Source: Mantamonas sphyraenae STR306 (taxonomy: Eukaryota; Protista; CRuMs). Taken from it: a stretch of 64,000 nucleotides of DNA. The notes beneath the pieces are model-generated. The model did not search any database, had not been told where the DNA came from, and worked only from the letters and a program-made list of their open reading frames with translations. Numbering within the stretch: the first letter of the stretch is position 1; every line of letters starts with the position of its first letter. Both the position numbers and the translations under genes were made by a program. The stretch spans positions 1 through 64,000 of the forward strand of contig JAPMXV010000042.1 of NCBI GenBank assembly GCA_026936335.1, given 5' to 3'. This document shows, piece after piece, positions 1 through 64,000 of this stretch.

Positions 1-176
1 AACCCTAACCCTAACCCTAACCCTAACCCTAACCCTAACCCTAACCCTAACCCTAACCCTAACCCTAACCCTAACCCTAACCCTAACCCTAACCCTAACC
101 CTAACCCTAACCCTAACCCTAACCCTAACCCTAACCCTAACCCTAACCCTCTATCCCTAACACTAACCGTAACCCT
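1..176. repeat. Telomeric repeat array (CCCTAA)n / TTAGGG, about 25 perfect units (1-150) plus degenerate proximal units
   Basis: Perfect AACCCT tandem from base 1. Variants ctatccctaa, cactaa and ccgtaa lie at 151-176. Confidence 0.99.
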
Positions 177-547
177 GAGGCCCCTTTTGAGATGTCGCAT
201 CTCCGGTCTAGCCCCGGGTGTTGCGTTCATCAGGGTGAACGTTTCCCAATTCTATGTTCTTGTGCGATTCTATCCTTCTTAATCTGGTGGTTATCGATAT
301 GAAGGGTCCGGTCTATATCGGATGAGTTGTGCTTCTGTCTGCTGGCGGGTGGCTGGGTTGGGTGGTGGCCTGGGGCAATGGGCAATGGGTGGGAGTGAAA
401 ACGTCGCTGGTGAGTGGCCGTCGTCCTGCACCGCCGCGCAGTCAGCACTGCCCATCCGCCTTCAACCAAGGTATCACCAACACCCACAACACCCTCCACC
501 AGTCCAACACAATCCACATACACTCCACTACCACCACCACCGCCACG

Positions 548-2989
548 ATGGACGGAGACTACTCAAGCACTCCGAAGCAACAACACACACCCAACACCTA
601 CCCAGCGTGCGTTCTGCCTTCCACTCCGTTTCCTGACTGCCCGCTTCTCCCGCTTCCTTGCCCGCTCCATGCCTCTGTCGCTTCCCTGCACTCCTTCCCT
701 GCATCTGCAGTTCCCCATTACCACCGCTGCTGCCTTCACCGCTCTTCTCCGATCCCCTCTCCCCTGTCACTGCCCTCCCCGTTGCCGGTTACCCGTCTGC
801 CAATCTCCTCCGTTTTCCCTCTCTGCTCGTTCCAGCCTGCTTTCACCCTGCTTCTGCTCTGACGGCGTCCATTCCGCCTTCCGCTCACCGTTCCCTCCCC
901 ACTATGCCCCTACCCGTCTACCCACAGCTACGCGTACATGGTCCCTCCCATGGCTGCCCAGCCGTTTCCGAACATGCTGCCCGTCTCTGGCGTACAACAC
1001 CCGTACCAGCACCCACAACTACCCATCATCTGGGTCCCTGTCAACACCCACCCCCAGCAGCACTACGCATATGCTCATCAGGGCCATCCATACTACGCCT
1101 ACCCTCCTCCGCCGCCTCCTCCGCCTCGACAAACCGCCCAGATGCACTTCGCTCAGCCTCCGTTGCACCCTCCGCCTGCTCAACCCACCATAAACCACAA
1201 CCGCGTCCCCAAACGCATCAGCCCTGCCTTTGTTGGCATCACACGGACCACATCCACCACCACATCGTCGTCCTCCTCCCACCAGGCCACACGGCAGACT
1301 GGAGACAGCGACGACGACGACGCAGACCAGGACACAGCCACACATGACCCCGGCGACGTGGTGGACCTGATGTTCCTGAACTTTGGCCACCTTGAACCAC
1401 GGTCAATCACCAGCAACTCAGAGTGGATGACCAGCTCAGGGATGGAGGCGTACGAAGAAGACGGCGAGGCACTCGACGCAACCGAGCAGCACGTGGACGA
1501 CGAGATGAAAACTCAGGGCACACTCAGCTTCGCGTACACTGATGATGCCATGGATGAGGAGTTCATGCCGCAAGACGACAGCGACGACGACACAGACGAC
1601 GTGGAACAGGAGGACACGGACGAATGGCAGCCGAGACGCACAAGTAGAGGCCACAGACGACGCAGAGGCTACATTAGCCGTCATACTGGTTCACACTCGA
1701 TGAAAGGCAGCGGACAGCGCAGGCGCAGGGTCACGGCTGGCAGTGGCACAGAGACAGGAACGTCGAGCTCACGGGCAGGGAGGGCGAAGACCGGAGACAA
1801 CGGCGCACGGAAGAAAGCAAGCGTGAACAAGACGAACAAGTTGCCAGGTGGAGTTGTGCGCAAAGGGTGGTCAGTGGGACCCAATGACGAGCGCAGCCAC
1901 AGCAACAAGAAGGAGCACATGGCACTGCTGAACCACATGCACACTCTGGCCAACGAGCATCCCATCGACGACATCCCCGACCTGACGACCCTGCAAGTGC
2001 GTGTTGTGGTCTGCCATGGCACCCTGAACACGCTGGTCCGACAGATTCAACTCGCTCTGGGCAACATTCCCCTCTCCCAGGGCGACATGGCCTTCTTTCT
2101 CACCCTTTTCGGCCATGACATTGATCAACAGGCGTGCAGACAGGCCATCCTCAACGCTGGTCTGGCCATGGGTGTGACAGAGGCTGGGTTGAAGGTGTGC
2201 TGGCTGGAGGAGCCACACGACCACGGCGACCCCAACTACGCCTTCCTCCACCTGCTCATGACAGAGATGGACACTTTCGGCAACAGGCTGCATCCCACCA
2301 CCTGGGAGGAGCACCAGCAGACCCAGCTGTGGCTGCAGAAAGCACGACGCCCTGCTGACAACGACAGCGACCCACACTGGACACAATGCGACTACGACCA
2401 CCACCTCACCACCACCAAGGTGGACAAGTGGCACCCCGTGTCTGTGCGCAGTGGCTGGAGCAGTGCCACCCCCAGCGACGAGCGTGGTAGCTGCACGGCG
2501 CGGGAGTTCCAGACGCTGCTGGCACACATGAAGGCACGCGCAGCCAAGCACCCTCGCCACCAGCACACACACGAGCACCAGGCACTGCGTGAGCTGATCA
2601 ACAACGGCAACCTGCTGTCCCTGGTGCGACACATCATCCTGGCGCTGGGCAACGTTGGCGTGCCGCCTGTCGACCTGGCCTTCTTTGTCCGCCTCCTCAG
2701 GCCACACCTCACCTACCAGCTGATATCCAAGGCGATCAGCAACACCATCACCCGCGGCGTTACCTCCCTCTCCCTCAAGATCGCCTGGCTCGACACTCTC
2801 AAACCCAGCGACGCCACACTTCACACCCTCCTCCACACCCTCATCGACCGCATCACACCCCACATCACCACCCGCCCCACCACCTCCGCACTCGTCGACG
2901 CCTACCCCATCCCCTCCTTCACCCTTCCCAAGCGCAAAGACACTTCCTCCTCCTCCTCCTCCTCCTCCAAACGCCAACGCATCGAATGA
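548..2989 (+). CDS. Orphan protein (~700 aa): P/Q/H-rich and acidic/basic N-half, two copies of an unknown ~120-aa domain, C-terminal basic NLS-like motif
   Basis: ATG 548 (MDGDYSSTPK). Pyrimidine-rich GT-AG intron 607-927 splices in frame (YPA|YAYMVPP) into ORF 938-2989. Internal duplication GWS..DER...HM...L..LVR.I.LALGN......D.AFF...LK..WL. Confidence 0.75.
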
Positions 2990-3390
2990 ACCCCCCCCCC
3001 CAACCCAACCCAACCACCCCTTCATTCACACATCCTTCCCACTCATCCACTCCTCCCCACCCTCCCAATCAACCTCTCCATCACCTCATCTGGCAGTGTC
3101 ACCCACCCTTCCCACCCTCCCTCCTCCACATTCATCACCAATGCCACCTCCATCGCCTCATCAACCCCCTCCACCCAATCAAATGCCACGCCAACCTCCA
3201 CCCTCCCTCCCTCACCATCTCCACCGTTCTCTCTCTGGCCTCGCGCCCCATGCTCGCAACACCTCTTCAATCCCCTGATCCTCTCGCTCAACTGCTCGCT
3301 CCAGTGCAGCGTCCTTCCTTCCGTCCCCTGCACATGTGTCCACTGGCACGCCCCGCTCCCACACCACCAACCCCCAGGAACCTCAATCTC

Positions 3391-3717
3391 TCATGGCAAC
3401 AGTACTGCCCGGCACCTCTTCTTGCACACTCTCACCACCCCCATCGCCATGGACACCATCACAACATCCAACAGGCAGCAATACACAATAAGCGCAGACA
3501 CAGCCACCAGAATGTTCCCCCCAAACAACTGCAGAAAGATCTGCAGTGAGTGCCGCAGAAACCCCAGTCGCCCGACACTATCCACCACATGGAACAACCC
3601 CCACGTGCTCAATGCCTTCATGAGCCACGGGCTGCCGCAGTCGACCATTTGAGCCCACAAAACCACTGCAGCCACAAGCACCAGTGCGTGAAGAGGCAGC
3701 GCTTTCACGCGTGCCAT
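3391..3717 (-). CDS. Possible small membrane/secreted protein (~108 aa)
   Basis: Signal-peptide-like start MARVKALPLHALVLVAAVVLWA and hydrophobic C-terminal segments. No recognisable family. Confidence 0.3.
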   Translation of the reverse strand: MARVKALPLHALVLVAAVVLWAQMVDCGSPWLMKALSTWGLFHVVDSVGRLGFLRHSLQIFLQLFGGNILVAVSALIVYCCLLDVVMVSMAMGVVRVCKKRCRAVLLP

Positions 3718-4080
3718 CAACGTGACCTGTATCCTCGTTGGCGCCATCTGGACGACCGACTTCTCACGGTGGTTGGTGCGTCGCGACCCGTTGAAAGAAA
3801 GGACAAAGGATACGCCGGGCGAGTTTGGTTTTGTGCGAGGGCGCAGGCAAAATGCACTCACACTGACAACTACAAAAAGGGTGCGGCCAACGATGAAGCT
3901 CGGCCACTACACCTGCGGAGAACAATAGGTGAAATCTCCGCAGGCTGCAACCGAAAAGTAGCAGTCCACTCTCGGGCTCTCCGAATCCCTCCTCAGCAAC
4001 AGCGGAAGAGCATGAAATGCAAACCGTTGTGCCATTGATGCACCCTTTCATTCTCCTTCCCGCCAAGGCTACCGGTTCAC

Positions 4081-7000
4081 TCAGATTCGCTCTTCTCCAC
4101 CTCTGTTGCCCTGGTTGCGAAAATTCTTCAAGATGCGGTCCACTCCCGAGCCGCTGTCGTTCGCGGACATGCTGTCCATTTCGATTTCGGGCATGGCTGC
4201 TTGAGGCTTCAGAGAGTCCTCCTTGGCTTGTCGCTTCGCTTCTTTCTTTGCCGCCTGCTTCTTCATGTGCTTGTGCACACGGTACACGAGCAGAGCGACG
4301 AGCAGCACGATGCTGATGATGTGAAGCGCCGTCATGATGTACGACACCACCTCATTCATCTCTGCAAGCGGGTCCACGTTGACAAAGTAAAAGGTTGCTC
4401 CGATGATCACGACGTCGAGGATTGCGAGAACAAACTCTCCGGTGAGCGAGATCGTGTCGCTGACGGGACGGCGGACGGCAAACACGGCGAGGTACACGAC
4501 GTAGATGCTAAGGAGGACAAAGATCTGCGCCTGCGGTGCTGCGGCTACAACGACGAGGGTGAGCGAGGCGAGCAGCTGCTTGAGCATGAGGAGGATGCGA
4601 AAGTATCGGTTGTTGTCGTTGTACTTCTTGAACAGGGCGCCGAAGCGCATGTAGAAGTCCTTGACCTCAAAGTCGTCCTGGTGGCGCTTGAGGAAAAAGT
4701 AGACCCAAACGGGAAAGCCCATACTGAATACAACGCACACTAGGGCAGCCAGGGCGTAGAGGAACACAGGTTCGGTTGGGTCTCCCGAGTTGAGCTCCTC
4801 GGTGAGGGAGAGGTGGAGCAAGCTGGAGAGGCAGAGGCCAAAGTACACGATCAGAAAGAGACGGAGCAGAAACTGGTAGAAGTAGTGGAGCGTGCGAGTC
4901 TTTCGCTTGTCGTTGAACTTGATTGGGGGCACCAGGAAAAGGAGGATTCCAAACACGAGTGCAAGGAGGCACGAGATTGCCGAAACGGCAAAGAGGTTCG
5001 CAGGAAACAGTTTGGACGGCGGCAAGCCGATCGAGCGCGTGTAGGAAGGAAGCGTGAGGAGCCTGCGCGAGGCGGTCGCGCTGTTGATGCCAGCTTCCAG
5101 CTCGTTGCGTCCGACCATCCACTGAGTGACAAAGCCGAGATGGAGATTTGCCCAGCCAAAGTTGCCAACAAAGGCGTTGTAGGAGTTTGGGTACTGGACT
5201 GCGATCTGTCCAGTGAGAGAGATGAACTGCAGTCGATCGAGGACGTCCCATAGGGTTTGCTGGGCGTTTGGAACGCTTCCAGAGGTGGCAGAAGTGCCGT
5301 ACGCCAAAAAGGCACTGGCCGCTCCGGCTGCACCGACGCCCAAGGCTGCAAGGGAGGTTGTGGCAGCGACGCCACCTGAAGTATCGGGACAGACGTCGTA
5401 GGTCCACTTGTCCGCTTCGCATACGGTTCCGCCCACCTTGCCGTTGACGTTCCCGAGGAAACAACCCTTTGAGGAAGCCGTCGCACTGTCGCAATAGCCA
5501 CAGCGGACATCGCGGAGACACTCTGAGCATGACAAGCTCTGCAAGCAGATGGTCGGTGTAACTGGACAGGAAGAGGTGTTTGTGCCACCGCAAACACCAC
5601 ACGCGTCGTACACAGCTCCGCTGTTCGGCACCCCGTCACACCCCTTGCACGTCCCGTTGTTCCCTCCACACACACCGCACGCGTCGTACTTGACCCCACT
5701 GTTCGGCACCCCGTCACATCCCTTGCACGTCCCGTTGTTCCCTCCACACACACCGCACGCATCGTACACAGCTCCACTGTTCGGTACCCCATCACACCCC
5801 TTGCACGTCCCGTTGTTCCCTCCACACACACGCCGCACGCGTCGTACTTGACCCCACTGTTCGGCACCCCGTCACACCCCTTGCACGTCCCGTTGTTCCC
5901 TCCACACACACCACACGCGTCGTACTTGACCCCACTGTTCGGCACCCCATCACACCCCTTGCACGTCCCGTTGTTCCCTCCACACACGCCGCACGCGTCG
6001 TACTTGACCCCACTGTTTGGCACCCCGTCACATCCCTTGCACGTCCCGTTGTTCCCTCCACACACGCCGCACGCGTCGTACTTGACCCCACTGTTCGGCA
6101 CCCCGTCACACCCCTTGCACGTCCCGTTGTTCCCTCCACACACACCGCACGCGTCGTACTTGACCCCACTGTTCGGCACCCCATCACATCCCTTGCACGT
6201 CCCGTTGTTCCCTCCACACACACCGCACGCGTCATACTTGACCCCACTGTTCGGCACCCCGTCACATCCCTTGCACGTCCCGTTGTTCCCTCCACACACA
6301 CCGCACGCGTCATACTTGACCCCACTGTTCGGCACCCCGTCACATCCCTTGCACGTCCCATTGTTCCCTCCACACACGCCGCACGCGTCGTACTTGACCC
6401 CACTGTTCGGCACCCCGTCACATCCCTTGCACGTCCCGTTGTTCCCTCCACACACACCACACGCGTCGTACGTTGACCACCCCACTGTTCGGCACCCCAT
6501 CACATCCCTTGCACGTCCCGTTGTTCCCTCCACACACGCCGCACGCGTCGTACACCACCCCACTGTTCGGCACCCCATCACACCCCTTGCAAGTCCCGTT
6601 GTTCCCTCCACACACGCCGCACGCGTCGTACACCACCCCACTGTTCGGCACCCCGTCACATCCCTTGCACGTCCCGTTGTTCCCTCCACACACACCGCAC
6701 GCGTCGTACACCACCCCACTGTTCGGCACCCCATCACATCCGCTGCACGTCCCGTTGTTCCCTCCACACACCCCACACCCGTCGTACACCTTTCCCGTGT
6801 CCAGCATTCCATTGCAATCCACGCACGTTGCAGTGTCAAAGCTCCCTGAACGGTAGTTGCACCCGGTGCCATTCCAGCCACAAGGAACGCTGCTGCCGTT
6901 GATGCACGTGCTGCACGCGTTGAATGAAGCACACAGCGTGATGTCCGTGATGATGGCTTGCACGTCTGGACCCACAACAGCCGATGACACGGTCGTATCG

Positions 7001-10000
7001 TTCACGCCAATCATCTGGTTGAACGAACCCGACGAACAACTGATTGAGCTTTTCAAAATTGCAAACTTTGCCGGCACAGCAGGGAAAAACGTGCTCAGGC
7101 GAGTCAAGCGCAAAGATGCCACCCAAAAGTGTGCAGCGATCCAGCGTAAATGCCGTGAACGACAACGCCGATTCAACCGTCACTTGCAACTCGGACGTCG
7201 CCTGCGTCATAAGCAACTGATTGAACCTCATCGCTTGACCCAAACCCGGCAGGGCGGTGGACGTCAAAATGCCCCCGTCAACCGAGACAGTGCAGTTGAA
7301 GTAACCCACGCCCACGAGTTCCAGGGTGACCCCCGCTGCGACTCGAAACGTCTGTTGCACACCCAAACAGTGCAGTTTCGTGCCCTCTACCCCAAGCCGA
7401 ACTGAGCCCGAGCCCACTTGCGTGTAAAGCGCACTGTCGGTTGCATCCAACACCAACGTGCCTCCGTCCACCACGCGAATGGACGCCTGCGTTCTCCAAG
7501 TTCGCTTGAATGTGGTTCGTATCCTCCGTGCTCAACGTCTGGATCGTTCCGTTGTTCTTCCACGTACCCAAAGTTTGCCCCTGCATCACACGCCCGGCCG
7601 TCATGAAGCGTACAAACGCACCAGCCACCTGTGTGATCAACCCACCGTCCAGCAGTAGCGCACTTGTGATTCGAGTATTGCCTACGTTGAGGTACACGTG
7701 CACATTCTGCTGCAGGAAGAACGAGTTTCCTCCGTTCACGTTGTAGCCGCCCACGCCGACCGAGACTGTGCCTTGACCTGATCCGACGAATCCGGCGCCC
7801 TCGGACCCGGAAATCGTGTCCACGGTGATCGTCACGCCCGCAGAGATGTCCAAGTAACACCCTGCTTTCATCGTAAGGAGGCCTGTCACCGTCATCGCTG
7901 CGCCCACGGTCGCGTTGTTTTGGCAGCCCCAGTTTGTGATCACTCCTCCTGGTACGAGCGTCCCAGCAGAGTTGCTCAGCGTCACCACACGCACCGAACT
8001 GTCGCTGATGGACAGAGTTCCGCCTGCGCCAACCACGCTTGCCGACGTCAGTGTGACTTGCGCGTTCAGGTTCAAGGTGCCACTCTCCACCGTCGCGTTG
8101 CCGATGTTTTGGCTCGTGGACACCGTCACCGTCCCGCCCGCCACTTCAAGAGTTGTGATCGTTCCTGACCCTCCGTTCAGATTGACCACCGTCGCGTCCG
8201 TGTACAGGTACCCAGGCGAAAACCCGGCCGAAGAAATGGTCTTTGTGAAACCGTTGAAATAGATGCCAACGCGGTTTGGATCGGACACCACGCTGCCCTC
8301 CAGAAATTGCTGTGTGTTTTCCAGCTTCAACCGTGTGTTCAACAGCTGCAACCTGGACGTCGCATAGAAGCGCATGTCCATCTCGATAGCCAGCATGGAC
8401 ACAGAGGATTCCACCGATACGGTGCCGTACACGTGCATGACGTTTCCGCCGCCCACCAATCGAATGATCTTTTCACCTTCGGTGTTTGTCCCCAGAATGA
8501 CCGAGGACGTGGATGAAAAAGTTACGGATGAGCTGGTCGTGAGACGCCACTGCTGTGAGTCTCGCACGATGCTCGTGTGACTGTTGAACACCATCACCAT
8601 GCCGCTGTGCAGAAGGCCGAACCCAGAGCCCACACACGTGTAGTTCGAGTTGAATGTGATCGAGTTCAGCCCAGCCGTGGCTCCCCCCTCCTGATCGTAC
8701 TCAAACGATCCTCCGTTGTGGACGTAGGGTACGTCCACGCGCACGTGCACGTTGTTGGCAAAGTACATGCGCCCGTTGGACTCGTGAGTGACCTGCGCCT
8801 GTGTCGACCAGTTCTGACTCGTGTGCAGGTACCACCGTCCCAACACGGTGCCAAACACACTCAGCGGGGTGTTGACGTTCGTGAATCCTGAGGTGTCTCG
8901 ATGCTCAATGGCTGAACCTGAGCCAAACGTCACGGTCCCATCGATGACGTTTCGCTTCGTGCTCGTTCCAGACAACTTGAGCTGACCTCGTGTGATCGAC
9001 ATCGATGCAGTTGGTTCCATGATCAGCGTCGTTTTGACGAGCTCAACCACAGCCGCGCTCATCGCTGGATCCACAGTGAGGTTTCCCCACACCCGCAAAA
9101 AGCACTCGTGGTCACTTTGTGCGCCCGTGAGCATCACTGCATTGGTGTTCGGACGCACATGCAGCATGGCCCCTGTGCTGATGTTGACGTTTGTGCCACC
9201 CTCGCACGTGACGCCTTCGAGCCGATCCCAGACGCCTGTACCCGCTAGTGCAATGTTGACACCATGCAACGCCATCGTTTCCCCGTTGCTCACACTCAAG
9301 AACGTGGACACTGTGACGGACGCTGCCTCACCGGCTCCAGCAACCGTACGGATCGTTCCGCCAGCCATGACGAGGCGCGCACTTGAAAATTGCACCGCCG
9401 ATCCTAGCTGAAGCGTGTAGCTGGAGCCTTTGATGGTCGTTGTCCCGTACACTTGGGTGTTCACAGACACATTTGCTGTGCCCGGCATGACTGTGCGTGC
9501 GGTGGCAAGCGCCCTGGTGTCAGTGACTCCCCTCCCATTTTTCTGGCGTTGAATCGCTGCGCTGAAGAATGGCGGCTTTCTTTACTCACGTGTGAGGTGG
9601 CCCACGTGCAGGGAAGCCCCAGCAGACGCCGGGTTGATCGCTGCACCAGGCATGGAAAGCGTTCCATTCAGCCTTGCCGTGTTCCTGGGGAGAGCACCGG
9701 GAGCGAAATGTCAGCGGAACCTCACGAATTTGTGACGTGCGCGAAACAAACCGCTCGCACGCAACCTACACAGTCAGCGACACCCCGTCTGCAACGGTTA
9801 TGTTAAACGTCGAGTCCGCATGGAAGATGGGCACGTTGAAGTCATGATTGATGGCCAGCACACAGCCCGCCGCGCTTGGTGACGACAGAGTGAGTCCGTC
9901 CATGGCTGTGGCAAGGCTGGTGGTCACCGTTTGCCCTGCGGTGCAGTTGAGTACGGCTGTGTCCCCGTTTCGCGGAGCAAGACCCGTGTTCCAATTGTTT

Positions 10001-10122
10001 GCATTGTTCAAGCTCGCAGAAATCCCAGGCGTGGAGTTTATCCACCACACTTGGGCGCACGAGACAAGGAACGGGCAGCAAACGATGATCACAACAAGTA
10101 CTAGCGCATATTGTCCGCTCAT
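4081..10122 (-). CDS. Giant surface receptor (~1950 aa): signal peptide, autotransporter-passenger-like beta-helix, PSI-like modules, ~16 DxCGVCGG repeats, C-terminal multipass TRP/Flc-like membrane domain
   Basis: [16 protein letters not shown] signal; introns 9685-9769 and 9491-9589. G/T/V/S-rich beta repeats; [13 protein letters not shown] and [17 protein letters not shown]-like motifs; [13 protein letters not shown]...F.WANL and RFGALFKKY motifs. Four frameshifts (~7482, ~7115, ~6472, ~5830) join ORFs 7278-9488, 6836-7474, 6418-7176, 4851-6977 and 4081-5838. Confidence 0.8.
5585..6820 (-). repeat. Coding minisatellite, ~16 x 78 bp, encoding CDGVPNSG(V/A)(K/V)[16 protein letters not shown]
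   Basis: Near-identical 78-bp tandem units are visible directly. Confidence 0.97.
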
Positions 10123-10350
10123 CTTCTCCGTTTGATTGGTAACCACGACTGTGGGAAAGTTTGGCGGCAACTGCGGCACGCTCCCGTCACCATCACACAC
10201 ACAGAAAAAACACACATCCAGCCTTTCGTAACTTTTGAACCCAACACTCGACGTCCTCACCCTCCTGTTTCCAGCAACAAGACCACCAATGCCGACCGTT
10301 TCGTGCGCAGAGCCCACAAACTCAACGTCTCTCCCACGCACCCTTCCCTG

Positions 10351-13300
10351 ATGCAGCATTTGCGCATCCAGTACATTTTCTTTCTCGTACTGGTGCCGCA
10401 CGCGCTTGCTGCCAGCACGGCAGACTACACCTTGACCAGCGTCCGCGGCACGCTCAACATTTCCGCACCCGTTTTCCAAAACACAACCATCCTCATCAAC
10501 CCGTCTGCTCCACACTCCGTCATCTCACTGTGGCTCAAGCCGGTCCTGTGTGACCCCTCCGGTAACATCTCTGCCACCATCTACGACGGTACGTCAAGCA
10601 ATCCGCCCCTGTTCCAAATACGGCAACTCCGCTCACACGCCTCCCCATCATCCCACACAGGCCCCTCTCCGCTCCACAAGCCCCATCCCAGCCCCTCCTC
10701 AATCCGAGTCTCGCCCACACCCATCACCCGGGCCCACCATCTCGTCGCCACCACATCCTCCGGGGCCTGGCTTGCGCTCGCCTGTGCGGGCTCCTGCACA
10801 AACGCCTCTCTCGTCCTCCACTACGAGGCCCTCGATCTCCAACATCGCAACTCGCGCACCGCCACCAGTTTCTTGCGCACTTGTACGATCAGCCACACAG
10901 GCTCCATTTTCTGTTGGGGTCTCAACCGAGCCGACGATCCGTTTTTCGGAAATCCGGCCAGCCCAACGGGCTTCCTCGGCATCGCCGACACCTCTCCCAC
11001 CGTCAATGTCGACCCTGCACGTGAGCTGCAGCGCGTCGCCATTGACCCCGCTCTCACTGTCCACTCGGTCCACGCTGCCGCACATGGCTTCACCGCCGGC
11101 GAACAGCAGCTCCTCTGCGCCCTCGCCGACAACGGCACCAAGATCATCTGGGTAAGCACCTCTCTCTCCACCCATCCACCCATCCACCCACACTCACACA
11201 CTCACACACTCACCCCCGCTCCCACTCACGCCCCTCCCCCCCCCCTCCACCCCACCCTCTATCCCCACCCCCCCCCTCCACAGTGGGGAGCAAGTCTCTA
11301 CAACCAGTTCTCGTCAACCGCGTCCGCCCAGCTCGTCAGCTCAGACTTCTTGACTCCATTCACCGTGTCCCCCGCCGGCCGCCGCATCGTCCAACTCAAG
11401 CTCCTCGGCAACACCTTGGAGTACGCCCTCGTCCTTGCCCTCTACGACGATGGTGTCATCCGCTACTGGGGCAAGCACTACTACTCTCCCGGGGGCAACC
11501 CCACAGACATCCAGCACGCTGCAGAAGTGCCCTTCCCCACAAACATCCACGTCGTCAAGTTTGACGCTGCAGTCAGCACCTCGGGTTCCAAGCCAGGCTT
11601 CTTCAGCCTCTGCGCCATCGACACCCAGGGCGATGTCTACTGCTACGGCTACAACAAGTACAGCAACCTCATCTTCCGCGAGAGCGACTACTCCCGCTTC
11701 CACGAGACTTACGACCGCATCAACGACGTCATTCCACCCACTCCGGCCAAGCAGCAAGGCGGTAGCCCCGTCGTCGACATTGCCATGTGGGGCAACAGTG
11801 CAGGCACCATGGTCGTCTATGCAGATGGCCACGTGCGCAACTACGGCCAGCAGCTCTACGATGGCAACAGCGTGCGCTCCAACAGCGACTTTCCAGATCC
11901 GGCCGTCCAGCCGCCCGTCCCTTACCTCTCCGACTTCAACGTCTCCTCTGTTGTCTGTGACCACATCAAGTTTGATCACTTCAACTACCCGGATCTGCCC
12001 CAAGAGTCGGTCCCCACCTGCCAGGACGCCACCTCGGCGGGCACCGCTTGCGAGTCAATCTCATACCACTGCTGCTTCCGTGGACGCACCACAGGCGCTT
12101 CTGTCGACACTGCCCGCTGCGCTGGTCTCAACATCTACGGCGAGACCGGCACGGCCTACTCGCGTCTCTCCATGACCGTCAACCGTACCAGCACACAGCC
12201 CGCACGCGTTGCCGATCTGCCTCTTGAAGGCGGCTGGGAAGTCGCCGACGTCTTTGTTGGCCCAGGCATGTCCTGTGTCCAGCTCAAGCACAGCACCGTC
12301 CAAGTCATCTGCTTCGGCCTCAACATCTACTACGCCGCCGGTCTGTTGACCCAACGCGAGATCACATCTGTGGCCGACCTCTCGCCCGTCCCTGCCTTTC
12401 GCGAGCGCACCCTCATTGACGTCTGTGCAGGGTCCCTCCACGTCTGTGCCATCTACGAGCAGTCGTTTGTCTCGGGATCTCAAAGGCTCGTCAAGTGCTT
12501 CGGTGCAAACAGCAACGGCCAGCTCGGCACCGGTGACTCCTTCACACACGGCCAGAGTGCAAGCTCCATGGGCAACAACCTGCCCAGTGTACAGTTGCCC
12601 CCGGGTGAGGTTCCTGTAGCTCTGCGCTGCACCGGTGACACCACCTGTCTCCTTGCACAGTCTGGTCGCATCTACTGCTGGGGCAACGGAAGACACACAG
12701 GCGTCCCTGCCTATGCCAATCGCCCAGCCGTGGGCCTCCTCCCGTCCGACATGGGCGCCAACATGCGCCCCGTCGCCCTTCCGGCCAACAATCTCGCCTA
12801 CAACGCCTCTCTGTTTGGCTGCTCCTCCTCCTTCTGCTGCGTCGCCGCACGCAACGCCTCGGGGCCCAACATCTTCTGCTGGGGCCGCGGCGAGTACTTG
12901 GGCACCCTCCAGGGCTGGTACGACATCCAACTCGCGGTCGCTGCCGGCAAGACGGCCACCTCTGCAGGCAAGTACTACCCGCGCACAACAGATTCTCACG
13001 TCCCGCGCGCAGAGGTCAACATCACCCAGGGGGACGAACCCGCACGCTTGCATGTCACCGAAAACTTTGCCTGTGTGCGACTTGTCTCCACCAAGCTGTG
13101 GTGCTGGGGCCAGAACCACGACAGCACCAAGAGCTGGTTCTATCCGCTGCTGCTCGATCGCGTCGCGGCATTCATGCCCCCTGGCAGCATGAACTCCCCA
13201 CTGGGCACCTTTGCCATCGAGGTCCCCTCTGGCATGGTTGATTCCACCGCCACAGGCATGTTTCGCAGCAAGTCGGGCGCTGCTGCCGCTGCCACGGGCT

Positions 13301-16300
13301 ATACACTCGCTGCAAACGGCACTCTGTATGCATTCTTCCCCGGCTTTGGCGACCCGCCTGCCCAGCTCCCACTCAACACTTCCAAGCCCGTCGTCGACGT
13401 CGTCACCTTCACCACTGGCCTGTGTGTGCTGGTCGGTGGCACAAAGCGACATGCCGAGTGTGGCGTCTACGACTCGGTGAATCTTCCTGTCAACGTCAAC
13501 CAACGCCCCGTGGGTCCCGACTTTATCAAGGGCAGCGCTGTGTCGGGCCCACTGGTCAAGGTGCCGCTGACCCGTCCCCTGGTGGGCATCTATGCACGCG
13601 AGGAGCCATTTGTGCCTGCCAGCGCCTTGAAGGGCAAGTACCTGTTCTGCGCCCGAGACCTGTTTGGGGGTCTGCAATGCATGGGCGACTCGCCTGGCAA
13701 TGGCTTCTACCCGTTCTCCACTGGCACTTTGGGCAGCGACTACGGGGCGCGTGAAGAGCCAGCCGTGCTCACTGCCTGCTCCGAGGGTCGCGAAGGCAGC
13801 ACATGCACCCGCTGCGTCGCTGGCACACACAGCGTCATCACACGTGGCCGCAGCGTGTGCCAAGACTGTCCCCCGGGCACCTTTGGTACCTTTCCTGGCC
13901 GTGCAACACAAGCCGAAGCCTGCTTCGAATGCCCGGCAGGTACATTCTCTCTGGAGGGGTCCACGTCGTGCACCAAGTGCCCTGTGGGCACGTATCGCCC
14001 GCTCGGTGGAGCCAATTGCACTGCCTGTCCTCTGGGCACCTTCTCTGCAATCGAGGGCGCCTCCAGCTGCAGCCCGTGCGCCCAGGGCACGTTCACAGCC
14101 ACAACGGGTGCCTTCACCTGCACCCTGTGCACTCTCGGCACCTACTCGAACCGCACCGGTACGGCCGTCGAATGCACTCCGTGTGCACCGGGCACCTACC
14201 AGGACGTTGAGGGCCAGTCTTCCTGCAAGGCCTGCCAGCCTGGCAGCTACCAGGCCCTGCCCGAGCAGGCGGCATGCGTCCAGTGTGCCCCTGGATCCCA
14301 CCAGCCAGCCGCAGGTGCCAACAATTGCTCCCTTCCGTGCCCTGCAGGCACCTTTTCTGCGTCGGGCGCACGCGAGTGCACCCCGTGCCAAGAGCGCGAG
14401 TACAACAACCAGCCTGGACAGTCAACCTGCTTCCTCTGCGCACCCGGCACCTTTAGCGACACCACGGGGCTTACTCGTTGCAAGGACTGCAGTCCAGGAC
14501 TCTTTGCGTCCACCAACGGCTCGTTGTCCTGCACTCCGTGTGCGCGCGGCAGCTACGCGTCGTCCGCTGCGGCCACAACCTGTGTCGAGTGCGCAGCTGG
14601 CACGGTGCAGCCCTCACTTGCATCCACCACATGTGCATCATGCACGTCAGGCACCTATCAGCCACTTCCTGGACAAGCCAGCTGCATTGACTGCTCCCCT
14701 GGGCGCTACAGCAATGTCACTGGCGCGTCCGCGTGTGACAGCCCGTGTGCTGCAGGGACCTTTAGCACAGGGCGTGCTCTGTCGTGCACCGCGTGTCCGG
14801 TCGGACAGTTCTCTGGTGTTGGCCGTGCTGCGTGTGCGGCATGCCTCGATGGCGAAACCAATGCCGTCAACAGCAGTGCTTGCGTGCCGTGTCCTGTGGG
14901 CGAGTTTGGCGTCAGTGGAACCTGCAGGGCCTGTGATCAGACACAGGGTCTGTACAACCCGTCGCCTGGAGCCACCAGTTGCCGCACGTGCCCAGCCAAC
15001 AGCGAGAGCACGGGCATCGGCTGCCGATGCTTGGCCGACTTTTACTCGCTCCTGGGTGCCACACAAGAGTGCATTGCGTGTCCACGCCAAGCAACGTGCT
15101 TTGGTGGCGCAGGGGGATCCAGTAGCATCCGCGCCAAGGATGGCTTCTTTCAGGACCCGGCCGATCCGACCAAGTTTGTGACGTGCAGCACGGCGTGCAG
15201 CAGTGCATCGTCCACAGGCTGTGTGTCTGGTCACACGGGTCTGCTATGTGCCAAGTGCATCACAGGGTACGGCAAGATCAGCGGTACATGTGTCCAATGT
15301 GGTGACCAATGGCTTCAGATTCTAGGTCTGATCCTTTCCGTCGTGCTGATTGTGGCTTACATCGTTGTCCTGGTGAAAAACTCTCTCAAAACCAAGAAGA
15401 TCTCTGGTATTGCACTGAAGTTGTTGCTGAACCACCTGCAGATGCTTGCCTTTGCCTCTGATCTGCCCCTGGGCTTCCCAACCTCCATCCGCGACTTTCT
15501 CAGCGCCTCTCAGGTCAGCACGGCGGACCCTACAGGTTACTCCCTCGAGTGCAGCGCCCAGCTGGACTTTGTCGGCCAGTACACAGTCACTCTGCTCCTG
15601 CCCGTGTTTGCCGCGGTCCTTGGCGTCCTCCTCGCCATCGGTCAGTTTGTCTCCCGCACCATGGGCAAGAACTGGCTTGGCGAGAATGCCGACGTCCTGC
15701 CCATCTCCAACTTCTGGCTCAACATCCGCCGCTTCACTGTCACCACCATCTTTCTCATCCACCCCATTGTCACCAAGCGGGCCTTTTCCGTCTACGAGTG
15801 TGTCGAGCTCCAGGGCGCGATGCGCATGAAGGCCGACCTTGCCGTGGTCTGTGGCGAGTCTCTGCACACCGAGCTCGTCGTCGTCTCCTCCCTGGTGATT
15901 GTCTTTTTCAGCTTTGGATGGCCCGTGTTTCTCTTCTTTGTGCTGCGCAAGCATCATGCAAACCCCAGCAGCACGACCATCAATGCGTACACCTTTCTCT
16001 CTGACGGGTTCAAGCCCGAGCTCTACTTCTGGGAGATGTTGGTCATCCTGCGCAAGCTGCTCTTTGTCCTGGCCATTGTGTTTGGCTCGGGGGACACCTT
16101 CAACACGACGGTGACCACGATGATCATTGTACAGGCTGCGCTGCTTGGCCATGCGCTGTTTTCACCGTACATGCGTGTGAAGCTCAACTGGATGGAGTTA
16201 GGATCGCTGGTCGTGGTGTTTACCAACCAAGCGCTTGGCCTGTACTTTCTGACCGACAAGCTGCGAGTCGAGTCTGGTCAAACCACCCTCATGGACACGG

Positions 16301-16680
16301 CAACTAGCATCACCCTGACCATCATTCTGTTTGCCGCCAACATTGGCCTGCTGCTCTTCTTCGTCTACGTTGCCCTCACCGACAAAACCAAAGCCTCCCG
16401 GTGGCGCTCCACAAAGATTGCATCGCTCACAACCTTTGTCAAACAATCCTCAATGGGTAATTTGGTCCAGCGCATGTCTCGTGGAAGCTCGTCGAGCATC
16501 GTTACAACACCTCGCGCAGAGACACAGGCTGTTCCTTCATCCAAGCCGTACCCCATGCCTGACCGGCCTGCAGAATCACCAAAGGAGCAATCACAGTCCA
16601 CTCCAGTACGCCCTCTGGTTCTCCCAGCTCTGAAACGGCTTCCTTCGCAACCTTCCACAGAAGTCGCCGGGAATCAATAG
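10351..16680 (+). CDS. Receptor paralogue A (~2065 aa): signal peptide, CUB-like domain, RCC1/BLIP-II propeller repeats, TNFR/GCC2-GCC3-like Cys repeats, multipass TM domain
   Basis: MQHLRIQYIFFLVLVPHALA signal. RCC1 motifs CWG.N, CFGANSNGQLGTGD. Many CxxCPxGT(F/Y) repeats. TM region LKLLLNHLQM...YFWEMLVILRKL. Intron 11152-11283. Confidence 0.9.
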   Translation: MQHLRIQYIFFLVLVPHALAASTADYTLTSVRGTLNISAPVFQNTTILINPSAPHSVISLWLKPVLCDPSGNISATIYDGTSSNPPLFQIRQLRSHASPSSHTGPSPLHKPHPSPSSIRVSPTPITRAHHLVATTSSGAWLALACAGSCTNASLVLHYEALDLQHRNSRTATSFLRTCTISHTGSIFCWGLNRADDPFFGNPASPTGFLGIADTSPTVNVDPARELQRVAIDPALTVHSVHAAAHGFTAGEQQLLCALADNGTKIIWVSTSLSTHPPIHPHSHTHTLTPAPTHAPPPPLHPTLYPHPPPPQWGASLYNQFSSTASAQLVSSDFLTPFTVSPAGRRIVQLKLLGNTLEYALVLALYDDGVIRYWGKHYYSPGGNPTDIQHAAEVPFPTNIHVVKFDAAVSTSGSKPGFFSLCAIDTQGDVYCYGYNKYSNLIFRESDYSRFHETYDRINDVIPPTPAKQQGGSPVVDIAMWGNSAGTMVVYADGHVRNYGQQLYDGNSVRSNSDFPDPAVQPPVPYLSDFNVSSVVCDHIKFDHFNYPDLPQESVPTCQDATSAGTACESISYHCCFRGRTTGASVDTARCAGLNIYGETGTAYSRLSMTVNRTSTQPARVADLPLEGGWEVADVFVGPGMSCVQLKHSTVQVICFGLNIYYAAGLLTQREITSVADLSPVPAFRERTLIDVCAGSLHVCAIYEQSFVSGSQRLVKCFGANSNGQLGTGDSFTHGQSASSMGNNLPSVQLPPGEVPVALRCTGDTTCLLAQSGRIYCWGNGRHTGVPAYANRPAVGLLPSDMGANMRPVALPANNLAYNASLFGCSSSFCCVAARNASGPNIFCWGRGEYLGTLQGWYDIQLAVAAGKTATSAGKYYPRTTDSHVPRAEVNITQGDEPARLHVTENFACVRLVSTKLWCWGQNHDSTKSWFYPLLLDRVAAFMPPGSMNSPLGTFAIEVPSGMVDSTATGMFRSKSGAAAAATGYTLAANGTLYAFFPGFGDPPAQLPLNTSKPVVDVVTFTTGLCVLVGGTKRHAECGVYDSVNLPVNVNQRPVGPDFIKGSAVSGPLVKVPLTRPLVGIYAREEPFVPASALKGKYLFCARDLFGGLQCMGDSPGNGFYPFSTGTLGSDYGAREEPAVLTACSEGREGSTCTRCVAGTHSVITRGRSVCQDCPPGTFGTFPGRATQAEACFECPAGTFSLEGSTSCTKCPVGTYRPLGGANCTACPLGTFSAIEGASSCSPCAQGTFTATTGAFTCTLCTLGTYSNRTGTAVECTPCAPGTYQDVEGQSSCKACQPGSYQALPEQAACVQCAPGSHQPAAGANNCSLPCPAGTFSASGARECTPCQEREYNNQPGQSTCFLCAPGTFSDTTGLTRCKDCSPGLFASTNGSLSCTPCARGSYASSAAATTCVECAAGTVQPSLASTTCASCTSGTYQPLPGQASCIDCSPGRYSNVTGASACDSPCAAGTFSTGRALSCTACPVGQFSGVGRAACAACLDGETNAVNSSACVPCPVGEFGVSGTCRACDQTQGLYNPSPGATSCRTCPANSESTGIGCRCLADFYSLLGATQECIACPRQATCFGGAGGSSSIRAKDGFFQDPADPTKFVTCSTACSSASSTGCVSGHTGLLCAKCITGYGKISGTCVQCGDQWLQILGLILSVVLIVAYIVVLVKNSLKTKKISGIALKLLLNHLQMLAFASDLPLGFPTSIRDFLSASQVSTADPTGYSLECSAQLDFVGQYTVTLLLPVFAAVLGVLLAIGQFVSRTMGKNWLGENADVLPISNFWLNIRRFTVTTIFLIHPIVTKRAFSVYECVELQGAMRMKADLAVVCGESLHTELVVVSSLVIVFFSFGWPVFLFFVLRKHHANPSSTTINAYTFLSDGFKPELYFWEMLVILRKLLFVLAIVFGSGDTFNTTVTTMIIVQAALLGHALFSPYMRVKLNWMELGSLVVVFTNQALGLYFLTDKLRVESGQTTLMDTATSITLTIILFAANIGLLLFFVYVALTDKTKASRWRSTKIASLTTFVKQSSMGNLVQRMSRGSSSSIVTTPRAETQAVPSSKPYPMPDRPAESPKEQSQSTPVRPLVLPALKRLPSQPSTEVAGNQ

Positions 16681-19600
16681 AAATCGGCGTTTCCAAAAAA
16701 GGAAGCGGTCACTCCATCGTTCCCCACATGCATCGTCACGCCACAAAAACTCGCCCAGTCCCATATACGGCCTCTAGCAGCCACATACAGAAACCACGGC
16801 CACAACCGATACAAGAACTGATGCATTCATCGCGTTGACTGCGCCAACACAACACTGAAACTCCTATGATCTCACACATGCCAAACGCAAAACGTGTTGT
16901 CACTGCTCTTATCCTTTTCTTCGCACTTGTAGCGACAGAAAACACTGCTCTTGCTGCCAGCACGGCAGACTACACCTTGACCAGCGTCCGCGGCACGCTC
17001 AACATTTCCGCACCCGTTTTCCAAAACACAACCATCCTCATCAACCCGTCTGCTCCACACTCCGTCATCTCACTGTGGCTCAAGCCGGTCCTGTGTGACC
17101 CCTCCGGTAACATCTCTGCCACCATCTACGACGGTACGTCAAGCAATCCGCCCCTGTTCCAAATACGGCAACTCCGCTCACACGCCTCCCCATCATCCCA
17201 CACAGGCCCTTCTCCGCTCCACAAGCCCCATCCCAGCCCCTCCTCAATCCGAGTCTCGCCCACACCCATCACCCGGGCCCACCATCTCGTCGCCACCACA
17301 TCCTCCGGGGCCTGGCTTGCGCTCGCCTGTGCGGGCTCCTGCACAAACGCCTCTCTCGTCCTCCACTACGAGGCCCTCGGTCTCCAACATCGCAACTCGC
17401 GCACTGCCACCAGTTTCTTGCGCACTTGTACGATCAGCCACACAGGCTCCATTTTCTGTTGGGGTCTCAACCGAGCCGCCGATCCGTTTTTCGGAAATCC
17501 GGCCAGCCCAACGGGCTTCCTCGGCATCGCCGACACCTCTCCCACCGTCAATGTCGACCCTGCACGTGAGCTGCAGCGCGTCGCCATTGACCCCGCTCTC
17601 ACTGTCCACTCGGTCCACGCTGCCGCACATGGCTTCACCGCCGGCGAACAGCAGCTCCTCTGCGCCCTTGCCGACAACGGCACCAAGATCATCTGGGTAA
17701 GCACCTCTCTCTCCACCCATCCACCCACACTCACACACTCACACACTCACACTCACGCCCCCGCTCCCACTCACCCCACTCCCTATCCCACCCCTCCACA
17801 CAGTGGGGAGCAAGTCTCTACAACCAGTTCTCGTCAACCGCGTCCGCCCAGCTCGTCAGCTCAGACTTCTTGACTCCATTCACCGTGACCCCCGCCGGCC
17901 GCCGCATCGTCCAACTCAAGCTCCTCGGCAACACCTTGGAGTACGCCCTCGTCCTTGCCCTCTACGACGATGGTGTCATCCGCTACTGGGGCAAGCACTA
18001 CTACTCTCCCGGGGGCAACCCCACAGACATCCAGCACGCTGCAGAAGTGCCCTTCCCCACAAACATCCACGTCGTCAAGTTTGACGCTGCAGTCAGCACC
18101 TCGGGTTCCAAGCCAGGCTTCTTCAGCCTCTGCGCCATCGACACCCAGGGCGATGTCTACTGCTACGGCTACAACAAGTACAGCAACCTCATCTTCCGCG
18201 AGAGCGACTACTCCCGCTTCCACGAGACCGACGACCGCATCAACGACGCCATTCCACCCACTCCGGCCAAGCAGCAAGGCGGTAGCCCCGTCGTCGACAT
18301 TGCCATGTGGGGCAACAGTGCAGGCACCATGGTCGTCTATGCAGATGGCCACGTGCGCAACTACGGCCAGCAGCTCTACGATGGCAACAGCGTGCGCTCC
18401 AACAGCGACTTTCCAGATCCGGCCGTCCAGCCGCCCGTCCCTTACCTCTCCGACTTCAACGTCTCCTCTGTTGTCTGTGACCACATCAAGTTTGATCACT
18501 TCAACTACCCGGATCTGCCCCAAGAGTCGGTCCCCACCTGCCAGGACGCCACCTCGGCGGGCACCGCTTGCGAGTCAATCTCGTACCACTGCTGCTTCCG
18601 TGGACGCACCACAGGCGCTTCTGTCGACACTGCCCGCTGCGCTGGTCTCAACATCTACGGCGAGACCGGCACGGCCTACTCGCGCCTCTCCATGACCGTC
18701 AACCGTACCAGCACACAGCCCGCACGCGTTGCCGATCTGCCTCTTGAAGGCGGCTGGGAAGTCGCCGACGTCTTTGTTGGCCCAGGCATGTCCTGTGTCC
18801 AGCTCAAGCACAGCACCGCCCAAGTCATCTGCTTCGGCCTCAACATCTACTACGCCGCCGGTCTGTTGACCCAACGCGAGATCACCTCCGTGGCCGACCT
18901 CTCGCCCGTCCCTGCCTTTCGCGAGCGCACCCTCATTGACGTCTGTGCAGGGTCCCTCCACGTCTGTGCCATCTACGAGCAGTCGTTTGTCTCGGGATCT
19001 CAAAGACTCGTCAAGTGCTTCGGTGCAAACAGCAACGGCCAGCTCGGCACCGGTGACTCCTTCACACACGGCCAGAGTGCAAGCTCCATGGGCAACAACC
19101 TGCCCAGTGTACAGTTGCCCCCGGGTGAGGTTCCTGTGGCTCTGCGCTGCACCGGTGATACCACCTGTCTCCTTGCACAGTCTGGTCGCATCTACTGCTG
19201 GGGCAACGGAAGACACACAGGCGTCCCTGCCTATGCCAATCGCCCAGCCGTGGGCCTCCTCCCGTCCGACATGGGCGCCAACATGCGCCCCGTCGCCCTT
19301 CCGGCCAACAATCTCGCCTACAACGCCTCTCTGTTTGGCTGCTCCTCCTCCTTCTGCTGCGTCGCCGCACGCAACGCCTCGGGGCCCAACATCTTCTGCT
19401 GGGGCCGCGGCGAGTACTTGGGCACCCTCCAGGGCTGGTACGACATCCAACTCGCGGTCGCTGCCGGCAAGACGGCCACCTCTGCAGGCAAGTACTACCC
19501 GCGCACAACAGATTCTCACGTCCCGCGCGCAGAGGTCAACATCACCCAGGGGGACGAACCCGCACGCTTGCATGTCACCGAAAACTTTGCCTGTGTACGA

Positions 19601-22600
19601 CTTGTCTCCACCAAGCTGTGGTGCTGGGGCCAGAACCACGACAGCACAAAGAGCTGGTTCTATCCGCTGCTGCTCGATCGCGTCGCGGCATTCATGCCCC
19701 CTGGCAGCATGAACTCCCCACTGGGCACCTTTGCCATCGAGGTCCCCTCTGGTATGGTTGATTCCACCGCCACAGGCATGTTCCGCAGCAAGTCGGGCGC
19801 TGCTGCCGCTGCCACGGGCTATACACTCGCTGCAAACGGCACTCTGTATGCATTCTTCCCTGGCTTTGGCGACCCGCCTGCCCAGCTCCCACTCAACACT
19901 TCCAAGCCCGTCGTCGACGTCGTCACCTTCACCACTGGCCTGTGTGTGCTGGTCGGTGGCACAAAGCGACATGCCGAGTGTGGCGTCTACGACTCGGTGA
20001 ATCTTCCTGTCAACGTCAACCAACGCCCCGTGGGTCCCGACTTTATCAAGGGCAGCGCTGTGTCGGGCCCACTGGTCAAGGTGCCGCTGACCCGTCCCTT
20101 GGTGGGCATCTATGCACGCGAGGAGCCATTTGTGCCTGCCAGCGCCTTGAAGGGCAAGTACCTGTTCTGCGCCCGAGACCTGTTTGGGGGTCTGCAATGC
20201 ATGGGCGACTCGCCTGGCAATGGCTTCTACCCGTTCTCCACTGGCACTTTGGGCAGCGACTACGGGGCGCGTGAAGAGCCAGCCGTGCTCACTGCATGCT
20301 CCGAGGGTCGCGAAGGCAGCACATGCACCCGCTGCGTCGCTGGCACACACAGCGTCATCACACGTGGCCGCAGCGTGTGCCAAGCCTGTCCCCCGGGCAC
20401 CTTTGGTACCTTTCCTGGCCGTGCAACACAAGCCGAAGCCTGCTTCGAATGCCCGGCAGGTACATTCTCTCTGGAGGGGTCCACGTCGTGCACCAAGTGC
20501 CCTGTGGGCACGTATCGCCCGCTCGGTGGAGCCAATTGCACTGCCTGTCCTCTGGGCACCTTCTCTGCAATCGAGGGCGCCTCCAGCTGTAGCCCGTGCG
20601 CCCAGGGCACGTTCACAGCCACAACGGGTGCCTTCACCTGCACCCTGTGCACTCTCGGCACCTACTCGAACCGCACCGGTACGGCCGTCGAATGCACTCC
20701 GTGTGCACCGGGCACCTACCAGGACGTTGAGGGCCAGTCTTCCTGCAAGGCCTGCCAGCCTGGCAGCTACCAGGCCCTGCCCGAGCAGGCGGCATGCGTC
20801 CAGTGTGCCCCTGGATCCCACCAGCCAGCCGCAGGTGCCAACAATTGCTCCCTTCCGTGCCCTGCAGGCACCTTTTCTGCGTCGGGCGCACGCGAGTGCA
20901 CCCCGTGCCAAGAGCGCGAGTACAACAACCAGCCTGGACAATCGACCTGCTTCCTCTGCGCACCCGGCACCTTTAGCGACACCACGGGGCTCACTCGCTG
21001 CAAGGACTGCAGTCCAGGACTCTTTGCGTCCACCAACGGCTCGTTGTCCTGCACTCCGTGTGCGCGCGGCAGCTACGCGTCGTCCGCTGCGGCCACAACC
21101 TGTGTCGAGTGCGCAGCTGGCACGGTGCAGCCCTCACTTGCATCCACCACATGTGCATCATGCACGTCAGGCACCTATCAGCCACTTCCTGGACAAGCCA
21201 GCTGCATTGACTGCTCCCCCGGGCGCTACAGCAATGTCACTGGCGCGTCCGCGTGTGACATCCCATGTGCTGCAGGGACCTTTAGCACAGGGCGTGCTCT
21301 GTCGTGCACCGCGTGTCCGGTCGGACAGTTCTCTGGTGTTGGCCGTGCTGCGTGTGCGGCATGCCTCGATGGCGAAACCAATGCCGTCAACAGCAGTGCT
21401 TGCGTGCCGTGTCCTGTGGGCGAGTTTGGCGTCAGTGGGGACCTGCAGGGCCTGTGATCAGACACAGGGTCTGTACAACCCGTCGCCTGGAGCCACCAGT
21501 TGCCGCACGTGCCCAGCCAACAGCGAGAGCACGGGCATCGGCTGCCGATGCTTGGCCGACTTTTACTCGCTCCTGGGTGCCACACAAGAGTGCATTGCGT
21601 GTCCACGCCAAGCAACGTGCTTTGGTGGCGCAGGGGGATCCAGTAGCATCCGCGCCAAGGATGGCTTCTTTCAGGACCCGGCCGATCCGACCAAGTTTGT
21701 GACGTGCAGCACGGCGTGCAGCAGTGCATCGTCCACAGGCTGTGTGGCTGGTCACACGGGTCTGCTATGTGCCAAGTGCATCACAGGGTACGGCAAGATC
21801 AGCGGTGCATGTGTCCAATGTGGTCCGCAGTGGATCCAGGTAATCGGCCTGGCGCTCGGCGTTCTCGCCGTCGTCTTCTACGTGCTCTTCTTTGTCAAAA
21901 AGTCGCTTCGCCGCAAGTCCAACTCTGGTATTGCACTGAAGTTGTTGCTGAACCACCTGCAGATGCTTGCCTTTGCCTCTGATCTGCCCCTGGGCTTCCC
22001 AACCTCCATCCGCGACTTTCTCAGCGCCTCTCAGGTCAGTACGGCGGACCCTACAGGTTACTCCCTCGAGTGCAGCGCCCAGCTGGACTTTGTCGGCCAG
22101 TACACAGTCACTCTGCTCCTGCCCGTGTTTGCCGCGGTCCTTGGCGTCCTCCTCGCCATCGGTCAGTTTGTCTCCCGCACCATGGGCAAGAACTGGCTCG
22201 GCGAGAATGCCGACGTCCTGCCCATCTCCAACTTCTGGCTCAACATCCGCCGCTTCACTGTCACCACCATCTTTCTCATCCACCCCATTGTCACCAAGCG
22301 GGCCTTTTCCGTCTACGAGTGTGTCGAGCTCCAGGGCGCGATGCGCATGAAGGCCGACCTTGCCGTGGTCTGTGGCGAGTCTCTGCACACCGAGCTCGTC
22401 GTCGTCTCCTCCCTGGTGATTGTCTTTTTCAGCTTTGGATGGCCCGTGTTTCTCTTCTTTGTGCTGCGCAAGCATCATGCAAACCCCAGCAGCACGACCA
22501 TCAATGCGTACACCTTTCTCTCTGACGGCTTCAAGCCCGAGCTCTACTTCTGGGAGATGTTGGTCATCCTGCGCAAGCTGCTCTTTGTCCTGGCCATTGT

Positions 22601-22822
22601 GTTTGGCTCGGGGGACACCTTCAACACGACGGTGACCACGATGATCATTGTACAGGCTGCGCTGCTTGGCCATGCGCTGTTTTCACCGTACATGCGTGTG
22701 AAGCTCAACTGGATGGAGCTGGGATCGCTGGTCGTGGTGTTTACCAACCAAGCGCTGGGCCTGTACTTTCTCACCGACAAGCTGCGAGTCGAGTCTGGTC
22801 AAACCACCCTCATGGACACGGC
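10405..22822 (+). repeat. Tandem segmental duplication (10405-16301 vs 16950-22822), period ~6.5 kb
   Basis: Side-by-side comparison shows only scattered substitutions, apart from the intron and the TM1 patch. Confidence 0.95.
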
Positions 22823-23291
22823 CACACGCACCATTCTGGTCATCCTCCTCTTCCTGCTCAACATCGGCCTGCTGCTGTATTTCGTCTACGTCTTCCGAAC
22901 CGACAAGACGTCTGCCGTCAACGTCAACAAACGAAAGTCTGCCCCGTCTTTTGTAGCCAACAAGGGGCTCGGCAACACCAACATCGAGGACAGCGTCGAT
23001 GAAGAAGACGACGATGGTCCGGTGTCGCCCCTCGTTTCGAGCAAGCGCACGCCCCACTCCGCCATCGAGCTCGACGCCATTGGCACCGCACACGAACCAC
23101 GCATCGTCCTCCACGAGACCTCAACGTCATCCGATGCCAAAGTTGTCGTCGTGTCCGACGCTGTCGAGGAAGAGGAAGACGATGAGCCTGAAGGCCCTCA
23201 AGCCAAAGACGACCATCCGCAATCTCCCTCCGAATCACACCCGTCCCAAACTCTCCCACCTCTGCCGTCCACGCCCAAGTCCGCCAGCTGA
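16866..23291 (+). CDS. Receptor paralogue B, tandem duplicate of A with a different signal peptide, TM1 and cytoplasmic tail
   Basis: Near-identical to A over most of 16950-22822. Intron 17697-17803. One extra base in the G run at ~21437 shifts the frame (likely an error). Confidence 0.88.
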
Positions 23292-23344
23292 TCTCTTTCC
23301 TCCACACCACCGCGCAACTCAGCTTCAAACAAAACAACTTCCAC

Positions 23345-25329
23345 CTACGCATTTTTTTTGCTCCGCAACACCCTGGCCACCACTTCTCCCATCCCCACGT
23401 CATCACCAACGTCCGCCTCAATCTGCATGAGCATGCTGGCAAGGTCTCCGACGTACTCCTTGCGTAGGCCGCCTACGGCCCGCTCGCAAACGACCTCGGC
23501 AGCGTCACGCAGCTGTGCTGCGTAGCTTACCCTGTCTGGCAGGTCCTCCTCACCCTCCTCTGCCAATTGCCTCCAGAAGGAACCCACAGCGACCATGGCA
23601 CGCGCCACGTCGCGCAAGAAGCCCGGTCCCAGCCGGGCAAACTTGAGCAAGAGGCCGTCCAGCACCAGGTCGGCGTACTCGAGATCCGCCATCTGGCCTT
23701 GAACCTCATCGTCCAGAAGCATAGCACAAAGAGAGGCGACCACGGCCCTGTGCTCCACCAGATCCTCCTCGGCAACGCAGTCAAAGAGCACAGGGAGCAA
23801 GCGCCGCACGCTCTCCACATCCACGCTCTTGATGCGCTCGTACACAAATGCAAAGATGACGGTCTGTGCCAGCTTGTTGTTGGCCAGTTCGCCTTTGAAG
23901 TCGTCTGTCAGTTCTGTGGGCTGGCCGTCTTCCTCGAGCTGTTCGTCGGCCAGGGTGATGTCCACCTGGACGCTGGCCAGAATCGGGTACACCACCTGCA
24001 TCAGAGGTTTGTTCAGTTTGGGCAGGGTGTACTTTGTCAGCTGGGCTGTTTCGTGTGCTTGCAGTCCCAGGGTCAGCACGAGCGACAGATACTTGAGCGC
24101 TTTGTTCTTGCGCGGCAGCTCGCTCTTGGTCACCTGGGCACTGACCAGGCTCATCACACTTTTGGACAGCATGGCTAGCGCACCGGGGTTGGCCACAATC
24201 ATGGAAAGGTCCGCCAGCGCGGCAATATCCTTATCCGGTAGCAGATCAAAGTATGCCTGCATCTCGTCAATTTGCGACTCGGAAGTCACCATTCCGTCCC
24301 GCATCATGCTATTCAACACCCAGGCAAACTGAAAGCAGGGGTCCTTCTCGTGCAGCGCACTCTGTTGCTCGTACAGGTACATCAGCAAATCCGAGCGCAG
24401 CGCACAATACATCGCTTCCTTGCGCTGCACGTAATACGAGCGCAACAGAGTGCACAGTTGAAAGTACAGTGCCTCCGAGGAGCCCAGCACCTCCTGCAAC
24501 CGTGAAAGTGCACCGATGCCCGCACGCCTGCTCTTGCCTCGCGTCCACAACCCGCTGTCGTATTCGTACATCTGGCTTGTCACAATGCCCTGTTCTACAA
24601 CGTACGCCTCCACCGCCTCCTCCACCACCGCTTCAAACAATGACGGCTCCAGCACCCACACCTGCCGCCGAATGTCCACGGGGCAGATCTCCATGATGTC
24701 TGGATTTGCCGCCAATTGCTGAAGAAACTTTTTGGGCACGCTCGGCATGGCCTCCATGCACGCGATGGGGATGGCGCGCAGCTCTTCGTACGCCAGGTAG
24801 GGGAAGCTGGACTTGAGCAGAGCCCGCAGTTGCTTCTTGCTCAACAGCGGAATGCGGCCCAGCAGATGGTCCACGGTTGCCCCCAGCACCCCGTGGTACA
24901 GTTGAGCACGCGAAATGCCATGCAAATCAATGAGCTCAAACACGGGCTGTAGCGTCTGTGTATGTGTGGTGCATGCGGGTGGTACACGTCGCCGTGGTGG
25001 CCCGCCGCGCCTCCCGGTGTCAGGGCCCTCTCCTGCGCACACAGCGACCCGTTCACCCGCCATGGCCTCTCCCCCGTCTGCGTGGCCACCTACATCTTCG
25101 CTCCCGCGCTCCTTCTCAGCAATCCCGTATGTCTCTTGAAAGGTGCTGATCACCTTTTTGGGCAGACTCGTCGTCGACAACTCCTCACGAATCAACTGCG
25201 ACCCGGCCTCGCCCAACAACAGCCTCTTCGACCTGTGCGCGTCGTCCCAGTTCGCCGTGTGCTTGTGTGTTAGCATGTTTCCGCTGTGTCGTTGCGATGG
25301 CATCCCACTCGTGCTCCACACACTCACAT
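23345..25329 (-). CDS. NELFB: Negative elongation factor B (COBRA1)
   Basis: Colinear NELF-B motifs IDLHGISR, LLKSSF, IRRQVW, YCALRSDLLM, DPCFQFAW.L, LADLSMI..P, ELPR. Intron 24956-25093. The 5' end is uncertain (possible intron 25262-25327). Confidence 0.88.
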
Positions 25330-25387
25330 TCTGCCCGAGTTGGGACGCCTGGCGCTGGTCCAGCCAAACCTGTCCACTGCCAGCACC

Positions 25388-28073
25388 ATGTCTCGCAGAC
25401 GATCATCTCGCCGGCGCTCTGCGCCCAACATGGCCAAAGAGGACATGGAGGACGAAATTGACGCGTGTACGTTGCTCCAGCCCCGTCGGCCACCGTGTGT
25501 TCCCACGCCCGTTTTCCTGACACCCATCCCCACACGTTTCCCGTCTCGCAGTCCACTCGGACAGGACACGCGTGATGCTCAACCAGTCGGACGACGAGGC
25601 ATCCAGCGATTCAGACGACCGTGACATGGCTGAGGATGCACGTGCCATGCGTCACGGCAAGCTCGATCTCGACGAAGAGTTTGGCTCCGACTTGAGTGAC
25701 CTCGACGACGACGAAGAGGTGATTCCGGGCTCCAAGATCACTGCCAAGATGCTCAAACAGCAGCGACGCAACAGACGTGGCATGGACTCGGACTCGGACG
25801 ACGACGACGCCGCCTCTGTTGGCGACGGCGAAGATGACGACCAGGGCGACGCTTCGGCAGCCTGGGGCCGCAGCAAGCGAGCCTACTACGACGCAGACTA
25901 CGAGGACAGCGGACTGCAGGAAGACGAGGAGATTGGTAGGTGACGCGTGTAGGATGTGCGAGTGTGGCGCGGTGTGCAGAGAAACACACGGCCGCAGGTC
26001 CTCGCATGCATGACTCGCGAAAATCCGCTCACACCCAACCACCCGGCCTGCCCTGCAGCCAAGGAAGAGGAAGAGGAAGTGAAGCGCCTGCAAAGGCTCA
26101 AAGCCAAGGCGATGCGTTCAGAGGACTTTGGCCTCGACGACGATAGCGACGACGACGACGATAGCGACGACGACGACGAAACGTCCGCCCAGCTTCGCGA
26201 TCGCATCAAGGGCAAACGCGCCCTGAAGAAGGAGGCCAAGCGCAAGGCCAAACAAAAGGTTGTGCGCACCCGCTCACAACCCAAGGAGTCTGTTGTCAAG
26301 CTGCACGACTACGACGGCTGGAGCGACGAGTCGGACGAGGAGCAAGACAACGACGACGACTCGGACGGCGAGTCCGCCTCGTCCTCCTCCTCATCGTCGT
26401 CCTCCACACCCGTCACGACCTCGCGCAGCGCCTCGTCACAAAAACCATCCAGCATTTCTTTTGCGGCAGACTCGGACTCGGACTCGGGCTCGGGTTCGGA
26501 CGAAGACGACGACGACGCCTCCCCTGCCGAAGAGGTCATCTCCAAGGATCTGGACAACTTGAGTGAAGAGCAGCGCATGTCTATTTTGATTTCAGATGCA
26601 CCCGAGCTGCTGGGTCTGCTCAACGAGTTTGCCGAAAAGAGCGACGAGCTGAGGCACGAGGTGGCGCCGTTGCTGGAGCGCGCACGCAGTGGTGAGCTGG
26701 CCACGGAAAAGGGCGTCAGCTATCTGGAGGTCAAGTACCACACCCTGCTGTCGTACATCATGAATCTGTCTTTCTATATGGTGCTCAAGGCCAACGGCAG
26801 CACAGTCAAGGACCATCCCGTGCTCATGCAGCTCGTGCGCTTGCGCACCATCATTGAAAAGATCAAGCCGCTGGACCAGAAGCTCAAGTACCAACTGGAC
26901 AAGCTGCTGCGTACAGCCACACAGGGCGACGCAGCTGCAGGCGGAGCTGCAGATGCCCTCAGCCACAGGCCCAACCCGGCTGCACTCATGGACGACGACG
27001 ACGATGACGACGATGACAGCGACGGCGACAGCGACCTCGACGTAGGTACATCCGCTTCCGCAGCCGCCTCGTCGCGTGCTCGTGCAGCACAAGAGGACGC
27101 CGACGCAGTGTACAGGGCGCCCAAGATCGCCGCCGCCTACTTTGAGGAGGAGCGCAACGAGTCGGCTCGCGCCAAGGAGAAGCGCCGCGAACAGCGCAAG
27201 CTGGAGCGAGCGGCACAGCACTCGATTATGCGCGACCTGCAGGACGAGCTCAGCGAGCGACCACAGGAATTGCGCGACGTGGGCATCGACGACCACGGCC
27301 TGGAACTGCAGGAGACCGAGGAGGACCAGGAGCGTGCACGATACGAAGAGGAGAACTTTGTGCGTCTGCAAGGCTCCAAGAAGCAGGACAAGGCGCGTCG
27401 CCGCAAGCAGCGGCGTCAGAAGCAGATCGACGGTCTGGAGGCGTTTGACGATTTTGGAGACTTGGGCGATTTCCTGGAGAAGCAACGTCTAGCGCGGGAG
27501 GGCAACAGCAGAGCTGGGTTCGAGGAGGACGTCAGCAAGTACATCAACAAGGTGAGCGCGGCTGCAAACCAACCCACGCGCTCGGGCGACCTCGACGTGC
27601 CACAGCGCGACTTTGCCGAGCGTGTGGCTGCCGTCGATCGCATGCGTTCCAAGAAACGCAGCTACGACACACGTGACGACGGTGAAGACGCACTGAGCGA
27701 CGACGAACGTGACCCGAACGCCCCGTCGTTCTTTGACGACGACGACGACGCCTACAAGCGTGCCGTGCAGGAGCAGGCCCGCAAGAAGCAGCGCAGGAAA
27801 CAAAAGTACGAGCGTGCACCGCTGTTTGCAATGCCCGACGAGGAGCTGGAGGACGACGAGGGCAAGCGCAGCATCAACTACCAGATTGCAAAGAACAAGG
27901 GCCTCACCAAGCACCGCAAGGGCCTTACCTCGCGCGTCAACAACCGCCGCAAGTTTGAAAAGGCCAAAAAGAAGGTCAAGAGTCTGCGACCCGAGATGCG
28001 TGACCGCAGCAAGCCCTACGAGGGCGAACAGACTGGCATCAGGCGGAACCTGGTCAAGGGCGTCAAGTTCTGA
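25388..28073 (+). CDS. UTP3: SAS10/UTP3 SSU processome protein
   Basis: N-terminal DEIDAFH after splicing. Sas10/C1D core SYLEVKYHTLLSY...KDHPV. C-terminal INYQIAKNKGLT...YEGEQTGI...VKF. Introns 25467-25551 and 25936-26058. Confidence 0.95.
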
Positions 28074-28199
28074 CCAAACCCATGGCAACAAACCCGCGTC
28101 ACTGTCCTTCATCCCTCCATCCATGTCACTCTCAAAGATGGATGTGCGCCGTGTGGCACACACCAATCCCCTCTCACCGTTCTTGCTCTGCTCCACAAC

Positions 28200-28868
28200 A
28201 TGTCGGAAACCACGTCAGCTCACCCGCGCACACAAATCCCAGGCTTCTACTACACCAATGTGACGCACGTGACAGACATCCCCAAACACCCAATGGACGA
28301 CCCTGCCGAAAAAGCAACCAAGGAGCTGGAGCTGGCGGCCCAGGCAGGCGACCTGGAGTGGATTCGCGACTGCTTGGCCCGCGGCGCAGACGCAAATGCC
28401 CCCGAAGTCCTGGAAAACGCAGCCGAGGAGGGCCACGTCGACGCCATCGAGGTTCTGGTCAAGGGGGGTGCCGATGCAGCCGATCCATGGAGTCTATTCT
28501 TTGCTGCAAAGGCCGGCCATGACGCAGTTGTGCAAAAGCTTGCCGACCTGGGTGCCGATCTCTCCGTTCTGGACGAAAACGGACAACGCAACGTTTGCCA
28601 CTTTGCCGCGAGCTGTGCCGACTCGGATGCGTCTTTGCGCGTCATGCGCACTCTCCTCGATCTGCAGGCGCCGTATGACGCGTCCTCGGGCACAGGGCGC
28701 ACTCCCTTGCTCCAAGCCGTCCTTAGCGGCAACGTGGACACTGCCAGCATGCTTCTCGATGCAGGTGCAGACCCCACGGCCAGGGACAATTCTGGCATGT
28801 CTGTGTTGGATCACGCCCAAGCCCAGAACCTGGACGGCGACTTTCTGGAACGGCTCGCCGTCGAATGA
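28200..28868 (+). CDS. Ankyrin-repeat protein
   Basis: Repeats AAEEGHVD, AAKAGHD, GRTPLLQAVLSGNVD..LLDAGADP. Start uncertain (28200 or 28293). Confidence 0.85.
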   Translation: MSETTSAHPRTQIPGFYYTNVTHVTDIPKHPMDDPAEKATKELELAAQAGDLEWIRDCLARGADANAPEVLENAAEEGHVDAIEVLVKGGADAADPWSLFFAAKAGHDAVVQKLADLGADLSVLDENGQRNVCHFAASCADSDASLRVMRTLLDLQAPYDASSGTGRTPLLQAVLSGNVDTASMLLDAGADPTARDNSGMSVLDHAQAQNLDGDFLERLAVE

Positions 28869-28901
28869 ACGCCTTCATTGCCATGGCCTCCCCCATTGTT
28901 T

Positions 28902-30200
28902 TCAATCCCCTCCTCGGCGACTCCTCTCTACCGCTTCAAACAGCGCGGCAATGTTGCGCTGGCCAAATCCGTCGTAGCCGTGCCGCCTAGAGATGAGCTC
29001 GAAAAAGAGCGTGGGGCGATCGTGCACCGTCTTTGTGAATGTTTGAAGCAAATAGGCGTTGGGTTGCTTCTCCTGGCCATCTTCAGTGCTCTCTGTGCCC
29101 TGCACAACGTCCACAAGCACCCCGAGCTCCTCCAGCGTGTCCAGCGACTCGTCCAACTCCTGGATGCCGCCCAGCTCGCGTAGACCCTCGTAGTACGTAG
29201 ATGGGATGTCAATGAGCGGGAGGTTGCGCTTGCGCATCTCCTTGACAGTGCGCACCATGTCTCCCGTGTGCATGGCTACGTGCTGCACCCCTGCCCCGCC
29301 GTTCGACTCGAGAAACTCTTCAATTTGGCCCTGGTACTTGCTCTCGGCTGGTTCCACCAGCACCAATTTCAGCATCCATACCTCGTGTTCGCCCTGACCA
29401 TTGCACAAGCCCACGACTTGTGTCTTGAGTCCGCCGCGGGTCCCGCTAATGGTGAGCCCGTCCGCCGTCCGGTGTTCGCTGTCCTTGACACCGCGTGCAG
29501 CCAAGCCCATGCCGTCTATGTACCACTGAGCCAACTCGCCGCTCTCCCCTTGTTGCACGACCAGTGCAAGGTGGTCGATGCGTTCAAACAGAGCGTCCGC
29601 TTCATCCTTGCTGCTCTCGCCACCCTGCTGATCCTCCTCAAAGCCCGCCTGCACACCTACCTCACTACTGAATGTGTGCACAACTCGCACGTGCGGCGGC
29701 ATCACGCTCGCCACACGTGCGTCCCGTGCTTCGCCGTGAGTCTCGGGTCCGGCCACTACCTCGGCGCCGGCCTCGACACAACGTGCAAACAGTTCATCCA
29801 CATCATCCTGTGGACCGTCGGTGGCATGCCAGAGCACACGTGTTAGCTCACGCACACGTTCAACCCGCCTGCGTGCCACCCTAAGTGTGTGCGGCCCGGT
29901 TTCCGTCGGCTTTCCTTGCATCTTCTTTCCATCTCGCCAACTCACCGTCCGAAACACAATTTCCCGCACTGCATCGCCCCGCTCGCGCAGAAACGCGTGC
30001 ATTGGGTCGTCTTCCGACTCACTGGGTGCAATCACAACCACCCGCACCTCTCCTTGCTGCACTACGGCCCCACGGCGAGCCCACTTGCTCTCCTCGCACG
30101 CCCGCAGCCTCGCCACAATCTCGAATCCAAACTGAAGCTCCAAGTATTTTGCATACACGCTTGCGTTGCTCACCCACATCACCACATGGCTCAGTTCCAT
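28902..30200 (-). CDS. 4-hydroxyphenylpyruvate dioxygenase family, HPDL/hydroxymandelate-synthase type
   Basis: Iron ligands in IDHLA, GVQHVA and LFFELI; YLLQTFTK; GFGQRNIAALF. Intron 29808-29945. Confidence 0.88.
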   Translation of the reverse strand: MELSHVVMWVSNASVYAKYLELQFGFEIVARLRACEESKWARRGAVVQQGEVRVVVIAPSESEDDPMHAFLRERGDAVREIVFRTVSWRDGKKMQGKPTETGPHTLRVARRRVERVRELTRVLWHATDGPQDDVDELFARCVEAGAEVVAGPETHGEARDARVASVMPPHVRVVHTFSSEVGVQAGFEEDQQGGESSKDEADALFERIDHLALVVQQGESGELAQWYIDGMGLAARGVKDSEHRTADGLTISGTRGGLKTQVVGLCNGQGEHEVWMLKLVLVEPAESKYQGQIEEFLESNGGAGVQHVAMHTGDMVRTVKEMRKRNLPLIDIPSTYYEGLRELGGIQELDESLDTLEELGVLVDVVQGTESTEDGQEKQPNAYLLQTFTKTVHDRPTLFFELISRRHGYDGFGQRNIAALFEAVERSRRGGD

Positions 30201-30273
30201 GGTGACGCCCGAAATCCCTTGCATTCCGTCGCGCAGCTCTCTGAACACCCCACTCCGACTCTGCTCACCCACG

Positions 30274-30534
30274 CTACAGGCCCCCCAGCGAGTCCAGCAG
30301 CGAGTCAAGCTCGCTTTTCGCATTGTCTTTGCCCTTGCTGCTCTCTTTCGCCTTGCCGGGTCCCGCTGTCAAGCTGTCCAACAGCGAGCTGAGGTCGTCC
30401 CCACCCCCGCCCGTATTCGTCTCTACCGCCACGGTGTCCTCTCCAGAAGGCTTTGTCGGCGTCGTCAAACTGCTCAGCAAGTTCTCCAAGTCGTTTGTCC
30501 TGTTTGCCAGACTGGACCCACCGCTCGAGCTTGC

Positions 30535-30575
<41 letters not shown>

Positions 30576-32950
30576 TCGACGATTCACCACCGCTGCTTCC
30601 ACCACCAAACGAGGCAATCAGCGCATCAATGTCCCCGCGCACCGCGTCTTCAGACTCTTGCGCCTTGGCTGGCTTGCCCCGTGTCTTGTTTGCATTCACC
30701 GGCAACAGTCGGATCGCCTTGCGTGGTGTCTGCACCTCGTTCCTTGTACCGCTCGTGTCTTGGAACGGCGCGTCGGCCAGGTCCAAGTACACGCCGTGTT
30801 CGCTATGCACACGCACCACAAATGTGCGGTCGATGCCTGGCTTCCTTGTTGCTGGGATGATCGCATACGGCACTGCAGACTCAACATACGCTTCACCGTA
30901 CGGCACCGCCTCCACGTCAAAGTCACGCGCAAACGTTTGGCTGTTCACAAAGATGTGGTCGCTGGACACAAAGTCACTCGGACCTGTGAACCGCACGCGC
31001 TTGGACCGTCCTGTACCAACGCGCACCACATAGAACGCAATGTGTGCCAGGGGAGCGTCCTGTGCCGGCAGCTGAACCAGCTCAATGGTTACACGTTCGC
31101 TTGCGCGCGGGTACATCAGAAGCTGGTGGTTGCCCACCCACGCGCCCGTGCTGTCCATGCATCCACCGGCCGTTCCGGCCAGGGTGTTCCACTCGCCCTT
31201 CCAGCTCGCAATGTCCAGATCTGGAAGCATGTAGCACTCGATGGGGTGTTCGCAAAACATGGTCAGCTCCCATTTGCTGTACTCGTGTGGGTAGAACGTG
31301 CACGGCACCACAATGTACTGCCGATTCGGCTCCAGCACAACCTCCTTCGACACCTCTCGGTTGTTTGACCAGATGCTCTTGTCCACCACATCCTGAGCCG
31401 TCGCAGAGATGCATCTGCGGCTGTTGTCCTTCACCTCGATCACGTAGAATCCGATGTGGACGTCGTACGTGTGGTGCAGCCCATCCATGCGGATGTCCGG
31501 TTGCTGCAGCGTAATAAACACCTCTGTGTCTGGCTCCGACACCGTCACGGCAAACTGCTGGTTGTTTGTCCATGCGGGCGAGTTCATACATCCGCCTGCG
31601 TTGTTCCCTGCCCATTCCCCTGTGCAGTAGTACTTCTCCCACTGCTCGCCAATGTCGTCTTCGTACAGCCGGCACACGTACATCTTGTTGAAGACGTTTA
31701 CAAAGTCCTCGTAGCACATATAGAACGTGCCGTCTTCTGCAAACGAATGGCCCAGCTTCTCCAGCAGCTCCTCCGTCCATTCGCTCGCCCCGTCGCTCCA
31801 AGCTCCTGTCCACTCCTTCTCGCCCCACGGGTTGCGCATGTGGATCAGTCGCACCCCTTCCACCTCGACGCACTTGAGGATCCCGTACGCGTGGTTGATC
31901 AAGATTCCCTGTCCGTTGTCGTGCTCCGTCGACATGTCGTCCGAGATCGCTGTCGACATCAAGAAACTGTGTGTCCCCTCGCACAAACACCCGCCAGTGA
32001 GCCGACGCCGCCCCATCCCCACGCCCCACCCTTCTCCCCCTTGCCACCCGTTTCCCATGCAATCTCTGCTTGCCTCCTCCGCTTCCTCCCGCACACTCAC
32101 CTTTCGCGCTGGTACTTCAACATTCGCTCCCAAAACACGCCGCGCTCGATCTCCGCTTTGTTCTGCCCGCTGCTAAAGTCCAGTGTCTCTGGCACGCCGC
32201 CTGTAAGATCCACCAGCGCCTGCACCACCGACCCGTCGTTCAAGGCGTCGTAGTTTTTGTGCAGCTTGGCGTAAGCCTTCTCCAGCAGAGGCACCCACAC
32301 CTGTGAACGCGTGCCGTCGTGTTTGTTTGTGGCCGCATCGAGTCCCGTGTCAGCATATCCATACTCCCGACCTTTGTTTCCCTTTCGCCTCCTTCTTCCC
32401 CGTTGCCTTTTCAAACACAGCACGCCTGCCTCTCCTGCGTTCTGCCAGGTAGGTGCGCCCTCCTCCCCGGTGCCCTCGCGGCCTCCTGCCCTCCTCCTTC
32501 CTGCCCTTTTCAACTTGCCTCGTTTGCGTCCACGCACTTGGCGTACACCACGTCATCGTTGTAGTCACACGGCACACGGTCGTCCACCACCACGGGCACC
32601 CACTTGCCGCTTTTGAAAAACTTAAACTCGTAAATGCCATATTCGCGGTTCGACTGCCCAAACAGCTTCTGGAACAGATCCTGCCGCGTTGCAACAACGC
32701 ACAGTCCTCCCAACAGCCAACAATCGCCCAGCTTGCCCTGCTTCACGTCTCCGGCCTCCACCCCGTCCACAATCAGGTTGTAGTTTTCGGGATCCGGGCA
32801 GAACTCGGACGGCCGCTTCCACCCGGCAACCTCGTCCTTGTACTCTCCGGGCCTGTACAGCGACGCAGGGATCGGTTTAAACTCTGCATCCTCAAACATT
32901 TGCTGCTGTTCCTGGCACTGCGCCAACAGCGCCTCAAAGTTGCTGCTCAT
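30274..32950 (-). CDS. Calpain: CysPc plus two calpain-III (CBSW) domains plus a C-terminal LD-motif tail
   Basis: Catalytic triad in [12 protein letters not shown] and RNPWG; LLEKAYAKL; two GEW...AGGC domains. GC-AG intron 32301-32518 and GT-AG intron 31967-32100. Confidence 0.93.
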
Positions 32951-33118
32951 CGTCGTGTCCTCGAAATTCCTTGCCTACCCCATCGCTCACAACACAACGG
33001 TGCTAGACACCTGTTTCCTCTTTCTCCCCTGTGCCTTCTCTCCTGTCCCATCCCGCCCCCTCCTCCCACCTGACCCCACGAAACGCCGCCCACGACCAGA
33101 CAACCAATCCCCCACACC

Positions 33119-35489
33119 ATGCAGCGCCACACCATCCTGCTCACGCTCCTCCTTGGCTGTGCTCTCCTTGCGTTTGCTGCCAAGTCCTCTGACCAAGAAC
33201 AGGTGCTGCACGAGGCCCACCCTGGCCACCCAAAGGCCCTGTCTCCCACTCCCGTTGATCACCGCTACAAACTCAACGGCGAGGTGCCCCTCTACGTCAA
33301 CAAGATCGGTCCCTATGGAAACCCCAGCGAGACCTACGAGTACTACACCCTCGGCTTCTGCTCCCCGACGCAAGTCCAGCACAAGCACGAGAGCCTCGGC
33401 GAGGTCCTCGAGGGAGACGTCGCCCTCAACAGCCTTTACGATTTGCGTTTCCGCCGTGAGTTCCTCCCTTCCTTCTTGCCCTCCCTTTCTGCATTCCTTT
33501 TTGGCCCAACTTTTCCCCATCCTTCCCTCCACCTGCCTTTCTCTCCCCACATTGTCCGCCCACCTCCCGTTTCCTGTCTTGTCCCGTCCTCCTCTGCACT
33601 CTTTGTCCTTTGGCTTGCTCTCGCCTTTCCCGCCAGCCGCTCTCGCTGACATCTCCCCGCCCCCCGACACCCAGTGGACATCAACTGGCAGGCCCTCTGC
33701 AAGATGCACCTCACCACCAAGGAGATCGATCAATTCCAGCAAGCTATCCGCCAGCGCTACTACTTCCAGATGCTCTACGGTACGCAGAAGCAGGCCCCCG
33801 AACCCCGGCCCATGCGCTGTCCTCCTCGCACCTCCCTTGTCCATGTCCACACCCCGCTGCCCGCCGTCCCCGCCTGCCTGCCCTCAAGCTCACACCCCCC
33901 ACTTTACCACACCTCCCTCCAGATGATCTCCCGCTGTGGGGTTTTGTCGGCGAGATGGAGGACGACGGCATGGACGACAAGGGCAACCCGCGCCACCGCT
34001 ACTTCCTCAACGCACACCTCCACTTTTCCATCTCCTACAACAACGACCAGGTCATCCACATCAACGTCAGCGCAGACCCACGCCAGCGTGTCGACATCTC
34101 CGCCCTCGAGGAGACCACCATCGAGTTCTCCTACAGTGCAAAGTGGAAGTCCACAAACGTCGCCTTCAAAGATCGCATGGACCGCTACGCTGCAAACTCC
34201 TTCTTTCCCCGCGAGCTTGAGATCCATTGGCTCTCCATCATGAATTCCATGGTGCTCGTCCTTCTCCTCACAGGCTTCCTTGCCATCATCATCATGCGCA
34301 TCGTTCGCAACGACTACATTCGGTACTCGCAACAAGACGAAGAAGACGACGTACGTCCCCTTCCCGTTTCCCGGCGGCGTTCCTCCCGACCCTCCCGCCA
34401 CCCCGTACCTCATTTCACCCTTTGCCACTCACCTACTCACCTACTCACCCCCACCCCACTCTCCCCCTTCCTCCAACCCTCCCTCCCTCCCTCCCTCAAC
34501 GTCACAGGACGATGGCTCAGAGTACGGCTGGAAACTCATCCACACCGACGTCTTCCGCTTCCCGTCAAACAACATGCTCTTCTGCGCTCTCATCGGCAGT
34601 GGCGCACAGCTTCTCACCATGGTCATGTTCATTCTCTTCATGTCCCTCGTCGGCGTCTTTTACCCGCAGAATCGCGGCGCCATGTACACAGCCGCCATCG
34701 TCCTGTACGCCATGACCGCCTCTGTCGGCGGCTTTGTCAGCGCAAAGTACTATGTTCAGATGGGCGGCGAGCACTGGGCCTGGAATGTCCTCCTCAGCGG
34801 CACTGTCTTCCCCGTGCCCTTCTTCCTCACCGCTGCCGTCCTCAACACCATTGCCATCGTGTACAACAGCACCAGCGCCCTCCCCTTTGGCACCATCATT
34901 GTCATCCTCCTCATCTATCTCCTTGTCGGCCTTCCCCTCACCGTCCTCGGCGGCATCACCGGACGCAACTACGCTTACCACACACAGCTTTGACGCCCCC
35001 TGCCGCACACGCCTGGTCCAACGCGAGATCCCACCCATCCCTTGGTACCGCTCCCTTGCCGTCCAGATGATGGCCGCCGGTTTCCTCCCCTTCTCAGCCA
35101 TCTACATCGAGCTCTTCTACCTTTTCTCCTCCGTTTGGGGCCACAAGACCTACACCCTCTTTGGCATCCTCTTCCTCTCCTTCCTCATCCTCATTGTCGT
35201 CACTGCATGCATCACCGTCGCCCTTACCTATTTCCAGCTCGCTATGGAGGACTACCGTTGGTGGTGGCGCAGTTTCCTTTCTGCTGGCTCCACCGGCATC
35301 CTCATCTACATCTACGCCATCTACTTCTTCCACAAGCGTTCCGAAATGACTGGCACTCTCCAGAGCGCCTTTTACTTTGGCTACATGCTCATGATCTGCT
35401 ACGCCTTCTTCCTCATGCTCGGCTTCATTGGCTGGCTCTCCAGTCTCTCCTTTGTCCGACGCATCTACGGCCTTGTCAAGACCGATTAA
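33119..35489 (+). CDS. Transmembrane 9 superfamily (TM9SF1-like / EMP70)
   Basis: NKIGPYGNPSETYEYY, SLGEVLEGD, IHWLSIMNS, GWKLIHTDVFR, GFLPFSAIYIEL, EDYRWWWRSF, C-terminal KTD. Introns 33456-33674, 33780-33922 and 34351-34507. Frameshift at ~34976. Confidence 0.95.
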
Positions 35490-38400
35490 ACAGATTTCAC
35501 GCCTCCTTCCAAGTCCACAACAAACACAGGATCCCCTGTTTCGTGCCCATGTGCTCCATGCACCGCACGACGCCGCCCCACCAGCGAAAACATGTCCAGC
35601 CGCACCAACCGCCTCCGCACACGTCCCTGCATCTCTCCACTCTGCACAAGCATCCCAGACACACTCTTGGACATCTGCAGTTCCCCTGCTCCTCCCGTCA
35701 GCGACAGCAACTGCGCCTCCTGCACGGCGCCTCCAACAAGATCAAACCGGATCTCGCCCCACGGATTCACAGTCACACTCAGCATCAGCGTCCCGCACGA
35801 CAGCCCAGCGCGCACATCCACTCCATCCCAGTCCCGCCCACGCACAAGCCTCCACAGGCTCCACGCCAATTCCACCATCTTGTGCACCTGGCTCACATCA
35901 CCATCGCCCATCGTCCCTCCACCTGGCCCGCCCACCACTCGCTCGCCTTCCTCACTCCGCATGTTCTTTCGCGACAGGCATACCACATAGTGATGCCCCT
36001 CTGTGCGCAACACCGTAGCCCCACTGTCTTCCACAAGCACGTCGAAATCTCCATACAAGCTCCCCAACCGCTCCCGAGATACTTCGCCGTCCACACGCAC
36101 GTCCAACACCACCACGTCGTCTTCATACATGCCCAGCGTCTCATACTTGTACGTCTTCATCTTCTTGGCCACCCGAGACGGCATCAGCTGCCGTCGCAAC
36201 ACCCCGTTCAGGTTGTGCACCACACGCATCCGCATCTGCGCCTGCGTCGCCACCGCCTTCATGGACAGCACAAAAACAAGCCGCTCATCCCTTTCTCGCA
36301 TCACGGCCACAAAGCTCATCCCCAACGCCGCCACAACCACCTGCACGCTTTCTCGCACCACGGACTCCACCGTGGCTCCCACCATCATTCCAGCCACACA
36401 CATCCCGGCCACATGCACTGCCGTGCCCGTCCACAGGCCACCCATCAGCCAACCCAGAGTGCACCTGTTTCCCAGCACCATCATCCCCATCGCTTGCACA
36501 AATTGCCCACCATACACTGCCCCACGGCCACCACCCCACGTCACCTCGGCCACCACACGCATGCCCGTCACCACCACTCCGATCCACAAGAATAGACTCA
36601 CCACCAGGATGTGAACCTTTCCGTGCTCATGCTGGATCACAGCCTGTCCGTTGACCCACCACGCTGCGCACACCACCCCGCCAATGCCAACCACGCGCAA
36701 AAGCAGCATCACCCACCACCCACCTCTCCCCTCGCTCATCACCATGTCCACCACCGCTCCCAACACTCCCAACACAAGTCCAGCCACAACCACCACCCCT
36801 TCAAACAGCTTGATGCTATGGAACCCCAGCTGCTGGCCAAACAACGCCTCAAACTGCTCGTTCTCAAATCGCCCTCGGAAGCCACTCATCTGCTCCCGTC
36901 CCACAAACCCACGCATGTCCACGTCAAACAGATTGTCCTCATCCAGTGTCCACCAAGCTCCGTCTGCCTCGCAACACCATGGCACCCATGCTCCACACCC
37001 TTCCGGTTCCTCCCCGTCGCTTGCTTCGCTCGCAACAGTTGTTTTCCCTCCTGACACCTCCCCTTCCCCTTCCCCCCCTACGCCGCTGACGTGGTTCACC
37101 TCAATCTTGGACACCACCCACAGTCCCTCCGTTTCCCCGTCGTACGACTCGGCCTCGCTCGGATCTCTTCGGTCGCGCTTCTTGCCCACCGCACTCTCTG
37201 CTTCCTTCACCAACTGCTCAAACCGCTCCTTGTCCTCGTCAAGCATCATCTCCACTTCGTTCTCATCCTCCGCAACGCCTTCCTTGCTCTCTTCCTCCTC
37301 CCCAAGGCTACCCCCACACACAAATTGTGCCAGATTGAACGCCTGCACCAACACGCTTTGCGTCAGCACATGTCTCTCTTGTACAGCGCGCATCACCTGC
37401 CCGAAAGGGTGCAGCGAGTATCTCAATCCCTGCGCCTGATCCTGCCGAGGCAGCCTTGCCCGCCCTTCCTCCGTCACCAACAGACAGTTGAACGGACAGC
37501 ACAACAGCAAGTCGTATCCACGCTCTACAGCCGCACCACGCACGTCCCAATGCGTCCTCCCCGGTCCGTACACCATCCCACGCTCCACACGGCCCGCGTG
37601 CAGACTCGCCTTGCACAACAGCTGCAGCTCGTACCGCGCGTTCACCTTGCCCACAATGTCCATCATCTGCATGCTGAGCATCAACATGTCCCCTCCATCC
37701 ACTTGTCCGCTCGCAACAATCCCAAACCGCCCTACACGTCTCGCAAAAACCTCGACATCTCCCACTCCGCGCCCAAGCCGTTCAAACGCATTCAACATCT
37801 TGCCAATCACTCGGTTGCTCTCCTTCGGCGTCATCACACTGCTGCTTTCCTCCAAGCCCAAAACCGCAAACTGGAGCACCATCACGTCCGTCTCGGTTGT
37901 CTCCCACCGAGTCAGCAACCGCTGTTCTACCTCGTTCACCTCTGCCAACGCCTCTGCCAGCGAACTCGCCGCCCCTCCCAACGTCGTCTCGTTTGCTGCA
38001 CAACTTTTCTGCCCCACCTCCGGCTGCGCGTCCCCAAACACTGCTCGCACCACCCGTTCCGGACACAGGCTTTGCACAAGTTGCATCGTCAGCTCCAGCT
38101 TGCCATTCAGCGTTGCCAACTCTTTGGCAAACACTCGACGTTCGATAAACACGTTCCGTAGCAGGCCTTCCTGCACAAATAGCACTAGCCACAGCAGCAC
38201 AAGCAGTTGGATCGCCACAACCACGTCCACCATCACCGACGACGCCGTTCCCCCGCCTTGCGCCGTGCCCATCATCACGACATACGCGCTCAGCACACAG
38301 ACACCTGCCAACAGTTGCAGCGACATCTGGATCGACAGCACACACGCACCCAGCAGGAGCACCCCGTGCATCGACACCGCCACCCCTTCGTACCCGCGAC

Positions 38401-39907
38401 CGTACCTCGACGCAAATTCCCATTCAGACACCAAAACACTCGCCGCAGCCACCATGAGCACCACGCCGTGCAGTCGCTGCGTCCAGAATCCATACTGTGC
38501 GTGTCGCACCACGAGCGCATTCGTACAGCCGGCAAGTGCAAACACGGGCAACAGCACACCCAACAAAACCAGAGCCGTCTCTGCACCCAGCCATCCGTTT
38601 TGAAACACCAAACCATCCAGCAGAGCCAACAACAGCGTCGCCACGCATGCGAACGCCAACATCCATGTTGTTCTCCCCACAAGCCGCCGCGAGAACCCAC
38701 GGTGCTGCCGCAACTGATCTTCAATGTGCCTTACGTACACATCTACTCGCGGAAGCCACTCTCCCTTGCGTCTTTCCAGCCCGGTGTACAGTGGCAGTCG
38801 GTCCTGCTCCACCTCTTGGTACTTTAGTGTCCGCGTCAGAATCCCGTCGTAATCCGCCACCTCGGGCGCAGAAAACGACATCCGCGGGACTGTGCACGCC
38901 TTGCGCACCACAGTCAGGTCTTGCGCTGTCAGCGACGGCGTCTCTCCACTTGCCGTCGTCCCCAAGCTCCACCGCAGGATCCAGTTTTGCGACAGTGCCG
39001 TATTCAGTATACTCTTGCTCGACAGCTGCTTCAGCATTTTCACCCTGTTGTCCCGCTTGCCTTTGCTCCTCTCTCTCAGTTTGCCTCCCCCTGCAGACCC
39101 TTCCATGCCGCTATTGCTCGATGCGTTCTGAGGTTGCACCGGATCGATTCGCCGCAGCCCTCGTAGCCCTGTCCACCGCATGGACATCCTGCGCGTCATA
39201 CGGCCCACCTGGTTCTCTCGTTCCGGCATCTCCCAATCGTTTGTGTGGCTGCTCGATTCTGATCCGGCGTCAGACGACGCTCTCCCTGCACTTCCACCAG
39301 CGGCCGACGAAACGGCCGACAACGAGTCGCTGCTTGCCCGCCACGACGACGCCGACGAGCCCAAGCTCTTGCGTGCGCCTCGGTTCCCTCGCAAACGCCC
39401 AGGTGACCCACGCCCACTGCTCTCCGACCACGTTGACCCTTCTCCGGTCGCTTTCACCAGCGCGCTCAACGACCGCGGCACATCCAGGCCAAGTTGCGCC
39501 AGTGGACGCATGCTTGCCGGCGACCCGCGACGCAGCCGTTTATGCTCGCTCACGGGGCTCGACTGACTCACACTCAAGGCCACAGACCGCCCCGTGCTAC
39601 TTGTAGGAGCACGCAAAGCACCCGTGTTCTCCCCCCATGCGGACCGGCTCTCGTTCCCCATCCTTCCGCGCCCCCCGGTCTGCCAGGCGCCATTGTCTCC
39701 CACCAAAGACTCGCTCTTGCCATCTCTAATCCCGTGTGCGGCCTTGCTGTCCCTGTGTTTGGCCTGCCCTGGCCTTGAATCTTGTCCGACCACGGTCCTG
39801 CCTCCACGTACCTCCTCTTCCGCCTCCTCCACCTCTTCCAACTGGAACAGGGCCACTGGAACGGCTGCAAACAGTCCCAGATCGCTGTCCCGTCGTTCGT
39901 TGTTCAT
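35486..39907 (-). CDS. Membrane class III nucleotide cyclase-like protein (TM cluster-C1-TM cluster-C2) with degenerate active sites
   Basis: LVQSLCPERV and VLRRQLMPSRVA helical signatures. KASLHAGRVERGMV..HWDVRG.AV and VRAGLSCG..RFDLVGGAV cyclase-core motifs. Two hydrophobic clusters. Confidence 0.75.
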   Translation of the reverse strand: MNNERRDSDLGLFAAVPVALFQLEEVEEAEEEVRGGRTVVGQDSRPGQAKHRDSKAAHGIRDGKSESLVGDNGAWQTGGRGRMGNESRSAWGENTGALRAPTSSTGRSVALSVSQSSPVSEHKRLRRGSPASMRPLAQLGLDVPRSLSALVKATGEGSTWSESSGRGSPGRLRGNRGARKSLGSSASSWRASSDSLSAVSSAAGGSAGRASSDAGSESSSHTNDWEMPERENQVGRMTRRMSMRWTGLRGLRRIDPVQPQNASSNSGMEGSAGGGKLRERSKGKRDNRVKMLKQLSSKSILNTALSQNWILRWSLGTTASGETPSLTAQDLTVVRKACTVPRMSFSAPEVADYDGILTRTLKYQEVEQDRLPLYTGLERRKGEWLPRVDVYVRHIEDQLRQHRGFSRRLVGRTTWMLAFACVATLLLALLDGLVFQNGWLGAETALVLLGVLLPVFALAGCTNALVVRHAQYGFWTQRLHGVVLMVAAASVLVSEWEFASRYGRGYEGVAVSMHGVLLLGACVLSIQMSLQLLAGVCVLSAYVVMMGTAQGGGTASSVMVDVVVAIQLLVLLWLVLFVQEGLLRNVFIERRVFAKELATLNGKLELTMQLVQSLCPERVVRAVFGDAQPEVGQKSCAANETTLGGAASSLAEALAEVNEVEQRLLTRWETTETDVMVLQFAVLGLEESSSVMTPKESNRVIGKMLNAFERLGRGVGDVEVFARRVGRFGIVASGQVDGGDMLMLSMQMMDIVGKVNARYELQLLCKASLHAGRVERGMVYGPGRTHWDVRGAAVERGYDLLLCCPFNCLLVTEEGRARLPRQDQAQGLRYSLHPFGQVMRAVQERHVLTQSVLVQAFNLAQFVCGGSLGEEEESKEGVAEDENEVEMMLDEDKERFEQLVKEAESAVGKKRDRRDPSEAESYDGETEGLWVVSKIEVNHVSGVGGEGEGEVSGGKTTVASEASDGEEPEGCGAWVPWCCEADGAWWTLDEDNLFDVDMRGFVGREQMSGFRGRFENEQFEALFGQQLGFHSIKLFEGVVVVAGLVLGVLGAVVDMVMSEGRGGWWVMLLLRVVGIGGVVCAAWWVNGQAVIQHEHGKVHILVVSLFLWIGVVVTGMRVVAEVTWGGGRGAVYGGQFVQAMGMMVLGNRCTLGWLMGGLWTGTAVHVAGMCVAGMMVGATVESVVRESVQVVVAALGMSFVAVMRERDERLVFVLSMKAVATQAQMRMRVVHNLNGVLRRQLMPSRVAKKMKTYKYETLGMYEDDVVVLDVRVDGEVSRERLGSLYGDFDVLVEDSGATVLRTEGHHYVVCLSRKNMRSEEGERVVGGPGGGTMGDGDVSQVHKMVELAWSLWRLVRGRDWDGVDVRAGLSCGTLMLSVTVNPWGEIRFDLVGGAVQEAQLLSLTGGAGELQMSKSVSGMLVQSGEMQGRVRRRLVRLDMFSLVGRRRAVHGAHGHETGDPVFVVDLEGGVKSV

Positions 39908-39972
39908 GCAGCCGCAGACACGCCCTCGTCGTTTGTCCACGCTCGCGCACACACACCAACAACCACTTCCAC

Positions 39973-41727
39973 ATGTCCACATCCTACCAGTGGGTCTACC
40001 AGCACGCAAACAAATGGCGCCCGTTTTCGGCCAAGCAGATCGCCAGCATTGAGCAGGCCTACCAGGACGACGTGCAAGTGTTTGAACTCTCGCGCACCTT
40101 TCTCATCGACTTTGTCTCCATGGTTCGTGTCCGCCGTGACCAAGAGGACTCTTACGTCGCCATCAAGCGCCTGGATGGTGACGGCAACGAGAGCCAGAAG
40201 AAGCGTGCACGCCCAGCCGACGACGCCGACGCAGACGGCGCAGCCGCAGCTTCTCTCGGGAACTCGAAACGTCAAAAGGTGAGCGATCACGCTTCTCCTT
40301 CCAAAAGCACGGCCGCAAACACAACCACGACCACCAAGATCACCAAGACCACCACACCCGCCTCCTCCAGTGGCACAACATCACAAACCACCCGTGTACG
40401 TGCCTCCAAACAGGCCACTCTCTCGTTTGGTGATGGCGGCGTCGTTGCCGTCGACACCATCCGCACCTACACCACCAGCACATCGTCCTCTCCTCCTCCT
40501 CGTCCTCCTCCGGGTTTCCCGAGCACTGGGACGAGGTGGACTCGGTGCTGGTGTACAACCCCCCCCAGTGCAAGCCCAGCGAGCGCATCGTCGCCTTTGA
40601 CATGGACGGCACCCTCATCACCACAAAGAGCGGCCGCAAGTTCCCCGTCAGCCAGCTCGACTGGCAGTGGCTGTTTGACAACGTCGTGTCCACTCTGCAG
40701 GCCTACCACGACAAGGGCTACAAGCTCGTTGTCTTTACCAACCAGAAGGGCATTTCCACAGGCAAGACTCCCCGCGCTTGGATGTTTGAAAAGTTCCGTG
40801 ACATGCTTGCAGACATCCAACGGCCCACCCAGTTCTTTGCATCCACGGAAGACAACCATTTCCGCAAGCCCTCGCCGGCCATGTGGCACATGATGGCCAG
40901 CCAGTACAACGGAGGCGTTGCCATCGGTAGGTCCCCTCGATCCCAGCCCACCACGGATCGATCACGCGCCCCTTGCTCACACCCTCACGCTCTCGGTAGA
41001 CCTCTCCCAATCCATCTACGTCGGCGATGCTGCCGGAAGGCCCAAGGACTGGAAGAAAGGCGCCAAGAAGGACTTTTCCTGTTCCGACCGCAACTTTGCC
41101 CTCAACTCTGGCGTGGCGTTCAAAACCCCCGAAGAGTTCTTTCTGGACGAACAAACCGCCGATCATGTGTGGGACACCTACGACATTGCCCAGTTGCCCA
41201 AGCTCGCCGCAGCCGCAACTGCGTATGTGCCCGACATAGACACCTCCAAGCAGGAGATGGTCCTCATGGTTGGATTCCCGTCCAGTGGCAAGTCCACCTT
41301 TAGCAAAACGCATTTTGTGTCCAACGGTTACGTTTGGATCAACCAGGACACCCTCAAGTCGCCCAAGCGCTGCCTCACCGAAACCATCGCCGCTCTCGAC
41401 GCAGGCAAAAGCGTCGTCATCGACAACACAAACCCCACACCAGAGAAACGCAAAGTATACCTCGACCAGGCTGCTTCACGTGGCATCCCTGCGCGTGTCT
41501 TTCATCTCACAACTCCGAAAGACCTTGCCCAGCATCTCAACCGCCTCCGCGAGTGGTCTACCCTGGGCGTCCACCGCCATGTGCCCGGCGTTGCGTTCAA
41601 CACATTCAACAAGCACTTCAAGATCCCGACCACCAGCGAGCCTGCTGTCGTAAGCGTCCAGCAGGTCGACTTTGTCCCAGATCTCACCAGCGACTTTGGC
41701 AAGAAGTGGCTCTCGTTCCGCACATAG
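39973..41727 (+). CDS. PNKP: Polynucleotide kinase 3'-phosphatase with an N-terminal WWE domain
   Basis: AFDMDGTL, FRKPSPAMW, YVGDAAGR, DFSCSDR, GFPSSGKS, NQDTL, VIDNTN. Intron 40927-40999. Frameshift in the TCC run at ~40490. Confidence 0.92.
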
Positions 41728-41885
41728 ACGCTCACAACGAAGAATTCAGAAAATACACGTCAACATCCTGTCTTCAGCGCTCCCTTCAACCGGTTCCCTC
41801 GCCTTACCAGGACTTCTCGCAAAGCCAGCGCCGCTGCGCTCACCGGACCACCCCAACCACCACCTCAGCAGCAGCAACAACAGCC

Positions 41886-42512
41886 ATGTCGAACCGCCCC
41901 TTTATCGTTCTGGACAAATTCGTGCTCAGACAGTTTGAAAGCCGCATCTCTATGGAGCCAGAGATGTTTGAGAAGAAGCTGAACGAGCTCGTCGACGCCC
42001 AGGGCTGCAACGAAGCTCTGGTGGATGGATATGCCCCGTTCTGCAAGCATGTCTTTGTCGACAACTTTGCCGACCTGGACCAGGACTACGTGGCGCTCAA
42101 CAAAGACACAGCATCCCTGGTGCAAACCGATTACGTCGCACGCACGGACAAGGAGCTGCCTGTGCTCGTGCGCTGGGTCGACGCCGAGGAGGCACACAAG
42201 GCTGGCCTTGTGCAGAAAGCTGCCATCTTGGATGTCATCCTCTACTCTCGTGAGCAGATCATTGCCGAGAACGAGGCCATGGGAGAGGTTCCCGACACCG
42301 AAGAGACCGCCCCGTGGGGTGTTGTTTCCGTCAAGGCCCAACACGTCGACCACGAGTTGCCCATGAATCCCATCACCATGATGCGCAATGCATTGGGCAA
42401 GGATCAGGGTGGCTCGGGCGTACCACTCGACCCGGAAAAGTACGCTGCCAGCGTCGCCTTTTGGAAGGACAACGTCACCATCGCCACCATGAGTCAGGGC
42501 GGTGCAATGTAG
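41886..42512 (+). CDS. DUF3228 family protein
   Basis: F..RQF, LVDGYAPFCKH.F..NF, ELPVL.RW, LDVILYSREQI, PITMMRNALG..GGSGVPLD. Confidence 0.85.
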   Translation: MSNRPFIVLDKFVLRQFESRISMEPEMFEKKLNELVDAQGCNEALVDGYAPFCKHVFVDNFADLDQDYVALNKDTASLVQTDYVARTDKELPVLVRWVDAEEAHKAGLVQKAAILDVILYSREQIIAENEAMGEVPDTEETAPWGVVSVKAQHVDHELPMNPITMMRNALGKDQGGSGVPLDPEKYAASVAFWKDNVTIATMSQGGAM

Positions 42513-42591
42513 TCTTTGTCCACCGTCATGTTTTCCCTGTCATTCTGCCATCACCTCCCAGCCGCTTCCAACACAAACCCTGCGCCTGTCC

Positions 42592-44916
42592 ATGTCCAAG
42601 CGCGCGCGCTCAGAGCACGCCGCTGAAGAGCCCGAGCAGGACCACTCCCAGGACCATGGCCCTGCACATGACGCTAGCGTCGCGGAGGGTGTGAATGAGC
42701 ACGAGCCTGACGCTGGCAATGCCGCCAAGCGCCAGCGCGTCGAAGCCTCCGTTCCCCAGGCCGCTTCGTCTGCAGCCAGCTCCACATCTACAGCCATTAC
42801 CACAACCTCCTCCACCTCCTCCACCTCCTCTTCCACCCAGCATGCCACCGAACCGCCGTCCCAGCCCATCACCGACGAGGAGCAGCTTGCTCAGGTCAAC
42901 CCGCAGCATTACCACCCCACCGTTCGACTCCTTTCGGCTGCCGTGCACCCAGCCAACAGCCCTTGCGAGGACGCCTTTTGTGTTGATCCCTCCAATGGCA
43001 TTGTGTCTCTCTTTGACGGCCGTAAGTCAGCCCCTGCTTGCCTCCCTGGCCCCTACTTCGTCGGCCGCCCCTTTGGTCGCGCCGATGTGCACCGACCACA
43101 AGTCGACCTCTGCTCACCACACACCTGTTCGTACCGCTGCCCTTCCATGCCACTACCTGTCCCCACACCACATATGCGCCCATGGCACTTTGCAGACGGA
43201 GGCTCGCTGCTCAGCACCAAGCTCAGCCGCACGTTGAACAAGCTCGTTCTCGACCGCCTCGACGAGGTGCGCAAAGACCCACACACCGTCCTCACAGACA
43301 TCCTTGTACAGGCAGACGATGCGTTCTACCAAGACCACGTGCGCACAAACTCTGCAAACGCAACCGTCGGTATGTCCTGCCCGCTGGCTGCCTCTGCACC
43401 CCACCCGTTCCCACTCCCGTTTTGGCGCCAACCTGTCACCCGCTTTCTACGCGCCCATGCTTCCCACGCTGACCCGTACGCCACGACACACGCGCACTCC
43501 TCTCTGCACTACCCTTCCTTTGCAGGTTCATGCGCCGTCGTGTGTGTCCTCTTCCCCGACAAGCTGGTGGTCGCCAATCTTGGCGATTCGCGCGTGTTGT
43601 TGGGAACCCGTCAGGAACAACAGCCCACAGGTGACGATTTCGTCACCCTGCGCAATTTTCACTGCACCCAGCTCACCACAGATCACAACACCGTCAACGA
43701 GGACGAGGTACAGCGCATTCGCAACCACACAGGGTATGCAAAGGCCGTCCGCAGTACCTTTATGGACCGCGTTAACCCGCGTGTCGGCGGCACCCTCATG
43801 GTCACCCGTGCCATGGGAGATTTTTATTTGAAAAAGCCTGAGCTTGCTCTACAGGAATCGGACGCAAAACACTTCCCGTTCCTGTGGTGCGAACCCGAAA
43901 TCGTCGTCCATCCCTGGGGCCCCGACGACGAGTTTGTCCTCGTTGCCTCTGACGGCCTCGGGGACAGGGACTACGTCACCAACGAAGACGCCGTCTCCAT
44001 GGTCGGCAACTTTCTCGACAAGTACCACGGCTGGGATCCCAGCGACACCGACAGCAAAAGCAGCACGCCTCGCACGCAGACAAATTCCAACCGCCGCAAA
44101 GACTCTACAAAAACTCGCTCTCCACTCTTTGCCGTCTCCTCCTCCGCCTCTACCATTGCAGCCACCCCAACTTCGGCAGCAGGCGCACGCACTTCCTTCT
44201 CTGCCTTTCCTTCCAATGACGGCTCCGTTGCCGACTCCATCGGTGGCTCGGTCGGTGCACAGCTGCCTTCGGATGCCAGTGAGCGATCAGAGCTCGAGAC
44301 ACCTACACATCGGGACCAGCAGAGCGACGGCGCAACACCTTTGCAATCCGACGCAGCCGACGACCACCAGGTCGATCCCGCCCAGGCCGAAGCCGGTATT
44401 CAGCTGCAGCAGCTCTATGATGGCGTTGCACTCGACGTTCGTGATCTCAAATCCAAGGAGCACGCCGGAGAAGCGCCGATGACGGGCTCCGCAAAGCTGC
44501 TGAGCGCAGGCGATGCAAACAACGGCGACAACGACAACGATGACGATGACGATGACGCCGACGATGACGATGATGATGACGACGATGATGATTTCATCTG
44601 GAACAATACCCAGGAAGAGGTGGGCGGCTTCGACGATACCGGCTCGGATGCCGCAACTGAAGTGGAATCGCCCTCGTTGGAGATGGCCAGTTTCCAGCCG
44701 CTCGAAGTGGCCTCATATCTCAAGCAACACTGGCTGCAAAACATCGCCCAGCATCAGACGGTGCCCGTGGTTGATCTGCTACGCATGATGCCTGGCCGGA
44801 CACGAAGGCGGTATCACGACGACTTGACCCTTGTCGTCATCCAGCTGCGCAAGAGTGCGCTCCTCACCACCCATGACGAAGAGCAACAATCATCCTCCTC
44901 CAGCACGCATCAATGA
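42592..44916 (+). CDS. PPM/PP2C phosphatase with a long acidic insertion
   Basis: After removing introns 43022-43195 and 43370-43525: CED, FDGHGG, GSCA, ANLGDSR, TRAMGD, ASDGL, RRRYHDDLT. Confidence 0.9.
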   Translation: MSKRARSEHAAEEPEQDHSQDHGPAHDASVAEGVNEHEPDAGNAAKRQRVEASVPQAASSAASSTSTAITTTSSTSSTSSSTQHATEPPSQPITDEEQLAQVNPQHYHPTVRLLSAAVHPANSPCEDAFCVDPSNGIVSLFDGRKSAPACLPGPYFVGRPFGRADVHRPQVDLCSPHTCSYRCPSMPLPVPTPHMRPWHFADGGSLLSTKLSRTLNKLVLDRLDEVRKDPHTVLTDILVQADDAFYQDHVRTNSANATVGMSCPLAASAPHPFPLPFWRQPVTRFLRAHASHADPYATTHAHSSLHYPSFAGSCAVVCVLFPDKLVVANLGDSRVLLGTRQEQQPTGDDFVTLRNFHCTQLTTDHNTVNEDEVQRIRNHTGYAKAVRSTFMDRVNPRVGGTLMVTRAMGDFYLKKPELALQESDAKHFPFLWCEPEIVVHPWGPDDEFVLVASDGLGDRDYVTNEDAVSMVGNFLDKYHGWDPSDTDSKSSTPRTQTNSNRRKDSTKTRSPLFAVSSSASTIAATPTSAAGARTSFSAFPSNDGSVADSIGGSVGAQLPSDASERSELETPTHRDQQSDGATPLQSDAADDHQVDPAQAEAGIQLQQLYDGVALDVRDLKSKEHAGEAPMTGSAKLLSAGDANNGDNDNDDDDDDADDDDDDDDDDDFIWNNTQEEVGGFDDTGSDAATEVESPSLEMASFQPLEVASYLKQHWLQNIAQHQTVPVVDLLRMMPGRTRRRYHDDLTLVVIQLRKSALLTTHDEEQQSSSSSTHQ

Positions 44917-44951
44917 ACCCAACAATGAACCCAACTCACCCGATCTACGAT

Positions 44952-46977
44952 CTACATTGTGATGTCGCGCAGAAAAGCCTGCTCAAAGGCCAGCAAGGCC
45001 GCCCGCATGCTGTGCATCTGTCGCAACTGTGTCTGTTCACGCTGAATGCTCTCCTCATTGTGCAGCTCGTCGTGCAGGGATCGTTCGTCGTTGCGCGCTC
45101 GCTGGTCGTCCAGAACTTGCACGCCTGCCTCCACGTGCAGGAGTGCGCACCACTTGGCCGCTGCGGCCCGTTCGTATTCACTCAATGTGTCACTCTTCCT
45201 GGCCTTGTCAAGCCACGAGATGGCTGTTGTGCCGTTGCCCAGCCGCGTGCATGTTTCGTCCAGCACCGCCAGCTGTTGCCGCATCAGCCGCTGACCAATC
45301 GTCGAGGGCAGCGACAACACACGAGGAAGCACTTCGTCGCTCAATACCTCCAGCAATTGCATATCCTTGCCTGTTTCGAACGAACACGCGTGCGAGCGCA
45401 GCTGCAGCGCAGCCACCTTTTCGTGCAGGCACAGCTGCTCGACTTCCTCGTTGCGCAGCAGTTCCATCACCTCTGGCTCTTCGCTGCACTCTGTCAAGTC
45501 CAGCATCAGCGCCGCCTGCAGCTGTTGCGCTTCCCAATGCTCGTTGCAATCGGAAAGCGATGTGTACGCTTCCTGCAATCGGGCCAGTCCCATCTCCTCC
45601 ATGCCCAGCTCTCGCTCTGCCATCGCCAGGTACCGATCACACCATGCCAGCGCAACCTTCATCTCCACCAGCACCACCTGTTCCACCTTGGCCCCTTGGC
45701 TGCCTCCCACATGCACCATCCCTCGCTGCTGCTGTTGGTGCCGCAGCGCGCCCACTTCTTTGTGCAACGCCATCAGCTGGCCGCTCTTCAGATCGTCAAG
45801 TCCCACGTGTGATGCCAATTGCAACGCTCTCAGCCGCAGGACGGCTGGCATGCCGAGTTGAACTTCCGTGCTTTCCTGCTCGTTTGCTTGTCCATCCCGT
45901 TCGCTCGGCAGCAGCACCATCGCACTTTGCGCTTCCACAAGGGCTTGCTCGAAAGCACCAAACGCAAACAACAGCGTGGCAAGGTGCATGTGCACCTCCA
46001 CCATGTTGGACAGCACGTCGTGCCTCTCCGCACTCACCGCGAGCGCAAAGAAATGCTTGCTGTGCAGGAAGCAGCTCAGAGCAAGCACAGGCTCCTGCTG
46101 CGCAACCATGACCTTGCCCAGTTCACACAACAGCATGGGCTCGTACACCTCACGTGTTTCCAGCGACGTTGCGCTGTGCTCCAACAACTCCACCGCCTGT
46201 TGCAGCACCGTGCGAGCCTCTACAAAGTGTTCCAGCTTATACAGCGCGTACGCATACTTCCACATGGCCGACAAGATCTCGGCCATGATATCGTGTCTGT
46301 CAAGCGCCTCGTACTCGTCCAAATTGGCGACCAGCTCCTCCAGCTCTCCCAGCGTGTCCTGGCATACAAGTACGCAAGCCTCAAACTCTGCCATGCTCAC
46401 ATAGTTGCTGGCAACGATGTTTGTCACCGTCACCAGCGGCAATGTCTCCAGCTCCGCCTGGGCGCGCACCTGCTGCAAACACTGTCCTGTTGACATGGCT
46501 CAGCGCCAGCTCCGCGTTTCCTCGTTCGCCCCAGAACTGAGCGCCCAGTAACGACGCGCCAAACCACTGCTCCTCGCCCTCCTTGCTCTGTGCCACCTCC
46601 TTTTCAATCCGCTCGTACTCCTCGCGCTCCTCCTCGTTCAGCAGCACCGCCACGTGTTTCGCCATGCTCACAGCGCTCACAACGACCGGCTCTTCCCATG
46701 CCTCCGCATCCATGCTGATGCCTGTTCCCACGGCCCCGCTTTGATCCATGCCCAAGGAAACTCCCTTTTGTCCACTTTGGTCCACATCGCCAGCCTCTCC
46801 TGCACCCACCGATGAGCCTACGGCCTTGGCCGTCGTCAACGTTCCAGCGTGTCCGCGCTCTTTGCGTCCGCCCCTTCGGCTCCGGTTGCGCAGTGCCACA
46901 ATGCCAGCCACAGCCGCAGCCACCACCACACCCACTCCCAACACCGTCTTTTGCTGCTGTGTCAGCGGTCGTGACAT
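44952..46977 (-). CDS. N-terminally membrane-anchored TPR-like helical-repeat protein
   Basis: TM segment VLGVGVVVAAAVAGIVAL followed by a basic cluster. TPR-like YAYALYKLEHFVEARTVLQQAV and LGKVMVAQQEP..AL. Frameshift at ~46500 joins ORFs 46381-47058 and 44952-46496. Confidence 0.65.
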
Positions 46978-47044
46978 TGCGAATGGTGTTGTTGGTGCCG
47001 TCTTCGCAGCTGCAGCATCGCCAAACAATCCTCTCTGTCCACCT

Positions 47045-49943
47045 ATGTCCCTCCTCACACACCCGACTGCAGAGTGGAACCAGCTCTATGATCGTTACTA
47101 CAGGTGAGTACCTATCCGACGCTGGCAACACACTCCCCTCCCGGCACACGCTCACTCACTCACAACTCCCTCCGTTCGGGCCCTCCACTCTTACAGGAAG
47201 CGTGAAATCTACACCATGGAGTGGGATGTGGATCTCAACAACTACATGTGCTGTGTCGCTCCGTACGGTGGCCCTGTCGGTACGTCACGTGCTTTTGGTG
47301 TCCTGCGGCACTCCTCCACCGCCCAAGATCGCTCCGCTGACACAGTGACCGCCCCTGCGCGCTACTCACCCGACTGCAGCCCTTGTCCGTGACGACCGCA
47401 AGATCTTGCGCCTCAACCAACAAAACATGAAGCCCAAGTTTATGATCTTCACCTCTGCTGGTGCCGAGCTGGCTTCCTTTCCCGTACGACCTTTGCCGCC
47501 GCTTTCCCCTCCCTATGTGCTCCTCTCGCCCGCCTGCTGACACGCTCTGCCCCTGCCCTACCACCCCTGCCGTGTGCACGCTCTTTCCACAGACCGAAAA
47601 GGGCCGCATCGTCCAGCTTGGCTGGACCGACCAGGAGAATCTGGCCTGTGTCATGGAGTACGTGGGGCCATTTTTGTGAGGTCGTGTACAACTTTTCACT
47701 CACACCCTGCGCTCCCCCGTGCCTATCTGGACCCACCTCCAACCACGCGCCTCTCCCACAGTGACGGCACCATCTACATCTACAGCATCTACGGCGAAAT
47801 CCTGTCCACGTTCTCCATGGGCGCCACCTGCAGGGACCAGGGCGTGCGTGACGCTTGCATCTGGGGCTGCGGCCTCGTCTGCCTTTCTGCAGACGGTCTC
47901 CTCTTCCTCGTCGAAAACTTTGACGAGCCGCGCGTCAAACCTATGGCCGACCCCATGCTCGAGAACGAGCCTCCCCTGTGCATGGCCGTCATCGAGCCTC
48001 AGTTCACAGGCAGCAACAACGTCGAAGTTCTCCTCGCCACCCAGGGTGGTTCCGTCATTGTCGTCGACACAGACACCGCTCGCGACATGGAGCTCACGCA
48101 GGGACCCTTCCATCGTCTTTCCGTCTCCCCTACAGGCAAAATGCTCGCCTGCTTCACCGAGAGCGGCAAGATGTGGGTTGTGTCGTCCGACTTTGCCCAG
48201 AACTACAGCGAGTTTGCCACAAAGTCCAAGGTGCCCCCACTGCAGCTCGTCTGGTGTGGGCCCGACTCTGTCCTCTGCTTCTGGGACGGCCTCCTCCTCA
48301 TGGTCGGCCCCTACGGCGACTGGATCAAGTACACCTACGACGTGCCCGCACACTTGACTCCAGAGATTGATGGCGTACGCATCGTCACCAACGACGCCTG
48401 CGAGTTCCTCCAGCGCGTGCCCAACGTCACCGAGAGCATCTTCAAGATCGGTTCCACCACCCCGGCCGCCATGCTTTACGACGCCCTGGAACACTTTGAA
48501 AACAAGAGCCCCAAAGCCGACGAGAACATCCGCCAAATCAAGTCGGAGCTCACGCAGGCTGTCGATGCCTGCATCGAGGCTGCAGGCCACGAGTTTGAGT
48601 ACACCATGCAACGCCAGCTGCTCAAGGCCGCCAGCTTTGGCAAGTCTTTCCTGGACTATTATGAGCCCGATGCGTTTGTAGACATGTGCAAGATGCTGCG
48701 TGTCATCAACGGGGTGCGCTTTTACTCGGTGGGCATTCCCATCACGCTGCAGCAGCTGAAGCTCCTGACACCCGAAGGACTCATCGAGCGCCTGATCAAC
48801 CGCCACCAGCATCTGCTGGCCATGCGTATCTGTGAATATCTCAAGCTCAAGAGCGACCGTGTGCTCGTCCACTGGGCGTGTGCCAAGGTCAAAACCGAGG
48901 AGCCCGACATGGTTACGCACGACGCCATTGTGGAGAAGCTGTCCCGCGTGCCGGGCGTTTCGTACGTGGAAATCGCCTCGACTGCAAATCGTGTGGGCCG
49001 CCCTCAGCTGGCCACCATGCTGTTGGACCACGAGCCACGCGCTGCCGACCAGGTTCCTCTTCTGCTGAGCATGCAGGAGGACGAGCTGGCGCTGGTCAAG
49101 GCCATCGAGAGCGGCGACTCGGATCTGGTCTACCTTGTGTTGCTGCACATCCAGCGCAACTCTCAGCGCACGCAACAAGACTTTTACCGCATGATCCGCA
49201 ACAAGAAGAGCGCCATCGACCTGTTTGTGCAGTACAGCAAGCAGACGGACCGCGAGTTCCTGAAGGACTTGTGCTACGCGCTGGAGCGCTCCCAGGACAC
49301 TGCGTACCTTGTGCTGGAGGAAGCCATGAGCAGCAACTCGATTGACGAGCGCATGGACCTCATTGCGTCGTCGTGCAACATCTATGCAGACAGCCGCGAC
49401 GAGTTTGGTGATCAGCGCGAGCACGCTTTTGTGTTGAAGAACATGGAGGACAACCTGAAGCTGCTGCACGTTCAGGACGAAATGGAACAAGCCACAGGTG
49501 GGCGCTATGCAGGCAAGTCTGTGAACGACACAATCTTTGAGTGCATCTGCAACGGCGACCAGAAGCGAGCCTACAAAATCAAGAGTGACTTCAAGGTGCC
49601 GGACAAACGCTTCTGGTGGATCAAGGTCAAGGCGCTGGGAGAATCACGCCAGTGGGAACAGTTGGAGAAGTTCAGCAAGGAGAAAAAGTCGCCCATCGGG
49701 TATGAGCCGTTTGTGGAGGCGTGCATGGAACAGGGGTCGGACTACGAGGCGGCCAAGTACATTCAGCGCGTGACCGACGCGTACCAAAAGGCAGACTACT
49801 ACCTGCGCATCGGATACGTGCGGGAGGCCGCCGATGTGGCTGTGTCGCAAAAGGATGGCGACCTGCTCAACCTGATTCTCAGCAAGTGCGTGCGTCGCGA
49901 AGATCAGCAGTATGTGGGCAACCTGCTGAGTCAGCTGAGGTGA
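47045..49943 (+). CDS. VPS16: Vacuolar protein sorting 16 (HOPS/CORVET)
   Basis: PTAEW..L.DRYYRK.EIY.M.W, APYGGP, QLLKAASFGK, HWACAK, FKVPDKRFWW, KKSPIGYEPF. Introns 47104-47196, 47280-47379, 47484-47592 and 47658-47761. Confidence 0.96.
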
Positions 49944-49981
49944 AGGGCGAAATGAGCAATGGATGTTTGCCTTTTGTTTTT

Positions 49982-51796
49982 TCAGCAATCCCAATCGTCT
50001 GTGTTCTTGAGCGAGGAGAGAAAGTCGCCCAGCTGATCGTCGTCGTTGTCTTCGCTTCCAATCACTGTGGGCGGGGCTTCATAGCCCATGTGGTCCACAT
50101 TCTGAGTTCCATTGGAGACCGTGTTGCCATCCTGGACGTTTGCGCTGTCTGTGCTCGTCGTAGTGGTCAAGTGATCGCCCGAGGACCAGCCGTTGTTGAT
50201 TGTTCTCCGTTTGCTGGCTCCACGCCCGCCCGTGCCGAAATCATTGGAGAGGAGCGAGAAACTGGAGCCTGAGCGAGAGCGGGAATCGATGTGGGGATTG
50301 TGTGGAGCCGGTGCGGTTGAGGCGGATGTGGATGATGTGGTGGATGGGAGCGACGAGGAGGCAGTGGACGAGGCGGCACGGGCGTCAACTATGGCCTGGA
50401 AGGCATCGGAGAGGAGGTACTCGATGGCAGCCTGGAAGGTGACGAGGTGAAATCCGAACAAGGAAGGCACAAAGGCCTCCTCCTCGGCAAAGGTGGTGAG
50501 GAAGACGAGCTCGCTGTACAGAAAGGCGACCTGAGAGTGGAGGAGGACGTGGAGGACCAGAGGAAGAAGGTCATCGGTGGCCATGGTCTGGCTCGTGCCT
50601 CCAGAGCGTGTGGCGACAGTGTCGGAGATGGCTTGCATGAAGGAGGCGAGGCAAGCGGCCTTTTCGCAGGGGGTGCAGTACAGGTCAAGCTGGTCGAGGA
50701 GGGCCACAGCTTCGTTCTGGTCACCGCGAAAGGGCTTCTCTACACCGAGATCAGCTTGGGTGACGCCCACTCGGCGGGAGGTCTCACACAGCTGGCGTAG
50801 GCGGCGGTCCGAATCGTCGTGGATGGAGCGCAGGCCCGAAAAGATTTTGCTGTGCATGGAGCCGACGACATAGGTGGCAACAACCTGCTTCAGTTGGTCG
50901 GCGAGGGCATCGCTTTCTTCGCAGGGGGCGTAGCGACTGTTGAACTGGAGGAGGGAGATGCAGGCGCGAGAGGCGAGGGTGTGGACCTTGGTGAGCACGG
51001 CGTCGGTGAAGCCTTTGACAATGACAAAGGAGTCGTTGAACTCGGCCACCTGCTGGGCAATGGCGACGAGGACTTTGGCGTTGGCCTTGTCGCGCTGAAG
51101 AAAGTCGGTGCAGGTTTGCAGCGTGCACGGGGACGGAAAGGTGAGCATGTCGTCGTCTTTGCTCTGTGCCCCCGACGAAAACATGGAAGTCAATAATGAG
51201 GAGGAGGAGGAGGAAGAGGAAGAGGAGGATGCCCCAGCAGAAGAGACGGAAGAAGCCGTGGACTTGGACGCGGTGCCGGAGCCAGAGTTGGTGACTGGTG
51301 GAGGAGGAGGAGGAGGAGGAGACTGGGGCTGCGTCGTATCCGAGCGGCCACTTGAGCAGCAGGACCTTGAACGGACGCATGTCTTCGTTGTAGAAACTCT
51401 CCTCGGCAACAACGGGCACAGGAACTTTGGAGCGATGGTTGGCAAAGCCTTCGCCCGTGACAAAGCCCTTGGTGGCCATCATGACCGTTTTGGAGCTGAG
51501 AGTGTGGAACTGGCCGAGAAAGAAGGGCGAGTCCTGTAGGATGTGGTCGTCTGCGGGGAGCATGCAACAGATGGAAACACAGCAGGGTGAGCCATAGAGA
51601 GGTGGAGGAAGTGTGGAGATGAAGGCGTGCGGTGGGGACACTTACGCAGGAGGTCCTGGGTCAGGGAAAGGGCCGCAAGAGAGGAGGCGACGGGTACGCA
51701 GACAGTGAGCAGGTCATTCTGCACACGTGTCCACAGGGACGAATCCTGGCGTAGCAAGCGGAACAGTGGATTGGTCTGCACGTCTTCTTCGTCCAT
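49982..51796 (-). CDS. VPS9-domain Rab GEF, VARP/ANKRD27-like N-terminus, no ankyrin repeats
   Basis: DED...NPLF, VCVP...SL, EESFYNE..PFKVL VARP-type N-terminus. TPCEKAACL, MATDDLLPL, GFHLVTFQAAIEYL. Intron 51551-51645. Frameshift at ~51300. Confidence 0.85.
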
Positions 51797-51973
51797 GTGC
51801 GTGTGGATGTGTGGCGGGCAGGCGCGGTGGCCATGGGCAGAGCCACAGCGGAGTTGTTCCAACAGGGACGTTGTTGATTGTTGATTGTGGATGATGTCAT
51901 GTGTGTGTGTGTGTGTGTATCAAAGCCGTGCTGGGCACACTGGGAACCAAACGAAAGCGAGGGGCGGCTGCGG

Positions 51974-53571
51974 ATGGCATCGAAATCGCTGACCCTGAAC
52001 CAGGTGCCCAGCATGAGCCGGGAGGATGTAATGGACATGTTGGACGAGTTTGCAGCAAACAAACCAGACACGGTGGAGGAGCTGTACCTGAGCAAGTCGG
52101 GCCTGCGGAAGCTGGGCGAGTGCAGTTTGGATCGGTTCGCCTTCCTGGAAGTGCTGTACCTGAACGGCAACAAGCTGTCGCGCATCAGCGGCCTGTCCAA
52201 AAACACCGCACTGAAGAAACTGTTTGTGCAGCAAAACCGGATAAGCAGCCTGGTTGGCTCGTCGCTTGCGGAGCTGCGCTTCTTGGAGGTGCTGGGTTTG
52301 GCAAACAACAACCTGCGCGACCTGGAAAAGACCGTGGAGCAGCTGATGCACCTGCAGTACTTGCAGCGACTGAGTAGGTTCTATGAATGGCGCAGGCGGA
52401 GGGGGTGGGGGAAATGGAGGAACACACAGGAGAGCGGTATGGAGGAGCTGACGCACCGCGCGACGCTTGCTCCGTCGCCCGTGGCACAGACTTATTGGGA
52501 AACCCCGTGGCTGAAGAGGACGACTACAGGCTTTATGTGATCTGGAAGATGCCGTGGCTGCACGTGTTTGACAGGCATGGTAGGTGGTGAGCGTGAGGGG
52601 CGAGGGCAAAGCTCAGGTCGACCGTTGCGAGGATGATCTGTTCTGACGCAGACGCGCGACGACGACTACGCGCAGTGGTAACTGAGGACGAGAGACTGCT
52701 GGCAAAAGAGGTGTTTGAGGGTGTCGTGCCCAGCAGCGACAACTATGCATTTGGAACCCGTGTGCGCGAGGTAGACGACGGCCAGGGCACGCGCTTCCCA
52801 GACGTAGGCAGCAGCGCAGTGAGCCGCATGGAGAGCAGAGCTGGCGCACAGTCGGTCGGTCAGAGCCGCTATCAAGTGACAGCCAGCTCTCTGTCGATGC
52901 TGACCAAACAGGAGCGCAAGAAGTACGAGCAAGAGGAAGCCGCCGCCGAGGCTGCCCAGAAGCGCAGCGAAGAGGCACGCAAGGCACGCATGACCACGAC
53001 AGAGCTGGAGCTGGCTGAAAAAGTAGACAAGATCAAGGCACGCAAGGAACGAAAGGCACAGCGTGAAGCACAAGATGCTGCGGCCGAGGAGCAAAAGAGG
53101 CTGGCTGCAAAGGAACAGCGCAAGCAGATGAAGCCACCCCTTCCTCAGGGGTTGGACTTTTCGCAAAAGAAGGCGGCCAGCACAAAGGGAACACCAGCCA
53201 AGAAACAAACAAAGAGAAAGAAGGACAAGGACAGGAAGGAGGGAGACGAAGCCGCCGACGTCGACGACAACGACGACAATGACGACAATGATGAAGTGCG
53301 CCGCCAGCTGGCTGAGATTGCCAGCGCGTACGACGGTGACGCCTCGGCAACACGCACACAGTATTCGTTTTCGTTCAACCGCTTCGACATTGTCCCTGAT
53401 GCCGAGGAAGAGTCGGACGAGGAGGATGAGGACTTTGTCGCGCTCAAGCAAAGGCAGCTGGAAGACTCGCACTTGCAACTGGACACGGCTCTGGTGGAGG
53501 AACGAGCCAAGGAGAAGCAGCAAGAAGGCAAGCTTGTGTGGAAGACAAAGAAATTGAAAATCGCAGGCTGA
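51974..53571 (+). CDS. SDS22-class LRR plus LRRcap protein (LRRC72-like) with a charged coiled-coil tail
   Basis: LEVLYLNGNKL repeats; NLLGNPVAEEDDYRLYVI..MP.L.VFDRH. Introns 52374-52489 and 52580-52675. Confidence 0.8.
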
Positions 53572-53634
53572 AGAATTCCACCGATTGTGATTGAGTCCAT
53601 CCACTTCCATCGAGTCATTGGTGCTACACTGCAA

Positions 53635-55365
53635 TCAGCGCTCGCCGCGGCGTTGAAAGGTCAGGGAGGGCGGGTTGTGAGTCATCTTGGTGCCCTCCCA
53701 GGCGTCGCGTGTGCCGCTCGTGTTTGTGGTCTTTCCCGTGAGCATGAGACGATGGTTCATGGAGCGCAGATTCCGGACGAGGTTGCGTGTCTGGTGGAGC
53801 CTTTGGGCTCGCACGCCGAGGGTTGCAGCCTTGCCTCCGCGGCGAGTGCGGCGTCCGTTGATCTGTGCGTCCACAAACGCGGTGATGTAGGTGGGATCGA
53901 TGTACTTGCCAGTGAGGTGCTCGACGAGCTGAGATGCATAGTCGCGGCAGTCTGACGAGCCCAGCTCGTAGATGCGGAAGCGTGTGTTGAAACGCTTGAT
54001 GTCGTCCAGCGTGGCCGAGGAGTAGCCCACAAAGGCCCACTCTTGCGGATTGAGCGCGTCAAACTGTACAATGGCCTTCTCGGCGCCGTGGAGCTTTGTA
54101 AAGTCGCCCGCTCCCTCGGGCATAAAGTCAAAGGAGCGCACGCGGGCCCCTTTGAGCGAAGCCGTGCCGGCGAGCATCCCCTGACCCTGTGAGGCCACGT
54201 CTATGCTTCCCGCAGGAGGAACGTGGTCGTCCGCAGGTGTATTGAGCTCAATGACGTTGACGCCGACGTGTTCGATGCCCAGCGAGCGAAGGAAGTTTGC
54301 GCTTCGCAGCGAGCCAATTGGGCGTCGGGCCACAAAGACCATGAGGTTTGGCTTGCCCGGCAATTCAGGGGCGCTAAACGAGTCTGGCAACGGAGAGGAC
54401 CAGATGAGGGGCGCAGCGACGCGACCGAGGTTGCGTAGGGGGCCAGAGAGCCTTCGGTCGAACCACCAGCGGCGGCTTACGTCTTCAGCGAGCTCGTCCT
54501 CTGCGCTGGCGGCCTGAGCAGGGAGTGGAGGCGCGTCAGAGGGACGTTCCTTGGCAGCTTGTTCATGAATCCACTGGCGGGTGATGTCAAACATGAAGCG
54601 AGCGGGAGTGAGGAGGTCTGGTGGCTCAATAGTGCTGCGCACGGGCACCTGGCCACCGTTCTTGTCTTTGTGGTCGTGTTTGTCGTCATCATCGTCATCG
54701 TCGGCCCACCAACTGAGCCAAGAGGCGGCCACGGGACGGTTGTAGGGGTTTTCGGGCGCCTGGAGCCCCTTGGCAGGGTCCCGCTGCAGATTGAGGGTGA
54801 CACAAGGATTCTGCAACAGGCCGCTGTCCATGTGCAGGTGCGTGCGCAGGAGGACGGAGCGGGAACTGGGGGCGGTGTGGCCGCCGGCGTCTGTTTGGAG
54901 GGTGTTTGTGATGGACGGTGCGTGCACACGTTGCACGCAGTTGTAGTGGTGAGCTGGTTCCCGGGTCCAGACGCAGGAGTGCGGCGTGGTGACAAGCTCG
55001 ATGACCTTGTCGTCTTTAAGGGCGGGCACATGACCCAGGGCCTGTTGCAACCAGCGCCACATGCCCGGGTGAGACTGCTTGGCCGGTAGGGCAGCCTGTT
55101 CCTTGGGTGCCGGCTGCGAGGGCGTTTGCACCTGCCTCTGCGTGATAACCACCGGTGGCGAACTGCGCTCGTCAAGGTCCAAGGGCAGGGCCGTATCATC
55201 GCCATGCCAGGGACCAAACACAGACGCGAGCAGCGACGAGATCGAGGAGGTTTCGTCGTCCCTCTGGTGCGGTTGTTTGTCGCCGTTAGTCCCTGGCTCG
55301 TCGGCAAGGAGCACACGCGTGGCCTGCACAGGTGAGGCTAGGGAACGAGATCTTCGCAGAAGCAT
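53635..55365 (-). CDS. Hypothetical protein with a C-terminal permuted papain-fold (PPPDE/LRAT-like) domain
   Basis: EHVGV...FDFMP...YELGSSDCRDYA..LV..LTG with His before Cys. Arg/Ser-rich N-terminus resembling a transit peptide. Confidence 0.55.
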   Translation of the reverse strand: MLLRRSRSLASPVQATRVLLADEPGTNGDKQPHQRDDETSSISSLLASVFGPWHGDDTALPLDLDERSSPPVVITQRQVQTPSQPAPKEQAALPAKQSHPGMWRWLQQALGHVPALKDDKVIELVTTPHSCVWTREPAHHYNCVQRVHAPSITNTLQTDAGGHTAPSSRSVLLRTHLHMDSGLLQNPCVTLNLQRDPAKGLQAPENPYNRPVAASWLSWWADDDDDDDKHDHKDKNGGQVPVRSTIEPPDLLTPARFMFDITRQWIHEQAAKERPSDAPPLPAQAASAEDELAEDVSRRWWFDRRLSGPLRNLGRVAAPLIWSSPLPDSFSAPELPGKPNLMVFVARRPIGSLRSANFLRSLGIEHVGVNVIELNTPADDHVPPAGSIDVASQGQGMLAGTASLKGARVRSFDFMPEGAGDFTKLHGAEKAIVQFDALNPQEWAFVGYSSATLDDIKRFNTRFRIYELGSSDCRDYASQLVEHLTGKYIDPTYITAFVDAQINGRRTRRGGKAATLGVRAQRLHQTRNLVRNLRSMNHRLMLTGKTTNTSGTRDAWEGTKMTHNPPSLTFQRRGER

Positions 55366-55477
55366 CCAATGAAGATGTGCGTCGGTTTGGGAGTGCAAAG
55401 AAAGGGGATTGTTGCAGTGCGACAACTGGCGCCCGGCCGTCAACAACAAACGTTAGGAACGCCAGGAACGGCTCCAC

Positions 55478-58348
55478 ATGGCGGAGGAAGACACACTGGC
55501 CCTATTGGGCGAATTGGATGCGCTAGAGGCAGACGTGCGCAAGTCGATGATGCCAAGCGACGACATGCTGGCAGAGCTTGACCACCTTGTGGAGGAGACC
55601 GAGCACGAACTGGGCCTGGACAGGGCGAGCGAGACAAGCACGTCACACGAGAACAACGACACGCAGGGTGTACAGCCCAGTGGCGAGGAGAATGCGGAGG
55701 AGCAGGACGGAGATGTGGTGGGGCGCGTGAACACTCGTACGCGCAAAATGTCCGAGCACACGGGAGCCAGTGTACCGGACATGACACACATGGGCTCGTT
55801 CCTGGGATTCAAGGGCTTCTCTGGAGTCAAGGTCGACACGGCGCCGACGGGCAACACTCCACAGGGCACGGGGGGAGGCTTCCTTGGATCAAGCCCTCTT
55901 TTCAAGATGCTCTCCTCGGCAGAAAGCGCGTCACCAGCAGGCGTGCCGACGATGGTGTTGCCTCAGGAAGACGATCGACGACACACCATGGGCAACATGC
56001 GCGATTTGACGAGCGACGACAGGCCGCATCTGGTGCGAGCGAGCGGAGGGAGCAGTCGAAAGAGTAGGTCGGGGCAGCATCTGACAGTGGGCGGCGACAA
56101 CGACTCGTCCAACAAGCGGCGCTCGGTGCACGGAGAGCTGAGCATCAGTCACAGTGCACGGTTGAAGAGCGAAGCCAATCGCAAGCGGTAGGAGCAACAG
56201 CAGATGATGGAGGAGCACAGGCGTAGGCGAGAGGCTGAGGAACGAGAACAACACAGGCTGCCTTCGTACCAGCTGTCGGGCGAAGCCCATCGCAACAGCA
56301 TCGACGGGAACTCGAGCAAGCGCAACAGGCGAGGCTCGTCAGACAGCCAACGCAGTGGTGGCCATGGGCCAAGCGCAGGTGGAGATTCGTCTCGGGGTAC
56401 AGCAGGCGGTGAAGTGGACGACGACGACGACGACGAGGGGGCCTGCTGCTCTTGTCTGGGCTGCCGCAGCCGCGAAGACCTGTACTTTCATCCCATCTAC
56501 AAGTACTTGAACCTGAACTTTTGGTTCTTTGTAAGCGGCCTTGTGTCGTTGGTGCTTGTGCGGCTGTTTCTGGCGTACAACAAAGACCGCAGCCAGTTTA
56601 CGGTGGCCACAGCGCTGTACCAGGCGCTTGTGTACCTGATCATGAGTGTGCTTGAGGTCCAGGCGCTGTGGCAGCCATGGTTCGAGGCGTACCCGGACTT
56701 TTTCCCCATGCGACGCCAGCGCAAGATTCTGATGTCGTACAACGTGTATGCACTGGTGCAGACAGTGGTTGTGCTTGTGCTGACGCTGTCATCCGTGACC
56801 AGTACGTCAACGGCGGCGGCGGCGGAGAGCAGGATGGCGTTCTTCTGGTACTTGATGATTGTGTACATGCTTGACTATGTGCTGCGCTTCGCCGTTCCGT
56901 TCTTTTTGGTGCGTCACTGGCTGAAGCGCAACGACCGGGGCAGTGACGACCCGTTGTGGGACGAGCGTATGGCGCTGGCCGCACGCAAGTCGAAACGCAT
57001 GTCGAAGCGCAAATCGAAGCGGATGTCCATGCGCAGGCGTACCGATGCACACTTTGTGTCGGACATGCTGCTGGAGGAAGAGGAAGAGGACGAGGAAGAT
57101 GAGCAGGATGGGTACAAGGTGCGCGGGGCAGACGGAAAGTGGCGATCGCGCTCCGGATGCATGGGAAGATACGTGACCGCGCCGTGTATGCGCTGGTCGT
57201 CTGCGGTGGTCATGTTTGTGCTTGTCCTGCTGGCGGTGGCGATTGTGTACTACACACACTTTGCCACGGGGGATCGGCGACTGGACCCGAGACTGGTTAC
57301 CATTCCGCTGCTGCTGCCCTACACGGTGTTGACCTTTTTCATGCGCAGCACACACTCCAACCCAGACATGGCTTCCATCATATATGTGTCGTTCGTGCTG
57401 CACCACATGGAGTACATTGTGGTCATTTGCGGGGAGTTTGTCTCGTACCTGCGCCAGGGCGAAACCTTGGCCAATGTGGGCCACGTCACCCTAATGATTG
57501 TTGCCCTGTACGTGCTGAAGCGCACCGTGAAGCGGGTCATCAAGTGCAACGTGCGCTCGCCGCAGGCGATGAAGCTCATGTTTCCGCTGCAGTTCCTGGA
57601 AGACTTTGTGGTCAACCTGATCTTTCTGGAGGCCGGCACAGGGTTTACATTCCAGTTCTTTGTGCTCATTGTGCTGAACGCCGTGCGACAGCTGCTGCGC
57701 GACACGGCGACGGTGAAGGAGGCGTACTGGTACGTGACAAACAAGCGCTTCCCGATCGAGAAGCGGCGGCTGTCGCTGGAGAGGAGGCTGATCCTGACGC
57801 AGCAGAGCATGGTGAGCGAGTGGGTGTGCGTGGTGGGCACACCTGTGCTTGTGCTCATGGACAAGCTGATGAACAAGCTGGGCATCGGCGTTCCGAGCGT
57901 GTCGCAGGCCGTGGCCGACAACGCCTTGGTGCAAATGATCATTGCCTACCTGGTGCTGATTGTATGCCAAGTGTTTGTGCACTTTGTGACGCGGCGTTTG
58001 TTGGAACACAAGCTGGCGTCGTTCCGACAGCACATTCTGCCGATGCGCGAGAGCGAGGCCGAAGAAGAGGTGGCCAGCTTCCGATCGCGCAGCTCACAGC
58101 CGCTGCTTGCAGAATCACCGGGCGACCGGTTCACCATGTCGGGCAAGGTGGATGTGGAGGAGTTTGTGCACTTTGACCCCATGAGCGACATGCCGGCGTA
58201 TTGGCACAAGAACATGCACTGGTTTGTAAGCATGGTCATGCTGATCCTTGTCGTTGCCGTGCCTGTGCTCGCCGAGCGCTTGGACTCCTCCAACCAGCAT
58301 GTGCGTGACCCTGTGAGCCTGATGGACCTCGTAGAGGGGCTTGGATGA
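55478..58348 (+). CDS. Unknown multipass membrane protein with a long disordered N-terminus (interrupted by one in-frame TAG at 56189-56191)
   Basis: ORFs 55478-56191 and 56204-58348 are in the same frame. Roughly 11-13 hydrophobic segments. Confidence 0.7.
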
Positions 58349-60143
58349 TCGAGCGTGGCATGTGGCATGCGCTGTGCTGGTCTGTCACCGGGGACTGGTC
58401 GCTTCGGAGCAGCGCCGTGATGGTTGCCGCGCGGCCGAGGCTGCTGCGGCGGGCATAGAAGGACACAATGGACAGCACAAAGTAGCCTGCGAGAAATGAG
58501 GCCGTCTTGGTGAAGAACGTCTGCATCGCCCAGAAATCAAAAATTTCGTCCGTGTGGCTCCACCTCAGGAACTCGCGCATGTCCAGCATCGACTCGGCGG
58601 TGAAGATGTCACCGCGGGAGCGACGGAGAAGCGGTTGCGTGGACACGTTTGTGGGCGCGGAGGAAGAGGGAAGGCGAAGCGACTCTGGGACAACAGTGGC
58701 CACAAACGAGGCAATGCGGCGGTTGAGAGCCCAGGTGACCAGCGATTCGGTGAACACTTGGAAGAGAACAAGGATGAGCGTAGAGATGAGCACATGGTTG
58801 AGGATGGATGCGTTGTCCGCAGGAAGGAGGGCAAGGCGAGGCAGGCCGAGGAGCGACCAAAAGGAATCCATGAACACAAGCAGTGGAGCAGCCAGGACAG
58901 ACACCATCTCGGCCACAAGGGAGATTTGTGTGAGGATGACGCGGCGGCGCAGGCTGTTCTTGCGTTTCAAGGGGGACTCGGGTTTGCCCTTGCGCAGGAG
59001 CAGCTTGAGAAGGTCACGCTGCAGATGGGTGTGCCTCAGAAAGTGGCGCAGGGTCTTGAGGAGGAGCACGACAAACCAGGTGACTGAGAGGTTGGTGGTG
59101 GTGAGGAAGCAAAACGTGAGCAGCAGGTCCTCGATCATGATGGGGAAGAACAGCAGTCGGAGGGCCGAGAGAGGGTAGTTTCGCACGATAAGGCGCTTGA
59201 TGACATGCTTTTGCCCCCAAAAGTAGGCGACGACGAGGATGGGGACCCATGGCGAGTCGGAATGGTTCGCAAAGGCTTCGACCGCCGTGTTGGCCACAAA
59301 CGGCTGGGAGTCTGTGATGAAGCTGAGAAAACACTGTACGGTGAGATCAGCGACCAGGTCTTGCGTGCCTGCATCGGCCTGTGCGTCGCGTGGTGTTTCA
59401 CGCGGTTGAATGAAAAAGCCAAACACCCCAAACGGGATCACCAGGATGCCCAGGGCGACCCACGAGACCACAAAGATGTCCTTCTGGGACTGTGCCATGA
59501 CGTTGATGATGATGGCTGTGATGAAGAAGGTCCCGAGAATGCCCATGCCGGCTCGACTGCAGCGAAGCAGATCACGTCTCCCACGCTCCATCAATGACCA
59601 GGCGATGATGCCCATGGGGGCGGCGTACCGCACAATCAGACCCAACACGCTGTAAACCATGGCGAACAAGGCCTTCTGTCGATGCAGCTCGTCGTCGTTG
59701 CTTGCAAAGGCCCCAACGGCAAACACTGCTTGTCCGGCGAGGAGAACGACGTTGAGAGAGTTGATGAGCAGCAAGAGCTTGAATTGTAGCGGGCGGCCCA
59801 TCCAGGAGTTTGCGTCGAAGTACGGTGCAAGGAGGACCAGGGAGCGGAAGATTTGGGAGATGAGGAGGAGCAAGAGTGTGTAGCCAATCATGTCGACGGC
59901 CCTGTGCTCAATGTCCTGGTCAGAGGGCAAACTTTTGGTGAGAATCAGAGGAAGAAGCCCACCAAGTACGGTCCACGCGAGGACCTGGCTGTACAGACGC
60001 GCACGAAGGGCGATTGTTCCCCAGATTGTGTCGTTGTCATTCTGACGAAGAGCTTCCATCAAGAGCTTCACGGGGTCTTGCTCCTGCGGTGTATCCTCCT
60101 CGTTTGGCATCATCAGCTCCTCCTCCAGAGAAGGGCTTGTCAT
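58236..60143 (-). CDS. Unknown multipass membrane protein, paralogue of the convergent neighbour
   Basis: 635-aa ORF with colinear shared motifs (P.F.A, FP...ED, R..LR.T, R..SL.RR.ILTQ.S.V.E, QPLL..S.GD.FT). Confidence 0.75.
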   Translation of the reverse strand: MTSPSLEEELMMPNEEDTPQEQDPVKLLMEALRQNDNDTIWGTIALRARLYSQVLAWTVLGGLLPLILTKSLPSDQDIEHRAVDMIGYTLLLLLISQIFRSLVLLAPYFDANSWMGRPLQFKLLLLINSLNVVLLAGQAVFAVGAFASNDDELHRQKALFAMVYSVLGLIVRYAAPMGIIAWSLMERGRRDLLRCSRAGMGILGTFFITAIIINVMAQSQKDIFVVSWVALGILVIPFGVFGFFIQPRETPRDAQADAGTQDLVADLTVQCFLSFITDSQPFVANTAVEAFANHSDSPWVPILVVAYFWGQKHVIKRLIVRNYPLSALRLLFFPIMIEDLLLTFCFLTTTNLSVTWFVVLLLKTLRHFLRHTHLQRDLLKLLLRKGKPESPLKRKNSLRRRVILTQISLVAEMVSVLAAPLLVFMDSFWSLLGLPRLALLPADNASILNHVLISTLILVLFQVFTESLVTWALNRRIASFVATVVPESLRLPSSSAPTNVSTQPLLRRSRGDIFTAESMLDMREFLRWSHTDEIFDFWAMQTFFTKTASFLAGYFVLSIVSFYARRSSLGRAATITALLRSDQSPVTDQHSACHMPRSIIQAPLRGPSGSQGHAHAGWRSPSARRAQARQRQGSA

Positions 60144-60197
60144 GTTGCGGGGGACGAGAAAACGTGCGATTTTGTTTTTGATTGTGGAGCGCAGTGC

Positions 60198-62111
60198 TCA
60201 GGATTCCAACCGACTGCAATGATTAGCCGGAATGTAGCCCCTCTGTCCCGATGTGTCGACAACAAGCAACCAGCCCTCGGCTTCTCGCTGCACGGCAAAG
60301 AGGTCCCCCTTTGCGAGCGACAACTGGTTGCTGGCCGTCGCCTCGAAGGCATGCTGTGCTTGCACTCGGTATAGAATCCCTGACTGGTCCATGGAAGCAA
60401 ATGGATCCTTGCTGGAGCTCTCCTTCGTCGTCGTCGTCGTCGTCTGAATCACGGGCGTCGACGCTGTCGTTTTCGAATCGTCGCTCTTGCTCGCTTGCTT
60501 CTTCTTGCTTTTGGGCTTCTTGGACGCAGAGCTGCTGCCCTTGTCGTTGGATTGGCTTTTTTTCGCGGCTCTTCTCGCCTTTTCGCGGGGATCCTCTTTC
60601 AACAGGTGCTTGCGCGCCTCGTTGATGCCGTCGACCCAGTCGTTCAGCTCGCGTGCATTGCTTGCGTCCAGACGCAGAGCCTGCTGCGGCGACACGACGT
60701 GGAACTGGCACTTGTGTTTTCGGTCACCCTTTTTGCTGTCGTAAGGAATGGTCGTGGCTGAGCACAGAGCAACCTGCATGGTCACGTCCGCGGACGGCGA
60801 GCGGTCCGAGGCAAACACACTCAGATTCTGTTCGGTGAGTCGCACAAAGACGTCCTTCCATCCTACGCGACGGAAGCGCTTCTGGTATTGCATGCTTAAC
60901 CAGCCCTCGCGCGGGCGGAAGCCTCCTTGGGCACTGACAGTGAAGCGGCGAGGGATTCTGGCCACCTGCACATCCTGCTCCTGCTCTTCCTTGGCCTTCT
61001 CCTCCTTCTCCTTCTCCTGCGCCTCTCTTTTCTTTTGCAGAATGATGTCCCGTTGCTGCACGCTGTGCGACGCCGTCTGTTGCTTTTGCTGCTTCCAGGC
61101 CTCGGGCACGGTTTGTTCGGCGGCCAGCATGGCGTCCAGAGCTTCCTGGTCAGCTGGCAAGGCGTCGATGTGTGCTTGCAGCGACGCAAGCCACACGTCA
61201 CGTGTCTCTGCATCGGAAAAGGTGAGAAACGTCCGTGTTTGCTGCGGTGTTTTCAAGCACAACACAAACGAGCGTTTGTCGTCCTCGCTGACGTCCGACA
61301 CCGTCACACTGACCAATGAGACGTTGGAAAGGTGGGATGCAAAGTCTTCGGTGCGGAATGCGTCCAGTCGGCCGTTTGCAAAGCGCAGGAACGCTGGATT
61401 CGACTGCCCCTTCTTTCGTCCAATCCGAGCCGCCGTGTTCAGCTCCGTCGCCGCCGCAGACGGCCCGCTGTTGCTCCCTGTCTCCACCTCCACCTGTGTG
61501 TCGTCCTCACTGACGGGCGGAGGGGCACCAACGTCCTCGTCGCCGTCCGTCCAGTCCACGACCGGGGGCGGAGCAAACTCCTCGTCGTCGTCGTCTTCGT
61601 CGTCGTCGATCGGCGGTGGCGGCGGCGGTTCCTGCTCGTCCTCGTCCTCACTATCGCTCCCATCATGCTCCTGCTTCTCAAGACGCGCCATTTCGTCTGT
61701 TTGCAGCGACTCGACGAGGGCGTCAAAGTGCTGCACGGCAGCGTCCGAGTCCATCGACAAGATGGCGAGGGCGTTTTGGACGGCTTTGCCAAACGCTTCG
61801 GCGTGCCCCTCGTCCAGGAAGCCCAGGCCGTAGGTGTGACGCTGCGAGTCTGTCCAATTGTGCCAACTGATGGCTGGGCAGGTGTACTGCAAGTTGGGGA
61901 CAAGCTGAGAGGTCATGACGGCACGCTGGGACTGGAGACCCGCTGCGCGGATCGCAAAGCCGCGCGAACCTGGCAATGCGTCCAGAACAACCATGGAGCA
62001 GTCGTCTTCAGGTTCCCCCGTGGCCATGGCCTGCCACTGCTGTCCTTGGTAGTCGTACACGTGCACATGCGCGGCTGCCGTGGCGACCACAACGCCGGAT
62101 GCTGACGACAT
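60198..62111 (-). CDS. EVH1(WH1)-proline-rich-PH-PH-SH3 adaptor
   Basis: EVH1: A.V.VYD....W...Y.....WHNWTD....YGLGF....A..F. PH: REGWL...GWKDVFVRL...ELNDWVDGI. SH3: AQHAFEA....QLSLAKGD...GWL...GYIPANH. Confidence 0.85.
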   Translation of the reverse strand: MSSASGVVVATAAAHVHVYDYQGQQWQAMATGEPEDDCSMVVLDALPGSRGFAIRAAGLQSQRAVMTSQLVPNLQYTCPAISWHNWTDSQRHTYGLGFLDEGHAEAFGKAVQNALAILSMDSDAAVQHFDALVESLQTDEMARLEKQEHDGSDSEDEDEQEPPPPPPIDDDEDDDDEEFAPPPVVDWTDGDEDVGAPPPVSEDDTQVEVETGSNSGPSAAATELNTAARIGRKKGQSNPAFLRFANGRLDAFRTEDFASHLSNVSLVSVTVSDVSEDDKRSFVLCLKTPQQTRTFLTFSDAETRDVWLASLQAHIDALPADQEALDAMLAAEQTVPEAWKQQKQQTASHSVQQRDIILQKKREAQEKEKEEKAKEEQEQDVQVARIPRRFTVSAQGGFRPREGWLSMQYQKRFRRVGWKDVFVRLTEQNLSVFASDRSPSADVTMQVALCSATTIPYDSKKGDRKHKCQFHVVSPQQALRLDASNARELNDWVDGINEARKHLLKEDPREKARRAAKKSQSNDKGSSSASKKPKSKKKQASKSDDSKTTASTPVIQTTTTTTKESSSKDPFASMDQSGILYRVQAQHAFEATASNQLSLAKGDLFAVQREAEGWLLVVDTSGQRGYIPANHCSRLES

Positions 62112-62228
62112 CTGTGGGCAGGGTTTGCTTTGGCCCAGGTGACGCTGGGCCCTCGCTTGGCCAAATGTTGTCCTGAAGAGGGTCTCCTTCTCGGGGCTGG
62201 TTGCTCGTGCGAGTGCACAGCCATCGGA

Positions 62229-62885
62229 ATGAGCGAGGTTGAAGGAGGGCTGGACACGTCCGTGGTGCTGCTACACGAACGCATGGAACTGGCTCCGTGC
62301 GCTGCTGCGTTGCTGAACAGCACGTGGAAACGGTCGCAGAGCGCACGGTTGGCACAGCTGGAGCGGTGCAGCGAGCAGTTGCCTGCACACGTTCTGCTGA
62401 TCTGCACTCTCGACGAGTGGTCCGTTGCCACAGATGCGCCGCTCCCGGCAGACGGCTCCGTGAGCGAGGAAACTCATGAAGTAGTGGTGGCCCATGCGTG
62501 TGCAAAGGCTGTGCAGGGCGAGGGCAAGGAGGGTGCCGTGCTGTGCGAAAGTGTCGTCGTCCAGTCCACCCTGCGTGGCATGGGCCTCGGCCGCGCCATC
62601 ATGGACACACTGGAGCAACGTACATGTGAACTAGGCTACAGTCGCATGTATTTGTCCACACACGACAAGTACGACTTTTACGCGCATCTGGGTTTCGAAG
62701 ACGACCAGCCCGTCACCTCGCTCGGCGGCAACGCAGCCTTGCTTGACGCCAGCCAGATCAAGGGACTCGCTGGCCTATTTGGCAGTGGAACAAATGTCAA
62801 CAACAAGGACTCCTCCACGTCCAGTACATCCACAGGGGACGTGCAGTGGATGAGCAAGACGCTGGTAGCGAACAATAAGCAATAA
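62229..62885 (+). CDS. NAA80: Actin N-terminal acetyltransferase NAA80 (NAT6/FUS2)-like GNAT
   Basis: LHER.EL...AA.LLN..WKRS.SARL..L, ESVVV...LRGMGLGR, MYLSTHDK.DFY.HLGF, C-terminal WMSK.L. Confidence 0.85.
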   Translation: MSEVEGGLDTSVVLLHERMELAPCAAALLNSTWKRSQSARLAQLERCSEQLPAHVLLICTLDEWSVATDAPLPADGSVSEETHEVVVAHACAKAVQGEGKEGAVLCESVVVQSTLRGMGLGRAIMDTLEQRTCELGYSRMYLSTHDKYDFYAHLGFEDDQPVTSLGGNAALLDASQIKGLAGLFGSGTNVNNKDSSTSSTSTGDVQWMSKTLVANNKQ

Positions 62886-62962
62886 TAACCATGTACAGAG
62901 ACGCTCATCGTTGGTCATCCACCGCTCGGGCCTTGCAAACCAAACCATGGCGTGCGCAAGTG

Positions 62963-63178
62963 CTACCTGCGACTATGTGCGCCCAAGGCGCTGCTGGCTG
63001 CAGCCGAGCTGTCCGCGTGCCGCTTATCCCACTCATCCTTGGCGTACGAGCCCGCCACAAAGGCAACCGCGCCCCAGTAGATGGACGCAGAGATGGGATA
63101 CTTGCGTGGGCGAAACGCAATGCCCAGCAGCTTCTCAAACTGCGTTTCCGGCACCGGAGGCTGTGGCCGCCCGCTCAT
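62963..63178 (-). CDS. Small single-TM protein (71 aa), unknown
   Basis: MSGRPQPP...ISASIYWGAVAFVAGSYA. It fills the gap between NAA80 and RPT3 and has upstream splice-like signals. Confidence 0.4.
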   Translation of the reverse strand: MSGRPQPPVPETQFEKLLGIAFRPRKYPISASIYWGAVAFVAGSYAKDEWDKRHADSSAAASSALGAHSRR

Positions 63179-63479
63179 CCCTCTGGTTTTTCCCTGCATG
63201 CCGTCTCGCATGAACACGTGCGATGTGGTACTCACCTGTGCGAAAGAGATAGATAGAAAGGGAATGAGAGAGAGAGAGAGAGATGGAGTGTGTGCACGTG
63301 CATGTGTCCATCGGAAGAGGCGCTGGCCCATGCCTGGTTGTGCGGCGGCCCTGCATGCAACCACACACACTACCGTACAGTGTCCATCAAGGCGATGCAA
63401 CTACGAGTGTGTGGACCCCCTTAACCAAGCATTGTGTGCATTTTGGCAACTCCTCTCTCGGTTTTCCCTCACCCTGCGA

Positions 63480-64000
63480 TTACGAGTAGAAAGCAAACTC
63501 GGTGTCCGACTTGACAATTTGGATCTTGTAGGCCTTTTCAAAGTCGGCGGGCATGACCACGTAGCGGTTCTTGCGCACTGCCTGCATGCCTGCCTCCTGG
63601 CACACCGAAGTGATCTGGGCGGCGCTGATCTTGTCCGGGCGTGACACGTAGTCCTCAAGGTCGACCTCCTCGCTCAGGTTCATCTTGGAGGTGACGACCT
63701 GGTAGATGAGGCGCTTTTGGCGGCGGTCGGGCAGAGGAAACTCGATCTTACGATCCAGGCGACCCGGACGCAGCAGAGCCGGATCGAGCGTATCCTGCCT
63801 GTTGGTGGCCATGATCACCTTGACGTTGACCGTCACGTCAAAGCCATCCATCTGATTCAGCAGCTCCAGTAGAATGCGCTGCACCTCTCGGTCTGCGCCT
63901 GTTTGTGCGTCGAAACGCTTGGTTGCAATGGCGTCGATCTCGTCGATAAAGATGACGGCGGGTGAGTTCTCCTTGGCCATGCGGAAGACGTCGCGCACCA
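63480..64000 (-). CDS. PSMC4: 26S proteasome AAA-ATPase RPT3 (3' part; runs off the window)
   Basis: [57 protein letters not shown]-terminal HbYX FYS. Confidence 0.97.

Follow-up and report, generated by a model that had tools for sequence, protein, structure and literature searches.

The window, the 64,000-nucleotide stretch of Mantamonas sphyraenae STR306 DNA analysed here (positions 1 to 64,000 of JAPMXV010000042.1), carries a calpain gene on the minus strand (32950-30274), whose three exons encode a predicted protein of about 774 amino acids (Table 1). Searches with the spliced model were made one exon at a time and not with the joined protein, and all three exons were found to be collinear with the transcript-derived, complete orthologue of Mantamonas plastica (P0001), which is 62% identical. 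Exon 1 is 77% identical to P0001 residues 1-144 and matches positions 1-128 of the Pfam model Peptidase_C2 (E 9e-31), and collinearity is regained once intron 1 is spliced out. Exon 2 matches positions 122-193 of the same model and ends in phase 2, the split codon AG/T encoding Ser, while exon 3 matches P0001 residues 212-790.

Table 1 Features of the calpain gene and of its encoded C-terminal tail (coordinates refer to the window).
Feature	Position	Strand	Remarks
Exon 1	32519..32950	-	Start codon, 18-residue N-terminus and first part of CysPc with the catalytic Cys; no MIT domain
Intron 1	32301..32518	-	GC-AG type, GCAAGT...CACAG
Exon 2	32101..32300	-	Middle part of CysPc; aligns to P0001 residues 146-210
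Intron 2	31967..32100	-	GT-AG type, GTGAGT...CACAG
Exon 3	30274..31966	-	End of CysPc, two CBSW domains, disordered tail, stop codon 30274-30276
First CBSW / Calpain_III beta-sandwich	31228..31650	-	Calpain_III E 1e-27, best stretch
Second CBSW / Calpain_III	30778..31221	-	Second Calpain_III stretch (Pfam)
Disordered tail, Ser/Gly/Thr/Lys-rich, 145 aa	30277..30711	-	Equivalent P0001 tail has pLDDT <50; no Pfam domain
LD-type motif 1, DIDALIASF	30607..30633	-	Aligns to paxillin LD1 DLDALLGSL
LD-type motif 2, DLENLLSSL	30466..30492	-	Identical in the M. plastica orthologue
LD-type motif 3, DLSSLLDSL	30370..30396	-	Ser at +1, DD pair directly before, Asp at +5
LD-type motif 4, ELDSLLDSL	30286..30312	-	Three residues from the C-terminus

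Pfam matches across the three exons cover positions 1-297 of Peptidase_C2, and P0001 matches this model with an E of 7.5e-84. The catalytic Cys is encoded by codon 32720-32722, within GDCWLLG, while the catalytic His and Asn lie within 31876-31896 (NHAYGIL) and 31822-31836 (RNPWG), respectively, both at columns of alignment A1 with 90% conservation or more. The Cys/His/Asn triad is intact and, judged by its sequence, the protease appears to be catalytically competent. The core is followed by two Calpain_III stretches, and the AlphaFold2 model of P0001 has two beta-sandwiches here (strands of the first CBSW domain over residues 321-457 with pLDDT >90, those of the second over residues 462-607). 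Similar to PalB and calpain-7 (MIT-CysPc-C2L-C2L), the protein thus places two domain-III (CBSW/C2L) units after CysPc; unlike them, it has no N-terminal MIT domain, as in both species only 18 residues precede the protease core, which begins at about residue 19 (P0001 being a complete ORF), and its LD-motif tail has no counterpart in them. No EF-hand family (penta-EF-hand, PEF) was matched by Pfam on exon 3 or on P0001, and the C-terminus is formed by the disordered tail. Pfam, the triad residues and the P0001 model confirm the intact CysPc, the two CBSW domains and the Ser/Gly-rich tail recognised in a preliminary description of this locus, and the absence of PEF and MIT modules that it had noted is borne out as well.

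The tail contains four short motifs, which lie exactly where the preliminary description had placed them. It had assigned them to the LDxLLxxL class, whose members should, according to the literature, be acidic at +1 or, in an inverse class, at +6, and both their fit to the consensus and their conservation in M. plastica support this assignment. Motifs 1, 2 and 4 fit LDxLLxxL with an acidic +1 residue and conservative Ile, Phe or Glu substitutions (Ile and Phe both occurring in motif 1), and motif 3 is not acidic at +1. Of the 20 hydrophobic residues between the start of motif 1 and the C-terminus, 17 belong to a motif or are the terminal Leu. When the pattern [LIM][DES]xL[LIMV]xx[LFIM] was used for counting, the 145-residue tail gave four matches, compared to a mean of 0.0135 in 200,000 composition-preserving shuffles, of which 17 had at least two matches and none at least three. 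The four motifs are not chance occurrences, and they are far beyond chance because not a single shuffle reached three. Across the whole genome, the codon pattern for D-hydrophobic-[DE]-x-hydrophobic-hydrophobic-x-x-hydrophobic was matched 59 times, compared to 106 times for the reversed control, so that there is no general genome-wide enrichment of this pattern. Against Pfam, the tail gave only sub-threshold matches to GET2, Pex19 and VPS53_C and none to a calpastatin family, and against solved structures it gave low-complexity matches only. Two further kinds of linear motif were set aside: an AP-adaptor dileucine signal, whose pattern fits but which normally acts on the tails of membrane proteins, and a clathrin box, of which no conserved copy is present.

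In the orthologue P0001, number and order of the four motifs are unchanged and the last one is again C-terminal, whereas the linkers have diverged. Motif 2 is identical at nine of nine positions, every hydrophobic motif position is conserved, and the motifs are more conserved than their flanks in this comparison of two species. In the AlphaFold2 model of P0001, the core is confident and the tail has pLDDT values <50, with helices at residues 718-727, 764-771 and 782-790 that coincide with motifs 2-4; motif 1 is non-helical. Motifs 2-4 are thus predicted to be short helices within an otherwise disordered tail. Among 158 calpain relatives from a large profile search, P0001 was the only other one with an LD tail, and a stricter pattern, whose second position was restricted to D or E, occurred among them at 0.11 per 1000 aa. 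None of the six other calpain loci of the M. sphyraenae genome has an LD tail, one motif found nearby being part of a downstream gene, and the next relative (Diphylleia) has a different tail. The conservation of the motifs in orthologues, on which the preliminary description had made its interpretation depend, therefore stands for M. plastica but has so far not been found beyond the genus Mantamonas, the architecture having been found in two species only. No calpain with LD motifs is described in the literature searched, in agreement with the earlier statement that no such architecture was known.

The closest likeness to the tail motifs was found in the organism itself. Its paxillin (L008, G000:C41) comprises nine LD motifs and four LIM domains, with paxillin as the best match among solved structures (E 3.6e-31). 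The calpain tail aligns to it motif against motif (E 5e-5), one-to-one with paxillin LD1-4, and motif 4 has seven residues (SELDSLL) in common with one of its LD motifs. Similar to the LD motifs of paxillin, those of the calpain follow the same consensus, have an acidic residue beside the first Leu and are several short helices within Gly/Ser-rich disorder; unlike those of paxillin, which are N-terminal on a LIM adaptor, they are C-terminal on an enzyme that has no LIM domains.

Known LD-binding families are represented in the same genome by talin and a vinculin-family protein. The talin gene (L029) encodes FERM_M, PTB, Talin_IBS2B and I_LWEQ domains and matches talin-1 with an E of 2e-91. The two ends of the vinculin-family gene (L016) match the vinculin head and tail, the tail matches being individually weak (E about 1e-3), and the modelled tail bundle is nearest to tail structures of vinculin and metavinculin, the same list of matches also containing a solved entry titled as vinculin tail with paxillin LD2 (PDB 9QWO). 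For a complex of this tail (L016:7041-7568) and the final 45 calpain-tail residues, predicted without controls, the score was 0.01, a value that speaks neither for nor against binding. Of the adhesion partners that had been proposed as a check on the interpretation, talin, a vinculin-family protein and paxillin are therefore present, while FAK FAT gave only spurious sub-threshold matches (two to Focal_AT, E 0.03, in a small acidic protein, which were rejected) and parvin was not seen, as nothing resembling it was found among the 9 of 20 CH-domain matches examined. Weak sub-threshold matches to GIT1_C, in a large and unrelated protein that appears cohesin-loader-like, and to PDCD10 (CCM3), in a long coiled-coil protein, were also rejected. 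The Pfam models Paxillin and Talin_middle had no match either, but both are also silent in every control genome, so that their silence is uninformative on absence.

We tentatively propose that the calpain tail is a multivalent LD tether to talin- and vinculin-type helical bundles, a reading to which we give close to, but not quite, an even chance. The preliminary description had interpreted the tail as an adhesion-targeting module fused to the protease, and this is partly supported: the architecture, its conservation and the presence of known LD-binding families hold, and adhesion targeting is putative. According to the literature, LD motifs form helices within disordered segments and bind by docking to LD-binding domains, with paxillin and vinculin as the ancient core of the LD system. 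We infer tail binding, the identity of the receptors, localisation, substrates and calcium control. In this reading the calpain is cytosolic and bears its disordered tail with four LD motifs in the position that a PEF or MIT module occupies in other calpains. As in known LD motifs, each motif would form an acidic amphipathic helix whose Leu face lies in a hydrophobic groove on a helical-bundle LD-binding domain and whose Asp or Glu residues pair with basic residues flanking this groove. Four weak sites joined by flexible linkers would provide avidity for clustered receptors, of which the likeliest would be the vinculin-family tail and the talin rod bundles, which the nine-LD paxillin should also engage. 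The protease would then concentrate in the talin-vinculin-paxillin complexes of this gliding marine flagellate, where it would compete with paxillin and adjoin classic calpain substrates.

More than one class of partner is possible because the LD class also serves calpastatin-EF-hand docking and overlaps with nuclear export signals. We consider it rather unlikely that the helices dock elsewhere, on an unrecognised partner, on the CBSW or protease domains of the calpain itself (autoregulation) or on a second calpain molecule (oligomerisation), in which case the likeness to paxillin would be one of amphipathic-helix grammar only. LD-like helices are described as promiscuous in the literature, and the amoebozoan kinases P0099 and P0124, which have four CBSW domains, carry LD-like motifs in a linker, so that there are two cases of LD motifs together with CBSW domains. 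However, only two of the four kinase-first CBSW proteins have such a motif, AlphaFold2 leaves the P0001 tail helices undocked from the core (with an alignment that is shallow over the tail), and the one-to-one alignment with paxillin LD1-4 stands.

It is quite improbable that the motifs are calpastatin-like docking helices that bind a calcium-loaded penta-EF-hand protein, by which a PEF-less calpain would acquire a calcium sensor in trans or be self-regulating. In calpastatin, A and C helices flank an inhibitory B segment, and these two helices presumably resemble tail motifs 1 and 4. Both proteins would present acidic, amphipathic, LD-like helices in a disordered part of the calpain system, and a calpain without an EF-hand module of its own would suit such docking. 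Alam et al. (10.1101/278903) report that their LD-motif finder picked out calpastatin residues 156-165 as an LD motif, one that binds a helical calpain subdomain. Nevertheless, Pfam Calpain_inhib remained unmatched by the tail at E values as high as 10, no calpastatin chain was found among its matches to solved structures, and no conserved inhibitory B-type segment lies between the motifs, the linkers being unrelated in the two orthologues. The helices of calpastatin are located on an inhibitor, flank its inhibitory segment and bind the EF-hand domains that classical calpains possess, none of which applies to the Mantamonas calpain, whose tail motifs are nearest to those of the organism's own paxillin. 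If the partner were an EF-hand protein after all, the tail would illustrate a possible way for a PEF-less calpain to gain calcium control in trans.

There is a similarly slim chance that the motifs are nuclear export signals, i.e. Leu-rich helices read by exportin-1 that would keep the protease outside the nucleus. The sequences of export signals and LD motifs overlap, some LD motifs serving as both, and exportin is universal according to the literature. By eye, published export-signal spacings are fitted by motif 2 in P0001 and by motif 4 in the window calpain, but single motifs fit one spacing class in one species and not in the other, and none of the motifs has kept, in both orthologues, the fourth hydrophobic position that such a signal requires (both judged by eye). 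Moreover, four copies are more than export would need, and their style matches the LD string of paxillin.

Two further readings have very little in their favour. Type-1 MIT-interacting motifs are C-terminal and are defined by Arg/Lys residues; a tail that mimics the C-terminal helices of ESCRT-III and is bound by MIT proteins, which would invert the arrangement of calpain-7/PalB, would be in keeping with the PalB/calpain-7 type of the CysPc-CBSW-CBSW core, with the C-terminal position of the last motif and with the compatible hydrophobic spacing (1-5-8), yet it is highly improbable, as the defining Arg/Lys residues are missing from all eight motifs of the two species. It is just as hard to believe that the motifs have no function and are a by-product of low-complexity sequence, for although the tail has a biased composition and the family occurs in one genus only, the shuffling result, the conservation of motif number, order and C-terminal position while the linkers diverge, and the helices predicted at motifs 2-4 all argue against it.

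Adhesion turnover in animals is driven by the cleavage of talin, paxillin and FAK by calpain, whose route to these substrates is indirect and debated. Animal calpain-2, a PEF-containing heterodimer, acts on talin, paxillin, FAK and vinculin complexes after indirect recruitment, whereas the equivalent proposed for Mantamonas would have its address label built in, with no FAK detectable. It is possible, if doubtful, that Mantamonas hard-wires its calpain to the talin-vinculin-paxillin machinery via the built-in LD string. CRuMs are the sister group of Amorphea; if the tether is real, calpain remodelling of adhesion or gliding complexes would predate animals and Amorphea, and would have worked first by a direct motif tether and not by adaptor kinases. 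Adhesome components in CRuMs have already been reported in the literature, and the gene falls outside the range proposed there for the origin of LD signalling. Among the calpain substrates listed by Alam et al. [quoted passage not shown]

Similar to the calpain, non-paxillin LD proteins such as DLC1, RoXaN and the set predicted by LDMF (10.1101/278903) carry LD motifs on a signalling enzyme or scaffold and are connected by them to LD-binding domains, as the calpain would be; in unicellular eukaryotes most of these proteins are lineage-specific (10.1101/278903). Unlike the calpain, none of the LD proteins in that study, whose scanned proteomes left out Mantamonas, is a protease, and calpain appears there only in the section on calpastatin. 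With an LD-tailed calpain, the few LD proteins known other than paxillin would come to include a protease. As a natural LD-labelled calpain, it would show that a protease can be coupled to a scaffold by a simple linear motif, and its tail would supply a small, readily testable module.

A three-exon calpain gene on the minus strand of the window encodes the LD tail at its 3' end; its product has about 774 residues. The spliced model was searched one exon at a time. Against the complete, transcript-derived orthologue from Mantamonas plastica (P0001), exon 1 was 77% identical to and collinear with residues 1-144, and exons 2 and 3 were collinear with residues 146-210 and 212-790. We confirmed the intact CysPc and two CBSW domains of the preliminary description: Pfam Peptidase_C2 spans all three exons, two Calpain_III stretches are present, and the catalytic triad is complete, with Cys in GDCWLLG, His in NHAYGIL and Asn in RNPWG. 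The protein has neither an EF-hand nor an MIT domain. The protease core starts about 18 residues past the start codon in both species. The donor of intron 1 is GC (GCAAGT) rather than GT, and intron 2 is standard.

Features of the calpain gene (window coordinates) and of the adhesion-related genes (L-handles, loci cut from contigs of the M. sphyraenae assembly G000)
Feature	Position	Strand	Detail
Calpain exon 1	32950-32519	-	start codon and catalytic Cys
Calpain intron 1	32518-32301	-	GC-AG
Calpain exon 2	32300-32101	-	phase 2 end
Calpain intron 2	32100-31967	-	GT-AG
Calpain exon 3	31966-30274	-	stop included
LD motif 1	30607-30633	-	DIDALIASF
LD motif 2	30466-30492	-	DLENLLSSL
LD motif 3	30370-30396	-	DLSSLLDSL
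LD motif 4	30286-30312	-	ELDSLLDSL; stop codon three residues on
Talin	L029:4658-9667 (G000:C58)	+	FERM_M, IRS-type PTB, Talin_IBS2B x4, I_LWEQ
Vinculin-family gene	L016 (G000:C38:165000-174999)		N-terminus and tail matches
Paxillin	L008 (G000:C41:105500-111500)	-	exon 1 L008:2008-2997; exon 2 L008:1239-1955

The tail comprises the 145 residues after the second CBSW domain (30711-30277), in which Ser, Gly, Thr and Lys are abundant and nearly all hydrophobic residues lie within the LD motifs. A permissive LD pattern matched it four times, compared to a mean of 0.0135 matches when the tail was shuffled 200,000 times; no shuffle reached three. A stricter pattern, in which the second position is restricted to D or E, occurred 0.11 times per 1000 residues across 158 calpain relatives. 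The shuffle test, the confinement of hydrophobic residues and this rarity together confirm the four-motif tail. In an AlphaFold2 model of P0001 (59-sequence alignment), the core was confident (pLDDT mostly >90) and the tail (residues 615-792) fell below 50, with short helices at 718-727, 764-771 and 782-790, corresponding to motifs 2 to 4. Helices within disorder are the signature by which the literature defines true LD motifs.

Mantamonas, a gliding marine flagellate, belongs to the CRuMs, the sister group of Amorphea. P0001 was the sole close relative (732 bits; following match 363 bits) whether 5.8 billion proteins were queried by word index or 1.84 billion representatives by a full HMMER scan, and no other LD tail was seen among the 158 calpain relatives. 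P0001 keeps all four motifs in order, the last (DLEDLLNSF) again nearly at the C-terminus, while the linkers diverge in length and sequence. The next relative, and the nearest outside Mantamonas, is a tandem double calpain of Diphylleia rotans, also CRuMs (P0012, 1181 aa, two CysPc-CBSW units), whose differing, coiled-coil-like tail holds no LD motif and represents another way to extend the same core. M. sphyraenae has six further calpain loci, all lacking an LD tail. Overall, these comparisons suggest that the architecture is so far limited to one genus and two species.

The assembly searched comprises 25,061,354 bases in 78 contigs (longest 751,365 bases; GC about 59%); the published genome is a FALCON assembly (PMC10492846). 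A codon-pattern scan of it led to the organism's own paxillin. Exon 2 of this gene encodes four LIM domains, the best solved-structure match of the region being paxillin (E 3.6e-31), and exon 1 encodes nine LD motifs with Gly/Ser/Thr-rich linkers, roughly twice the number in animal paxillins. One stands at the protein start (MSDLDALLGSL), five are of ELDALM type (ELDALMSSL, then four ELDALMGSL), and the others are DLDALLSSA, ELDSLLNSA and ALDSILSGL. The near-identity of four repeats (SELDALMGSL) suggests an internal tandem expansion. By BLASTP, the calpain tail matched the paxillin LD region (E 5e-5), its motifs pairing one-to-one and with matching spacing with LD1 to LD4, and SELDSLL is common to the terminal calpain motif and one paxillin motif. 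Of the evidence that the calpain motifs are paxillin-type, this comparison weighs most, and we regard the class assignment as well supported.

Among the partners proposed earlier, talin and vinculin are present, while FAK and parvin were not found. The contig 58 protein is a clear talin (talin-1 match, E 2e-91). The contig 38 protein matches the Pfam Vinculin head at its N-terminus (E 1e-6) and vinculin tail chains over its last 176 residues (E about 1e-3); modelling of the tail gave a helical bundle, with (meta)vinculin tail structures as its nearest matches (TM 0.57/0.65, E 3.6e-3, short of significance), and the same structure matches include 9QWO, a solved structure titled as vinculin tail with paxillin LD2. 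Matches to Focal_AT, GIT1_C and PDCD10 in the genome all stayed below threshold and lay in unrelated proteins, and no parvin was seen among the nine CH-domain matches read. A weak Focal_AT match at L001 (G000:C36:278714-281875) and L002 (G000:C36:288859-292020) was rejected as spurious; these inverted copies, about 10 kb apart, hold the same 229-aa ORF (247-aa open frame) with an acidic product. Alam et al. (10.1101/278903) regarded paxillin plus vinculin as the ancient core of the LD system and placed the origin of LD signalling in opisthokonts plus amoebozoa; the predicted talin, vinculin-family protein and paxillin place this core outside that grouping. Intracellular adhesome components in CRuMs were already reported (Kang et al. 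2021, as cited in PMC12993075).

Adhesion targeting by the calpain tail is thus far plausible by analogy. We tentatively favour a multivalent tether: the LD motifs would compete with the nine-LD paxillin for helical bundles of the talin/vinculin type and would concentrate active calpain there. Complex prediction of the vinculin-family tail with the last 45 calpain residues scored 0.01, which speaks neither for nor against binding. An alternative explanation, which we consider unlikely, is that the LD helices bind another partner or act intramolecularly; amoebozoan four-CBSW kinases also bear LD-like motifs, but the P0001 tail helices do not dock on the core in the AlphaFold2 model. The closest literature item is calpastatin residues 156-165, predicted by the LD-motif finder of Alam et al. 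to be an LD motif and said to bind a helical subdomain of calpain, yet a calpastatin-like helix for an EF-hand protein is improbable here, given that the tail has no inhibitory B segment and no Calpain_inhib match and most closely resembles paxillin. LD motifs and nuclear export signals overlap according to the same authors; an export role is similarly doubtful, as the needed hydrophobic spacing appears to vary between the two species. Very improbable are MIT ligands, whose defining basic residues are missing, and motifs without function, which conservation and the shuffle test contradict.

By its predicted architecture, the protein joins two known kinds, a calpain and an LD-motif client. A full-text search of the literature on calpains and LD motifs turned up no such calpain, in line with the preliminary description. 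Zhao et al. (PMC3563603) catalogued 41 calpain domain arrangements, short motifs being outside their scope. In ten unicellular proteomes, Mantamonas not included, Alam et al. found 1-20 non-paxillin LD proteins, mostly lineage-specific.

Other LD-like motifs in M. sphyraenae lie at L007 (G000:C21:219000-225500, minus strand), L005 (C17), L006 (C29) and L022:1135-5001 (C34). These loci encode an acidic protein of >1096 aa ending in DFDALLDELDAL, a membrane protein with DLDALLEGL within a Gly-rich stretch, a 520-aa open frame with DLDALLDNL, and a 1289-aa protein with a CH domain, a long helical region, NDLDDIMSGLMM and three LIM domains. Proteins of Acytostelium subglobosum (P0099, XP_012750339.1) and Ceratiomyxa fruticulosa (P0124) combine an N-terminal kinase and four Calpain_III domains with a disordered linker, in which one or two good LD motifs occur (ELDSLLNGI, ELDDLLEEM, ELDDLLDGM); on these predicted features, they are a second, independent pairing of LD motif and CBSW.
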